A DNA stretch of 63,203 bases, the filler included, from Octopus bimaculoides (lineage: Eukaryota), in NCBI RefSeq assembly GCF_001194135.2. It is 5 parts of 5 records of this genome, joined end to end, with 100 filler letters (N's around TTAATTAATTAA, not from the genome) between each part and the next. Parts side by side here need not be neighbours in the genome. Positions count along the whole stretch, not along the records: positions 1 to 18,627 come from NC_068981.1; 4 more parts are not named here. One strand, given 5' to 3'. Below the pieces are notes generated by a model. It did not search any database. It saw nothing but the letters and a program-made list of their open reading frames with translations, and had not been told where the DNA came from. The position numbers and the translations under genes are program-made. Of this stretch, positions 1-63,203 are shown in pieces; position 1 is the stretch's first letter, and every line of letters begins with the position of its first letter.

Positions 1-265
1 CTTGAATAAAGAATTTTTCTTGGCATGTTATTCTGGATGACTTGGATATGCTTTAGATACACATTCATTATACTAACTTTAACTAATATTCTTTAGCAAT
101 AGACATTGGCAATAAAGAACCAACCAAGTACTGAAATTGATAAAATCGACTCCCGAAACCAGCCGTCCAAATTGGCGGGGGTGTGTGTACCTGTGTTAAA
201 AATCAATATCGGTGCTTTTCAGTCTTTTCGAGTTGATGGCTTACTGGAAATCAATCGAAAGATTA

Positions 266-1250
266 CTTGCGTACTCTGTAAGGAAAGTTAAAAAATTCTG
301 ACATACTCTGCGAGGAAAGTTAAAAATTACAACCTACATTATAGGCACACTTTGCATGGAAAATTAAAAAGGACCGCACACTTTTCATAAAAGGTTTAAA
401 AATTAGTGATGCACTTTGTATGGAAAATTAAAAATTACTGGACCACTTAAAATGGAAAGTTAAAAATTTCTGATATACTCTGCATGGCAAGTTAAAAATT
501 ACAACCTACATTATAGGCACACTTTGCATGGAAAACCAAAGATGACCGCACACTTTTCATAAAAGGTTTAAAAATTATTGATGAACTTTCTATGGAAAAT
601 TAAGAATTACTGGACCACTTAAAATGGAAACTTAAAAAATTCTGACATACTCTGCGAGGAAAGTTAAAAATTACAACCTACATTATAGGCACACTTTGCA
701 TGGAAAATTAAAAATGACCGCATACTTTTCATAAAAAGTTTAAAAATTATTGATGCACTTTGTACGGAAAATTAAGAATTACTGGACCACTTAAAATGGA
801 AACTTAAAAGTTTCTGACATATTCTGCATGGAAAATTAAAAATTGCTAGTGTACTTTGTATGAAAAGTTAAAATTACTGGCGTACTTTATATGGAAGGTT
901 AAATATTACTGTTAAACTGTGTATGGAAAGCTAAACATTACTGCTAAACATTACAACCCACATTTCATGGAAAGTTAAATTATAACTGGCACACTTTGTA
1001 ACGAAAGTTCAACATTACCGGCACACTTTGCATGCAAAGTTAAAAATGACCGCACACTTTTCATAAAAAGTTAGACATTATTAACGCATTTTGTATGGAA
1101 AATTAAAAATTACTGGGATACTTTTGTATGGAAAATTAAAAATGCTTTGCATGTAAAGTTAAAAATAACTGGGGCACTTTATCAAACCTTTCTGACATAC
1201 TTGGCATAGAAAATTAAAAATTACTATCCACTTTGTATGGAAAGTTAAAA
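266..1250. repeat. Tandem satellite with a 32-bp monomer and a 172-bp higher-order repeat
   Basis: The motif ctgaYatactc/attc recurs at 298, 470, 642 and 814, a period of 172. One period parses as five 32-bp monomers (core like ggcacactttgcatggaaaattaaaaatta) plus the 12-bp insert caacctacatta. After about 850 only diverged monomers remain. Confidence 0.9.
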
Positions 1251-1672
1251 AAATGACAAAAATATAGAAAACTCTTGTTTATCTTACTTCATGAATCATA
1301 TTTGTGTACACAAAATTATGAATAATGTTTTTCAAAGAACTCATGTTTTAGCATGGATTTTCTAAAACCTTGAATTATATTTTTTAAATTTCGTGGTGTC
1401 CCTTGGTGTACGTTGTGACGCAATGTTTGGTAACCTCTGTCTTGACATTACTTAAATTGTAGTTAGGGTGAGGGTTAGGGTTAAACATTGTGGAATTGTA
1501 AAGAAAATTGAAATCGAAGTTCATGTTGGAATATAAAACACGGAGACAGTGGACAGAGGTTATGAAGCTTGACAGAAGGAAATATGCTCGTAAATATGCT
1601 AGGAACAGAAAGGGAAAGGTGAAGAAAAGTTGAGCAAAACAGAGAAAAAAAAAAGTGTGTGTGTGTGTGTAT

Positions 1673-1723
1673 ATCCTTTATCCTTTAGTTTCAGCTCGAG
1701 AGCAGCGGCCATGCTGGGGTACC
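1673..1723 (-). mobile_element. 3' tail fragment of a SINE-A-related element
   Basis: gtttcagctc...gcggccatgctgggg matches the tail of the full copy at 3274-3662 (gtttcagtc...gcggccatgctggagc). Confidence 0.6.
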
Positions 1724-1944
1724 AAACACGCACTGACATATATTATACACAGACATATACATAAACACAAATATATATTTATACATACAGAAAGAGAGAA
1801 AGAGGGGAATCTATCCGTCTATATTTGTGTGTGTATGCAAGCGGTGTTTCAGCAAGTCCTGGCCGTGACAGTTACAGCGAACTAAAGATCCAAATAGATA
1901 CACACACACACACACTTATACATACATATACACACGTACATATA

Positions 1945-2066
1945 ATATATGCATAGATAGTCAGAGAGAGGGGGAGAGAGAGAGAGAGAGTTAGAGAGAG
2001 AGAGAGAGAGAGAGAGAGANNNNNNNNNNNNNNNNNNNNNNNNNNNNNNNNNNNNNNNNNNNNNNN

Positions 2067-2124
<58 letters not shown>
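1945..2124. repeat. (GA)n microsatellite spanning an assembly gap
   Basis: Read directly from the sequence. Confidence 0.95.
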
Positions 2125-2129
<5 letters not shown>

Positions 2130-2206
2130 AAATACCTGAACTAACGTTTCACTACTTTGAAATTCGTTGACAATCATAAAACTAATAATAACTAAAAACC
2201 AAAATA

Positions 2207-2320
2207 ACCGCCGCCGCCACGACGACCACGACCACCACCACCACCACCACCACCAACAGCACAAGCACCAATCACAACAACAGCAACAACTACGACAAAA
2301 GCAGCATTACAACAAATCTG
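2207..2320. repeat. CAC/CAA trinucleotide low-complexity tract
   Basis: Read directly. It accounts for the His/Gln-rich ORF 2167-2424. Confidence 0.85.
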
Positions 2321-2450
2321 AAGATAGCAACCCTTGTTGGCAGAATAAACGATCACTTAACAAATGTAACAACAACAACAAAATCGTAAAGAAAGAAAGG
2401 AAGAAGGAAAAGACAGTCGAGTAACAGAACTTTTTCTGGAAATTTCCACC

Positions 2451-2532
2451 ATGACCGTGTTAGATCACAGGAGGAACTGTTGCTGGTTCGGGTGTATTGT
2501 ATTCTGTATACACACAGTTCTTTCTGGAAAAA
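2451..2532 (+). CDS. Predicted first coding exon (signal peptide) of an orphan single-pass membrane protein
   Basis: Start context CCACCATG. Translates MTVLDHRRNCCWFGCIVFCIHTVLSGK (basic n-region, then hydrophobic h-region). Ends in phase 1 at a consensus GTAAGT donor (2533-2538). Confidence 0.6.
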
Positions 2533-3273
2533 GTAAGTACTGAGATTTATTTATCTTAAGATGTATGTGTATGTGTGTGTGCGCGCGCGTACATATGTGT
2601 GTGTGTGTGAGTGCTGTTGTTGATGCTTTGAATCTGTGGGCGTTGGCGTGGCCATTTTGTTAAGATGTTCGCGTCAGAATAACGAGATTCTGAGTATGCT
2701 TCTAGATTTCAATCACGTCAGACAGATGCCTTCTCCTATTGCCTCCGTTCAATTTAAGTTAAAGATGGGCAACCATTTTCTGGATACGAGCTGCATGAGA
2801 CATGGATCATCATCAGGCATTACTAAAAAAAAAAAACAAAAAAAAACTCAAGGTAATTAATTATATTAATTATTCGTAAAGTGTGCCATTCAGAAAACCT
2901 CGTGTGCTGCAGTTTACCTGCAACAGATTTAAGTCTTGAGAGTGAAAGTAGGCAGACGGAAAAAGAAACAGTAGACACCAGCTGGAGCGAATTTTTGCCT
3001 GGTTTTGGTTGGTAGACTTCTTTCGCTTCTCCAAGTTTATCACCACCACCTAATCCTTAGGTATCTTTAGAAGAGACTATTCCCTGGTAAAAATCCAGAT
3101 TGTTTCTCAAATCTGAGGTTTGCCAACATTATATTTTCGCGTACTGCTTCACATTGCAGCAACGCATTAGCCATGGTTTAACCTCTTTTTCCCTCAACAT
3201 TGTGGGAGTTCCTGCAAAAAGGTAATAAATACTGCTCCTCTTCACTTCACAAAGCTCTACAAAATATATGCTC

Positions 3274-3662
3274 TCTTTTACTCTTTTACTTGTTTCAGTC
3301 ATTTGACTGCGGCCATGCTGGAGCACCGTCTTTTAGTCGAGCAAATCAACCCCAGGACTTATTCTTTGTAAGCCTAGTACTTATTCTGTCGGAAAACTTT
3401 TGCCGAACCGCTAAGTTACGGGGACGTAAACACACCAGCATCGGTTGTCAAGCGATGTTGGGGGGGACAAACACAGACACACACACACACACGCATACAT
3501 ATTTACGACGGGCTTCTTTCAGTTTCCGTCTACCAAATCCACTCACAAGGCTTTGGTCGGCCCGAGGCTATAGTAGAAGACACTTGCCCAAGATGCCACG
3601 CAATGGGACTGAACCTGGAACCATGTGGTTGGTAAGCAAGCTACTTACCACACAGCCACTCC
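3274..3662 (-). mobile_element. SINE-A, full length: tRNA-derived head, CORE-like domain, internal (TG)n, conserved tail
   Basis: On the minus strand: A-box-like tggctgtgtggt, B-box-like ggttcagtccc, then CORE-like tggcatcttgggcaagtgtctt. The tail ends gactgaaacaagtaaaagag. More than 10 related copies occur in the window. Confidence 0.9.
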
Positions 3663-4042
3663 TTAAAAAAATGCATGCTATGGCTTGTCAAAAAATTGAT
3701 ACTAAAGGGCGCAGTGCGTTGATTTGCTTGTTGACCTATAATGCTGTTAGGACGGCCCTGGATCCTGCTTTGGGATGCTTCTATTGTGTTCTGATATCTG
3801 ATTCATTTGATCCGTTGACTGAGATTTCACACAGATTAATTTAGAAACTACTGAAGCTCTGAGGTGCAATTTTCAAACTGTATTATTGATTATTACGCAA
3901 AACAAACATCATATTTTGGCTTTCCAAACTTTGTTTTTCTTTTAGCAAGTGAATGTAGTCTTAATCCATTCGACATATATCTGGACGAGATAGGGAGGTG
4001 TAAACAAAAAAAGACAACACCCAGCAAAAGTAAAAAGGAATT

Positions 4043-4249
4043 ATCATCATCATCATCATCATCATCATCACCATCACCATCATCATCATCATAACCACCA
4101 CAACCACCTCCTCCACCACCGCCGCCGCCGCCGCCGCCGCCACCACCACCACCGTCATCGTCATCGTCATCATCATCATCATCATCATCATCGTCATCAT
4201 CATCATCATCATCATCTAAAGACCGTTGTCCATGCTGGCATAAGTTGGA
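4043..4249 (-). mobile_element. 3' end of a SINE/LINE with an expanded (GAT)n tail (RTE-like tail inferred)
   Basis: The minus strand reads gtccaacttatgccagcatggacaacggtctttagatgatgat. The same motif occurs on the plus strand at 51385-51476. Confidence 0.65.
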
Positions 4250-4580
4250 CNNNNNNNNNNNNNNNNNNNNNNNNNNNNNNNNNNNNNNNNNNNNNNNNNN
4301 NNNNNNNNNNNNNNNNNNNNNNNNNNNNNNNNNNNNNNNNNNNNNNNNNNNNNNNNNNNNNNNNNNNNNNNNNNNNNNNNNNNNNNNNNNNNNNNNNNNN
4401 NNNNNNNNNNNNNNNNNNNNNNNNNNNNNNNNNNNNNNNNNNNNNNNNNNNNNNNNNNNNNNNNNNNNNNNNNNNNNNNNNNNNNNNNNNNNNNNNNNNN
4501 NNNNNNNNNNNNNNGTTAACCCACAGATGGAACCGTAACAGGCGCTACTACTCCGGGTCAGAGTAGCCCTGGGAATAATA

Positions 4581-6549
4581 GTGGCTGTACCACAGTTGGG
4601 GCGATTACACTTTTTTACTTTGGGGCTTGTTGTGGAGGGGAATAATTTTGCATTAGTCGGTAGTTTCTTTAATGACTTAGGTTGTTTATTGCTTTTGACA
4701 ATTTTAGTGTCACGTAAAATTCTTTTTAGTTTTGGGTCCTTGTGTGGTTTTGGTAGGTATTGCATGGTTGTGCTGAATGCTTCTTTGTTTCTGGGGTTGT
4801 ATGTGGAAATGTAGGGTAGTGTTTTAAGGAGAGATTTGTTAATTTCTTGGGGTTTTCTTAATGTCTCGCTGTTGATAGATTTGGCACGTTTTATTCCTTC
4901 ATTAATGAGTTGGATTGGGTAGAGTCTATCGAGGAGGACATTTTTCAGTTCTTGTAGTCTTAAATCTCTAGTTTTTTTCTCTGAGACAATAGTGCAGATT
5001 CTTCTTGCACGGTTGAAGGGGATGTTTGTTTTTGAGTGTCTAGGATGGCAAGAGCTAAAGAGAAAGTATCGTTTTGCATCTGCTGTTTTATAAAATATGT
5101 CTGTTTCGATTTTGTTGTTATTTTATTCTTTTTTTAAAAATTAGAATGTCTAGGAATGGAAGTGCCTCCTGGTTGTATTCCATTGTGAATTGAATGCTTG
5201 TGTGGATGCTACTCAGAAGTGTTTTAAATTCTAGGAGTTTGTTTAAGTTGTTATTCCAGAATACGAAACAGTCATCCAGGTATCTATTCCAATTCTCTTT
5301 AATGCATTGGCCGAGAGGATCTCCAAATTTTCACAGTGAATTCTGATATATGTTTTTCTCTAAGAATCCTATTGTGATGTTGGCAATGGTAGGTGCTGCT
5401 CTCGTGCCCATCACAATTCCCGATATTTGGCAGTAGCAGTTGTCAAAAATGAAATGATTATTCTGGAGAATGAATTTGATTGATTCAATGATGAAGGTTT
5501 TGTTTATTCGTTCTGGTATTTCCTCTGGATGTAATTCTAGCCTGAATCGAATCACTTCCATCCCATATAATCACGTGGAATGTTGGAGTTTAGGTTTATA
5601 ACATCGAAGGAGACCATGATGGATTCTTCCCCAACCTGTTCTGGGAGATGGTTCAGCATGTCTAAATCATCTCTCATGTAGCTTCTAATATGTTTTTGAT
5701 ATGGCTTCGGGAGAATGTCCGTGAAGTAACTTAATCTGTGTGTCTCACAGGATAGGCCAGCTATGATGGGTCATAATTTTAGGTCTCCTGGTGTTGGTGT
5801 ATGTATGTGGTGAGTTGTCGATGGCTTCATTGATGGTTGGGCTTTTGTGGATATTGGAGAGGTTGGGTTTGTATTTGAAATTTGTAAGGAAATCTACTCC
5901 CTTTTTTGTGATGTCTTTCCCGTGGGTATGTATTAGTGAGGAGAGGATTTTCATTATTTTTGGGGGATTGTAGTTGTTGATTTCTTCATAATACTCATTG
6001 TTGTTTAGTAAGGACATGACTAGATTTCTGTAGTAGGATGTGTCTATAATTACCACTGCGTTGCCTTTGTCCGCTTCTTTGATTGTAATTTCTTTATTGT
6101 TTGATAGTTCATTAATTTCTTTCCATTGGATTTTGTTGAGGTTTGGGATGGTTTTTTGTTTGTGCAGGGTGTGATAGGGAAAGTTTTCGATGTATTTGCA
6201 AAATTCATCAAGGCTGTTGCTTCTTTCTTTGTTGGGGGTGTATTGGCTTTTGTTCTTGACCAGTGGTTCATCCTGATCATCAAAGTCGGTCAGGGTCTCT
6301 GCAAGTCTTAATTTCCTGCAGAACTCTGAGATACGGTCTTTAATTTCACTTTGATTGGCTCTGCGAGGTGTCGGTGTGAATTTGAGTCCTTTGGAGAGGA
6401 TGTCTATCTTAATGTTAGATAAGGATAAGTGGGAGAGGTTGATTACGTTGGGTTTCTCCTGTGTCTCGGGTTTCATATTGTTATCTGTTTCCTCTGGTGT
6501 GCGACTAAAAAATGTTGGTTGTTTGGGTATGGGTTGCTTATGGGAGGGG

Positions 6550-6550
<1 letters not shown>
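4581..6550 (-). pseudogene. Penelope-like retroelement, frameshifted and truncated at both ends (RT present, GIY-YIG lost)
   Basis: ORF 5745-6476 has the PLE motifs VINLS, LSKGLKFTPTP and IKEADKGNAVVI. ORF 5331-5561 has the RT motif GIVMGTRAAPTIANI. The C-terminal region ends at KCNRPNCGT, just before where the GIY-YIG endonuclease would lie. Confidence 0.9.
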
Positions 6551-6594
<44 letters not shown>

Positions 6595-6877
6595 TAATCC
6601 AGTATAATATAATATCAATATATACAAACAAAATATACACATGTGTGTATATATGTATGTATATATGTGCATGTGTATGTGAGAGAAAGTGCATGTGTGC
6701 TCGCGTAATTTTTAGATCAATAATCAAGTCGACTAGAAATCCAGAGGACTGTATACTAAGTTAAGTATAGCTGCAGAGCAAATAGTTTTATTGTACTGAT
6801 TCAACGTTTAGTAAAGAATGCCAGTGTATAAAACTATATCATTGTGACTTTTAATAATCATTTCCTTCTATTTCTAG

Positions 6878-7368
6878 ACGAAACGAGTACTTTATCACCA
6901 CCTTTGTTAGAAGAATGGAAGATTCTCTACTACAAGCTGCCAATTACCGTTGTGGTGATCATCTTTTTAGCCAGTACTTCCATTCTTGTGTCACGTCTAG
7001 TAGACAGAGTCTATAACACTTACAAAGACAACTGGGCTATACGTGAAGATGTCACTGATGTAAACTATCAAACAAAAGAGCTGATTAGAAACAAAATGAA
7101 GGTCAATGCTGAGACAGACACCGATGATTCCGGAGTTACCAACGTTTGGCTAAAGAAATACATAAATCTTTGGATGCAACGTGTTGCCGAGACAAAGCGT
7201 ACTGAAAGAGTTTCTAATGTCATCACATCGCAGCATAGGAAAAGCGTATCGGTGGCTGGCCCATCAGAAATGGTGGAACCAGATGTTATCTCTCATGTGG
7301 TCGTGATTGAAGTTGGATCTAGTCGATGTCCTTCGAACAGTGACCTTAAAGCAACTGGATATATATAA
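6878..7368 (+). CDS. Predicted terminal coding exon: short ectodomain, transmembrane helix and cytoplasmic tail
   Basis: Non-repetitive 174-aa open frame. Pyrimidine-rich acceptor tttccttctatttctAG ends at 6877 in phase 1, matching exon 2451-2532. 82+491 nt = 191 codons. Hydrophobic stretch LPITVVVIIFLASTSILVS. Confidence 0.7.
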
Positions 7369-7573
7369 CTGTCGGCTTTTATATTACTTATAACAAAGAC
7401 TTATTGTTAAAATTGACGCGTGTTTCTATTCGATGGTTTGATTATAATTTCTACTCAAACGTTTGAGATTTCAAGACTTCGCTGCTGGCAGTAAAATGTA
7501 TGATTTCCTTATGAAGAAAAGAGGGAAAAGCGATTATGTTTATTTAATTTTTACTTTGTACTCTAAGAATTAC

Positions 7574-7651
<78 letters not shown>

Positions 7652-7777
7652 TGATGATGATGAAATTAACCCCTTCAATCACAGCTATTTTATCGCGTTC
7701 CATTTCTTGGGAAATTACAACGCAAATGTTTCTAACGGATATTGCAATATTGATACAGAAAGAGGCACACCTTGAAC

Positions 7778-7825
<48 letters not shown>
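7574..7825. repeat. (GA)n and (GT)n microsatellites
   Basis: Read directly from the sequence. Confidence 0.9.
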
Positions 7826-8552
7826 TGGGTATGTATGTATGTGCGTGTATGCATTTATGTATAGAATAAAAAGTTTTGAATGGTACAACAATGCACTATA
7901 ATACAAAAAATGGACTATATACTTGTTGTAATTTGGTTATCTATAGTCCGATGATATTTCGGAATACAATTCCTTCTTCAGATATTCTTAGATGGAGTCT
8001 GTGCTATAAACTGTTTACCAACGGCTTTTCTTTTTTTTTCGGAAACGTCTCAGTAGTGGTCTCACGAAGCTTCTTCCGGAATTCCTCATGATGCATATAT
8101 CTGTGTATGTATGTCTCCATGTATATATGCATGTATGTGTGTGTATGTATATATGTAAGTATGTATGTATGAGCGACACTGATAACATGTAACTGAAAAC
8201 AACCAGTGACATGGCCAGATCGCCGTCGACTAAAATGGTGATTCACTACGTCTGCTTAGTCTGAAGGATGATATCTGGACACCTTGACGAAACCTGTGAA
8301 AATTGGGATGAAGTGAGGTGAGTCAACGACCATTTAATAAACAAAGAAGAAATTAGAAAAATAACAGAATGGCCAATGGTATGTATTTCAACAACACAGA
8401 CAAATACAGGTATTTCAAACATCATACAGCGTAAATTCTTGATTTATCTAAATAATCTCCGCCTGTAGACGATGTATCGTAATTATCAAATCACAATTGT
8501 GATCAGCTCTACTTGAGAAGGGGAGATAACCTCAAGACTCATAGCTTATTTT

Positions 8553-9117
8553 TTATTCTTTTACTCGTTTCAGTCATTTGACTGCGGCCATGCTGGAGCA
8601 CCGCCTTAAAGAGTTTTAGCCGAAGTAATCGACTCCAGGACTTATTCTTTCTAAGCCTAGTATATATTCTATCGGGAATTTTTGCCGAACCACTTGGTTA
8701 CGGTGAGGTAAACACACCAACATCAGTTGTCAAGCGATGATGGTGGTGGTGGTGGTGGGGGGGGGGACAAACACAGGCACAAAAACACACATACATAAAT
8801 ACACACACACAAACACACACATACACGCATAAACACACACATATACGCACAAACACACGACGAGCTTCTTTCAGTTTCCGTCTTCCAGGTTCACTCAGAG
8901 GGCTTNNNNNNNNNNNNNNNNNNNNNNNNNNNNNNNNNNNNNNNNNNNNNNNNNNNNNNNNNNNNNNNNNNNNNNNNNNNNNNNNNNNNNNNNNNNNNNN
9001 NNNNNNNNNNNNNNNNNNNNNNNNNNNNNNNNNNNNNNNNNNNNNNNNNNNNNNNNNNNNNNNNNNNNNNNNNNNNNNNNNNNNNNNNNNNNNNNNNNNN
9101 NNNNNNNNNNNNNNNNN

Positions 9118-9168
<51 letters not shown>

Positions 9169-9335
9169 GCACGCACGCATACGCACACTTGCACACACAC
9201 ACGACGGGCTTCTTTCAGTTTCTGTCTACCAGATCCACTCATAAGGCTTTGGTTGGTCCCAGTCTATAGTAGAAGACAGTCACACACTCGCCCAAGGCGC
9301 CACACAGTGGGACTGAACCCGGAACCTTGTGGTTA
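8553..9335 (-). mobile_element. SINE-A copy or copies across a gap
   Basis: The tail and body lie at 8553-8905. A second CORE/head segment (9203-9335) follows the gap and a (CA)n tract. Confidence 0.8.
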
Positions 9336-10185
9336 AATTATGCAAATTACTTTGGCCATAAATGTGTTCTACTCTGTTTTATTTAAATCTAACTCACTTG
9401 GCCACTGGAAGTAAGGTTGAATAAATTATTGTACTGCAATGGAGAAAGAAACGTTTGTCCACAACCGTCCTCTTATCTCCAGACAATAAGCCTGTTTTTT
9501 TTTTCTTCCATAATGGCATGGCAACTTTTGCATAATTCTCGACTCTTTAGATTATCTCCCCTTCTCAAGTGGAACTGATCTTAAATGCCATTTGCTGATT
9601 ATAATAAATTCTCTAGAGATGGGGATAATTTTAATAAATCAAGGATATATGTTGTATGGTACTTGATATACCTGTATTTGGCTAATGTGCGTATGTATGC
9701 ACATGCATACATATGTGTTTTTATGTGTACATGGCAGAAGAACGCTCTCACTTGGAGCCTTCGCTGTCTGGTCTTCGTATCTTTTCACAACCAACGGAGC
9801 GCGAAGCGCTCCTCACGAACGTAGTTTGTGAGATGGTTGTGATCTGTAAACAGTTTTGAGTAGGAACCGGAAAAAAAAACAACAACAAAAAAGAATGAAC
9901 ACACAATGCGCATGTGCACACTCAATTCGTAAAACAGAAGACAAGAATAAGCACGCAATGCGCATGTCAAAACAAAACGGAAAGGAAGAATAAAAACGCA
10001 ATGTCATGTAGGTTATAAGATGGTCTGCATGGCACGTCTGACACCAGCTTTGCTGCAATTTTCTTGTTTGTTTTGTTTGTTGGTAGTTTAACGGCTTCGA
10101 ACATCCAGAAACACACGCGTTGCACAAGCGTTTGTCACTATAAAATGGGATGTTTGCCACTTTTTGCACCCCCCTTCTATTTATT

Positions 10186-10391
10186 CTCTTATTCTTTTAC
10201 CCTTTTATTCGTTTCAGTAATTTGACTGCGGCCATGCTGGAGCACCGCCTTTAGTCGAACAAATCGACCCCAGGACTAATTCTTTGTAAGCCTAGTACTT
10301 ATGCCGAACCGCTAGGCTACGGCGACCTAAACACACCAGCATGGTTGTCAAGCGATGTTGGTGGGGGCAGGGGAACAAACACAGACACGCA
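10186..10391 (-). mobile_element. SINE-A 3' half, running into a gap
   Basis: Closely matches the tail of the copy at 3274-3662. Confidence 0.85.
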
Positions 10392-11103
10392 NNNNNNNNN
10401 NNNNNNNNNNNNNNNNNNNNNNNNNNNNNNNNNNNNNNNNNNNNNNNNNNNNNNNNNNNNNNNNNNNNNNNNNNNNNNNNNNNNNNNNNNNNNNNNNNNN
10501 NNNNNNNNNNNNNNNNNNNNNNNNNNNNNNNNNNNNNNNNNNNNNNNNNNNNNNNNNNNNNNNNNNNNNNNNNNNNNNNNNNNNNNNNNNNNNNNNNNNN
10601 NNNNNNNNNNNNNNNNNNNNNNNNNNNNNNNNNNNNNNNNNNNNNNNNNNNNNNNNNNNNNNNNNNNNNNNNNNNNNNNNNNNNNNNNNNNNNNNNNNNN
10701 NNNNNNNNNNNNNNNNNNNNNNNNNNNNNNNNNNNNNNNNNNNNNNNNNNNNNNNNNNNNNNNNNNNNNNNNNNNNNNNNNNNNNNNNNNNNNNNNNNNN
10801 NNNNNNNNNNNNNNNNNNNNNNNNNNNNNNNNNNNNNNNNNNNNNNNNNNNNNNNNNNNNNNNNNNNNNNNNNNNNNNNNNNNNNNNNNNNNNNNNNNNN
10901 NNNNNNNNNNNNNNNNNNNNNNNNNNNNNNNNNNNNNNNNNNNNNNNNNNNNNNNNNNNNNNNNNNNNNNNNNNNNNNNNNNNNNNNNNNNNNNNNNNNN
11001 NACACACACACATACCGCTACATTAGATAAATATTCCTCTCTACGTTGACTTGTCTAATAATTCTATGATTCAAGTACATATACATACTCACGCGCACAC
11101 GCG

Positions 11104-11146
<43 letters not shown>

Positions 11147-11534
11147 AAGAGGAAATGGAAGACATTTTGATGAACAAAGAAAATGAAACATTAAATTAAA
11201 TATTTATATCAAACGAATGAAAATACAAGTTTGAAATGTAAAAAAACACGCGCAACAAAACAAAACAAAAAAACAAGACAAAAACAAAGCAAAAAAAGCA
11301 ACAAAAAAGCAAAAATGACGCATGGACTATGGACATTTATTTAGAGGCAAAAATAAATAATTTAGTTTATTATTCCTGGTGAAATAAATATTTATAAGAA
11401 TGACAATATAAAGGAATAATTAAATAAACACATAAATAAAGAAATTTAAAAGAAAATAAAGGAAACGAGTGATTCTGTGACCTGTGATATCTATGACAGT
11501 TTATATACCTGTGTACTCTAGGTACAAGAGCTGA

Positions 11535-12165
11535 AGTTTCGGGGTAGAAGGATTAGGGTTACATCGACCCCAGTACTTAACTGGTACTTATTTCATAGAC
11601 CCCGGAAGGATGAAAAGCAAAGTTGATCTCGGCTGAATTTGAACTCAGAACATAAAGACAGACGAAATGGCGCAAAGCATTTTGTCCGGCATGCCATCGA
11701 TTCTTGTCAGCTCACCGCCATTTACGGCAGTGTATTGTGGTTTCAAATTTTGGCACAAGGCCAGTAGATTTTGGGTTAGGGGTAAGTCGTTCTACTGGTA
11801 CCCATTTTATCGACAGCAAAAGGATGAAAGGCAAAGTTGACCTCGGTGGAATTTGAACTCAGAACGTAAAGACGGACGAAATACCGCTAAGGACTTTACC
11901 CGGCGCGCTAACGATTCTACCAGCTCACCGCTTTTTATGACGGTATATATTTATTTCTTTATTGCCCACAGGGGGCTAAACATAGAGGGGACAAACAAGG
12001 ACAGACATCGACCCCAGTGCGTAACTGGTACTTATCTAATCGACCCCGAAAGGATGAAATGCAAAGACGACCTTGGCAGAATTTGAACTCAGAACGTAAC
12101 GGCAGACGAAATACCACTAGGCAGTTCGCCCGGAGTGCTAACGACTCCGCCAGCACGCCGCCCTT
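11535..12165 (-). mobile_element. Three head-to-tail copies of SINE-B (about 200 bp, tRNA-derived)
   Basis: Copies lie at about 11535-11722, 11740-11931 and 11952-12165. All share aggatgaaa-gcaaag-tgacctcg-gaatttgaactcagaac. The third is flanked by tgaYggtatatatt at 11938-11951 and 12167-12180. Confidence 0.85.
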
Positions 12166-12206
12166 GTGATGGTATATATTGATATTACGAAAAACTATTT
12201 AGATAC

Positions 12207-12373
12207 TCTTTTATTTTTTTACTTGTTTCAGTCATTTGACTGTGGCCATGCTGGAGCACCACCTTTAGTCGAGCAAATCGACGCCAAGACTTATTCTTTG
12301 TAAGTCTAGTACTTATTCTATCGGTCTCTTTTGCCGAACCGCTAGGTTACGGGGACGTAAACACACCAGCATC
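12207..12373 (-). mobile_element. SINE-A 3' part, running into a gap
   Basis: Near-identical to the tail of the copy at 3274-3662. Confidence 0.85.
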
Positions 12374-13191
12374 NNNNNNNNNNNNNNNNNNNNNNNNNNN
12401 NNNNNNNNNNNNNNNNNNNNNNNNNNNNNNNNNNNNNNNNNNNNNNNNNNNNNNNNNNNNNNNNNNNNNNNNNNNNNNNNNNNNNNNNNNNNNNNNNNNN
12501 NNNNNNNNNNNNNNNNNNNNNNNNNNNNNNNNNNNNNNNNNNNNNNNNNNNNNNNNNNNNNNNNNNNNNNNNNNNNNNNNNNNNNNNNNNNNNNNNNNNN
12601 NNNNNNNNNNNNNNNNNNNNNNNNNNNNNNNNNNNNNNNNNNNNNNNNNNNNNNNNNNNNNNNNNNNNNNNNNNNNNNNNNNNNNNNNNNNNNNNNNNNN
12701 NNNNNNNNNNNNNNNNNNNNNNNNNNNNNNNNNNNNNNNNNNNNNNNNNNNNNNNNNNNNNNNNNNNNNNNNNNNNNNNNNNNNNNNNNNNNNNNNNNNN
12801 NNNNNNNNNNNNNNNNNNNNNNNNNNNNNNNNNNNNNNNNNNNNNNNNNNNNNNNNNNNNNNNNNNNNNNNNNNNNNNNNNNNNNNNNNNNNNNNNNNNN
12901 NNNNNNNNNNNNNNNNNNNNNNNNNNNNNNNNNNNNNNNNNNNNNNNNNNNNNNNNNNNNNNNNNNNNNNNNNNNNNNNNNNNNNNNNNNNNNNNNNNNN
13001 NNNNNNNNNNNNNNNNNNNNNNNNNNNNNNNNNNNNNNNNNNNNNNNNNNNNNNNNNNNNNNNNNNNNNNNNNNNNNNNNNNNNNNNNNNNNNNNNNNNN
13101 NNNNNNNNNNNNNNNNNNNNNNNNNNNNNNNNNNNNNNNNNNNNNNNNNNNNNNNNNNNNNNNNNNNNNNNNNNNNNNNNNNNNNNNNNNN

Positions 13192-13255
<64 letters not shown>

Positions 13256-13424
13256 ACCTTCTTATGTGACCGGTATTTCATTAATTGACCCCATAGTTGA
13301 CCTCAGCGGAGATTAAACTCATGATGTAGAGAGCTGAAACAGATACTGCACGGCAGCCTATCCGATTTTCTAACGATATCCTACCCATTCGCCGTCTTCA
13401 TATCAGTGCAAATAATAGTAGTAT

Positions 13425-13700
13425 CTTTACTTTTTACTTGTTTCAAGCATGAGACAGCGGCCATGCTGGGGCACCGTCTAGGAGAATTTTGATCGAACAA
13501 ATCAACTCCAGTACTTACGTTTTCTTTCTTTTTTAAAGTCTGCTACTCATTTTATTAGTCGCTTTTGCTGAACCGCTAAGTTACGGGACCTAAACAAACC
13601 AACATCGGTTGTCAAAGAATGTGGTGGCAAAAACAAACACAGACACACACATGTACATACATACATACATACATACATACATACATACATACATACATAC
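13425..13700 (-). mobile_element. Diverged SINE-A-related 3' part with internal (ACAT)n
   Basis: Contains gcggccatgctggggcacc, gaaccgctaagttacggg and catcggttgtca. Confidence 0.75.
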
Positions 13701-13704
13701 GCAC

Positions 13705-13960
13705 GCACGATTTCGAGATCATGGTTTCAATTCCTGGACAGGGTGACGTGCTGTGTTTTGAGCAAAACACTTCATCTCAAGTTGCTCACCGATCACTTCA
13801 ACAACCGTCGTATGATACCCTATGCACCTGCTCAGGCAATATCGATGTAATGGCGCGATTGAGCTAATAATGTACAGCACAGAGATTTGATCAGTATAAA
13901 CAAATTATTTGTGCAGATTGTTCAGCAAGAAACCGCAGAACCGTGTTTCTTGGATTACGA
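13705..13960 (+). mobile_element. Diverged CORE-like SINE (family D)
   Basis: B-box-like ggtttcaattcc is followed by tgtgttttgagcaaaacacttcatctca. A related remnant lies on the minus strand at about 15020-15170. Confidence 0.5.
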
Positions 13961-14470
13961 GAGATTACCATCAATATGCATAAAACCGCTGAAACTGGAG
14001 TTTATCGTCAACATTATGATATGGTTTTGTAGCGCTTAGACGTGTTTAACATCTACTGACTCGCTGAGGTTGGAGTTATTAATGATAGATAGCTAAGCAA
14101 TACTTTCTTACATAGGCACTTGGCCAGAAATTTTGACAGCAGGCAGCAAATCCATGATCATCTCAGTATTAGACTGGTACTTTATTCTATCGATCCCAGA
14201 AGGACGAAAGGCATGATTGATCTCAGTGTGATTTGAATTCAAACCGGAACAAAGAGGCGGAACAAATACCGAAAGCTTTTCTTTCCGTGATTTAACGACC
14301 TCACGACCCCACTATCCGTGCCTGCTTTTATGAAATTACAGAGAAAAATAAACAAAAACAATGCCACATAGTTGCATTATATTTATTTGCTTGTCTTTTT
14401 TATTATTATTTATCAATTTATTATTCATTTTTATTCATCTATTATTTTAAAAGATATATCTTTCTATATA

Positions 14471-14850
14471 GTGGAGGCGCAATGGCCCAGTGCTTAGGGC
14501 AGCGGACTTGCGGTCGTAGGACCGCGGTTTCGATTTCCAGACCGGGCATTGTGAGTGTTTATTGAGTGAAAACACCCAAAGTTCCACGAGGCTCCGGCAG
14601 GGGATGGTGGTGAACCCTGCTGTACTCTTTCACCACAACTTTCTCCCACTCTTTCTTCCTATTTCTGTTGTGCCTGTAATTCAAAGGGCCAGCCTTGTCA
14701 CACTGTGTCACGCTGAATCTCCCCGAGAACTACGTTAAGGTTACACGTGTCTGTGGAGTGCTCAGCCACTTGCACATTAATTTCACGAGCAGGCTGTTCC
14801 GTTGATCGGATCAACTGGAACCCTCGTCGTCGTAACCGACGGAGTGCCAA
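14471..14850 (+). mobile_element. SINE-C, full length, tRNA-derived, with a perfect 11-bp TSD
   Basis: A-box tggcccagtgc and B-box ggtttcgatttcc. The TSD ctttctatata is at 14460-14470 and 14851-14861. Confidence 0.9.
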
Positions 14851-16236
14851 CTTTCTATATAAAAGTCATACCCGTCACTTGGAAGCGAGTGTGACAAGGT
14901 ACGATACTATCACTAATTGTTTTAGGTGACTATGTAATCAGTAACAGGCATAGACGCCTTCTCGGCCGTCCCACCCTTCACCCAGTAGAACAGGTATGTG
15001 GAGGGAGAGAGAGGACTCCTAACACAAGGCTGGTACTAATTTTTCAGCGGAGTAGACTGAATCAACGCGAAATAAAGCGCTTTGCTCGAGAAAACAACGC
15101 AGTATTCAGTTCAGTATCGAACCTACGACGTTATGATTGTGAGCTTAACGTCTCTAACCACTAGATCAAGCATCTTTCCAGTGTATCGTCAAAAGTACAT
15201 TATTAAACGTGTCTTTATATTTCAAAGACAGTAATATATTTCTGTTGCATCTCGGGAGGGTCATTGTGCCAATAATAAACACACGCACTGATTAAATCTC
15301 ACGTGTATAAAAATTTTTTCTATTTTGTTATGCTTCTGTTGTGTAATTTCTCTAAATGCTGTTGCTGTACTGTTGCACCATTTGGATACAGTTCAGTGGG
15401 CTGTCTATCGGCATTCTGCAGGACTTGTGCTTTGGAAGGCATGCTATCTCACATTATTTTAATTTTAAATTTCGTAGGCCGTTTGCTATCTCTACCGAGA
15501 CACCAAAAAATATATATTCCAACACACAAGTACACATCAAGAATCCTGTGAACCTAAGACAAAAACGAAATGTATTTTTTACAGAATGCAAACCCTTAAA
15601 ACACGATTATTTAAAGTTAATCAACAATGCTAGTTCCGTGCATCGTTAACTAGCCAGAGGAGATGTCCTCTTGGAGTTAAAATATCTCAGTAGAATCCGT
15701 TCGAATAGACAGCCATATTAAAATGAGGATTTGAAACAAAGGGAGAGCACTTTTACACGAAATATAACAGAGTTACTCCCAGTAAAATTGTATTTTAAGA
15801 CGTATGCCAACATGCGGTTTGAGAAGATCACTCAAGACGCGTGGTTGATCAGAGACAGATGCTCATATTTATGGTATCTAGTTTCTGCTCGATAATTATT
15901 CTAATTTCAAGGCCGGCCGGTGTTTATTGTGTTTTTTGTTTTAATCTCCCTTCTCGAGTTGATACAAACACCTATCGGTCTTAAATTGCTGTAGATTCAA
16001 TAAAAAATAGGCTTTGCAAATTGTGAGAAAATATTTTTAAGAAGAGAGGTATTAGTTTACTATTTACTACGCGGCCCTAAAAAGAATAAAAAATAAACAA
16101 GCTGGCCGGGCTTAATAGTAAAATAATAGCAAAAATAAATAATAATAGAACTACAAAATAAACCATACAATGGAAGCCACTTATTGTAATCACCTCGGAA
16201 CGGAGCCGTTTCTATAACGATAGCAGGCAGATATTA

Positions 16237-16454
16237 CTGGTTTCAAATTTTGGCTCAAAGTCAGCAATTTCAAGGTAGAGGATAAGTCAATTATATCGAC
16301 CCCCGTGCTCGGCTGGAACTTATTTTATAGACCCCGAAAGGATGAAAGGTAAAGTCGATCTCGGCCGGATTTGAACTGGGAACGTAAAGACGGACGAAAT
16401 GCCACTTGTCATTTTTGCCCTGCGCGGAAAGAATTCTGCTAGCATGTCGCCTTA
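16237..16454 (-). mobile_element. SINE-B copy
   Basis: Same core as the copies at 11535-12165. Confidence 0.85.
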
Positions 16455-16497
16455 TGTAGGAGACACCAATTTTGATATCAATATTCGTTCGATAACA

Positions 16498-16709
16498 AGG
16501 CGGCGAGCTGGCAGAAACGATAGCACGCCGGGTGAAATGCTTAGCGGTATTTCGTCTGCCGCTACATTCTGAGTTCAAATTCCGTCGAGGTCGACTTTGC
16601 CTTTCATCCTTTCGGGGTCGATAAATTAAGTACCAGTTGCATACTGGAGTCGATCTAATCGACTGGCCCCCTCCTCCAGAATTTCGGACCTGTGCCTAGA
16701 GTAGAAAAG
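16498..16709 (+). mobile_element. SINE-B, full length, with an 18-bp TSD
   Basis: A-box-like gagctggcagaa and B-box gagttcaaattcc. The TSD aatattcgttYgataaca is at 16480-16497 and 16710-16727. Confidence 0.9.
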
Positions 16710-17331
16710 AATATTCGTTTGATAACATTATCTGTGATTACAATATACGACCTTCCTTGTGATAGGTTTTCGAGAACGAATGGATATATAACATATATAA
16801 CAGGTATTTTACATCTGTTTTAGTGAAGTAATAGAGAGAGCTTCTATGTCAATGCTTCCCTACCTGGGAATTTATTTCAATGGGTCTTAAAAATTCAAAT
16901 AGAACACCACTTGCCTTTAAATACCAATACAGAAAAATTGTGTACGTGTGTGTGTGTGTGTGTAGCGGGGGGAGTGGGCGGATGCTAGCCGATCCAGAGT
17001 TTGTGCTGGACAAAAGGTGCTCAATGTGAACACTTTGATTTGCTAGAAATAGCAAACAAATTTCCCTCAAAAGACAGCCTACCGTTTAAAACAAAGTAAA
17101 TAAAGAAAGACATATTGGATAAATAAATAAGTAATTAAATAAGTAAATAAACACATTGGATAATGTTGTCCCAGAAAAAAAAAAAAATAAAAGCAAGGAA
17201 AACCGGCCCTTGGATTTGCTAGAAATAGCAGGTCGAAAAACGAAATAAGGTTGGTCTGTTGTCTTGTGAATATGTATTTTGTTTACATTACTTACATTCG
17301 ACGGATATTTATCCTCATCTTGTTTGTTGTT

Positions 17332-17377
17332 AACACAACGTTTCGGCTGATATACCCTCCAGCCTTCATCGGGTGTC
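17332..17377 (-). ncRNA. Minimal type I hammerhead ribozyme (core variant CCGAUGA)
   Basis: GACAC-CCGATGA-A-GGCTG-gagggtatat-CAGCC-GAAA-CG-TT-GTGTT: stem I GACAC/GTGTT, stem II GGCTG/CAGCC, cleavage triplet GUU. Confidence 0.75.
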
Positions 17378-17424
17378 TTGGGGAAATTCTGAAACTGGTT
17401 TCTCATTCGTAAGGTAGTTTTCGA

Positions 17425-17507
<83 letters not shown>

Positions 17508-17512
<5 letters not shown>

Positions 17513-17583
17513 ATCACTGCCTGGAATCGAACTCGGAATCTTGTGGTTAGTAGCCCGCGCTATTAACCACTACACCATATGCC
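17508..17583 (-). ncRNA. tRNA-Arg(ACG)-like Pol III head (SINE-type, not a functional tRNA)
   Basis: A-box tggtgtagtggt and B-box gagttcgattcc. The segment aagattccgagttcgattcc resembles the variable/T arm of eukaryotic tRNA-Arg(ACG). The anticodon loop reads ctactaa. Confidence 0.7.
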
Positions 17584-17618
17584 TAAGGAATGAGAACCCA
17601 GGTTCGAAAATTCCCCAA

Positions 17619-17664
17619 GACACCCGATGAAGGCTGGAGGGTATATCAGCCGAAACGTTGTGTT
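17619..17664 (+). ncRNA. Minimal type I hammerhead ribozyme (core variant CCGAUGA)
   Basis: Identical to the reverse complement of 17332-17377. Confidence 0.75.
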
Positions 17665-18059
17665 AACAACAAAGATGAGGACAAATATCCGTCAATTGTA
17701 AATAATGTAAATAATGTACATAATTCCTCATCTCTTAAATATATCATAGAACTGTATGTATTTTGTTGTTTATATTCAGCCAGCCATGATGAAGAGTTTC
17801 TATAAACTGACCCTTTCCAGCCATCTCGCCCTTTGTTTCCCCAGATAGTGTTTCTTGAACTACATTGCGTTCGTATATTTATGACTCTAGAGTGACTTCA
17901 GAGAGATTTGGCTGCTATTCCGAGCAGATCGCGACACTACATAGAAGTTCTTTATTTGTTGCAGTTCATTTGCCATCCCGAGGTCAGCCATAGTCAGGCG
18001 AAACCCCGAACAAAGACGTTCCAGCCCTGCCGAGCTTCATAAGAAAAGGAAAAAAAAAA

Positions 18060-18215
18060 AAATCATTGTGTGGTTAAGAAACTCGCTTTTCTACCACGTG
18101 GTTTCACGTTCAGTCCCATTGCGCGGTGCCTTGGACATGTGTCTTCTATTATAGGTCCGGCAGACCAACGCCTTGTGTATGAGTTTGATAGACGGAATCT
18201 GTGACAAGCCTGTCG
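18060..18215 (+). mobile_element. Diverged SINE-A head and CORE region
   Basis: tgtgtggttaagaa...gttcagtccc...gccttggacatgtgtcttcta. Confidence 0.7.
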
Positions 18216-18671
18216 TGTAATATATTTATATATATATATAAATGTAGTGAACGACCGTGCGAACTCAAAAAGGAGAAATGGTGACGAATGGAAAAACAGA
18301 GGACTCCTTTTATTTAAACGTGTCACACGGTCGAACACAAAAATATATATCAATGATGATATACATGATATGTTATACGACGATAACATAGATGACCAGT
18401 AATGAAAGACCACAACCGTATAAGATGAATAACAGAAATATTTATTATGGCGTTAAAGATGTATGTCTGTGTGTGAGTGTGAATGCGACATATAAGAACA
18501 TAATCAAAGACAGGCCGTCGTACAAAGAAAAGTATGTATGTGAGTGATACATGTATGTGTATGTGAGTTATTACAGCAGATGGAAAGAGAGTCAATAACA
18601 CGTGAGCAATTATACCAGTTCTTTAGTNNNNNNNNNNNNNNNNNNNNNNNNNNNNNNNNNNNNNNNNNNNN

Positions 18672-18683
18672 TTAATTAATTAA
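18672..18683. other. Artificial assembly spacer TTAATTAATTAA inside a 44N+12+44N block; also at 43013-43024, 49279-49290 and 56896-56907
   Basis: The same 100-bp construct occurs four times. The 12-mer gives stop codons in all six frames. Confidence 0.95.
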
Positions 18684-18727
18684 NNNNNNNNNNNNNNNNN
18701 NNNNNNNNNNNNNNNNNNNNNNNNNNN

Positions 18728-18784
<57 letters not shown>

Positions 18785-18786
<2 letters not shown>

Positions 18787-18857
18787 GTTCAGTAGTTTTA
18801 TTTTTATAACGTGCTTTCACTTCACTACCGAGCGTAGCTCTGTGTGCCTTGGGTATG
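18785..18857 (-). mobile_element. Extremely 5'-truncated R4/Dong-type LINE 3' end embedded in (TAA)n
   Basis: Reverse complement of the 3'UTR at about 28528-28600, flanked on both sides by (TTA)n. Confidence 0.85.
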
Positions 18858-18899
<42 letters not shown>

Positions 18900-18919
18900 C
18901 TAATGCAGTAACTATACTC

Positions 18920-19420
18920 CGATGCAGTACCAGGGACTGGCTCTCATGGCTTCTGATCTTAACTGATTACAAGTGTTATCATATACATCGTTTTGTCTTA
19001 GTATAAAAGATGGGCTACAGCAAATATCCCAGATTTGCTTGTCAGCTGCATAACTTTAACCAGTTGAGCATATCCCTTAGTGGCTGACGATATGTGCATC
19101 TCTGCTCACGAGTAGAATTAGTGGTGGAGTATGATAGCCATGTGTCGAGAGGAATTCTTTGGGTTTGGATAATTCACCTTTGGAAAATCAGTGTCTTGTT
19201 CAACAGCCTTAAATAACCCTTATTCATTGACTTTTGACCGGCATGGGCTACTCGACTTGCAGAAAATTCTAACTGGGCTTCACCTGCAAGATCATGCCTG
19301 ATGCACCCTTATGAGACGGGTAGTCATGATGGGTATACCGCTTTTCGTTTAGTTTACCTCGGTGTCAATTTCATAGCTTGCCCTGCTCTCTCACTCAATA
19401 GTAATAATGATAATAATGCG
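18920..19420 (+). mobile_element. Non-coding interspersed repeat X (about 0.5-0.6 kb) ending in an AAT-rich tail
   Basis: Aligns by eye with 41238-41749, 42190-42638 and 52657-52826 (minus strand). Shared motifs include cccttagtggctgacgatatgtgcatctctg and the end ctctctcactcaata. Confidence 0.85.
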
Positions 19421-19429
19421 GAAATGAAA

Positions 19430-20366
19430 ACCAGTGTGCCAGCTGTTTTTATAGGAGTAATAAAAAAAAAAAGGAACAGAAATATGAGGGTAGGCTGCCG
19501 GTGATGCCGGTGATGGCAACTGCTACCACTGAGAAAAACAGTGATCGTGTTAACCGCAGGGTGATATATGACAGACGAATGACCATAAATCAAATAGCCA
19601 ATGTGAGAGAGCTAAGAATATTCTGCGCAATTAACTTGGTATGACGAAGGTTTCTACTCGGTGGGTGCTACGTCTTCCGACACTTGATCAAAAGTGCAGC
19701 AGATCGATCACATCACGGGAAAATTTGACGTTGTCTGAGGTAGATCTAGTTCGTTTCCTAGAACATTTCTTCAATCACGATGAGTGTTGGGTTCATGACT
19801 TTGAGCCAGAGACAGAAAGGCAGCCCATACAGTGGAAGCAGCCCTCCCCCCCATTTCCTCGATTGAAGGCTAAAGTCGTTTCGGGTGCAGAGAAGGTGAT
19901 GGCCTCATTTTCGCTGAGGTAGTTACAGAAGACCAAACGCCTAGGAAAACTAACGAAAGGGGTTGTTTCATCAGGACAATGATCTTGCACAAAAGTCCTT
20001 CGTTCTTATGGCGTTCCTATGGCGTTCCTATGGCGTTCCTATGGCGTTCCTATGGCGTTCCTATGGCTTGATCATCGTCGTTATTTTCCTGATTCCGCCC
20101 TTTCTGACTATCGCCTTTTCCCTTACACGAAAGAACACTTGGCTGGGAACTAGTATCGCAGTGATGCGCTGACGTCATATCTGTTGTTGTTGATTCTTTT
20201 TACCGAACGGATGAAAACGTCTTCACCAATGAGGTACAATCACTGCAACACCGATGGGAAAAGTGCATGGACTGGAAGCGGGTGTGTACTGAAGAATAAA
20301 TCTCATTTGCCTGTATTCTATGAGAATAGCTTGGTCAGCCTACTAAGTTTTCAGCCGAGCCTCGTA
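19430..20366 (+). pseudogene. Mariner-family DNA transposon remnant with its 3' TIR
   Basis: ORF 19641-19922 has WVLRLPT (WVPRxLT motif) and HDECWVHDFEPET. Downstream are FHQDN and DHRRYFPDSALSD (HPPYSPDLAPSD motif). It ends ...tcagccgagcctcg-TA, whose reverse complement begins TACGAGG. Confidence 0.88.
20007..20067. repeat. 11-bp tandem repeat (TATGGCGTTCC) x5.5 inside the mariner
   Basis: Read directly from the sequence. Confidence 0.95.
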
Positions 20367-21099
20367 TTCATTTTCATGATACCAGGAAAACCGTTCTTCA
20401 AAGAAGTACAAAATGACCCGAACCCCTCGTACATTTTACGACTAACATTATCAACTGAAACTCCATAGTTGCATAGCATTTTTATTGAGCACGCCTGTAT
20501 ATACACGCTTTTTTGTCATGTATCCTGTTGTAGTGCTTCTCAACGCGTTATATAATCATCCAGTGTATGAAGGACATCTTATCTGTTATATACCCCCAGG
20601 TGTTGGGCAACGCCACGAGAATGTGTAATTACAGTAGTTATTAAGGAAATATTTGTCATAAGAACAAGAGCATTAACACCTCCACCAACAACAATAACCC
20701 TTCCTGACCAATGGAGGTCTGTGGGTTGTTTACGCATGTAAATATATAACTAAGGCACGCTTCACTATAATTTCAATCTCTGAAGGTTTACTCTTCGTCA
20801 TTCTATCATCTCCAGGTTATGGCTCTAAACACCGTAGCTTTGGCTCATCGCATTGGACTCTAGCCCGGTATCGAATGATTCAGAAACGATCTAATTACAC
20901 TGCATTGCTGTAAACTACAAAGCCTGATCTGATAAACAATATAAGAATATATAAAAAAGAAAACGTTTCTATACAAAAGTACAGAGAAATTTACAGTGGC
21001 AATTAGGAAGGCAATTAGGAAGGCAATTAGGAAGAGATCGATAAATGTATGTCACTCGTCATACTGCGTTATATTAAAATCACTTATTTTTCATAGTTT

Positions 21100-21420
21100 A
21101 GTTGTTTTCTCATAAACTCTGGCCACGCTGGGGCACTGCCTTGTAGGCAGGGCATTTAGTCAGACAAATCAACCTCAGTACTTCCATTTTTTTAAAGTTT
21201 GCAACTTATTCTATAGGTAATCCTTTGCTGAACTGCTAGGTTATGGTTGCTTAAATCAATACTGGAGGTCAAGACCGACTGACACATACAATCACACACA
21301 TATGACACAGTTTCAGTTTCACATTGGTCATATTGGGAGTGTAGTAGAAGACACTTTCCAAAGGTGCCATGCAGTGGCAATGAATCCAAAACGTTGCAAA
21401 GCGCGCTTCTGAATCACAGC
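21100..21420 (-). mobile_element. Old, diverged SINE-A-related copy
   Basis: Contains ggccacgctggggcactgcc, gaactgctagg, agtagaagacactttccaaaggtgccatgcagtgg. Confidence 0.7.
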
Positions 21421-21905
21421 TATTTCGAAGAGTTAATAAACAACTTTGTTTTACTTTCCCTTTTCTTTAAAAGTAACATAAATAACAATTTAAACAACAT
21501 TGTTGAAAATAGGGGAATTTAGGAAATAGTTTAAAAAAAAAAAGCATGAAATTGTAACCTCAATCGGCTGCAAACCCAAAATATCAATGCTAATACTAAC
21601 ATCCGGTTTATAATCTGAAACGGAGGCAGGCACCGATGTTTTAAATATATTTGACACAAACTGAAGACTTCTTGCAGATGCTAAATCATTAAATCTCTAA
21701 ATACTATTTTCGGAAAATGTTGCTCTATATTTTAATGAATTCCTCTTCATTCATATTTTTTCTGTCTCCTGGTGATTTTGTAATGTTTATATCACGTCAC
21801 GACTATAATTAACTCCATTAACTTAGTTAATCGCATTTCGTGATTTCTCTTGAGCCCAAAGCATGCTAAACTCTAGCGCAATATATGTATACATATGTAT
21901 ACTTT

Positions 21906-21996
<91 letters not shown>

Positions 21997-23589
21997 GAAA
22001 GTATGCACCAACGTATGTACAGTAATATCAATAGAAATGCATAAGTGCGTGGCGTATGTATGTGTGTGAGTGTGAGTGTGTGTGTACATGTGTGTAAGGG
22101 CTCCCTTGGAGTTCGGGTTACTCCGTATTTGTACTTTCAATATGACAGTAATTTGTGGGAGATTTAACTACTGCATTTAGGGAATCGAGAAAACAGCTAA
22201 ATAATTATCGCTGATTTGACAACAAAATTTTAATTTAAGAAATTGATGTAATGATTTCTGTTAGCGAGTTCAGTTTTGTGTCATTTATTTTTCTCTTAGA
22301 CATTTGACATATACATACAGCAGACATTTAGGCTGAATGTGTTATATCAATATTAATACAATCGTACCATATAAAGTGATAATTACGTATCACACCATTG
22401 AGAATGGAAATTAATTAATTCTATGTACGATTACGTTCCGAGCTTTGCTTTCAAATAACAAAATTAATCCATATGCTCTGTGGAGTGTTATACAATTTCC
22501 TTTCTCACACTAATTGTCACATCTTTGCCAGGTGGGTTATTATGGCTATTGGTTGATAAATTAAAGTTTGATGTAAGTGGTTATAAATATATGCGTGGTT
22601 TATAGACATGCATGGTTATAAAAGCTACGACATCAAACGAACTAAACATGTTGGAACATTTATAAACGAAAATACGTAATTCCTCGTGTACTTATTCTAA
22701 TCTCGACATTGTTTTAGAGCTAGACTAGAAACACTTTTACATTTAACTATTATATACGTGCCACAAAATATTCTCATTGTTCTATCAGTTTTCTAAAATC
22801 TTTTAAAGGATATAAGCCAGCAGTTAATCTATATATAAGCGGCTTCGCTTAAACAAGTTGAGAAATTTTTAATTATCACAAAGCTAGCCAAAGGTAGTTA
22901 GCTGAATATTGAAATCGTTCTAATATCAGAAATGCCTGTTTTCTTTAAGATTTGTAAAATTTAAATTGCTTTAAAACAAAAATACAAAAGTATGCAAATT
23001 GATCAGATAATTTTACGGAGAGAGAGTTAAGCCAAATTCAGAAAAAAATGTATTGGTAATGACTTTGTAATTGATTTTGATAAATATATTACTCAGAACT
23101 GGTTTATCAGGTTCCGTTTAATTTGTGACTCTGTGATACAGAGGGGCCACGATTTTGACAATGGTAAACTTCATCGTGTCTACATGACAATGCCTGTATA
23201 TATCACTACCATTAGGTACATCACTCAACCGAGTTTATAGATCTCTTGTAAATTCCCCAATATGCTTGGGGAATATTCAAACTCACATCAAACCATTCAC
23301 TGTGTTTTGTTATCGCAGCAATTTCTCGCTGTAGACGCAAGGGGTGAAAACACCAAAATCAACTCGGAGTGCCACCTACCCAGACTATGAGAGGCAAGCA
23401 TTTCGGAGTAGTTGTTCCTTCATCAGTTATAAATACCAGAAAGGGGGCGCTGCGAGCTCATTTCAGTCTATTTACAATATTTGCCTACTGGAAGAAATTT
23501 TCTCCAAGACAAAAGAAAATCGATGACTTTCTTACGGTTTCGAATATGACCCAAAGCATATTTTAACTTGTAGTAACCTTACTATCCCC

Positions 23590-23659
<70 letters not shown>

Positions 23660-24134
23660 TGTGTGTGTGTGTGTGTGTGTATGTGTGTGTGTGTGTGTGT
23701 ATCTGTGCGCGTGCGTGTGTATCATAATTTAATATACCTTTTACTTGTTGGGTTATTGGATTGCAGCGATGCTCGGTCTGCACATCTAAGGTTTTACTCG
23801 AACGAATCGGCCGTGTAGACATGTTTAGTATTTGTTCGATCGGGATCTTTTCCACCACCGCGTGTGTAAGATGACGCAAAGAAGCTACTAACAGTTGTCA
23901 CGTGGTACCGGAGGACAAATAACACACACAAGCACCTATGTACTAGGACTTTCACACAATGTCCATGTATAAAATTCTCTCTGGGTGTCAAGGTTTTAGT
24001 CATCACGGGGTTATTGTAGGTGACAGTTGCCCAAGGAGCTGCGTTGGGAGATAAAATCCGAAAGAATGTGGTTGGGAAGCTGGCTCATTAAACACATTAG
24101 CCACACAGTTATTCTTACACCTATATAACTATAT

Positions 24135-24167
<33 letters not shown>

Positions 24168-25275
24168 NNNNNNNNNNNNNNNNNNNNNNNNNNNNNNNNN
24201 NNNNNNNNNNNNNNNNNNNNNNNNNNNNNNNNNNNNNNNNNNNNNNNNNNNNNNNNNNNNNNNNNNNNNNNNNNNNNNNNNNNNNNNNNNNNNNNNNNNN
24301 NNNNNNNNNNNNNNNNNNNNNNNNNNNNNNNNNNNNNNNNNNNNNNNNNNNNNNNNNNNNNNNNNNNNNNNNNNNNNNNNNNNNNNNNNNNNNNNNNNNN
24401 NNNNNNNNNNNNNNNNNNNNNNNNNNNNNNNNNNNNNNNNNNNNNNNNNNNNNNNNNNNNNNNNNNNNNNNNNNNNNNNNNNNNNNNNNNNNNNNNNNNN
24501 NNNNNNNNNNNNNNNNNNNNNNNNNNNNNNNNNNNNNNNNNNNNNNNNNNNNNNNNNNNNNNNNNNNNNNNNNNNNNNNNNNNNNNNNNNNNNNNNNNNN
24601 NNNNNNNNNNNNNNNNNNNNNNNNNNNNNNNNNNNNNNNNNNNNNNNNNNNNNNNNNNNNNNNNNNNNNNNNNNNNNNNNNNNNNNNNNNNNNNNNNNNN
24701 NNNNNNNNNNNNNNNNNNNNNNNNNNNNNNNNNNNNNNNNNNNNNNNNNNNNNNNNNNNNNNNNNNNNNNNNNNNNNNNNNNNNNNNNNNNNNNNNNNNN
24801 NNNNNNNNNNNNNNNNNNNNNNNNNNNNNNNNNNNNNNNNNNNNNNNNNNNNNNNNNNNNNNNNNNNNNNNNNNNNNNNNTATATATACTACTGAGACTA
24901 TACAGTCATAGATTAGTCTATTACATTTCGCTTTAATGACATTGCCAAGTGGGAATGATTTTACGTTGCGAAAGCGAAACACATCACGCCTACACATCAC
25001 CTCCCCTACACATTGCCACATCGATGCCCCCTTCGTAAACCTACCACGTCATCTTGAACACAATAACCCAATACAAATTAAAGAATAAAATAGANNNNNN
25101 NNNNNNNNNNNNNNNNNNNNNNNNNNNNNNNNNNNNNNNNNNNNNNNNNNNNNNNNNNNNNNNNNNNNNNNNNNNNNNNNNNNNNNNNNNNNNNNNNNNN
25201 NNNNNNNNNNNNNNNNNNNNNNNNNNNNNNNNNNNNNNNNNNNNNNNNNNNNNNNNNNNNNNNNNNNNNNNNNNN

Positions 25276-25325
<50 letters not shown>

Positions 25326-25389
25326 GAAGAAGAACAACAACAACAACAATAATAATGATGATGATGATGATGATACTACTACTACTACA

Positions 25390-25435
<46 letters not shown>

Positions 25436-25470
25436 ATGATAATAATAATAATAATAATAACGACGATGAT
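25276..25470. repeat. Compound trinucleotide microsatellite AAT/AAG/AAC/GAT/ACT
   Basis: Read directly from the sequence. Confidence 0.95.
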
Positions 25471-27160
25471 GATTTTTAAAATGACATAACTTCTCTTCTC
25501 ATTACTTATCAGGACTGACACAGCAAAGCCTGGCACACTGATAGATTGGAGACATCGACGCAAAAGAATATAATGGGAAAAAAAATGCCATAGCAAAGAA
25601 CTACATAACTGCAAAACATACTATCATAAGGCTAGCCAATCGATACTTTGAACAAGTGGCAATATCAATGTTTTAACGGAAACTAGTTTGAATACGTGAA
25701 GTGTCTTTAATTGGTGTATGTTTCGGTGTCGTTGTATGTCTGTGTTGTCAGTTCATCAGAAACAAGCAATGAACAATATAGATAGAGATGAGGCTTTCAG
25801 ATGTCTTTGTTGATGTTTGCATCCACCAGAGTGAGTAATTCGATTGAGAAATAATCGAAGCGAAATTCAATGATCTGTAAATTAAACTTTTAAATAATGT
25901 CCACATAAAGGAAATATTAAAAAAGAATCAATCAACAAAATTAAATGGATTATTTTGACCTCAATTTATTGTTTCCCCAACATTTTGGAAGCATTCGTTC
26001 TCTTTACATGTGAAAATTTTATTTTAATCATAGACACCAAGTTGCTTCATCAGTTCTTGTAAACCCCAGGGTTCTGTTATATTACCTAAGCGTCCCAGTA
26101 TAACCATTAATGGTTTACATGTCACCGCTGACAGTTCGCACTTCAGTGCAAAAAATGATGCTTCTAACACTTTCTTAACCATCAGCAGACTGGCATCAGT
26201 TACACCATCTAGAGAAAAATTTGCTTACATTAATACACATTAACGAAACATTCTCTAAATAGAGCATCCTCAATCTTGTCTCCTTCGACAACTCAAGGTG
26301 AAAATCACTGCAGATAACTAAAAAACAATCTACCTCGGCCTTGGACAAAATGAAAATATAACTCGATCATGTTACAAATGATAAACTACTTTGGTGAGCT
26401 TATGTAAAAAAAAAAAAAAACAGAACACAGAAACAAGCTTTCAGAGATTAGTCTTCCTCCTTCGTATCGCAAAATGCTTCAACCACAAAAAGTTGCTCAT
26501 TCTCTACAAAATATCAGTGAGACCGAAGTTAGTATAATGCTCCAAAATATGATGTAGCGATGTTGTTATATATATACGAACAACCTACAATGCGGCTAAA
26601 AAAACATAAGCCATCGATGCAGCTAATCTCAAGGATGCAATTACCAAATTTTGTCTCACAGTGCTTTGTCTCTTTAGTGGGCTTTTTATGCTGTTTCTAC
26701 AAATACCCCTGTACCACAGAGTTAACTGACTGCATAATATCTCCATTCAAAGTCCCTTAGCACCCTCTTATCCCTATGCAAATCGCATCCTCTTTTCACA
26801 CGTTCACAGTCTCACCAAATTCTGAATTAACCATTATACCAATCATCTACCAAAATAGTAACACTTTGCAAATCACAAATCACCGGCCGTGCATTTTCCG
26901 ACGCAGGCATCGCTCAACCTTAACGTTAATTACATTATTCTGACCAAGTAAGGGAAGGAGAGCTGTGTGGTTATGTACATAATCTCTTCTTTAGAGAAAA
27001 CATGAAAAACCCTGCACATATCGATCCAATAAAACTGATTTGCTAGATGTAAAATTGTTTATTTATCATTGAGTGAGATGAAATTTTGTAACGACACGCC
27101 CCTTACATAATTTACATTATTTACAGTTGACGGATATTTGTCCTCATCTTGTATTTTGTT

Positions 27161-27206
27161 AACACTACATTTCGGCTGATATACCCTCCAGCCTTCATCA
27201 GGTGTC
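27161..27206 (-). ncRNA. Minimal type I hammerhead ribozyme with canonical CUGAUGA core
   Basis: GACAC-CTGATGA-A-GGCTG-loop-CAGCC-GAAA-TG-TA-GTGTT, cleavage triplet GUA. Confidence 0.8.
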
Positions 27207-27282
27207 TTGGGGGAAATTTCGAACCTGGGTTCTCATTCCTAAAGTATTTTTCAATGTTGTTGTTGTTGTTGTTGTTGTTGTT

Positions 27283-27323
<41 letters not shown>

Positions 27324-27325
27324 CA

Positions 27326-27377
<52 letters not shown>

Positions 27378-27379
27378 GA

Positions 27380-27409
<30 letters not shown>

Positions 27410-27410
<1 letters not shown>

Positions 27411-27486
27411 TCAGGTCACTGCATGGAATCGAACGCGGAATCTTGGGGTTAGTAGCCCGCGCACTTAATCACTACGCCATATGCCC
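27410..27486 (-). ncRNA. tRNA-Arg-like Pol III head
   Basis: gggcatatggcgtagtgattaag...aagattccgcgttcgattcc, homologous to 17508-17583. Confidence 0.7.
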
Positions 27487-27525
27487 GTGGGCATCTGGCG
27501 TAGTGACCTGAATAACAATAATAAC

Positions 27526-27576
<51 letters not shown>

Positions 27577-27578
<2 letters not shown>

Positions 27579-28600
27579 CAAACAAGAAATCAATCTACCT
27601 AACAAATACGAAGAAGAAGAAGAAGAAGAAGAAGAAGAAGAAGAAGAAGAAGAAGAAGAAGAAGAAGAAGAAGAAGAAGAAGAAACAACAAAAGCTATAA
27701 AACAAATGAAATCCAAACTAAAACTAGAACAGCAACGGACCATGATAAAACGATGGCAAGAAAAGCCCCTACATGGTAAATACTGGGCTAANNNNNNNNN
27801 NNNNNNNNNNNNNNNNNNNNNNNNNNNNNNNNNNNNNNNNNNNNNNNNNNNNNNNNNNNNNNNNNNNNNNNNNNNNNNNNNNNNNNNNNNNNNNNNNNNN
27901 NNNNNNNNNNNNNNNNNNNNNNNNNNNNNNNNNNNNNNNNNNNNNNNNNNNNNNNNNNNNNNNNNNNNNNNNNNNNNNNNNNNNNNNNNNNNNNNNNNNN
28001 NNNNNNNNNNNNNNNNNNNNNNNNNNNNNNNNNNNNNNNNNNNNNNNNNNNNNNNNNNNNNNNNNNNNNNNNNNNNNNNNNNNNNNNNNNNNNNNNNNNN
28101 NNNNNNNNNNNNNNNNNNNNNNNNNNNNNNNNNNNNNNNNNNNNNNNNNNNNNNNNNNNNNNNNNNNNNNNNNNNNNNNNNNNNNNNNNNNNNNNNNNNN
28201 NNNNNNNNNNNNNNNNNNNNNNNNNNNNNNNNNNNNNNNNNNNNNNNNNNNNNNNNNNNNNNNNNNNNNNNNNNNNNNNNNNNNNNNNNNNNNNNNNNNN
28301 NNNNNNNNNNNNNNNNNNNNNNNNNNNNNNNNNNNNNNNNNNNNNNNNNNNNNNNNNNNNNNNNNNNNNNNNNNNNNNNNNNNNNNNNNNNNAAATACAT
28401 AACAAAAACACCAGGACTTACAAATATATATAACATACAGAAAATTGCACTACTGGGTACTGCACACATTCTACGCAAAACACTTTCAATACAGTAAACA
28501 TAAGAGCACCACAGCAAACCACAGCACATACCCAAGGCGCACAGAGCTGCGCTCGGTAGTGAAGTGAAAGCACGTTATAAAAATAAAACTACTGAACAAT
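27577..28600 (+). mobile_element. 5'-truncated R4/Dong-clade (RLE) non-LTR retrotransposon inserted in (AAT)n
   Basis: Translates WQEKPLHGKYW before the gap and IQKIALLGTAHILRKTLSIQ* after it, motifs typical of R4/Dong C-termini. The 3'UTR ends in (AAT)n. Confidence 0.8.
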
Positions 28601-28660
28601 AATAATAATAATATCGAGAAATACCTTAGGAATGAGAACCCAAGTTCGAAATTTCCCCAA

Positions 28661-28706
28661 GACACCTGATGAAGGCTGGAGGGTATATCAGCCGAAACAT
28701 AGTGTT
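28661..28706 (+). ncRNA. Minimal type I hammerhead ribozyme with canonical core and a mutated stem III
   Basis: GACAC-CTGATGA-A-GGCTG-loop-CAGCC-GAAA-CA-TA-GTGTT. Confidence 0.72.
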
Positions 28707-28949
28707 AACAACAAACAAGTTGAGGACAAATATCCGTCAAATGTAAATAACGTAAATAATATACGTAGTTCCTCCTCTCTTAAATATAGAACAGCCCCTT
28801 ACATAGTTGGCTTTAATCATGCATTTCTAATCTGAAGTTAATTACTTGCCACGTTCATCAAACCTGAGGCTTTTTTGATATAACAGGTTTGTGACTTCTG
28901 TGACGCACGGAATAGGAAAGAAGAAACGAAGGGGGTCTAGTAATTAGAA

Positions 28950-29430
28950 AAAGCATGTTGAATGCCCTCTACTAACCCAAAACCCAATATAAGTTGAGGT
29001 AACACAATGCGGCAGTAAAAGTGCTACATTGGAAACTATATGAAACGTGGTATCTATAAAAAGATAGACGTGGCATGAGTACAAACCGCAGAAAGTGTCG
29101 GAGTCAGACGCTTGGAAAATTCTGTGAGATTTCCCAATCCAGAACGATCAGGTGCTTGAGCATGATAAGCCGGACATAGTGGTAGTGGACAACTTGAACC
29201 ACGTGCTATATAATTCTGGTCACGTGCCGCTTTGACCAAATGATAGTCAAAAAGTAAGGCGGAAAGTAAACATATACAATTCGCTTAAGTTCGAAATAGC
29301 ATGGCTATGGGTAAATGAAGAAGTAAAACATTCCAAGTCGTTAAATATTTACACCGGAAGCTTTGCCGGAACTGAGAACTTGGAGCTGGAAACTCACGGT
29401 ATAAACATCCGGTCGACAAGCGCTGGAGTC
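28950..29430 (+). pseudogene. Decayed RLE endonuclease region of an R4/Dong-type LINE
   Basis: HNAAVKVLHWKL, WHEYKPQKV and KIL*DFPIQNDQVLEHDKPDIVVVD (PD-D/ExK-type motif), with stops and frameshifts. Confidence 0.8.
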
Positions 29431-29844
29431 GGACAAATGCAAAGTTTTGTGGGATTTTACTATTCAACCGGATAAAGTAGAAAAAATAAGACCAGGCAAC
29501 AATAATAGACAAAGATAAGAGATGTTGCTTACTAAATGATCCCTCATGCCCGTTATACATATATAAATGTATAAAACATAATTAAATCTCTGTTGAATTA
29601 GGTACTTAAAGTGAGTCACCCTCATAGGTCGACATAATCGGCACAACCAAACAATATTGATTGAATATTGAATATCAAGATTCCGTGCAAGGTTGTCTTT
29701 GCCTGATATTCCTGCTGTGTGTGTAGACATTCTTTCAAATGATGTAATGTTTTCATTAATCAATTAAAAGAATCGCTTGAAATGTCCGTAATGAATTGAC
29801 ACCTGTACAGCTTTGTTACTAATATTATGTTATATTATATTATA

Positions 29845-29980
29845 TCAAATTCCGCCGGGGCCGACTTTGCTTTTCATCCTTTCGGGGTCGTTAAATTAAG
29901 TACCAGTTACGTACTACGCTGGATTTAATCGACTGGCCCATTCCCCCAAAAGTTCGGGCCTTGTGCCTAGAGTTGAAAAT
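29845..29980 (+). mobile_element. SINE-B, 5'-truncated
   Basis: gactttgcttttcatcctttcggggtcgttaaattaagtaccag matches 16498-16709. Confidence 0.85.
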
Positions 29981-30002
29981 AATATTATATCATATTATAT
30001 AT

Positions 30003-30053
<51 letters not shown>

Positions 30054-30655
30054 TGTGCGTGAGTGCGTGTGTGTGTAATACATATACGCACTAATAGATA
30101 TATATATCTACACAATGAATAAAAAGCCAGATACGTTTCATGTTTCATGTTTTCATGTGTGTTACGCAGACAGCGGGTTTTGTAGAACTCTGTGCATTCG
30201 ACTTTCCTTGCTTCTCTCAACAACTGAATTAACATTTATATATATTCTGTTCAAACTTTTACAGGTAATAATCAATTTTATTTATATTTTACTTATATTT
30301 ATGCTTTTATGTTTTTTTCTTTTCTTTAGATTTATCGTTTAACTTCTTTTCATGCATTGTCGCCCAAGTTCTTCTTACTTAAGTTCATGTCAGTATTATC
30401 TCCCCTTGCTATCCACTTTCCACTCATCTATCGTCCGGAGTTTTTTTTTGTGTTTTATATCTTTTCTCGTGTCTTTTACTTCTCGTTCCATGTATAACAT
30501 TATATAAACTAAATCTTCCTTCAAATATACATATACATGTACTTATAGACACATATATATATATGTATGTATATATATGTGTGTGTGTTAGCGTGTATAT
30601 ATGTATGTTTATATAAATATAAAAATAAATACATACATACATGTGTGTGTGTATG

Positions 30656-30694
<39 letters not shown>

Positions 30695-31123
30695 NNNNNN
30701 NNNNNNNNNNNNNNNNNNNNNNNNNNNNNNNNNNNNNNNNNNNNNNNNNNNNNNNNNNNNNNNNNNNNNNNNNNNNNNNNNNNNNNNNNNNNNNNNNNNN
30801 NNNNNNNNNNNNNNNNNNNNNNNNNNNNNNNNNNNNNNNNNNNNNNNNNNNNNNNNNNNNNNNNNNNNNNNNNNNNNNNNNNNNNNNNNNNNNNNNNNNN
30901 NNNNNNNNNNNNNNNNNNNNNNNNNNNNNNNNNNNNNNNNNNNNNNNNNNNNNNNNNNNNNNNNNNNNNNNNNNNNNNNNNNNNNNNNNNNNNNNNNNNN
31001 NNNNNNNNNNNNNNNNNNNNNNNNNNNNNNNNNNNNNNNNNNNNNNNNNNNNNNNNNNNNNNNNNNNNNNNNNNNNNNNNNNNNNNNNNNNNNNNNNNNN
31101 NNNNNNNNNNNNNNNNNNNNNNN

Positions 31124-31172
<49 letters not shown>

Positions 31173-31873
31173 ATGTATATTTATTTAACTATTGCTTCTT
31201 TTTTCTTTCTCTCGTGTTTCTTATGTGTTTTGCTGTCTTCAAGCAATATCTTCTATTCTTCTGCTTACAACACCGACTCACATCTTCACACAGTCACACT
31301 GATATACACTCTCACGCAAATAGTGCCACATGAACATATACAGACTCTCACAAATCTGCTACCCACCCACTCACACCCACTCAAAGAATAATACTCCGAA
31401 CTTATGTTGAATTTCTATGTATTCTTTATTTTTTTTACAACATTACTGATAATATATTTTTATAATGTTATTCGACGAAGATTTTTGCCGTTTTATTATT
31501 ACTAGAAGAAACATCGCCCGCTCTGTGGTTTCGTTCTAATATAACAAACACACACATTTACACACATACGTTTAGTACTAGGTCTCGGAAAAAATACTCA
31601 ATACAATAGCCATAGAATTTCTGAAAATCCTAGGCACCCCCACAGGTGAAACTTAAAGCAGTAAGAGATTGACTTCACAAAAATAATAAACATATGTTAA
31701 TTCATGAGTTCGAATTCGAATTAGATTAAGCCATAAAGGATAGCTTGAGCAATACTGGGTTAAGAGCACTTTGGAGAGAAGAACTTCGCAGAGTCCACAT
31801 AAAACGCGAACCCGTATCTTCTTAGAACATGTTATACGTGATAACAATTTTACCAAAACACATTTCAGGCTGA

Positions 31874-32033
31874 AGCGTCGCTGAGTGGTAAGAAATTTGC
31901 TTTCCAACCACACGGTTCCAGGTTCAGTCCCACAGTGTATCATGACCTTGTGCAAGTGTCTTCTACTATAACCTCTCGCCGACCAAACCCTGTGAGTGGA
32001 TTTGGCAGACAGAAACTGAAAGAAGCCTGTCGT
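31874..32033 (+). mobile_element. SINE-A head and CORE region running into (TA)n and a gap
   Basis: gctgagtggtaagaa...ggttcagtccc...caagtgtcttctactata. Confidence 0.85.
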
Positions 32034-32613
32034 GTATATATATATATATATATATNNNNNNNNNNNNNNNNNNNNNNNNNNNNNNNNNNNNNNNNNNNNN
32101 NNNNNNNNNNNNNNNNNNNNNNNNNNNNNNNNNNNNNNNNNNNNNNNNNNNNNNNNNNNNNNNNNNNNNNNNNNNNNNNNNNNNNNNNNNNNNNNNNNNN
32201 NNNNNNNNNNNNNNNNCCGCACAGCTCGAAGTTAGGTGAATAAAAAGCAAATAAGTAACAAGGATGTCAAGTTATTAATGTAATACGGCCGTTTCAGGTG
32301 GCTCCATTTAATCGAACAATGCAAGTATTGCATCAATTTGAAATATAGCGCCATCTTCAGTTGTACAATACAAATTTTCAACAGTCAGGATATTCAATTA
32401 TAAATTTTAGCAAATATTTCATCAGAGCTAAAGAAGGAAATAATTCCATGCTGCTTCTAATGTAATAGAATGAAATTGTTCTGCTACTTTAGTAACAGCA
32501 TAGAATAGCTTCCGAAATCAGCCGGTACCTAGCAACTTTTGAGATAGTATCTTTAATGGCTGGCGACGTTCAAAGGTTTTTGCAAATATTTACTTCACAT
32601 ATTGCGTGTGCAT

Positions 32614-32645
<32 letters not shown>

Positions 32646-32646
32646 T

Positions 32647-32685
<39 letters not shown>

Positions 32686-32734
32686 GCGTGTGTGTGTGTA
32701 TATAAATGTTTACAATAATATCAGAATATTTATT

Positions 32735-32900
32735 TTTTCCTAATTTTGGGTCAAGTCCAGCAATTTTACAGGGGAGTGAGCAAATCGAGTTGATCAGATC
32801 CAGGACTAGTACATTATTTTATCGGCGCCGAATAAATTAAGGTCAACTTTGGCGGGATTAGAATTCATAACGTAAAACGGCTAAAGATTCTGCCAGCTTT
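32735..32900 (-). mobile_element. Degenerate SINE-B
   Basis: tttatcggcgccgaa...aaggtcaactttggcgggattagaattc. Confidence 0.55.
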
Positions 32901-33960
32901 AATACTAACCGAAATTGTAACTGCACGAAGGCCTTAATACAATAGGATGGCATTCTGTGTAGGATAATATGACAGAGATCATTTCAAGATAAGCGAATGT
33001 GATAGATTATGGAGTGATTTGGTGGTATTAGTTGATAGGTCTAGGGACACAGAAAAAGAACAAATTGGAAAAGCAGCAATTTTGGGTCATTAAATCTTTG
33101 GTGAGAAGTAGGTGCATAGATGTTGCGGGAAATACAATCTTCAAAATCGGGCTGTTCGTGAGATCTATTATTTACGCGATCGCGAAGAGTGTTGGGTGTT
33201 TTCAGTGTACGTTTAGCAGGTGGATTCAGTTTTAACGCTTCAGAAGCTCCAATGAATGGAAACTGGAAATTCCGAAAGAAATTATGTATATGGAGCAGGA
33301 GTAGCTGTGTGGTAAGAAGCTTGCCTCCGCGCATGCATGTCGAGTTCGCTTCTTGCAGCTAAACAAGGAAGACGTAGGTTTTTTTTTCATCTCCGTCTTG
33401 TGAAGAATAGTGAAAGCGTCGAGACAGGTGTTTTTGTCCATTTGAAGCTGGATGGGATTTATTGGTGGTTTTAATTTTTTCAGTAAATTCTGCCCAGCTC
33501 TGGGGCAATTTCGCCTACTCTTGGCGTTTTTCTTTTCTTGTTGTTTGTGCCCGCAAGCAAAAGTTGTTTTTTGGGGGCGTATACTCGCCTGAAAAAAAGA
33601 AAAAGTTGAACTTTTATTTTTGTACTTGTTCTGATCGCGGTGTTCCAGCTTCATTTTTTTATTACTAAAAAGGCCGGGAGTACATTGTGGCCTGGAGAAG
33701 TTGTTTTTTATTCACTCTAAGTGAATAATTGTGGAAGTTCCTGTGTGTTCCAGTCGTGCGGATCCAGATTCATACAGCAGGCCGGAGTACCAAGTGGCTG
33801 AAGGAATTGTTCGCTGTGCTATTGGACTGTTTCTTTCTTCTGATTTTTTTCTTGAACTGTGTCTTCCTTTTTTTGTTGTGCCTTCTTTTTTCTTTGAATT
33901 TTTGAACTGTTTGCTGTTATTTGTGTTTTTTTCATTATGAACTGTCAAAAAAAAAAAAAC

Positions 33961-35216
33961 ATGGCGAAGAAGCAGAGCGCTGCTTTGGAGTGGGAGATTG
34001 TCCCACCCAAGGAGTGGCTGAAAGACTTACAAAAAAGAACGGTTGTGCTGAGGACCTATTCTAGGTCGCTCGGCACCATCATCCAATATAACAAGGACAA
34101 GATTGAGAAAGAGTTGGAAGACTATCTGCCAACCTCAAAATTCATTTCTCGGTGGACCATATTTGTGACAGTCTGGCTGCTGTTTGGTACCCCCGAGAAA
34201 GCTGGTACATTTGCCAGCAAGCCACTTCAAGGGGATGAGATTTTGTTCCTTCCCACTTATTTTCGGAGGAAGATAAGAAAAGCCTGGGTGTACGGGCTCC
34301 CCCCGGGCACGGAGGCGGGATGGATCGAGGATGCCATCCGGCGGGGCCTGGGAGGTAGTGGGCCCAGACTATTGAGTGTGAATATGGCTCCTGCGTTAGA
34401 CTGGGAGGGGTCAAAGGCAACTTTGACCCTGTGGGCCCCGGTGGCCGTGGGAGATATTATATTCTCACACTTCCTAAAAATGGCAGGGTCCAGGTAACTG
34501 GTGATACTTGAGGGACGCCCCCCCCCCCGAAGTGTCACCTGTGCCTGGAGCCTGGGCATATCAGGAAGAATTGCCCCCAGGACCGTGGTAATACCCTATA
34601 GCAGGAAAAGGAAAAGGTGCCCGCCGTCCCCCCATTGGAGGGGGAGAAGGTGGAAGTCGTGGAGGAGGTTGCCTTCACGAAAAAAAAGAAAGCGGAAGAA
34701 GGTGAGCAACAATGGTTGCTCATCGAGGGATCCGCAGGTTGCGGGAAAGGAAGTCCTTCCGGTTAAACCAACAGAGGCCCCCTTCTCCCGCAACACCAAA
34801 GAAGAGAAGGAGGAGAAATGGGACACGGCCGGTGAAATGTTGATACAACGTCGGGAAGTCCCGATGCTTCATCAGTGGGAAGGGTGCCACCGATGTAGCA
34901 GAATGAGGCCCCTCCCCCATGTGAGTTGAACAGTGATTGCATTGTCTTCTGCCACAGGGGAGGGGTCGTGGAGTGCTACTTGGATGGCATACGGTTAGAG
35001 TCCGGGTGTCTGCACTATCCAGAGTGGCCGCCACATGTGTACGCGGAGGTTCTGAGCAACACAGAGTTGTTCAAGATAATGGCCTCCTTTAGAAAGGAAG
35101 ATTTTCAATTCCTTGGAATAGGCCTCGATTTGTCGCAGCAGGTTTGCCTACGGGCGCCAAAAAGTTGCTCGCGGAGGAAGTTTAAGAGGTTTAAGCACCT
35201 ATTCATTGATTATTAA
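33961..35216 (+). pseudogene. Disrupted gag-like ORF1 with a CCHC zinc knuckle
   Basis: The ORF from 33961 reads through TAA (34495) into LVILEGRPP. A frameshift in a C11 run then gives KCHLCLEPGHIRKNCP (CX2CX4HX4C). An acidic/basic linker and the open segment 34926-35216 follow. Confidence 0.8.
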
Positions 35217-35291
35217 ATCATGTTATTTTGATTGTTTGATTTGATTTGATTTGATTGTACATAATTTGAATTGTAAAAGAACAGTGACTTC

Positions 35292-35327
35292 GAGGGGTTT
35301 TCGGTCGGCGGGCGCCGAATACCCCTC
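35292..35327 (+). other. GC-rich stem-loop in the 3'UTR of the ORF1-only element
   Basis: gagggg pairs with cccctc and ttcgg pairs with ccgaa. Confidence 0.65.
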
Positions 35328-37784
35328 CCATTTAAAACATTCGCATTTTGTCATTTCTCATTCATTAATGTAAATATCCAGCCCACTTTGCTGCTATGTA
35401 AGGTCTTCATGGTCAATTTCCATGAAATAAAGAAGCTTGCTTCCCAACCACATGGTTCCGGTTTCAGTCCCACTGCGTGGCACCTTGGGCAAATGTCTTC
35501 TACTATCGCCACAGGCCGAGTGGATTTAGTAGATGTTAACTGAAAGAAGAGCGTCGTATATATAAGTATGTAGTTGTGTTTCTGTGTTTGTACCCTACTA
35601 CCACTTGACAACCGATGTTAGTATGTTTACGTCGCGTAACTTAGCGGTTCGGTAAAAGAGACCGATAGAATATGTACTAGGCTTACAAAGAATAAGTCCT
35701 GGGGTCGAAGTTTTCGACTAAAGGCGGTGCTCCAGCATGGCCGCAGCCAAATGACTGAAACAAATACACGAATAAAAGAATTATGGTAACGGTTAAAATT
35801 AAATGAAATTTAGTGAACGGGTAAATAACAACGAATATACGTGAAGAATAGTAAAACACTGCTTTTGGAATAGGCTTTTCTTTACGGAAGAGATAAAGAA
35901 TTTGTGGAGAACGTTTAAAATATCAAAGTGTTTAAGTCGTGTTACAAAACTAGAAAGCCACATATTTTCAATCTCAAGTTTACAAAATTTTATATAATGA
36001 TTTTGATTTAATTTACAGAAAGGTTAAGATGACCCAGCAAGTAGCTTAAAGTGATAATGGTTGCAATTAGCTTTGAAGATAAATATCAAATTCCAATTCT
36101 GAAAACCGACAGGTCATGATAGATAATGTTTAAAATATTTCCTTGGGTAAGATCAATAAATGAATTTTTCAAAGCTTTTCGAATGAATGAGAAAGGAATT
36201 CTTAAAGGAGTATGTAGCGATGGAACTCACAGTAGCGTATGTTGAAAAAGGTTGTCAACTTTTAAAAATAATGTACCAGAACTTTAGATAAATAAAGCAA
36301 TGATTTAAATGAAAAAAAACCCCTGAATCTGAGTGTTGAATACACATCTTTATATTAGTTTGACATGTAAATTAGTCAGGGAAACTGAAAAACAAATGTA
36401 AAAAATAAAGGTGTTCGTACCAACTAGATGAAAGAGTTAAAGTACTGATGATTGAAATATCAAATATCGTAGCAGATGATACACATGAATTTGAAACATC
36501 ACCTAGGATATGTAATACGAATAAGAGAGAAACTTTCTTGAGATAATCAAATTTAATTAGAAGAAAAGAAAAATACAAATTGCTTCAAACTAAACAAATC
36601 GCGTTGGTGTACAGATGTGATTCGAAATGATATTGTGCAGCGAATAAGAGATGCTTTGCAATCAAGTGTCTACATACTCTATGGCCTATTAATAAATCGA
36701 TAAAACTCACAGTAGATCCAACTTATCAGTGTTATTTCTGTCCATTATTGAAATTGTCTGGTATTCTCCATTTAGATAACTGCCTTTTCTTAAGCCACAT
36801 TTCTCGGCTAATCTGGTGTCATATATTATAATCTACGCTTAGACCATTCCTAAACAAACACAACTCTCAATTTCTAGTCAGCTCAGAGTTTCATCTTTTG
36901 TTATCAGGAACTGAGCGGAACTAACAAGTTCAAAATGCAAACATCAGTCAAATAGAGAACTCTCTCAGGTGACTATGGTGTTTTAACACCATTTTTGCTT
37001 TGAGTGAGAAAATTCACATCACGATAAACTGTAGCGAAAAGCCTTTACAGGTCCAAGTATCTTTGAAACATATTTGAACTGGCTAAATAATACATTTAAA
37101 AATTACCTTCTTTTATAATTCCTTGGACTTTTTCATATGTTGCATCAGTTTCAATACCAATCTATTTACCAATCTAAGAGTAATTGAAGGTTTTACTATC
37201 TCATTCATAGACTTCAGCCAACGTAATATAAAATACTCGTTCATATTCCTCGGGTGCTCTTCAGAATTTTTAACTTAATTTTACTCTCAATAATAAAAGA
37301 AACCAATATGGTTTTGCTAAAAATGTTAAGTCAGTTTTCTAAATTAAATCAAAATGTTCATAATACTAAAGATCGGACACTTGTGATTTAATAATTTCAT
37401 TTTAGCTACGCCTAGAGGAAATTCAGGGCCATATACGAACATTCTGTACGAGTCACATGTTTCTGAAGCATTAAAGACATCTATTTCTAACACACATTTA
37501 CTCCATCTTCCAAATCCTTTACTTCAATCCATAGGTTCGATTTCATATTCCCTTGTTCTGAAAAGGTTGAATTACCAGCTTTTGACGAAACTTCGAAAAA
37601 ACCGTAATCTAATTAAGCACTAACATGCGCGCACACCCTCGTACACATATGTATGTGTGTGGGAGAGGTATTTCTTCTTGTGTATATATTTGTGTGTGTG
37701 CGTGTGTGTGTGATTTGATAGATTCGTAAAACATACATTCATAAATACATACACATATACATACTTAGACACATATATCTATAA

Positions 37785-37816
<32 letters not shown>

Positions 37817-38068
37817 CCATCCATCCGTCCATCCATCCATCCAACCATTTATTTGTATTTGTATTTATCTGTTACTCTATCTAGCAAACTATTTATCTAA
37901 CTAGCTATGTATTCATCAACACACACACACACACGCACACACGCACAAATACACACACGCATACACACACATACGCAAATGCATGTATATATGCATTAGT
38001 AAAGTATGCATTATGTATATGTGTATATGTGTATGTGTATATACGTATGAGCACACACAGAGTTATAC

Positions 38069-38131
<63 letters not shown>

Positions 38132-40080
38132 TACACACACATGGTAAATGGCCTTTGATAGTCGAAGACAAAATATAAATCAATTTTCTTGTCCTGAAAA
38201 AGATAGTGAAAACACGTCAAATAACGGATGTTATAAAGAATATGAATCGAATAAAAAAAGAACTACAAAAAGAAGAACAAATGATTATGAAATTTCAAAT
38301 AATGTGGTGTTTGTAAACAATGAGAATACAACAAAAATATTATCGAAAACAATAGGAAATGACATCAACATCCCGACAATTATTAGAAACGAGAAAACGG
38401 TAAAAATAAACAAGAGTGAAAAACATGAAGAATGTGAAATAATAGTTTTCATAAAAATAACAATAATGATAAATATCATTGGATATGAAGAGAATAACAA
38501 TAGGAACAACTGCAGCAGAATACAAGAGCGATAGCAGTAAGAATATAATACAATAGTAGTAACAATTATATCAACAACTGTTACTAAAAGAGTATCAAAC
38601 AACAGCAACAACAAGAACAGCAACAGCTACATTTAACAATGCTAATATGAAGTATAACAACAAAAATAGTTATAACTATGGCTACATAGCAACACGACTA
38701 TCAGCCATAGCAGAGATAATAACAAATTAACTACAGTGAAAAAAAAATATATAAACCATATTATCATTAAGCGCAGTCTAAGCATCCATTAGCATGAGGC
38801 CATTAACATCCTTATTTCCGGCTGTCCAGTTATTGTCCAGTTAGGATATTCTCACAGATACGATCAAGTCTGTAACGATGTCCACTGGATATTTCGATGG
38901 AAAAGCAAATAAAAATTGCTATAAGTGTATATAAATATCTACCAAACGTGCTACATGACTTGAACCTCATTCCAATCTTCTCTCCAAGCATTGCTGTTTA
39001 GTCGATTACAGGAATCAAAATAAAGATTCGGGTATAATAATCATGGATGAGACAGAAAATGTCTTTACAAGAGATAGAGAGGGAGAGAGTGTGAAAATCA
39101 AAGGAATTTGGAAAGGAAGTAAACAGTATTAGGGGCTGGAAGCATAACAACAGCAACAATAATAATTGGATCTGTGTATATGTCTTAAATAAATCAGAAA
39201 TATACAAGCCAATGTAAGGCTCAAAATTGAAACATTATTTAAAAGATTGCTCTGTTCGTAGGCACACCGTACGTCCTCTGAAAGGCGCTTACAGTTCCAT
39301 AGCATAATATAAACAATATCCTCTATACACACAAGGCAGTCGTTTTACAATAACTACTAAAAAAACAAACAAACAAAAATATGTAAATAAAAACCAACTG
39401 AACATATAGTCAACTAGTGCTTCACGAAGAGTGGGGCAGTTAAACATCGTATGTGGGTACTGAGAAGAAAATGGCAGTAAAGGGTAGCGATTGATTCTTA
39501 CAACTTTTCAAAATAATAATCTATTTTTATTTTGTGAGCAAATCATCTGATAACAATTAGTGGTTGAAATATTGTTTGGAAATTACATGTGTCGAGGAAA
39601 TCACGAGCAGGATATTTTTAATTGTCCCGGTAATTTTTTGCGTCGAATTTAATTTTTTCAATTAGAGCAAGTTGGATATTAAAAAAGCGATTGTAGGAGA
39701 AACAGGGACCAGCATTGAGAATATTAGAGATGCACTGCCTTATGGAAACATTACCAAACAATATCATGCAACACACATGCTTTACACAATCCACGCTAAA
39801 ATAACACATATCATACTTCGATAGACGATATTTGAACACTATAACATATACAACTCATATTCTACACATTTGTAACTCGTTAATGTGACGTCATCCACAC
39901 AGAATAAACTCTACATAACTGTCATCTGGCATTGACGCGAATTGTACTATTTATAGATCGTATACAAGAACAAAACGATTAACTCATTGCAGGACTCACC
40001 TTGCACAGGTGAAACATCAAAGTAACATCAGAGAAAAAGAATGAAATGCCACGAAGAAAAGTTGATATAATATAGTCGAC

Positions 40081-40150
<70 letters not shown>

Positions 40151-40719
40151 TAATAATAATAGTATATATGTTTTAATACCCATAGATCTACACATACATC
40201 CCACTGTTTACACAACTACGTGAAATTTTCCGGAAACAAATACACGCATATGAAAGCACATGTTACAAACGAAGCAAAATCAAAAGACCAAAAAAAAAAA
40301 GCAGTTTTTTTTCGAAATAACATAGACAGAATGAACAACTCAAGAGTTTAAAAACACGACAAAAAAATCTATCAACAACAACAACAAAAATACAGACGAA
40401 TACAGTTATGTTAGCCTTAAGAAGGTATGTTACGAGAAATGTATTCAGAGAAGTCGTTGGCGGTGTGGCTTCAAAAAATTAACCCTAAACAGACAGATCC
40501 GTCCCCTAATGTCAACATCCAAGCTCGTCCTGCCTCAATGATAACAAAGCAAAATACAAACTGGAGCAGCCATCAGCCGCTTTAACGAGGGCCGCTTATC
40601 CCTGTGAGGAAGCAGACTGGAGCGTATGTCGTCACTATTCCGCATCCTTAGAACTGGTATGGGCACCATCCAGATCCAGTTACTGAGGGAGAGAATGCTA
40701 CCATCCTATGGGATTATGG

Positions 40720-41135
40720 AATATATGCAGAGAGGCAAGTAAATGTTAAGAGATCAGACATCGTCATCAAATGCGACCCCCCCAAAGACATGCCTGTTAC
40801 TTGATGTCACAGTACCTTCTGATAACATCACGGCAAAAGAATTTGAAAAACTGTTGAAATATAAGGGCCTTGAGATTTAGATGTCTAGGACGTGGCAATT
40901 AAAAGCCAAAACAATCCCCGTTGTAGGTGCTCTGGGAATGATCAAGAACGGTTTTGACAAATTTGTTGACCAAATCCCTGGGAAACCAACAATCTATGAG
41001 ACTCAAAAAATTGTGTTGACATCAACTCCCCATATTTTCACGAAGCTTCTCTCCATCTAATATTTATGTACCTATGGCCTCTGTTTGAGAGTCGGTCAGA
41101 ACATGAAATAAAATTATAATGATAACAACAACAGA
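40720..41135 (+). pseudogene. R4/Dong-type LINE 3' end (RLE domain and 3'UTR)
   Basis: RSDIVIK, TCLLLDVTVPSDN, KEFEKLLKYKGLEI, TIPVVGALG and QKIVLTSTPHIFTKLLSI*. Ends in an AAT/AAC-rich tail. Confidence 0.85.
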
Positions 41136-41193
41136 AAAAGATGTCGAAATATCGTTCACTAGATAACAGTGGCACTCTTCTTTTAATTTTGAT

Positions 41194-41237
<44 letters not shown>

Positions 41238-41238
<1 letters not shown>

Positions 41239-41749
41239 GTGTTATCATGTACATTGTTTTGTCTTGGTATAAAGGATGGGCTAAAGCAAATATTCTGCTC
41301 AATACCACAGATTTGCTTTTCAGTTGTTTGACCTTAAACAGTTGAGCATGTCCCTTGGTGGCTGACGATATGTGCATCTCTGATCATGAGCAGAAGTAGT
41401 GGGGGAGCATCATAGCCATGTGTTGAGAGGAATTCTTTGGGATTTGAAAATTTCACCTTTGTAAACATGGGTGTTTTGTTCAACATCCTTAAACAAACCT
41501 TATTCGTTGACCTTTTGAGCGGGATGGGCTACTCGACCTGAAGAAAATTCTAACTGGGCCTCACCTGCGAGGTCATGCGCTCTTTATCTTGATATGAGAT
41601 CACCATGTCGCGCACATATGGTTGTGATGCATGTGCCTGGTGTACCCTTATCAGACGGGTAGTCATGATGGGTATACTGGGCATCGTATATTTTACCCCA
41701 GTGTCACTTTGATGGCATGCACTGCTCTCCCACTCAATAATGATAATAA
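41238..41749 (+). mobile_element. Repeat X copy, 5'-truncated, between AAT tracts
   Basis: Homologous to 18920-19420. Confidence 0.85.
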
Positions 41750-42160
41750 GGCACTAGGGCATAAGAGACCGGACCTAGTGGTGGTGGGCAAGGTGAAGCA
41801 CCTATGCTTTATAGTTGAAGTTGCATGCCCCTTTGACCCACGAAAAGTCAAGAAGGAAAGCGAAAAGGTAGATACAACCGCTTTAAGTACGAAATAGCCT
41901 GGATATGGAAAATGAAGAAAGTGAAGATAGTGCCAATTACTTACAGCATTAAAAGGCATCAAGAGAAATATAAAGGAAATTGGAATAGAGTGCCCAGTAG
42001 AACTGTTACAAAAAGTATGCCTCGTTTGACACTTCCAGAATAATCAGGAAAGTATTAGATTGCTGAAAAGAATGGATAGCATGACGCCTTAGGCTGCAGG
42101 CAGTAAGCCCGCTACGCATGCAAGACTCCAGGAGCTCCAACAAATCCTGTGATAAAGAGA
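41750..42160 (+). pseudogene. 5'-truncated R4/Dong-type LINE 3' end
   Basis: HKRPDLVVVGKVKHLCFIVEVACPFD (RLE motif), followed by a 3'UTR and (AAT)n. Confidence 0.85.
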
Positions 42161-42189
42161 AATAATAATAATGATGATAATAATGATAT

Positions 42190-42638
42190 TGCAGTACCAG
42201 ACAGCGGCTCTGATGTCTTCTGATTTTAACTGAGTGGACGTGGTATCATGCACATTGTTTTCTCTTGGTATAAAAGATGAGCTACAGCAAATATTCTACT
42301 CAATACCAAAACTTTTGCGTGTCAGTTGAGAGGAATTCCTTGAGGTTTCAATAATTCACTTCTGGAAACGTGGGTCTTTCGTTCAACATCCTGAAACAAC
42401 CCTTATTCAGGGAACTTTTGAACAAGACGAACTATTCGACCTGAAGAAAATTGTATCTGGGCCCTACCTGCAAGGTTATGCGCTGTTTATCTTGATATGA
42501 AATCACTATGTCGCGCACACATGGTTGTTATGTATGTTCCTGGTGTACGCTTATCTGGCGGATAGTCATGAGGGATATACGGGGCTTCATAGATTCTATA
42601 CCAGTGTCACTTTGATGGCATACTCTACCCTCTCACTC
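42190..42638 (+). mobile_element. Repeat X copy followed by (AAT)n
   Basis: Homologous to 18920-19420 and 41238-41749. Confidence 0.85.
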
Positions 42639-42703
<65 letters not shown>

Positions 42704-42706
<3 letters not shown>

Positions 42707-42968
42707 GACATTACTTCAGCACCAACAGCAGAAGAACTAGAGAAATTCTGGTAACAAATATGGTCGGTGAAGCAACAACCCCAAAAAAGGACCATTAAAA
42801 CAACGAACTTAGCACCTGAGCAACTCTGGGCCCCTATAACAACTGAAGAGGTCACCCAGACACTGCAAAGACTAAGCAACTGGAAAGCACCTGGACACGA
42901 CAAGATCCCCAATTTCTGGTTAAAACACCTGCCAGCAATGCATAAAAAGCTGGCAGAAAACTTTAACA
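42704..42968 (+). pseudogene. R4/Dong-type LINE fragment from the N-terminal RT region
   Basis: ITTEEVTQTLQRLSNWKAPGHDKIPNFWLK. Starts directly after (AAT)n and ends at the artificial spacer. Confidence 0.85.
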
Positions 42969-43068
42969 NNNNNNNNNNNNNNNNNNNNNNNNNNNNNNNN
43001 NNNNNNNNNNNNTTAATTAATTAANNNNNNNNNNNNNNNNNNNNNNNNNNNNNNNNNNNNNNNNNNNN

Positions 43069-43103
<35 letters not shown>

Positions 43104-43146
43104 GAATGTTTGTATGTGCATGTATGGATATCTATCTATCTATCTT

Positions 43147-43199
<53 letters not shown>

Positions 43200-43453
43200 A
43201 GATAGCATGTATGTGGGTGTGTCGGTGTGTATTTCTTACATTCATACAAACTTAGGCCTCGTCGCTACCAGTGTTATAATAGCTTAAAGCAGCGTAAAGC
43301 TGGCAAAACGAGCAGCTTCTCATGATTTAGCATATGAGACACAGCATGTCACATATTGAGGTATTTATTTAAATGGAGGCATCCCTAGTATTTTGTATTT
43401 GGACGACTCTTACACACACACAAACACACACACACGCACATATACACACACTC

Positions 43454-43514
<61 letters not shown>

Positions 43515-43945
43515 AGCATATTTATATTTATATATGCATATATATATATATATATACATATATATATAAGCATATTTATATTTATATATGCATATATANN
43601 NNNNNNNNNNNNNNNNNNNNNNNNNNNNNNNNNNNNNNNNNNNNNNNNNNNNNNNNNNNNNNNNNNNNNNNNNNNNNNNNNNNNNNNNNNNNNNNNNNNN
43701 NNNNNNNNNNNNNNNNNNNNNNNNNNNNNNNNNNNNNNNNNNNNNNNNNNNNNNNNNNNNNNNNNNNNNNNNNNNNNNNNNNNNNNNNNNNNNNNNNNNN
43801 NNNNNNNNNNNNNNNNNNNNNNNNNNNNNNNNNNNNNNNNNNNNNNNNNNNNNNNNNNNNNNNNNNNNNNNNNNNNNNNNNNNNNNNNNNNNNNNNNNNN
43901 NNNNNNNNNNNNNNNNNNNNNNNNNNNNNNNNNNNNNNNNNNNNN

Positions 43946-43991
<46 letters not shown>

Positions 43992-45380
43992 CATACATAT
44001 ATAAACATGTACATACATATAGAAATATGTAGATACAAACAAAGCTGCCACTTACATACATACATACCTGTCAACCTATCATCCTACCTGCCTGCCTACC
44101 TACCTACCTACCTACCTACCTACCTACCTACCTACCTACCTACCACATTCAGTTAGCTCTTCACACTTAACTGTGCGTACACATTCAGAAATATATGACG
44201 TTCTTGTATATACAATACGTTTATACATCTACACACGTACACACTCAAACACACAATGAAGGATACGCATTCACATACGCGATGTTCCGCGAAAGACAAT
44301 GAAACAAGCACCACATGCGTTAAAAAATGCATACATTATGAGTCTGCTGGTATCGTGTTCCGCGACACCTTTGAAGCAATCTATGCTGTATTGGTTTTTA
44401 TGAGGTAGAAGAAATATCCTCACAATGACACCATAGTATTACGTAATCCGTGACCAATTGCATTCAAGCAGTGCAATATCTTTTATAATTAGTGTCTTTT
44501 ATGCACCGATGTCTTCCGTTTGCCTAAAAAGCAATATGGCGTTTTCAACAGCAACAACTGCAGAGATTGTGCGATGGTGACAACAAAAATATATTTAAAA
44601 CAATCTATAGGAGTAGGGATTAAAGCAACAGTATCGTTTAAACTGGTGTTCCGGGATTTCTCCTGCATTATAGATAACAAACAAGCATACAAACGAAGAG
44701 AAAGAGAACACTTCAAGTATCTAGATGTATGAGGTTTTATTTATTTATATATAAATTTTGTTTTCTTATTTATTTACTTATTTATTCATTTATTTCCTTA
44801 TTTGCACGATTGACATATATTTGTGTGTAGAAGCGGCAACTAAGTATAATAATGGCGGAGATGTTATAGACATTTTGTGGTTTGTTGCTGAAACTTCCCC
44901 TGATGCTTTATATCTTCTGCTGAGAAATATAATTTATTCATTATTCCCACCACTTCTTATATACATACATACATACATACATACATACATACATACATGT
45001 ATACATACTTACCTATATATTTATATATATATATATATATATATACATATGTAAATGTATACGTGTGTGTATATATGTGTATATATNNNNNNNNNNNNNN
45101 NNNNNNNNNNNNNNNNNNNNNNNNNNNNNNNNNNNNNNNNNNNNNNNNNNNNNNNNNNNNNNNNNNNNNNNNNNNNNNNNNNNNNNNNNNNNNNNNNNNN
45201 NNNNNNNNNNNNNNNNNNNNNNNNNNNNNNNNNNNNNNNNNNNNNNNNNNNNNNNNNNNNNNNNNNNNNNNNNNNNNNNNNNNNNNNNNNNNNNNNNNNN
45301 NNNNNNNNNNNNNNNNNNNNNNNNNNNNNNNNNNNNNNNNNNNNNNNNNNNNNNNNNNNNNNNNNNNNNNNNNNNNNNNN

Positions 45381-45424
<44 letters not shown>

Positions 45425-45686
45425 TGAACTATTCTGTTTTTCATTATTTGAAACCTTGCTCTGAGGAAGGAGCTGCTTTCTAACAAAGAAACAAAGTTCA
45501 GTCACTTGAATGTTCATAACAAAAGTAAATTTACATTTTAAACCTGAGAAAATCCTTGCATATTTTTACTGTCCCACTGACTGATTGTATAAATAATGTC
45601 CCACTTAGCTGATTGATGTAATTTCCTGAAAACCTTATCTTATCCAGACTGTCACTTAGGCATCTACTCACTCTATAAATATGCAC

Positions 45687-46445
45687 GCACGACTCAGAAT
45701 TTAAAGATTCAAAAAGAAATGCTGCTAAACATTAGAATCCGATGCGCGAACGATCCTATCAGCTCGCTGCCTCTAAAACAATTAATATAATAACCGATAA
45801 GGCGGTGAGCTAGCAAAATCGTTAGCACGCATGGCAACATGGTTAACGGCATTTCATGTCTTTACGTTCCGAGTTCAAACTCCACCGAAGTAGACTTTGT
45901 CTTTCATCCTTTCGTGTTGATAAAATTAGTACCAGCTGAGCATTGGAGTCGATGTAATCAACTAGTCCCCTGCCTGGAAATTGCCGGCCTTGTGCCAAAA
46001 TTTGCAAAATTATAATACCAAAGTCGTCAATCTTTCGAAGGCAGTGATTGGGCAAAATTGATAGCACTCTGGACAAAATGTTTAGCGGTATTTTATCCGG
46101 TTCTTTACGTTCTGAGTTCAAATGCTGATTAGGTCGACTTTCCCTTCAGTTCTTTCGGGGTCGATAAAATAAGTACCAGTTGAGCACTGGCGGAGGCGAT
46201 AATCGACTCACAGTTCTCTTGAACATGATTGCCTAGTTCCAAAATTCCATAAGACGGCGAGCTGGCAGAATCGTTAGCACGCTGGGCAAAATGCTTAACG
46301 TTTTGAGTTCAAATGCCGCATGGGTCAACTTTGCCTTTCATCCTTTCTGGGTCGATAAAATAAGCACCAGTTGAACAATGAAGTCGATGTAATCGTTTTA
46401 TCTCCTCCGACGAAATTGTTAGACTTGTGTTAAAAGTTGAAATCA
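45687..46445 (+). mobile_element. SINE-B cluster: one inverted head fragment plus three head-to-tail copies
   Basis: A minus-strand fragment lies at about 45687-45775. Plus-strand copies lie at about 45797-46010, 46035-46245 and 46250-46445. Confidence 0.85.
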
Positions 46446-46899
46446 GTATTAAATTCATGATGCGAGAGAGTTTGTACGGAAGGTGATAAAGGCAGGGAAA
46501 ATAATCTGAACGCACTTACATTGAATTCTAACCAAAGTTAGAAATCCGTCCTATCAGACATTTGTCAATTATATTTCTGATTCTTTCGAGCTTTCATCCA
46601 AACATATTAAATCGTTTTCATCGGAAACTGATTTCAGAATTGTAAGACATTTAATGTGATGTCAGTCAAGTCTTCAATCTTTTTCAAAATGGGATAATGC
46701 TTTCTCTTTTCTTTTTATTTATTTGTCATTTTATTTATTTAATTTTCTACTTCGCAAATTGAGAGGTCGAAGGAATTGGACCAACGCTAAATTAAATATC
46801 TTTGAAATCAGCTTCTGAATAGCATTCTATTTTATGGTAGAATTGAATTTTGTGTCTTCCAATATAAAGAATAAAACGATATACGTGAAATACCATATT

Positions 46900-47620
46900 T
46901 GCAGATTTTCTTGACTCATTGTGCGAATCTATGTCGTGTGACTTCTTTTCTGGTCACGTGAATTCTCTAAGCTCAAGACATTGTTATTAGCAAATGAAAA
47001 ACTTATTTGAGAGGAACTATTAAGACAGATAACAAGAATGAAAATAAATATCATCAACTGATCAATTATTGATGTGTGAGATTTATTTATTCTAGACAAA
47101 TGAATAAATATGGGTTTTTCCTTGAAATATAGAAATTCAATCAGATTGGAATTGGAGCTATTTTGCATGAATATGTCGCCTCCTGATGTTTTTGTCTATG
47201 ATTCTTTTGAATATCGTCAAGTTATTATGCAATATTCTCGAAGAATGTTTTTCCTTTAGCGAATCGTATTCCTGGTCTTTGAGAAGGTAACGCTGCTCAA
47301 TAATTAATTGTCTAAAACGTTCTGGCCAGTTCAAAGAGGTTTATATCGCATTTATTGAATATATTGGAGTATATTTCCGTTTATAAAAGATTGATACAAG
47401 CAAATAAAGCAATGCCTGATTGGTCAACAATAATTGCCGTTTAGCCGAAGGCTATTGGTTAAACTCTGAGAGAGTTAGCAGCTGCAAAAAGCATAGTAAT
47501 AGAGCAGTATATTAGGCAAGAATGGCGTATTTTCCAGTATTGTGAAAATGTGTGAAAAGCGGTCGGTGATTTCGTCTATGTGTAAGTGGTTTTAATAGTT
47601 GCGTTTGAATTTGCTTCAAG
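46900..47620 (-). pseudogene. Highly decayed LINE reverse-transcriptase remnant (L1/Tx1-like)
   Basis: Minus-strand fragments FSQYWKIRH, IALFACINLL and RFAKGKTFFENIA resemble early RT subdomains. Many stops. Confidence 0.4.
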
Positions 47621-47936
47621 TGTCTGCGGTATAGTTCTCTTTGTATACGCGTCATCGGCTGTGCGTTCATGCCTGTGTTTGTCTATACATGTGTCCATAC
47701 AATAGATGTCCCTTTATACACATGTGTGCGTGAATTTGAGCGCATGTGTTGGTATTCTGTTGTGTGTGTGCATGTGCGTGTGTGTGTGTGTGACTGTGTC
47801 TGTAAGCATATATATATAAATAGAGACTAGGGGAGAGGAAGTGAGAGTGATAAATATAATTAGATATGTATACACATACTATGTCAAGATATCAATATTT
47901 AATAAATACAAACATATACATACACACTCATACACG

Positions 47937-47996
<60 letters not shown>

Positions 47997-48575
47997 NNNN
48001 NNNNNNNNNNNNNNNNNNNNNNNNNNNNNNNNNNNNNNNNNNNNNNNNNNNNNNNNNNNNNNNNNNNNNNNNNNNNNNNNNNNNNNNNNNNNNNNNNNNN
48101 NNNNNNNNNNNNNNNNNNNNNNNNNNNNNNNNNNNNNNNNNNNNNNNNNNNNNNNNNNNNNNNNNNNNNNNNNNNNNNNNNNNNNNNNNNNNNNNNNNNN
48201 NNNNNNNNNNNNNNNNNNNNNNNNNNNNNNNNNNNNNNNNNNNNNNNNNNNNNNNNNNNNNNNNNNNNNNNNNNNNNNNNNNNNNNNNNNNNNNNNNNNN
48301 NNNNNNNNNNNNNNNNNNNNNNNNNNNNNNNNNNNNNNNNTATATATATATATATGTGTGTGTATATATAATATATGCGCACGCGTGTCTATGGGTGTGT
48401 GTGTTTTTGTTTGTGTTTGTACATGTGAGTAGGGTCGCTTGTATGTGTATAAGTTTGTTTCGTGTGACTTGACACGTGTTTCTTTACACACACATACACA
48501 CACACTCACACACACACACACACACACACTCATACACGCACACATACATACATACATACATATAGACAGACAGAT

Positions 48576-48653
<78 letters not shown>

Positions 48654-49630
48654 GTGTCTACATGTTTGCCTTGACTACATTTCTGCATATAGCGACAGTA
48701 TGACGGATATATTCGCAAATACATTAGCTTAAATGCATTATTTTATCTCTACATACAAAGACGATTGTTGAGAGCCAAGTGTATGTTGTACACGGATTGA
48801 AAAGGTGACAGTGAAAGAAGATGGGAAAGTAGTGATCTGCAAGGAATGGATCACATGGAAATACATCGAGATAAGATGATAAAAGGTCGATAGAGAGTAT
48901 TATTGAAAAGATGATTGCAAAGGAGAGCTATGAAGTAGTTGTTTAACAGAAGTGCACCATGGGAAATTCTGCGACAGCTCAGTAGAGGATGTTTAAATAA
49001 CATTGTTTATTATTTCCTTTCAATAGCAGCACAATAATTTCTTACAACTATTTTTCCAGGTGTGTTTATTATCTCTACCAACTCCTTTTCTCCTTGATTA
49101 AATATTTTAGTATCTTGGAGAAGGTGTAACAAACGATTGATTAATGTATGATCAGAATGTGGTGTGGTATTTACCTCGCAAAGAAAACAGATTTGTGATT
49201 TTATATATGCATACACATGTATATATATATATATNNNNNNNNNNNNNNNNNNNNNNNNNNNNNNNNNNNNNNNNNNNNTTAATTAATTAANNNNNNNNNN
49301 NNNNNNNNNNNNNNNNNNNNNNNNNNNNNNNNNNCTGCTGCTGCTGCTGCTGCTGCTGCTACATGTACCAAAGATAGATCCTCTATGTCACTGCAAATCA
49401 TTCTAGAAATAGCAATCAAATCTCTCTCAGATAATATCCTACCGTTCAAAATATAAAATGACAACGCGTAAAAAAACAAAAAAAATGTGAGCAAAAAAAA
49501 AAAAATGATGATCACTGCTGAAGAGCTTTTAATCATAGGTTTGCTTGACAGGTTAGAAATAGCTGTCAAATTTCCCTTGAATGACACATTTTACAGCTTA
49601 TAACATAAAAGAAGGGCGTATTGGATAGCG

Positions 49631-49682
49631 ATGGGCCGTATCTTTGCCGGAGTACTTCTGATCATATCTATTCCACCTGATA
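49631..49682 (+). CDS. Candidate first coding exon (signal-peptide-like)
   Basis: Start context gcgATGG. Translates MGRIFAGVLLIISIPPD and ends at a phase-1 GTAAGT donor (49683). No partner exon is established. Confidence 0.3.
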
Positions 49683-49843
49683 GTAAGTAGTTCGGGCACT
49701 ATATAAGATAATAAATCTTTAAACACACCCAACATTCTACAAAGAGCACGCAACGTGCATGTCACTCTAGAAATATATAGACTAGGAAATGCGTCAAAAG
49801 AGGTAATATATAACGCCGACGTAAAGTGAGTAGTTGGGGTTGA

Positions 49844-49878
<35 letters not shown>

Positions 49879-50009
49879 GACATAATGATCCTCTCGCGAT
49901 ACAACACTACGAACAAGAACTAAAAAAATGACCGCAAAGGAGGAACAAGTTTTTATATATAATGTATTAGTGTCACGGTTAAAAGGCATGGGAAAAGGCT
50001 TTATATATT

Positions 50010-50041
<32 letters not shown>

Positions 50042-51384
50042 CATACACACACACATATATATACACATAAATATATAAATACATACACACATACATACAT
50101 ACCTACATATATATATATACATACATACATACATATGTATGCGTAGCGTTAAATTAAATAATAATATAAATAATATATATATNNNNNNNNNNNNNNNNNN
50201 NNNNNNNNNNNNNNNNNNNNNNNNNNNNNNNNNNNNNNNNNNNNNNNNNNNNNNNNNNNNNNNNNNNNNNNNNNNNNNNNNNNNNNNNNNNNNNNNNNNN
50301 NNNNNNNNNNNNNNNNNNNNNNNGCTCCAAGAAGCCATCGCCTCTAGCTAGCTATGTGACACACGAAACCTGTGTCCTTTATAACCTTCGAACAGGGGAG
50401 GTCAGCAGTGTCCCCCTGCTGGTTTGGCATCTGCAGACTAGACTAGTTTCAGGGTGTTGCCCCTTGTCAATGCAGAGTAGCCAAGCCTTAGCCAGGCGGC
50501 GCTGCTGACTATCTGCTCGAAGGTTATTTATCTAATTTCAGTGGAATCTATCCACTGGTTTTCAGAAATAGAGTTATTAATATTTCTAAGTCTCTCTAAA
50601 GGAGATATATATATATATATATATGCATATATGGGTACATGACGTCACCAACTGTGTAAACAGCATGGAGTACGAAAACAACCGTGTTAAATACGCAAAC
50701 AACGAGAGAAAAAATGGGAAGCAGGACAAGTAACACGAAGAACAACCCTTCATCAGTTGTCGGCTGTCTATCTACTCCTCATTTCGAGCATTCAACGACA
50801 TTGAGTCTTCGGAGACAGTTGCTCCCATAAATACCAAAATAAAATTTCGGATTTATGGAGGGGCAAAGTCGGGAACAAAAACAGGACAGTGGAGACATAC
50901 AAGGAAACCGAACGAAAACAGACATGGAGGGTCGTGTTGGTGTATGAGCAAAAGCAATTTCACTCCATTGTCGAAATACATTTGGAGTCTAAAATACAAT
51001 GAAGAAGCAACGGACACAATAAAAAATAGGGCAAACGGAGCAATTAAAGCATACAGTGTAACTTCTGGTATTTTATTGGGGCTCAGATACTGAAATTTAA
51101 CTATTTAATCTTAATACCATATGGTAACACAAACTTAAAATTTCAACTAAAAAATGAGATAAGCTACCCAAGCTGTTATTCCCTGAAAATTATGATGTTC
51201 ATGAAGTGAAGTGGAGGGAAAGTGAGCAAGAAGAGAAGGCAAGGAAATGTGAGCGAGGGGGGAACGAAAGAACGAAGAGTGGAATTAACGAATAAGGGTG
51301 AAGTGGCTGATATTCAGAAATAAAGTCGTACAAGATTTAGAAAAATGTTAGTGCTTTGTGTTGTCTTCTGCCTTGTCAGCTCCT

Positions 51385-51476
51385 GTCAAACCGTCCAACT
51401 CATGCCAGTATGGAAAACAGACGTTAAATGACGATGATGATGATGTTGATGATGTTGATGATGATGACGATGATGA
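51385..51476 (+). mobile_element. 3' end of the (GAT)n-tailed SINE/LINE family
   Basis: gtccaactcatgccagtatggaaaacagacgttaaatgacgatgatgat, the same family as 4043-4249. Confidence 0.7.
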
Positions 51477-52656
51477 AACATACATACATCCCTATACATA
51501 TATATATATATACGTATATATACGCAAATATACGTATATACACCCGTTGATAGTCACAAATAAAGAAATTATATATGCACCAATGCGGTGTTGAGCACTC
51601 ATTTCATCGTTCTACATTTACATACACTCCCAAATATATGTATATATGTGTGTGTGTGTGCGTGTGTGTACATGCATACATACGTACAAATATATGTGCA
51701 TGTGTATATGCGTTCGTGTTTAAGTTTTGGGACGGGTATGTATGTATGTATCTATGTATGTATGTATATGTGTTTATGCGCGTGTAAATGATTACAATGT
51801 TACACACATGTTGAAGAGGTCATCCCACAATTGGAATTGGATATTTATGATGTTGTTTAACGGTATATCCAGTAGTAAACATGGTATACACATACATACA
51901 TACAAACATACATATATGCGTACATACGTGCACACATCCGTCCGTCCGTCCGTCTGTACGTACATACATACATACATACATGCATATACATATATCTCCC
52001 CCCCCCACACACACACGCACTCATATATATACACTCATATAACGTATCCGATATCTTACGCGGAAATATTTTCTCTTAGTATAAAAGTTGCTCTGTTAGG
52101 CGTAAGATATCTTATCACAACCGGCCGGATGAAAAGCAATGTTCGGATCAAGCGATATTTGAACCTATTAACCTAAAATAATAAAAATTCGCGCTGTTTA
52201 GTAGTGCAAAATATGTATATGCGCACAAATATAGGAATGTGTATTCATGTATGTATATACCTATACGTATTTACTTTCACTGGGCTACACTCGATCACAC
52301 ACACGTGTGTGTATACATATACGTTTATTGCAAAATTCATTGAAGTTCTTATTTTAAAATTTGATGCTTATTTTAGAATAAACTTTTATTTAACTATGCC
52401 TATGTAATATACCAGTTACTACCAAAGAACGCAGATTTCATTCTCTTGATTTAATGCTAAGTTTTACCCTTGTTTTCTTTTTCTTTTTGTTTATTTTACT
52501 ATGTAAAATTAAGGATGGAGAATATAACGCGTTCAAATTATATTACACTGTGTAACACGATTTTTGTCCTTGGGTAGCAACTTATTTCCTATTTATTTAC
52601 CTCTAGAAAGTATGAAAAATGGCTAATATTTCTTTCAAACTTTGCTTTTGTTACAT

Positions 52657-52826
52657 TTATTCAAACCCCAAAGAATTCCTCTCAACACCTGGCTATGATG
52701 TTTCCCCACTACTCCTGCTCGTGATCAGAGATGCACCTATCATCAGCCATTAAGGGACATGCTCAAATGGTTAACGTCAAGCAACTGACAAGAAAATCTG
52801 TGGTATTGAGCAGAATATTTGCTATA
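52657..52826 (-). mobile_element. Internal fragment of repeat X
   Basis: Reverse complement of the aattctttggg...atctctgatcacgagcag segment. Confidence 0.8.
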
Positions 52827-53302
52827 ACGATATTTCAGCTTCAGCAACTCAACTTTGAATCTGTCTGAAATGCAACAGAAAATTACATTTCAAAACACTG
52901 AGGTTCAGGTCACAAAAACAAAGTCTGAAGGAAATAATTGTCATTTCCTTTTTTGATTTCTAGATAGAAGCAGTTAAGAAATAATACTTACTGACCAAAT
53001 ACAAAATAAATAAATATTTTTTTTTTACACAGTGTTATTTCACGAGTTTAAAAATAGCATGGAAAACAACCGAAATTGTCATATCAACCTTGCGTTAAGC
53101 TAGGTGGAGGAGGATCAAAGTCAATCAAAGTGAAACATAACATTGGTTTTACAAATATTTGAAGAGAGGACGAGTGCTTTGATGTTAAGGAATGTTACGG
53201 ACAACAGCCTGCGAGTGGCAACGATAAAGCATGGACCATTACTGAAGTGGACCGACGCAAAATAAAATGCAAAGATGTTGGCCATTCAAAAAGCGAATGG
53301 TC

Positions 53303-53630
53303 TATCGGCGATCTTTCGATACCAGTCCGAAATATCGGCCTTTTCCGTAAAAAGTGTCTTCGGCGATCTTTACCAAAGATCGGCCTTTTCCGTAAAAAGT
53401 GTTAGAGGGAAAGAGGGAAACGACGTCGTAAAAGCAAAAGAGATACAGAGAGCGCGATTTCTTTTGAAGGGTTTAGGGTTAAGGTTTGGGTTTTAGGGTT
53501 TGGGTTAGGGAATTCCGTCCCTAATCGTAACCGTAACCGTAACCCTAAACACTAACCCTAACCCTAACCCTAAAACTAACCCTAACACCCTAGTGAAGAT
53601 CGTGCGGGTGTTAGGGAAAAGGCCGATACT
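53303..53630. mobile_element. Inverted-repeat element containing opposed TTAGGG/CCCTAA arrays
   Basis: tatcggccttttcc (53333-53346) is inverted at 53615-53628. A degenerate (TTAGGG)n at about 53467-53510 is followed by (CCCTAA)n at about 53519-53592. Confidence 0.7.
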
Positions 53631-53835
53631 ATTTAATATAGCTTTCTTTGTTTTATTATGAGGTTTATTTTTGGTTCTTTCCTTTAATTCATTGAAAAAT
53701 AAAAATCCCTAGATCTGCAGATGAACAAGATTAGGTCTTCCGACTACTTCACCCCCACCCCATCATTCATCTCTCAGCGTTTGTAACAAAAAGTAGTTCG
53801 TGATCATTTTCGGTGTTGAAGATACGATATTCTTC

Positions 53836-53960
<125 letters not shown>

Positions 53961-54351
53961 TCTGTCTGTTTGTCTACCTACTAACAAATCTACGAGTCAG
54001 CCAGCGAGCAGACTCCTTAGAGAGTTGGATAGACTGCTTCATGGTAATCATTCCACTTCTCTGCGCTGTGAGTTCAAATCTTGCCGAGGTCAAACAAGCT
54101 TTTTCTCTTCTGTACTACAGTCGTTTCTCTAACTCTTTCTTTCTGTCTGTGTCTTTCTCTCCTCCTGAATGAAGAACTCAACTGAGTTTGAGCCTGAAGA
54201 AAGATAAACTCCGCCAAGTCTAAAAAAAAAAAAAGTGTCCTAAATACTTCGTAAGTTCACAACGGTGCACCTACGACACCACCAAAGAGTTAAGGGCCCA
54301 CAGCAAAGCAGAGAACTGTACATTTGATTCCTACATACGCAGTTCTCTGGG

Positions 54352-54692
54352 TTTTTTTTTACTTGTTTCAGTCATTTAACTGCGCCAATGCTGGAGCACC
54401 GCCTTTAGTCGAGCAAATCGACCCAAGGACTTATTCTTTGTAAGCCTAGTACTTATTCTATCGGTCTCTTTTGCCGAAACGTTAAGTGACAGGGACATAA
54501 ACACACCAGCATCGGTTGTCAAGCAATGCTTGGGGGACAAACTCAGAAACAAAAACACACACACACACACACATATATATACGATGGGCTTCTTTCAGTT
54601 TCCATCTACAAAATCCACTCACAAGGCTTTGGTCGGCCCGAGGCTATAGTAGAAGACACTTGCCCAAGATGCCACGCAGTGGGATTGAACCC
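54352..54692 (-). mobile_element. SINE-A lacking its A-box end
   Basis: Close match to 3274-3662 up to the B box. Confidence 0.9.
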
Positions 54693-55221
54693 GGTGGCAC
54701 CAGTAACTCTTGGGCTGGTACTGCCGTCACTGCCTTTAAGGATGAAAAAATAAAATTGACCTTGGCTTTGCGAATTCCAGTGGGAACGGTCGTAACTAAA
54801 CACCGCAAAATATTTGGCCTGACACATTAACGGTTCTGCGAAATCCTTATTAAAACACACTGGTTGTTGACAAAAGAGTGTGTGGTGTTGAGTTACTTGA
54901 AACATAGGCGAGAAAAACAGAAAAAATATAAATAAAAAGAAAAGAAAAACAGAAAGAGCAAAAGTGAAAAAGAAAGTCATCTATGAAGAGCTGTGTATGG
55001 TCTGAAGGCAAGGCTGCTATTTTATAGATTAAGGGTCGGAATGTTAATGGATGTATACGTGTATACACATAAAACTTCATGCATGTATACGGAGATATAT
55101 AGAGATACAAAGGAATGGCAGAGAAACACTCGTACATATACAGTACATATATACATAACTCTTGATAACTCTCATAGGTGCGTCTAAATGTGTACGTGCA
55201 TCTCTCTCTCTCTCTCTCCCG

Positions 55222-55293
<72 letters not shown>

Positions 55294-55525
55294 TGTTACG
55301 CATGTATGTACGTGTGTGTATATACATATGCAGGTTTGGCAGAATGAACTGGAGAACTACAACGCAACACATGAGTATATAATGTATGTATACTTTTAAT
55401 CATCTGAAAGCTGCAAGAGCGACTGAAGGCCCGGGTGTTCTTGGGTATGAGACTTGTCAAACTTAGACATTTGTCATGTATAAAATATTTGGCACTTAAG
55501 TCACTTTTCTAACTTTCTGGTGTAT

Positions 55526-55573
<48 letters not shown>

Positions 55574-55582
55574 TATAGGCGC

Positions 55583-55685
55583 AGGAGTGGCTGTGTGGTG
55601 AGTACTTGCTTACCAACCACATGGTTTCGGGTTCAGTCTCACTGGGTGACACCTTGCCCAAGTGTCTTCTCCTATAGCCTCGGGC
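55583..55685 (+). mobile_element. SINE-A head running into a gap
   Basis: ggagtggctgtgtggtgag...gggttcagtctc...cccaagtgtcttctcctatagcctcgggc. Confidence 0.85.
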
Positions 55686-56633
55686 NNNNNNNNNNNNNNN
55701 NNNNNNNNNNNNNNNNNNNNNNNNNNNNNNNNNNNNNNNNNNNNNNNNNNNNNNNNNNNNNNNNNNNNNNNNNNNNNNNNNNNNNNNNNNNNNNNNNNNN
55801 NNNNNNNNNNNNNNNNNNNNNNNNNNNNNNNNNNNNNNNNNNNNNNNNNNNNNNNNNNNNNNNNNNNNNNNNNNNNNNNNNNNNNNNNNNNNNNNNNNNN
55901 NNNNNNNNNNNNNNNNNNNNNNNNNNNNNNNNNNNNNNNNNNNNNNNNNNNNNNNNNNNNNNNNNNNNNNNNNNNNNNNNNNNNNNNNNNNNNNNNNNNN
56001 NNNNNNNNNNNNNNNNNNNNNNNNNNNNNNNNNNNNNNNNNNNNNNNNNNNNNNNNNNNNNNNNNNNNNNNNNNNNNNNNNNNNNNATATATATATATAT
56101 ATATATATATATACAAAGAGAAAGAGAGAGAGAGAGAATAGATAGATAGATAAAATGATGTATATATCTACGTTTACACAAACACAGATACACTCAGAAA
56201 TGAGGGATCAAGAAGACAAAACAGTTTATCATTGTGGGGAGAAGATGTAATCTCTACCAGACGTAACACTATAAAATCTTATTTACTTTTGGTTATGATA
56301 CAAAACACACACACACACACACACGCGCGCGAGCATATACACATATACACACTCATGCTTCCGCGCACACTATATACATACATACATATATATATGCGTT
56401 ATAAATATATACGTGTACACGTGCAACTACATACATATATATACATATATACATACATGCATTTATACACGTACACATATCAAATATATAGTCACACATT
56501 CATGTATGTGTGTGTGAGCGTATGTATTTCTTCCCTCTATTTTCGCTCAAGTTTTCTTTCACATCAACAAAATCTTGATTCTCTACTTCACATAAACAAG
56601 CACCGATGTAATCCCCTACACACACACACACAT

Positions 56634-56666
<33 letters not shown>

Positions 56667-56951
56667 CACACACACACAGAGGCTCATCAGAATGAACATG
56701 CACACGCAAAAACAGCTGAGACAGGACAAAAGGCCGAAATGCATCTGGCGCGCCTACTGGCTGCTTTTGGGGCGAATTTTCATCTGATATTTATTGTTTT
56801 AACACAGCAAGTCCGATAAAGATATTGCTTCAGGATAAATATTACGGTAACNNNNNNNNNNNNNNNNNNNNNNNNNNNNNNNNNNNNNNNNNNNNTTAAT
56901 TAATTAANNNNNNNNNNNNNNNNNNNNNNNNNNNNNNNNNNNNNNNNNNNN

Positions 56952-57001
<50 letters not shown>

Positions 57002-57648
57002 GCGCACACACACATATATACACACATATACATGCATAGAATTAATGTCAGGAATCAGAATTATATAAAAATATTCCTGTAAAATAATGTTTTACGCGTT
57101 CAATTCTATTGAAGACAACATTTGCAGAAAAATGCATAGGAGAAAAATACCCTTCCTAAAGAAAATATGCTCTCTACTACGGGCCGTGAGAGACGACATT
57201 ATATCGTACGACGCACACGCTTCTGTGTCGTTTCTGGTCACCAGCTACGAAAACTAGCTCATTCATCACTACCCAGTAAGTGCAAAGTTATAATCAAGAA
57301 AAAAGCAGACGGATTGTCTGTTTGGTATGCCAATGGGTTACATACACCCGGAATAAAATGACTAATGTTGCACAGCTTAATCTTGTTGTAGGTGTTTTTA
57401 TAACTGGCTAATACACACACACACACACATACACACACACACACGCACGCACGCACNNNNNNNNNNNNNNNNNNNNNNNNNNNNNNNNNNNNNNNNNNNN
57501 NNNNNNNNNNNNNNNNNNNNNNNNNNNNNNNNNNNNNNNNNNNNNNNNNNNNNNNNNNNNNNNNNNNNNNNNNNNNNNNNNNNNNNNNNNNNNNNNNNNN
57601 NNNNNNNNNNNNCACACACACACACATATGTATATATGAGCAACAATT

Positions 57649-57855
57649 ATATCCAAAGTTAATGCAGTACGATAGCTTCATGCAACTCCATTTAATTGAG
57701 CAATGTGAACATTACATCAGATGTAAAATGCGGAGTAATCCTCAGCTGCACAAAGATATACAAATTTAATGAAATTACATTTGATGTAATGTTGTTCACA
57801 TTGCTTAATTAAATGGAGTCGCATGAAACGATCGTACTGCATTAACTTTGGATAT
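57649..57855. mobile_element. Foldback MITE-like element with about 78-bp inverted arms
   Basis: 57649-57726 is the reverse complement of 57775-57855, with a few substitutions and one 3-bp indel. The spacer is 48 bp. The ends are compatible with a TA TSD. Confidence 0.85.
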
Positions 57856-58063
57856 CCTTGTTGATTATTTTGATTTAATAACCTTTTTTTGAAAACTGTA
57901 TGGATAATACTATAGTTATTTCTAGTGCCTAAACTTAAGTACCATATTCACCTAAATCTATCTATCTACCTATATCTATCCATCTTCGTATCTACGTATC
58001 TTCTATGTATGTATGTATGTATGTATGTATTTATGTATGTATGTATGTATGTATGTATGTATG

Positions 58064-58102
<39 letters not shown>

Positions 58103-58794
58103 NNNNNNNNNNNNNNNNNNNNNNNNNNNNNNNNNNNNNNNNNNNNNNNNNNNNNNNNNNNNNNNNNNNNNNNNNNNNNNNNNNNNNNNNNNNNNNNNNN
58201 NNNNNNNNNNNNNNNNNNNNNNNNNNNNNNNNNNNNNNNNNNNNNNNNNNNNNNNNNNNNNNNNNNNNNNNNNNNNNNNNNNNNNNNNNNNNNNNNNNNN
58301 NNNNNNNNNNNNNNNNNNNNNNNNNNNNNNNNNNNNNNNNNNNNNNNNNNNNNNNNNNNNNNNNNNNNNNNNNNNNNNNNNNNNNNNNNNNNNNNNNNNN
58401 NNNNNNNNNNNNNNNNNNNNNNNNNNNNNNNNNNNNNNNNNNNNNNNNNNNNNNNNNNNNNNNNNNNNNNNNNNNNNNNNNNNNNNNNNNNNNNNNNNNN
58501 NNNNNNNNNNNNNNNNNNNNNNNNNNNNNNNNNNNNNNNNNNNNNNNNNNNNNNNNNNNNNNNNNNNNNNNNNNNNNNNNNNNNNNNNNNNNNNNNNNNN
58601 NNNNNNNNNNNNNNNNNNNNNNNNNNNNNNNNNNNNNNNNNNNNNNNNNNNNNNNATCATATTCGGTATATTACATCTACGTAAAGAATAAAACTGAATG
58701 GGAATATTTTTAGTGATAGAGAACGAGTTAGAGGATGGTATATATCTGGTAAGAGGTTTACATTATTTTGTTGCTGAATTTTTCTTCTTTCTCG

Positions 58795-59012
58795 TTTTCT
58801 TCTTTTATTTGTTGGAGCACAATCTTTAGTGGAGCAAATCGACCCCATGACTTATTCTTTGTAAACCTAGTACTTATTCTATAGTTTCTGTTGACGAACC
58901 GCTAGGTTATATGGACGTAAACACACCAGCATCAGTTGTCAAGCGATGTTGGGGGACAAACACAGACACACAAATACACACACACGCATACACACACGTA
59001 CACCCACACATT

Positions 59013-59043
<31 letters not shown>

Positions 59044-59195
59044 CGAAGGGATTCTTCCATCTACCAAATCCACTCACAAGGCTTTGGTCGGCCCGAGGCT
59101 ATAGCAGAAGACACTTGCCGAAGTTGCAAAGCAGTGGGACTGAACCCGGAAGCATGTGGTTAGTAAGCAAGCTACTTACCACACAGCCCCTCCTG
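58795..59195 (-). mobile_element. SINE-A, nearly full length, with internal (CA)n(TA)n
   Basis: Head, CORE domain and tail all match 3274-3662. Confidence 0.9.
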
Positions 59196-61284
59196 CTGAG
59201 ATTACGTGCTGAATGTTAACAAAAATAACCACAAGCAACCTCGTGATGTGAAGTATATTCTTTAAGGTAACGTTTCGCGTATTACGAAACGTTTCCTTTA
59301 AACATGTAATACGTTATTTACAGCTCATGATTTATTTCTTGAATCTGGTATAGAAGTTATATATGGCCGAGCATATTTAATTATAATATTTCTTATATTG
59401 AATGCAGAATCACTGATATAGAGTTGCCGATCAAGAATGCTTAATGTAGAAGCCAATATTCCTGCAGTACCACATGGTTTCAGATTTACTCCCAGCAGAT
59501 ACTTTACTTTCACCATTAACCATATTCAATCGTCTAGCCAGGTCGATATTTATGAGTTAAAACTAAAATAACTGCATTTATATATCAATATAAGTGAATG
59601 CTTCAGAATTTGTACGATTCTTTGAACAAGAGCAAATGTTAACATTCTTGAAGCAGTAAATATCAAAAAAAATATTTAAACATTTACGGGAAACTTCATT
59701 GTATTATCTCTTATATCATTATGGCGTTCCAAAACGAATTTTCAAAAACTATATTTGCTTACATTCGAAGACAATATGCAACTTGAAATGACCTTTCAAA
59801 CATAAATGTAATACGTCATGACATTTCAAATCTTCACACATTTTGCCAGTTTAGTAAAATATGTAATCAAATAATTTCAGAATATTGTTTCAAATTCGCA
59901 ATTTTTTAAACATATACAGCGACACGAAAATATATTAGAAATATTCAGTACATTTTCGGTGGAATCTGGTGTACATTCCAATATATCACCAAGCTGAGCG
60001 TTTCCAGACGGATCCTTCATTCTAAAAGACAATATTGTAATGCTTGTGAATTTTAGCTCAGTGAATGGGCGTTCATCGACGTTCTAATCCTGGTGTAATT
60101 AAGACTATAACGCCTGAATATGTTGCTGCATAAAAATGTATAGCAGTAGGTAGAGAAACAGCCTACCTAGATAGACTGAGAAAGGACGCCTGAGCCTAGT
60201 ATTTAAGTGATGTCGTAGGTCTAAACTTTATGGGGGAACAATCAAAGGGGGAATTACTAAAGTCATAAATGTGCACCTGACAGTGTTACGATATACACAG
60301 ATAAGAACGAGGAGCATAGAAAGTTTATTGATGTTTGAATAATAACATTAATTGACGGAATAGGTGACTTCTTTGTTAAGACAATTTGTTTTGCGAGCTA
60401 TTTAAGATTGATCAGTCATCTTACTTCTCTTCATACACCCAAGGATTTAAATACGCGATGATAAAGCACCCTCCCATCCGTGGCAAATGCACTGTATTGT
60501 ATCTAACACTTGTTATTTGTAAATGGTTGGTATCTAGTATGGAGCAAATTATCTTCTTTATTTGACGAAATTATATTGATACATAAATGCAGTTATTTTC
60601 TTTGAGATAGCAAATCTTGTTTCTTTTAGGGATGTTTTTGCTTGCAGAAACTCTCATTTATAGTGATTAGTATTCGCTGTAGTCGTGAGTATTGCCATTA
60701 CAGCTTTATCAGATAAAAAGATTCTAGAAATGAAAAGTGTGCCTTGAAATTTAAAATGATTGAAGCCTTTGGTTGAGGCGCTTTGAAGAGGAAGGTGAGA
60801 CTTCCATTGTCATATGCGTTGGCATTCTAGGGTTGCTTTTCACCAAGTAAGTACATGTTTCGTTTGGTGCGTCGTGAGTTTATGCGAAAGACGGTTCCTT
60901 ATGAATGTGTAAACAAAAAATAAGGCAAGAGTTATTTGCGAACGGCTGACGAAATAAATCACTGAGTTATAAAGTGGTAGACGCTGATACGCACTAGAAA
61001 CGATGTGAGTTCGTAAATGACCAAATACATGTTGTATAACCCATGCACGTACATATACACACACATATATATATATTCATTCGCACTCCTATATATGTGT
61101 TTTCAGTGTATGTATGTATGTGTGCATGCATCTACACATGCCTATACATATACACACGCACACACATATAAATATGTCCACACGCTTATACAGGCATCTA
61201 ACAATGGTGATAATGATAAGGTAATAGGAGTTTAACATTTTTGCATATGCCGAAAAATGTTGCGAAGAAGGCAAGTGAATTACT

Positions 61285-61390
61285 TCCTCCCCAGTGCTTA
61301 ATTGGTGTTTGTGTTATCGACCACAAAAAGATGGAATTCAAAGTTGACCTCACCAGGACTTGAACTCAGAACATAAAGACAAACGAAAGG
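61285..61390 (-). mobile_element. Diverged SINE-B fragment
   Basis: ttatcgacc...aaagttgacctc...ttgaactcagaacataaagac. Confidence 0.7.
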
Positions 61391-63039
61391 ATGAAAAGCA
61401 AAGCAGATCTCAAGATGTTATGCCCGGCTTTGCAAATAATTTTTGCTGCTCGGCGGCCCCCGTCTTAACATTCATATTAAATCTGTAGCTCATTGTTAGC
61501 GTCAGCCATAGTTGTGGTTGCTCAGTTCTTTTATTCTAAATAGCGTTTGTTACTACAATAGAAAAATAATCAATTTCAAACAACAATGTGCGTTGCCTGG
61601 GGTTGTTATATCTTTAATTTACCATTTACAGGTTTGGATAGGGATTCTTATGATGCAGATTTCAAAGTCAGTACTCTCCTGCAAAATATCCAAACTTTGC
61701 GATTTAGTCGCAATGCAAATATGAGTGACATATTTGTCGCCTATGACATTTCGCTGTAGCATCGGTTAAATGGATTACAAAGTTATTTTAATCTTGAAAC
61801 CCAGACCTGAACACAAATTGAGCATCAATAGATATGAGAAAATATGAAAGAATATAAACATATCCGAAAGCGCTTAGACTTTGTATATATGTTTGTGTGT
61901 GTGTGTGTGTTTGGAAACAGCATAGGAAAATCTGCATTTTGTGGTCAACTTTATTGCGTTTGCGTCTCTGTGGTACTGAATAATGCAAATGAAAATCAAG
62001 ATATTTCGATAATTTGGTTAATTGAAGTAAGAAGCGTTCATAAAGTATTAGAACATCTTCGGTTGCAAAGGAACAGGAATTACAAATATGTACGGAAGTG
62101 AACCTGAATGAAAAGGATGCAAGAAAATCTAGAGAAACTGAAGATAATTATTGATGGAGTTTTAATAATTTAGGCCGTACTATAACGCATGCAAATAACA
62201 TTCGGAGAAATTCTTAGGTAAGATCAATATGCTTGTTATTCTGTTTGAATATCATTCATTCGACGACTGCAAGACATAGATGTGTAGGGAGAATTTTCAA
62301 ACTAATTGACGATCACAGAAAGAGATTCCAATCGATGTGATTAGAGTGGGACGTATGTAGAGATACTCATTACTAACGGCGAGAAAGAAGGGTGTAGAGG
62401 GAGGTCCAACGTCAATGCGGTGCAGTTAGCTGAGCTTGTCTGTAATAAAAGAAATGCAAAAGTTAGAGTGGAGAAGCATAGCGTAGGAATATATGAGGTA
62501 CAAGTTAAAATATGTTATCTAATCAGACGGATTGTTCATTTTCTTGTGACGTCTATAATGCTTATACATGTAGTAGCATGATTTCATTGTGCACCGGGAG
62601 TAAATAAAAGAAAATTGATTCTTAGGATATGTAGTATTTGCTTTCAAGTATGATATTCTTAAACTACAAAATTTTGTGCTGAGTAAGGAATAATCTACAT
62701 CGAGTATTTAGTAAATAATTCGTTCGGAAATATTTATAAATTCAAACACAATAAGCAACAGAAGAAGACTGAAGGGTTAAACATGCCAAACTTCCATGTT
62801 AATAAACAGTCAATATTAGGGTAGTTATACAAATATATAAATAATAATAATAATAATCAACACCGGAGTTTCGGAACAGCGATATATAAGTGAATAGTGT
62901 AGAGTTACACAGGTATAGAGATAAAACAGGAGAATATGCAGAGAAACCTATACACACATATATATATATATGTACATATATGTATGGAAATATGTATCCA
63001 TATATATATATATATATATATATAGTGTAGTATATTGCC

Positions 63040-63203
63040 ACTTAAGTGTGGCTGACCCCTAGGGGTGGATGTTACTGTTGCTTTTAGCCCCAGGAGGACA
63101 TCTCCTCCAGCTGGCTTATCGACACACGACTGTGTCCTGTTTGCCAAGGGAGTTATCCCTCTCACCGCGACCAGCAGCACGAACGTATCCGGATTTCAGG
63201 GTT
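63040..63203. repeat. GC-rich unclassified sequence at the window edge, probably a mobile element end
   Basis: Abrupt GC shift after (TA)n. No family could be assigned. Confidence 0.3.

What the first reader, a model, noticed from the sequence alone, without database searches (positions are those of the whole stretch)
17271..17767. tRNA-headed, hammerhead-bearing element: a candidate Penelope-mobilised SINE or retrozyme
Seen: one unit reads tRNA-Arg-like head (A and B boxes), (TAA)n, a linker of about 50 bp, a minimal hammerhead and an AT-rich tail. The same order recurs at 27110-27486 and 27489-28793. Here a full minus copy is fused to a 5'-truncated plus copy, and a perfect 13-bp TSD brackets the pair. 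Established: minimal hammerheads, inverted terminal copies and TSDs of similar length are features of Penelope-like elements, and tRNA-plus-hammerhead repeats have a precedent in schistosome Sm-alpha. Inference: this is a Pol III-transcribed, self-cleaving non-autonomous element that uses PLE rather than LINE machinery. I know of no description of it in cephalopods but cannot search.
Basis: partly seen in the sequence, partly recalled or inferred. Interest (0 to 1): 0.9.

Follow-up and report, generated by a model that had tools for sequence, protein, structure and literature searches.

The report
Octopus tRNA-headed hammerhead retroelement, Penelope-style insertion
This is one insertion of a short, non-coding mobile element family of octopuses that joins a tRNA-like front end to a Penelope-type hammerhead ribozyme module, and the way it is inserted points to copying by Penelope-like rather than LINE enzymes.

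Summary
At 17271-17767 a perfect 13-bp target duplication brackets two head-to-head copies. The full minus copy has a tRNA-like head, (TAA)27.7, a linker, a minimal hammerhead and a 3' region. The plus copy is 5'-truncated.

The hammerhead fits the published Penelope "min-HHR" pattern. Both window copies carry U4->C in the core; eight related copies have canonical U4. Rfam and default ARAGORN recognise neither module, but Rfam also misses canonical min-HHRs beside Penelope ORFs, so that negative says little.

The family exists outside the window. Two Octopus bimaculoides proteins are translated from it. Seven octopod read-assembly contigs carry copies; five copies show the same head-spacer-linker-hammerhead-tail order.

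Three features match Penelope-like insertion: both 3' ends point outward, the two 3' ends differ by about 36-45 nt (the PLE "tail"), and there is no poly(A) or microsatellite at the 3' end. Head-to-head pairs recur.

Not shown: the partner Penelope element, Pol III transcription, self-cleavage, and the "Arg" assignment.

Verdict: a real, apparently undescribed cephalopod relative of Sm-alpha SINEs and non-LTR retrozymes. It is a new variant of a known kind and of moderate interest.

The parts
17271..17283 (.). Left target-site duplication TATGTATTTTGTT
   Evidence: Exact 13-nt direct repeat with 17755-17767, abutting both element ends.
17284..17426 (-). Body of the full-length minus copy: linker (17426->about 17378), hammerhead (17377->17332) and the short-form 3' region (17331->17284).
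   Evidence: Sequence. 89% identical to the plus copy. Aligns with eight copies from other octopod contigs.
17332..17377 (-). Minimal type-I hammerhead of the minus copy, GACAC-CCGAUGA-A-GGCUGG..UCAGCC-GAA-ACGU-U|GUGUU. The predicted cut lies between 17337 and 17336.
   Evidence: Descriptor hit with core start at 17372. Helices I and II are reproduced by the minimum-energy fold. It has the min-HHR traits of Cervera & de la Pena 2014. U4 is C.
17427..17509 (-). (TAA)27.7 spacer between head and body
   Evidence: TRF: period 3, 27.7 copies, 100% matches. Other copies have a shorter, impure A/T-rich spacer at this position.
17508..17583 (-). tRNA-related head with A-box-like and B-box-like motifs. 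Its 5' end (17583) is the junction with the plus copy.
   Evidence: Homologous heads occur in seven copies. The family consensus is called tRNA-like (anticodon ACT) by ARAGORN at an 80% threshold, against 5 of 1000 shuffles. Not detected at default settings or by Rfam.
17584..17709 (+). 5'-truncated plus copy: end of linker, hammerhead (17619-17664) and 3' region. It aligns with the minus copy.
   Evidence: BLAST and pairwise alignment. Descriptor hit with core start at 17624.
17710..17754 (+). Extra 3' 'tail' present only on the plus copy (36-45 nt, depending on how the AATAATGTA duplication is aligned).
   Evidence: Alignment. The same tail (..CATAATTCCTCATCTCTTAAATATAGAAC..) recurs in L035, L037, L040 and in proteins P0093, P0101 and P0108.
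17755..17767 (.). Right target-site duplication TATGTATTTTGTT

Best explanation
The locus is a single insertion of a non-autonomous retroelement family of octopods.

Unit structure, about 300 nt:
- a tRNA-derived head of about 75 nt that keeps internal Pol III box A/B-like motifs;
- a variable A/T-rich spacer, expanded here to (TAA)28;
- a linker of about 50-65 nt;
- a Penelope-type minimal type-I hammerhead;
- a 3' region of about 55 nt that can carry an optional further tail of about 36-45 nt.

Proposed mechanism:
1. RNA starting at the first base of the head is bound through its 3' module by the RT/GIY-YIG protein of a Penelope-like element.
2. The protein cuts both strands of an AT-rich target 13 bp apart.
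3. It primes reverse transcription from both DNA ends, at either of two internal start sites on the RNA.
4. One cDNA ran to the 5' end of its template (the full minus copy). The other stopped in the linker (the plus copy). The two were joined head to head.

Shown: the anatomy, the existence of the family, the recurrence of its order, of inverted pairs and of the two 3' ends, and the fit to the PLE min-HHR.

Inferred: Pol III transcription, use of PLE enzymes, and two template RNAs.

The hammerhead of this particular copy (U4C) is probably a poor catalyst. Catalysis was dispensable for PLE insertion in vitro.
For: Anatomy.

Hammerhead:
- Only two descriptor hits occur in 18.6 kb, and they are the two arms. 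Shuffled windows give 0.017 hits.
- It has the extra base after A9, the G10.1-C11.1 pair, a short helix I, and a palindromic 15.2/16.2 with no loop 3. These are the published min-HHR traits.
- A metagenome scan for GAUGAAGGCUG..CAGCCGAAACG returned 22 loci, 21 of them preceded by CU. Several sit beside RT or GIY-YIG ORFs.

Family:
- 275 library proteins match the translated body. P0093 and P0105 are from O. bimaculoides.
- Five independent DNA copies show the order head, spacer, linker, HHR, tail (L027+, L035, L036, L038+, L038-).
- The source contigs share other octopus repeats with the window.

PLE-type insertion:
- Both 3' ends face outward and both carry the same 3' sequence.
- The two TSD-defined ends are short and long. 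This matches the 30-40 bp 'tail' and the two RT start sites of PLEs, and the 'inverted 5'-truncated copy' of PLE insertions.
- Head-to-head or inverted pairs recur in L027, L040 and P0101.
- In the window the junction lies exactly at the head's 5' end; in L027 two full-length heads abut at or within a base or two of their 5' ends.

Two templates: 0 of 46 differences in the HHR against 15 of 86 elsewhere between the arms (p = 0.0012), with a perfect TSD.

PLEs are present in this window and were recently active in O. vulgaris.
Against: - No autonomous PLE with a matching hammerhead or 3' region was found. The PLE in the window and its relatives show no similarity to the body and no detectable HHR.
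- None of the 150 best of the 275 protein hits that were listed is a long PLE ORF.
- Rfam finds no hammerhead or tRNA in any copy.
- Covariation across ten decayed copies does not exceed shuffles. There are only two compensatory cells and 78% of cells are paired.
- The core carries U4C in both window copies.
- A 13-bp TSD is also typical of LINE-driven insertion.
- No transcription or cleavage data exist.
- Repbase and Dfam could not be searched.
Confidence: 0.7

Rival explanations
1. It is an ordinary LINE-dependent tRNA-SINE, for example mobilised by a Dong/R4, RTE or CR1 element. The hammerhead-like motif is incidental, and the inverted pair arose by twin priming.
For: - No partner PLE was identified.
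- A 13-bp TSD fits LINE target-primed reverse transcription.
- From memory, (TAA)n is associated with Dong-type LINEs. Dong-R4 elements are abundant and recently active in O. vulgaris.
- Rfam finds no hammerhead.
Against: - (TAA)n is internal, not at the 3' end. The 3' ends have no A-tail or microsatellite.
- Twin priming yields an inverted upstream segment. It does not yield two copies of the same 3' terminus.
- Two alternative 3' ends about 40 nt apart are described as unique to PLEs.
- The hammerhead is the most conserved part of the family and matches the PLE min-HHR in four traits that my descriptor does not demand.
Confidence: 0.12
2. It is a non-LTR retrozyme. Units are transcribed as multimers, cut by the hammerhead, circularised by a tRNA ligase, and the circles are the templates for retrotransposition.
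For: - The unit size of about 300 nt, the low GC and the type-I hammerhead resemble animal retrozymes.
- A related family in the library forms tandem units of about 129 nt, each with a hammerhead (P0094, P0095, P0097-P0100).
- Retrozymes are proposed to be PLE derivatives.
Against: - None of the copies of this family that I saw is tandem. They are solo or inverted.
- One hammerhead per transcript cannot release a monomer.
- In inverted pairs the two ribozymes lie on opposite strands.
- U4C is present here.
- The copies have a defined 5' end at the head.
Confidence: 0.1
3. It is a one-off chimera or a foldback/MITE-like DNA element. In this reading an inverted repeat with a tRNA-SINE fragment and a microsatellite was caught in the middle, and there is no head-to-tail family unit.
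For: Taken alone, the locus looks like 131-nt terminal inverted repeats around a (TTA)n plus tRNA-like core, with a TSD.
Against: - Solo unidirectional copies with the same head-to-tail order exist (L035, L036, L038).
- The heads are homologous across seven copies.
- The arms differ in length at their outer ends, which TIRs do not do.
Confidence: 0.03

Closest known systems
Sm-alpha / Sj-alpha SINE-like elements of schistosomes (Ferbeyre 1998; Laha 2000; as summarised in PMC6765202 and PMC8490949)
   Same: Both are short and non-coding, with a Pol III-type promoter region followed by a type-I hammerhead. Both are dispersed in the genome. Unit size is about 300-335 nt.
   Different: - Sm-alpha carries a canonical, fast hammerhead with loop-loop contacts and is often tandem. 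The octopus family carries the PLE min-HHR (no helix III loop, extra base after A9) and was seen solo or in inverted pairs.
- The octopus family has an A/T-rich (TAA)n spacer and explicit PLE insertion signatures.
- The host phylum is different.
Minimal hammerheads in the pseudo-LTRs of Penelope-like elements (Cervera & de la Pena 2014, PMC4209133; Lunse 2017; Frangieh 2024, PMC11167929)
   Same: - The ribozyme architecture is the same.
- Min-HHRs on opposite strands 100-700 bp apart were noted in Schistosoma.
- The inverted 5'-truncated partner copy, the optional 30-40 bp tail and the AT-rich targets are shared.
   Different: Here the module is attached to a tRNA-like head instead of an RT/EN ORF. 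No cognate autonomous element was found. The core has U4C at this locus.
Animal non-LTR retrozymes (Cervera & de la Pena 2020, PMC7229834; Li et al. 2026 preprint, 10.64898/2026.07.22.740005)
   Same: Both are non-autonomous, hammerhead-bearing, low in GC and about 170-400 nt long. Both are proposed to depend on PLEs and to derive from pLTRs.
   Different: Retrozymes are defined by tandem repeats that give circular RNAs and have no tRNA head. This family has a head, a defined 5' end and no tandem copies among those seen.
Octopus tRNA-derived SINEs OR1/OR2/OK (Ohshima & Okada 1994) and the abundant CORE-type SINE in this window
   Same: Both are tRNA-related heads of octopus. Its head aligns with heads of the abundant SINE at a mean column identity of about 65%.
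   Different: Those SINEs carry a CORE domain and end in a short GTAAAA/GAGTAAAA-like repeat. This family has no CORE domain. It has a hammerhead module and two alternative unrepeated 3' ends.

Membership tests
Hammerhead ribozyme, PLE-type minimal type I (min-HHR) | Conserved core C3-U4-G5-A6-N7-G8-A9 ... G12-A13-A14, then A15.1 ... U16.1-H17 | tested here: inconclusive
   All core positions are met except U4, which is C in both window copies. Seven of eight related copies keep U4 (L040 reads CUC-AUGA). U4C is a known natural variant with much reduced activity in vitro.
Hammerhead ribozyme, PLE-type minimal type I (min-HHR) | Helices I and II can form; G10.1-C11.1; extra nucleotide between A9 and 10.1; palindromic 15.2/16.2 without loop 3 | tested here: met
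   - Helix I has 5 bp and helix II has 5-6 bp. Both are reproduced by the minimum-energy fold.
- The extra A, the G-C closing pair and the ACGU palindrome are present (criteria).
- Covariation across ten copies is not significant.
Hammerhead ribozyme, PLE-type minimal type I (min-HHR) | Self-cleavage as monomer or dimer | not testable with these tools
   Needs in vitro transcription. PLE min-HHRs cleave poorly in vitro and may need protein.
Hammerhead ribozyme (Rfam families) | Match to an Rfam hammerhead covariance model | tested here: not met
   No hit even at E<=10. The control shows the test is uninformative here: 20 loci with canonical-core min-HHRs beside PLE ORFs also give no hit.
tRNA-derived SINE (SINE2) | Head derived from a tRNA, with internal Pol III A and B boxes | tested here: inconclusive
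   - A-box-like and B-box-like motifs are present at tRNA-like spacing.
- ARAGORN at default settings and the Rfam tRNA model are negative for all copies.
- The family consensus is called tRNA-like, anticodon ACT, at an 80% threshold, against 5 of 1000 shuffles.
- The 'Arg' isotype was not tested, because no eukaryotic tRNA library was available.
tRNA-derived SINE (SINE2) | Short, non-coding, multi-copy, dispersed, flanked by TSDs | tested here: met
   The unit is about 300 nt. Copies occur in O. bimaculoides proteins and in seven octopod contigs. The TSD here is 13 bp.
tRNA-derived SINE (SINE2) | 3' end shared with a partner LINE and/or ending in an A-rich or microsatellite tail | tested here: not met
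   The 3' ends are ...AATAATGTA or ...TATAGAACTG, with no repeat. No similarity was found to any LINE-like sequence available to me.
Non-autonomous derivative of Penelope-like elements | Insertion signatures of PLEs: inverted 5'-truncated partner, optional 30-40 bp tail at one end, AT-rich target | tested here: met
   The signatures recur in L027, L040 and P0101.
Non-autonomous derivative of Penelope-like elements | Sequence homology of the 3' module to the pLTR or 5' ORF of an autonomous PLE in the same genome | tested here: not met
   No similarity to the PLE in the window (4515-6476), to O. vulgaris L023, or to L024, L026 and L041. Only a handful of PLE copies could be examined, so the test is weak.
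Non-LTR retrozyme | Head-to-tail tandem repeats, each unit with a type-I hammerhead, giving circular RNA | tested here: not met
   There are no tandem copies in the window or in seven contigs. Circular RNA is not testable here.

The most novel reading that the evidence does not exclude
Octopods harbour a true 'PLE-SINE'. This would be a Pol III-driven tRNA-headed element that parasitises Penelope-like reverse transcriptase through a hammerhead-containing 3' module. It would insert as RNA pairs primed from both target strands. SINE definitions do not currently include such a class. It would also offer a short natural template for working out what the PLE protein recognises.
Probability: 0.45. 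Interest if true: 0.7.

Novelty: new variant of a known kind. Interest (0 to 1): 0.55.

Why it matters
SINEs are defined by their dependence on LINEs. Penelope-like elements are a third retroelement class whose mechanism is only beginning to be worked out.

A compact 300-nt element with a defined 5' end, a conserved hammerhead and both PLE 3' termini would show that PLE machinery can be hijacked by Pol III transcripts outside flatworms. It would give a minimal natural substrate for mapping the RNA features the PLE protein needs. It would also help classify part of the roughly 900 'unclassified SINE' families reported for Octopus vulgaris.

The U4C subfamily, if it is still mobile, would be natural evidence that ribozyme catalysis is dispensable for mobilisation.

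One copy also appears to supply the start of an annotated O. bimaculoides dystrobrevin-beta isoform.

Tried and rejected
- **Rfam at gathering and E<=10 on the window, the head alone and four related contigs.** No tRNA and no hammerhead. The control shows Rfam misses PLE min-HHRs in general.
- **ARAGORN at default settings on the window and all loci.** Nothing.
- **First protein search, with the minus-copy peptide.** No candidates. The exhaustive HMMER library later found the family.
- **Two viral-contig scans.** Nothing.
- **Search for other copies in the window.** None.
- **20 kb of O. vulgaris (L023), Argonauta (L026) and an unknown ENA contig (L025).** No copy.
- **Search for the partner PLE.** I checked the window PLE, L023, L024, L026 and L041. 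None has a matching 3' module or a clear HHR.
- **Covariation test on ten copies.** Not significant.
- **TSD search for the solo copy in L035.** No exact repeat of 7 nt or more.
- **MITE/foldback and one-off chimera readings.** Rejected, because solo unidirectional copies exist.
- **Papers not held.** Lunse 2017, Pyatkov 2004 and Ferbeyre 1998 could not be read.

Full report
**What is at the locus**

- TATGTATTTTGTT occurs at 17271-17283 and again at 17755-17767, 13/13 identical.
- Between the two repeats the minus strand reads, from 17583 downwards:
  - a 76-nt head, GGCATATGGTGTAGTGGTTAATAGCGCGGGCTACTAACCACAAGATTCCGAGTTCGATTCCAGGCAGTGATCTGAA;
  - (TAA)27.7 (TRF, 100% pure);
  - a linker;
  - a hammerhead;
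  - a 55-nt AT-rich 3' region that ends exactly at the left duplication.
- From 17584 the plus strand carries a second copy. It starts in the linker, repeats the hammerhead and the 3' region at 89% identity, and then runs 36-45 nt further to the right duplication.
- Both 3' ends therefore face outward, and the two 5' ends meet at 17583/17584.
- I estimate the chance that the 13-mers abutting both ends agree at below 1e-5 (my own calculation, not a tool result).

**The hammerhead**

- As RNA the motif is 5'-GACAC-C-C-G-A-U-G-A-A-GGCUGG-AGGGUAUA-UCAGCC-G-A-A-A-CG-U-U|GUGUU.
- It has helix I (5 bp) and helix II (5-6 bp). It has the extra base between A9 and G10.1, the G10.1-C11.1 pair, and a bare palindromic A-CG-U in place of helix III.
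- These are the features that Cervera and de la Pena list for the minimal hammerheads of Penelope-like elements. They propose that these ribozymes act as dimers.
- A descriptor I wrote finds only these two sites on both strands of the 18.6-kb piece.
- The same descriptor finds 0.017 sites per dinucleotide-shuffled window. No shuffle out of 300 gave a site as good as the observed one.
- The minimum-energy fold reproduces helices I and II.
- One core position deviates: U4 is C in both arms.
- Perreault et al. note that U4C considerably decreases activity in vitro yet still allows viroid infectivity.
- Rfam reports no hammerhead even at E<=10. This negative carries little weight, as the following control shows:
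  - A metagenome scan for GAUGAAGGCUG..CAGCCGAAACG gave 22 loci, 21 of them preceded by CU.
  - Several of these loci lie beside ORFs with reverse-transcriptase or GIY-YIG matches.
  - Rfam misses all 20 of the loci I tested.

**The head**

- ARAGORN at default settings and the Rfam tRNA model call nothing, and the head does not fold as a cloverleaf.
- It does carry box A-like and box B-like motifs at tRNA spacing.
- It aligns with the heads of the abundant CORE-type octopus SINE in this window at a mean column identity of about 65%.
- The consensus of seven family heads is called a weak tRNA, anticodon ACT, when ARAGORN's threshold is lowered to 80%. Only 5 of 1000 shuffles reach that level.
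- The head is therefore tRNA-derived. 'Arg' remains a lead: ACT is one change from ACG, and the resemblance to tRNA-Arg is recalled from memory.

**Is it a family?**

- The body is open in one reading frame, so I searched its translation.
- The exhaustive HMMER library returned 275 proteins at E<=0.001.
- P0093 is an Octopus bimaculoides UniProt entry, 80% identical to the plus copy and including the long tail.
- P0105 is a RefSeq O. bimaculoides 'dystrobrevin beta isoform X1'. Its first 33 or so residues are translated from a copy of the element.
- Seven distinct read-assembly contigs from runs SRR11869384-94 carry DNA copies. These contigs share other octopus repeats with the window and with O. 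vulgaris.
- Five copies show the same order: head, A/T-rich spacer, ATCAGGAATGAGAAACC linker, hammerhead, tail. They are L027+, L035, L036, L038+ and L038-.
- The spacer varies between copies: impure AAT/AAC repeats, or A11. The (TAA)28 here is a local expansion.
- Solo unidirectional copies (L035, L036) rule out a MITE/foldback reading and a one-off chimera.
- Seven of eight related copies keep U4 (L040 reads CUC-AUGA), so C4 is derived.
- L027 has GGGUG/CGCCC where the window has GGCUG/CAGCC, which is one compensatory pair. Across ten largely decayed copies, however, covariation does not exceed shuffles.

**Why Penelope-like rather than LINE machinery**

- Published PLE insertions often carry an inverted 5'-truncated copy next to the main copy. 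They also carry a 30-40 bp 'tail' at one end only.
- In vitro, the Anolis PLE protein cuts and extends both target strands and prefers AT-rich DNA.
- It starts reverse transcription at two internal sites whose distance apart equals the tail. That signature is called unique to PLEs.
- The window insertion shows all of these features. There are two copies of the same 3' terminus pointing outward, one short and one long end (both defined by the TSD), an AT-rich 13-bp target, and no A-tail or microsatellite at the ends.
- L1-type twin priming would invert an upstream segment. It would not duplicate the 3' end.
- The long tail recurs in L035, L037, L040, P0093, P0101 and P0108.
- Inverted or head-to-head pairs recur in L027 (two full-length copies abutting at or within a base or two of their 5' ends), L040 and P0101.
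- Junctions at the head's first base argue for template RNAs with a defined 5' end there. That fits a Pol III start or tRNA-like 5' processing, but this is inference.

**A further detail**

- The arms differ at 15 of 86 aligned positions outside the hammerhead and at 0 of 46 inside it (Fisher p = 0.0012). The TSD is perfect.
- The simplest reading is that two different family RNAs, alike in the conserved ribozyme, were copied in one event.
- Chance or gene conversion is not excluded.

**What is missing**

- I found no autonomous partner.
- A degenerate PLE lies at 4515-6476 on the minus strand. Its relatives carry RVT_1, GIY-YIG and HTH_animal domains and include Octopus vulgaris and Argonauta hians proteins.
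- Neither that PLE nor the PLE copies fetched from O. vulgaris, Argonauta or the read assemblies resemble the body or show a clear hammerhead.
- PLEs are reported as recently active in O. vulgaris: 30 Penelope families (31 Penelope-like in all). Some 893 SINE families there are unclassified.
- Transcription, cleavage and copy number are untested. Repbase and Dfam were not available.

**Comparison and novelty**

- The closest precedents are the schistosome Sm-alpha/Sj-alpha SINE-like elements, which have a Pol III promoter plus a canonical hammerhead.
- Animal non-LTR retrozymes are also close. A 2026 preprint argues that they are non-autonomous PLE derivatives.
- The octopus family differs from both:
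  - it uses the minimal PLE-type ribozyme;
  - it has a tRNA-type head separated from the body by an A/T-rich spacer;
  - it is dispersed or inverted rather than tandem;
  - it shows the PLE end signatures directly.
- Full-text searches found no description of such an element in cephalopods.
- I rate it a new variant of a known kind. It is real and moderately interesting, and the PLE dependence is well motivated but unproven.

Noticed in passing
window 4515-6476 (minus strand), gap 4251-4514, (TA)n 6549-6594: A degenerate, frameshifted Penelope-like element. It has an N-terminal ORF at 5745-6476 and RT pieces down to 4515. Relatives in the protein library carry RVT_1, GIY-YIG and HTH_animal domains and include Octopus vulgaris and Argonauta hians proteins. 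The 3' part is lost in an assembly gap. My descriptor found no hammerhead.
   Followed up: partly
window 3272-3665 (-), 8546-8730, 10190-10302, 12204-12373, 13432-13525, 18060-18160: Many copies of an abundant tRNA-headed, CORE-like octopus SINE that ends in GTAAAA-type repeats. Seven copies also occur in 20 kb of O. vulgaris (L023). Its head aligns with the head of the hammerhead element at a mean column identity of about 65%.
   Followed up: partly
protein P0105 (RefSeq XP_052825882.1, Octopus bimaculoides): An annotated 'dystrobrevin beta isoform X1' begins with about 33 residues translated from a copy of this element. The stretch covers the start of the head fused to the hammerhead and the 3' region. 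It is either exonisation as an alternative first exon or an annotation artefact.
   Followed up: no
proteins P0094, P0095, P0097-P0100, P0107, P0113 and others (ENA contigs of 190-350 kb, organism unknown): A related family in which units of about 129 nt, each with a CUGAAGA...GAAACG hammerhead and a homologous downstream stretch, are repeated in tandem two to three times within single ORF calls. This is a retrozyme-like arrangement with very small units. Many begin with a conserved MANGIRTGDPRGFNKGRSSKF leader.
   Followed up: no
loci L001-L022 (JGI/ENA metagenome contigs): Canonical-core minimal hammerheads with the same helix II (GGCUG/CAGCC) occur in host-associated metagenome contigs. Some lie about 100 nt downstream of ORFs with GIY-YIG matches (L003, L008, L012), and one lies about 1.5 kb downstream of an RVT_1+GIY-YIG ORF (L002). 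Rfam 15 detects none of them at its gathering scores.
   Followed up: partly
window 262-1255: A tandem array with nested periods of about 32 and 172 bp. The core unit is CTTTGCATGGAAAATTAAAAATTAC.
   Followed up: no
window 11559-12162 and 16260-16689: Another repeat family, present as three direct copies and as inverted copies 4.3-4.8 kb apart (141-156 nt, 81-85% identical). It includes a local inverted pair at 16260-16414 / 16535-16689.
   Followed up: no
window 17033-17054 and 17209-17230: A 22-nt near-identical direct repeat (CTTKGATTTGCTAGAAATAGCA) 176 bp apart, just upstream of the insertion site. Its meaning is unknown.
   Followed up: no
window 2020-2066, 4251-4514, 8906-9117, 10392-11001, 12374-13191: Five runs of N (assembly gaps), mostly next to microsatellites. 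ORFs listed across them are artefacts.
   Followed up: no
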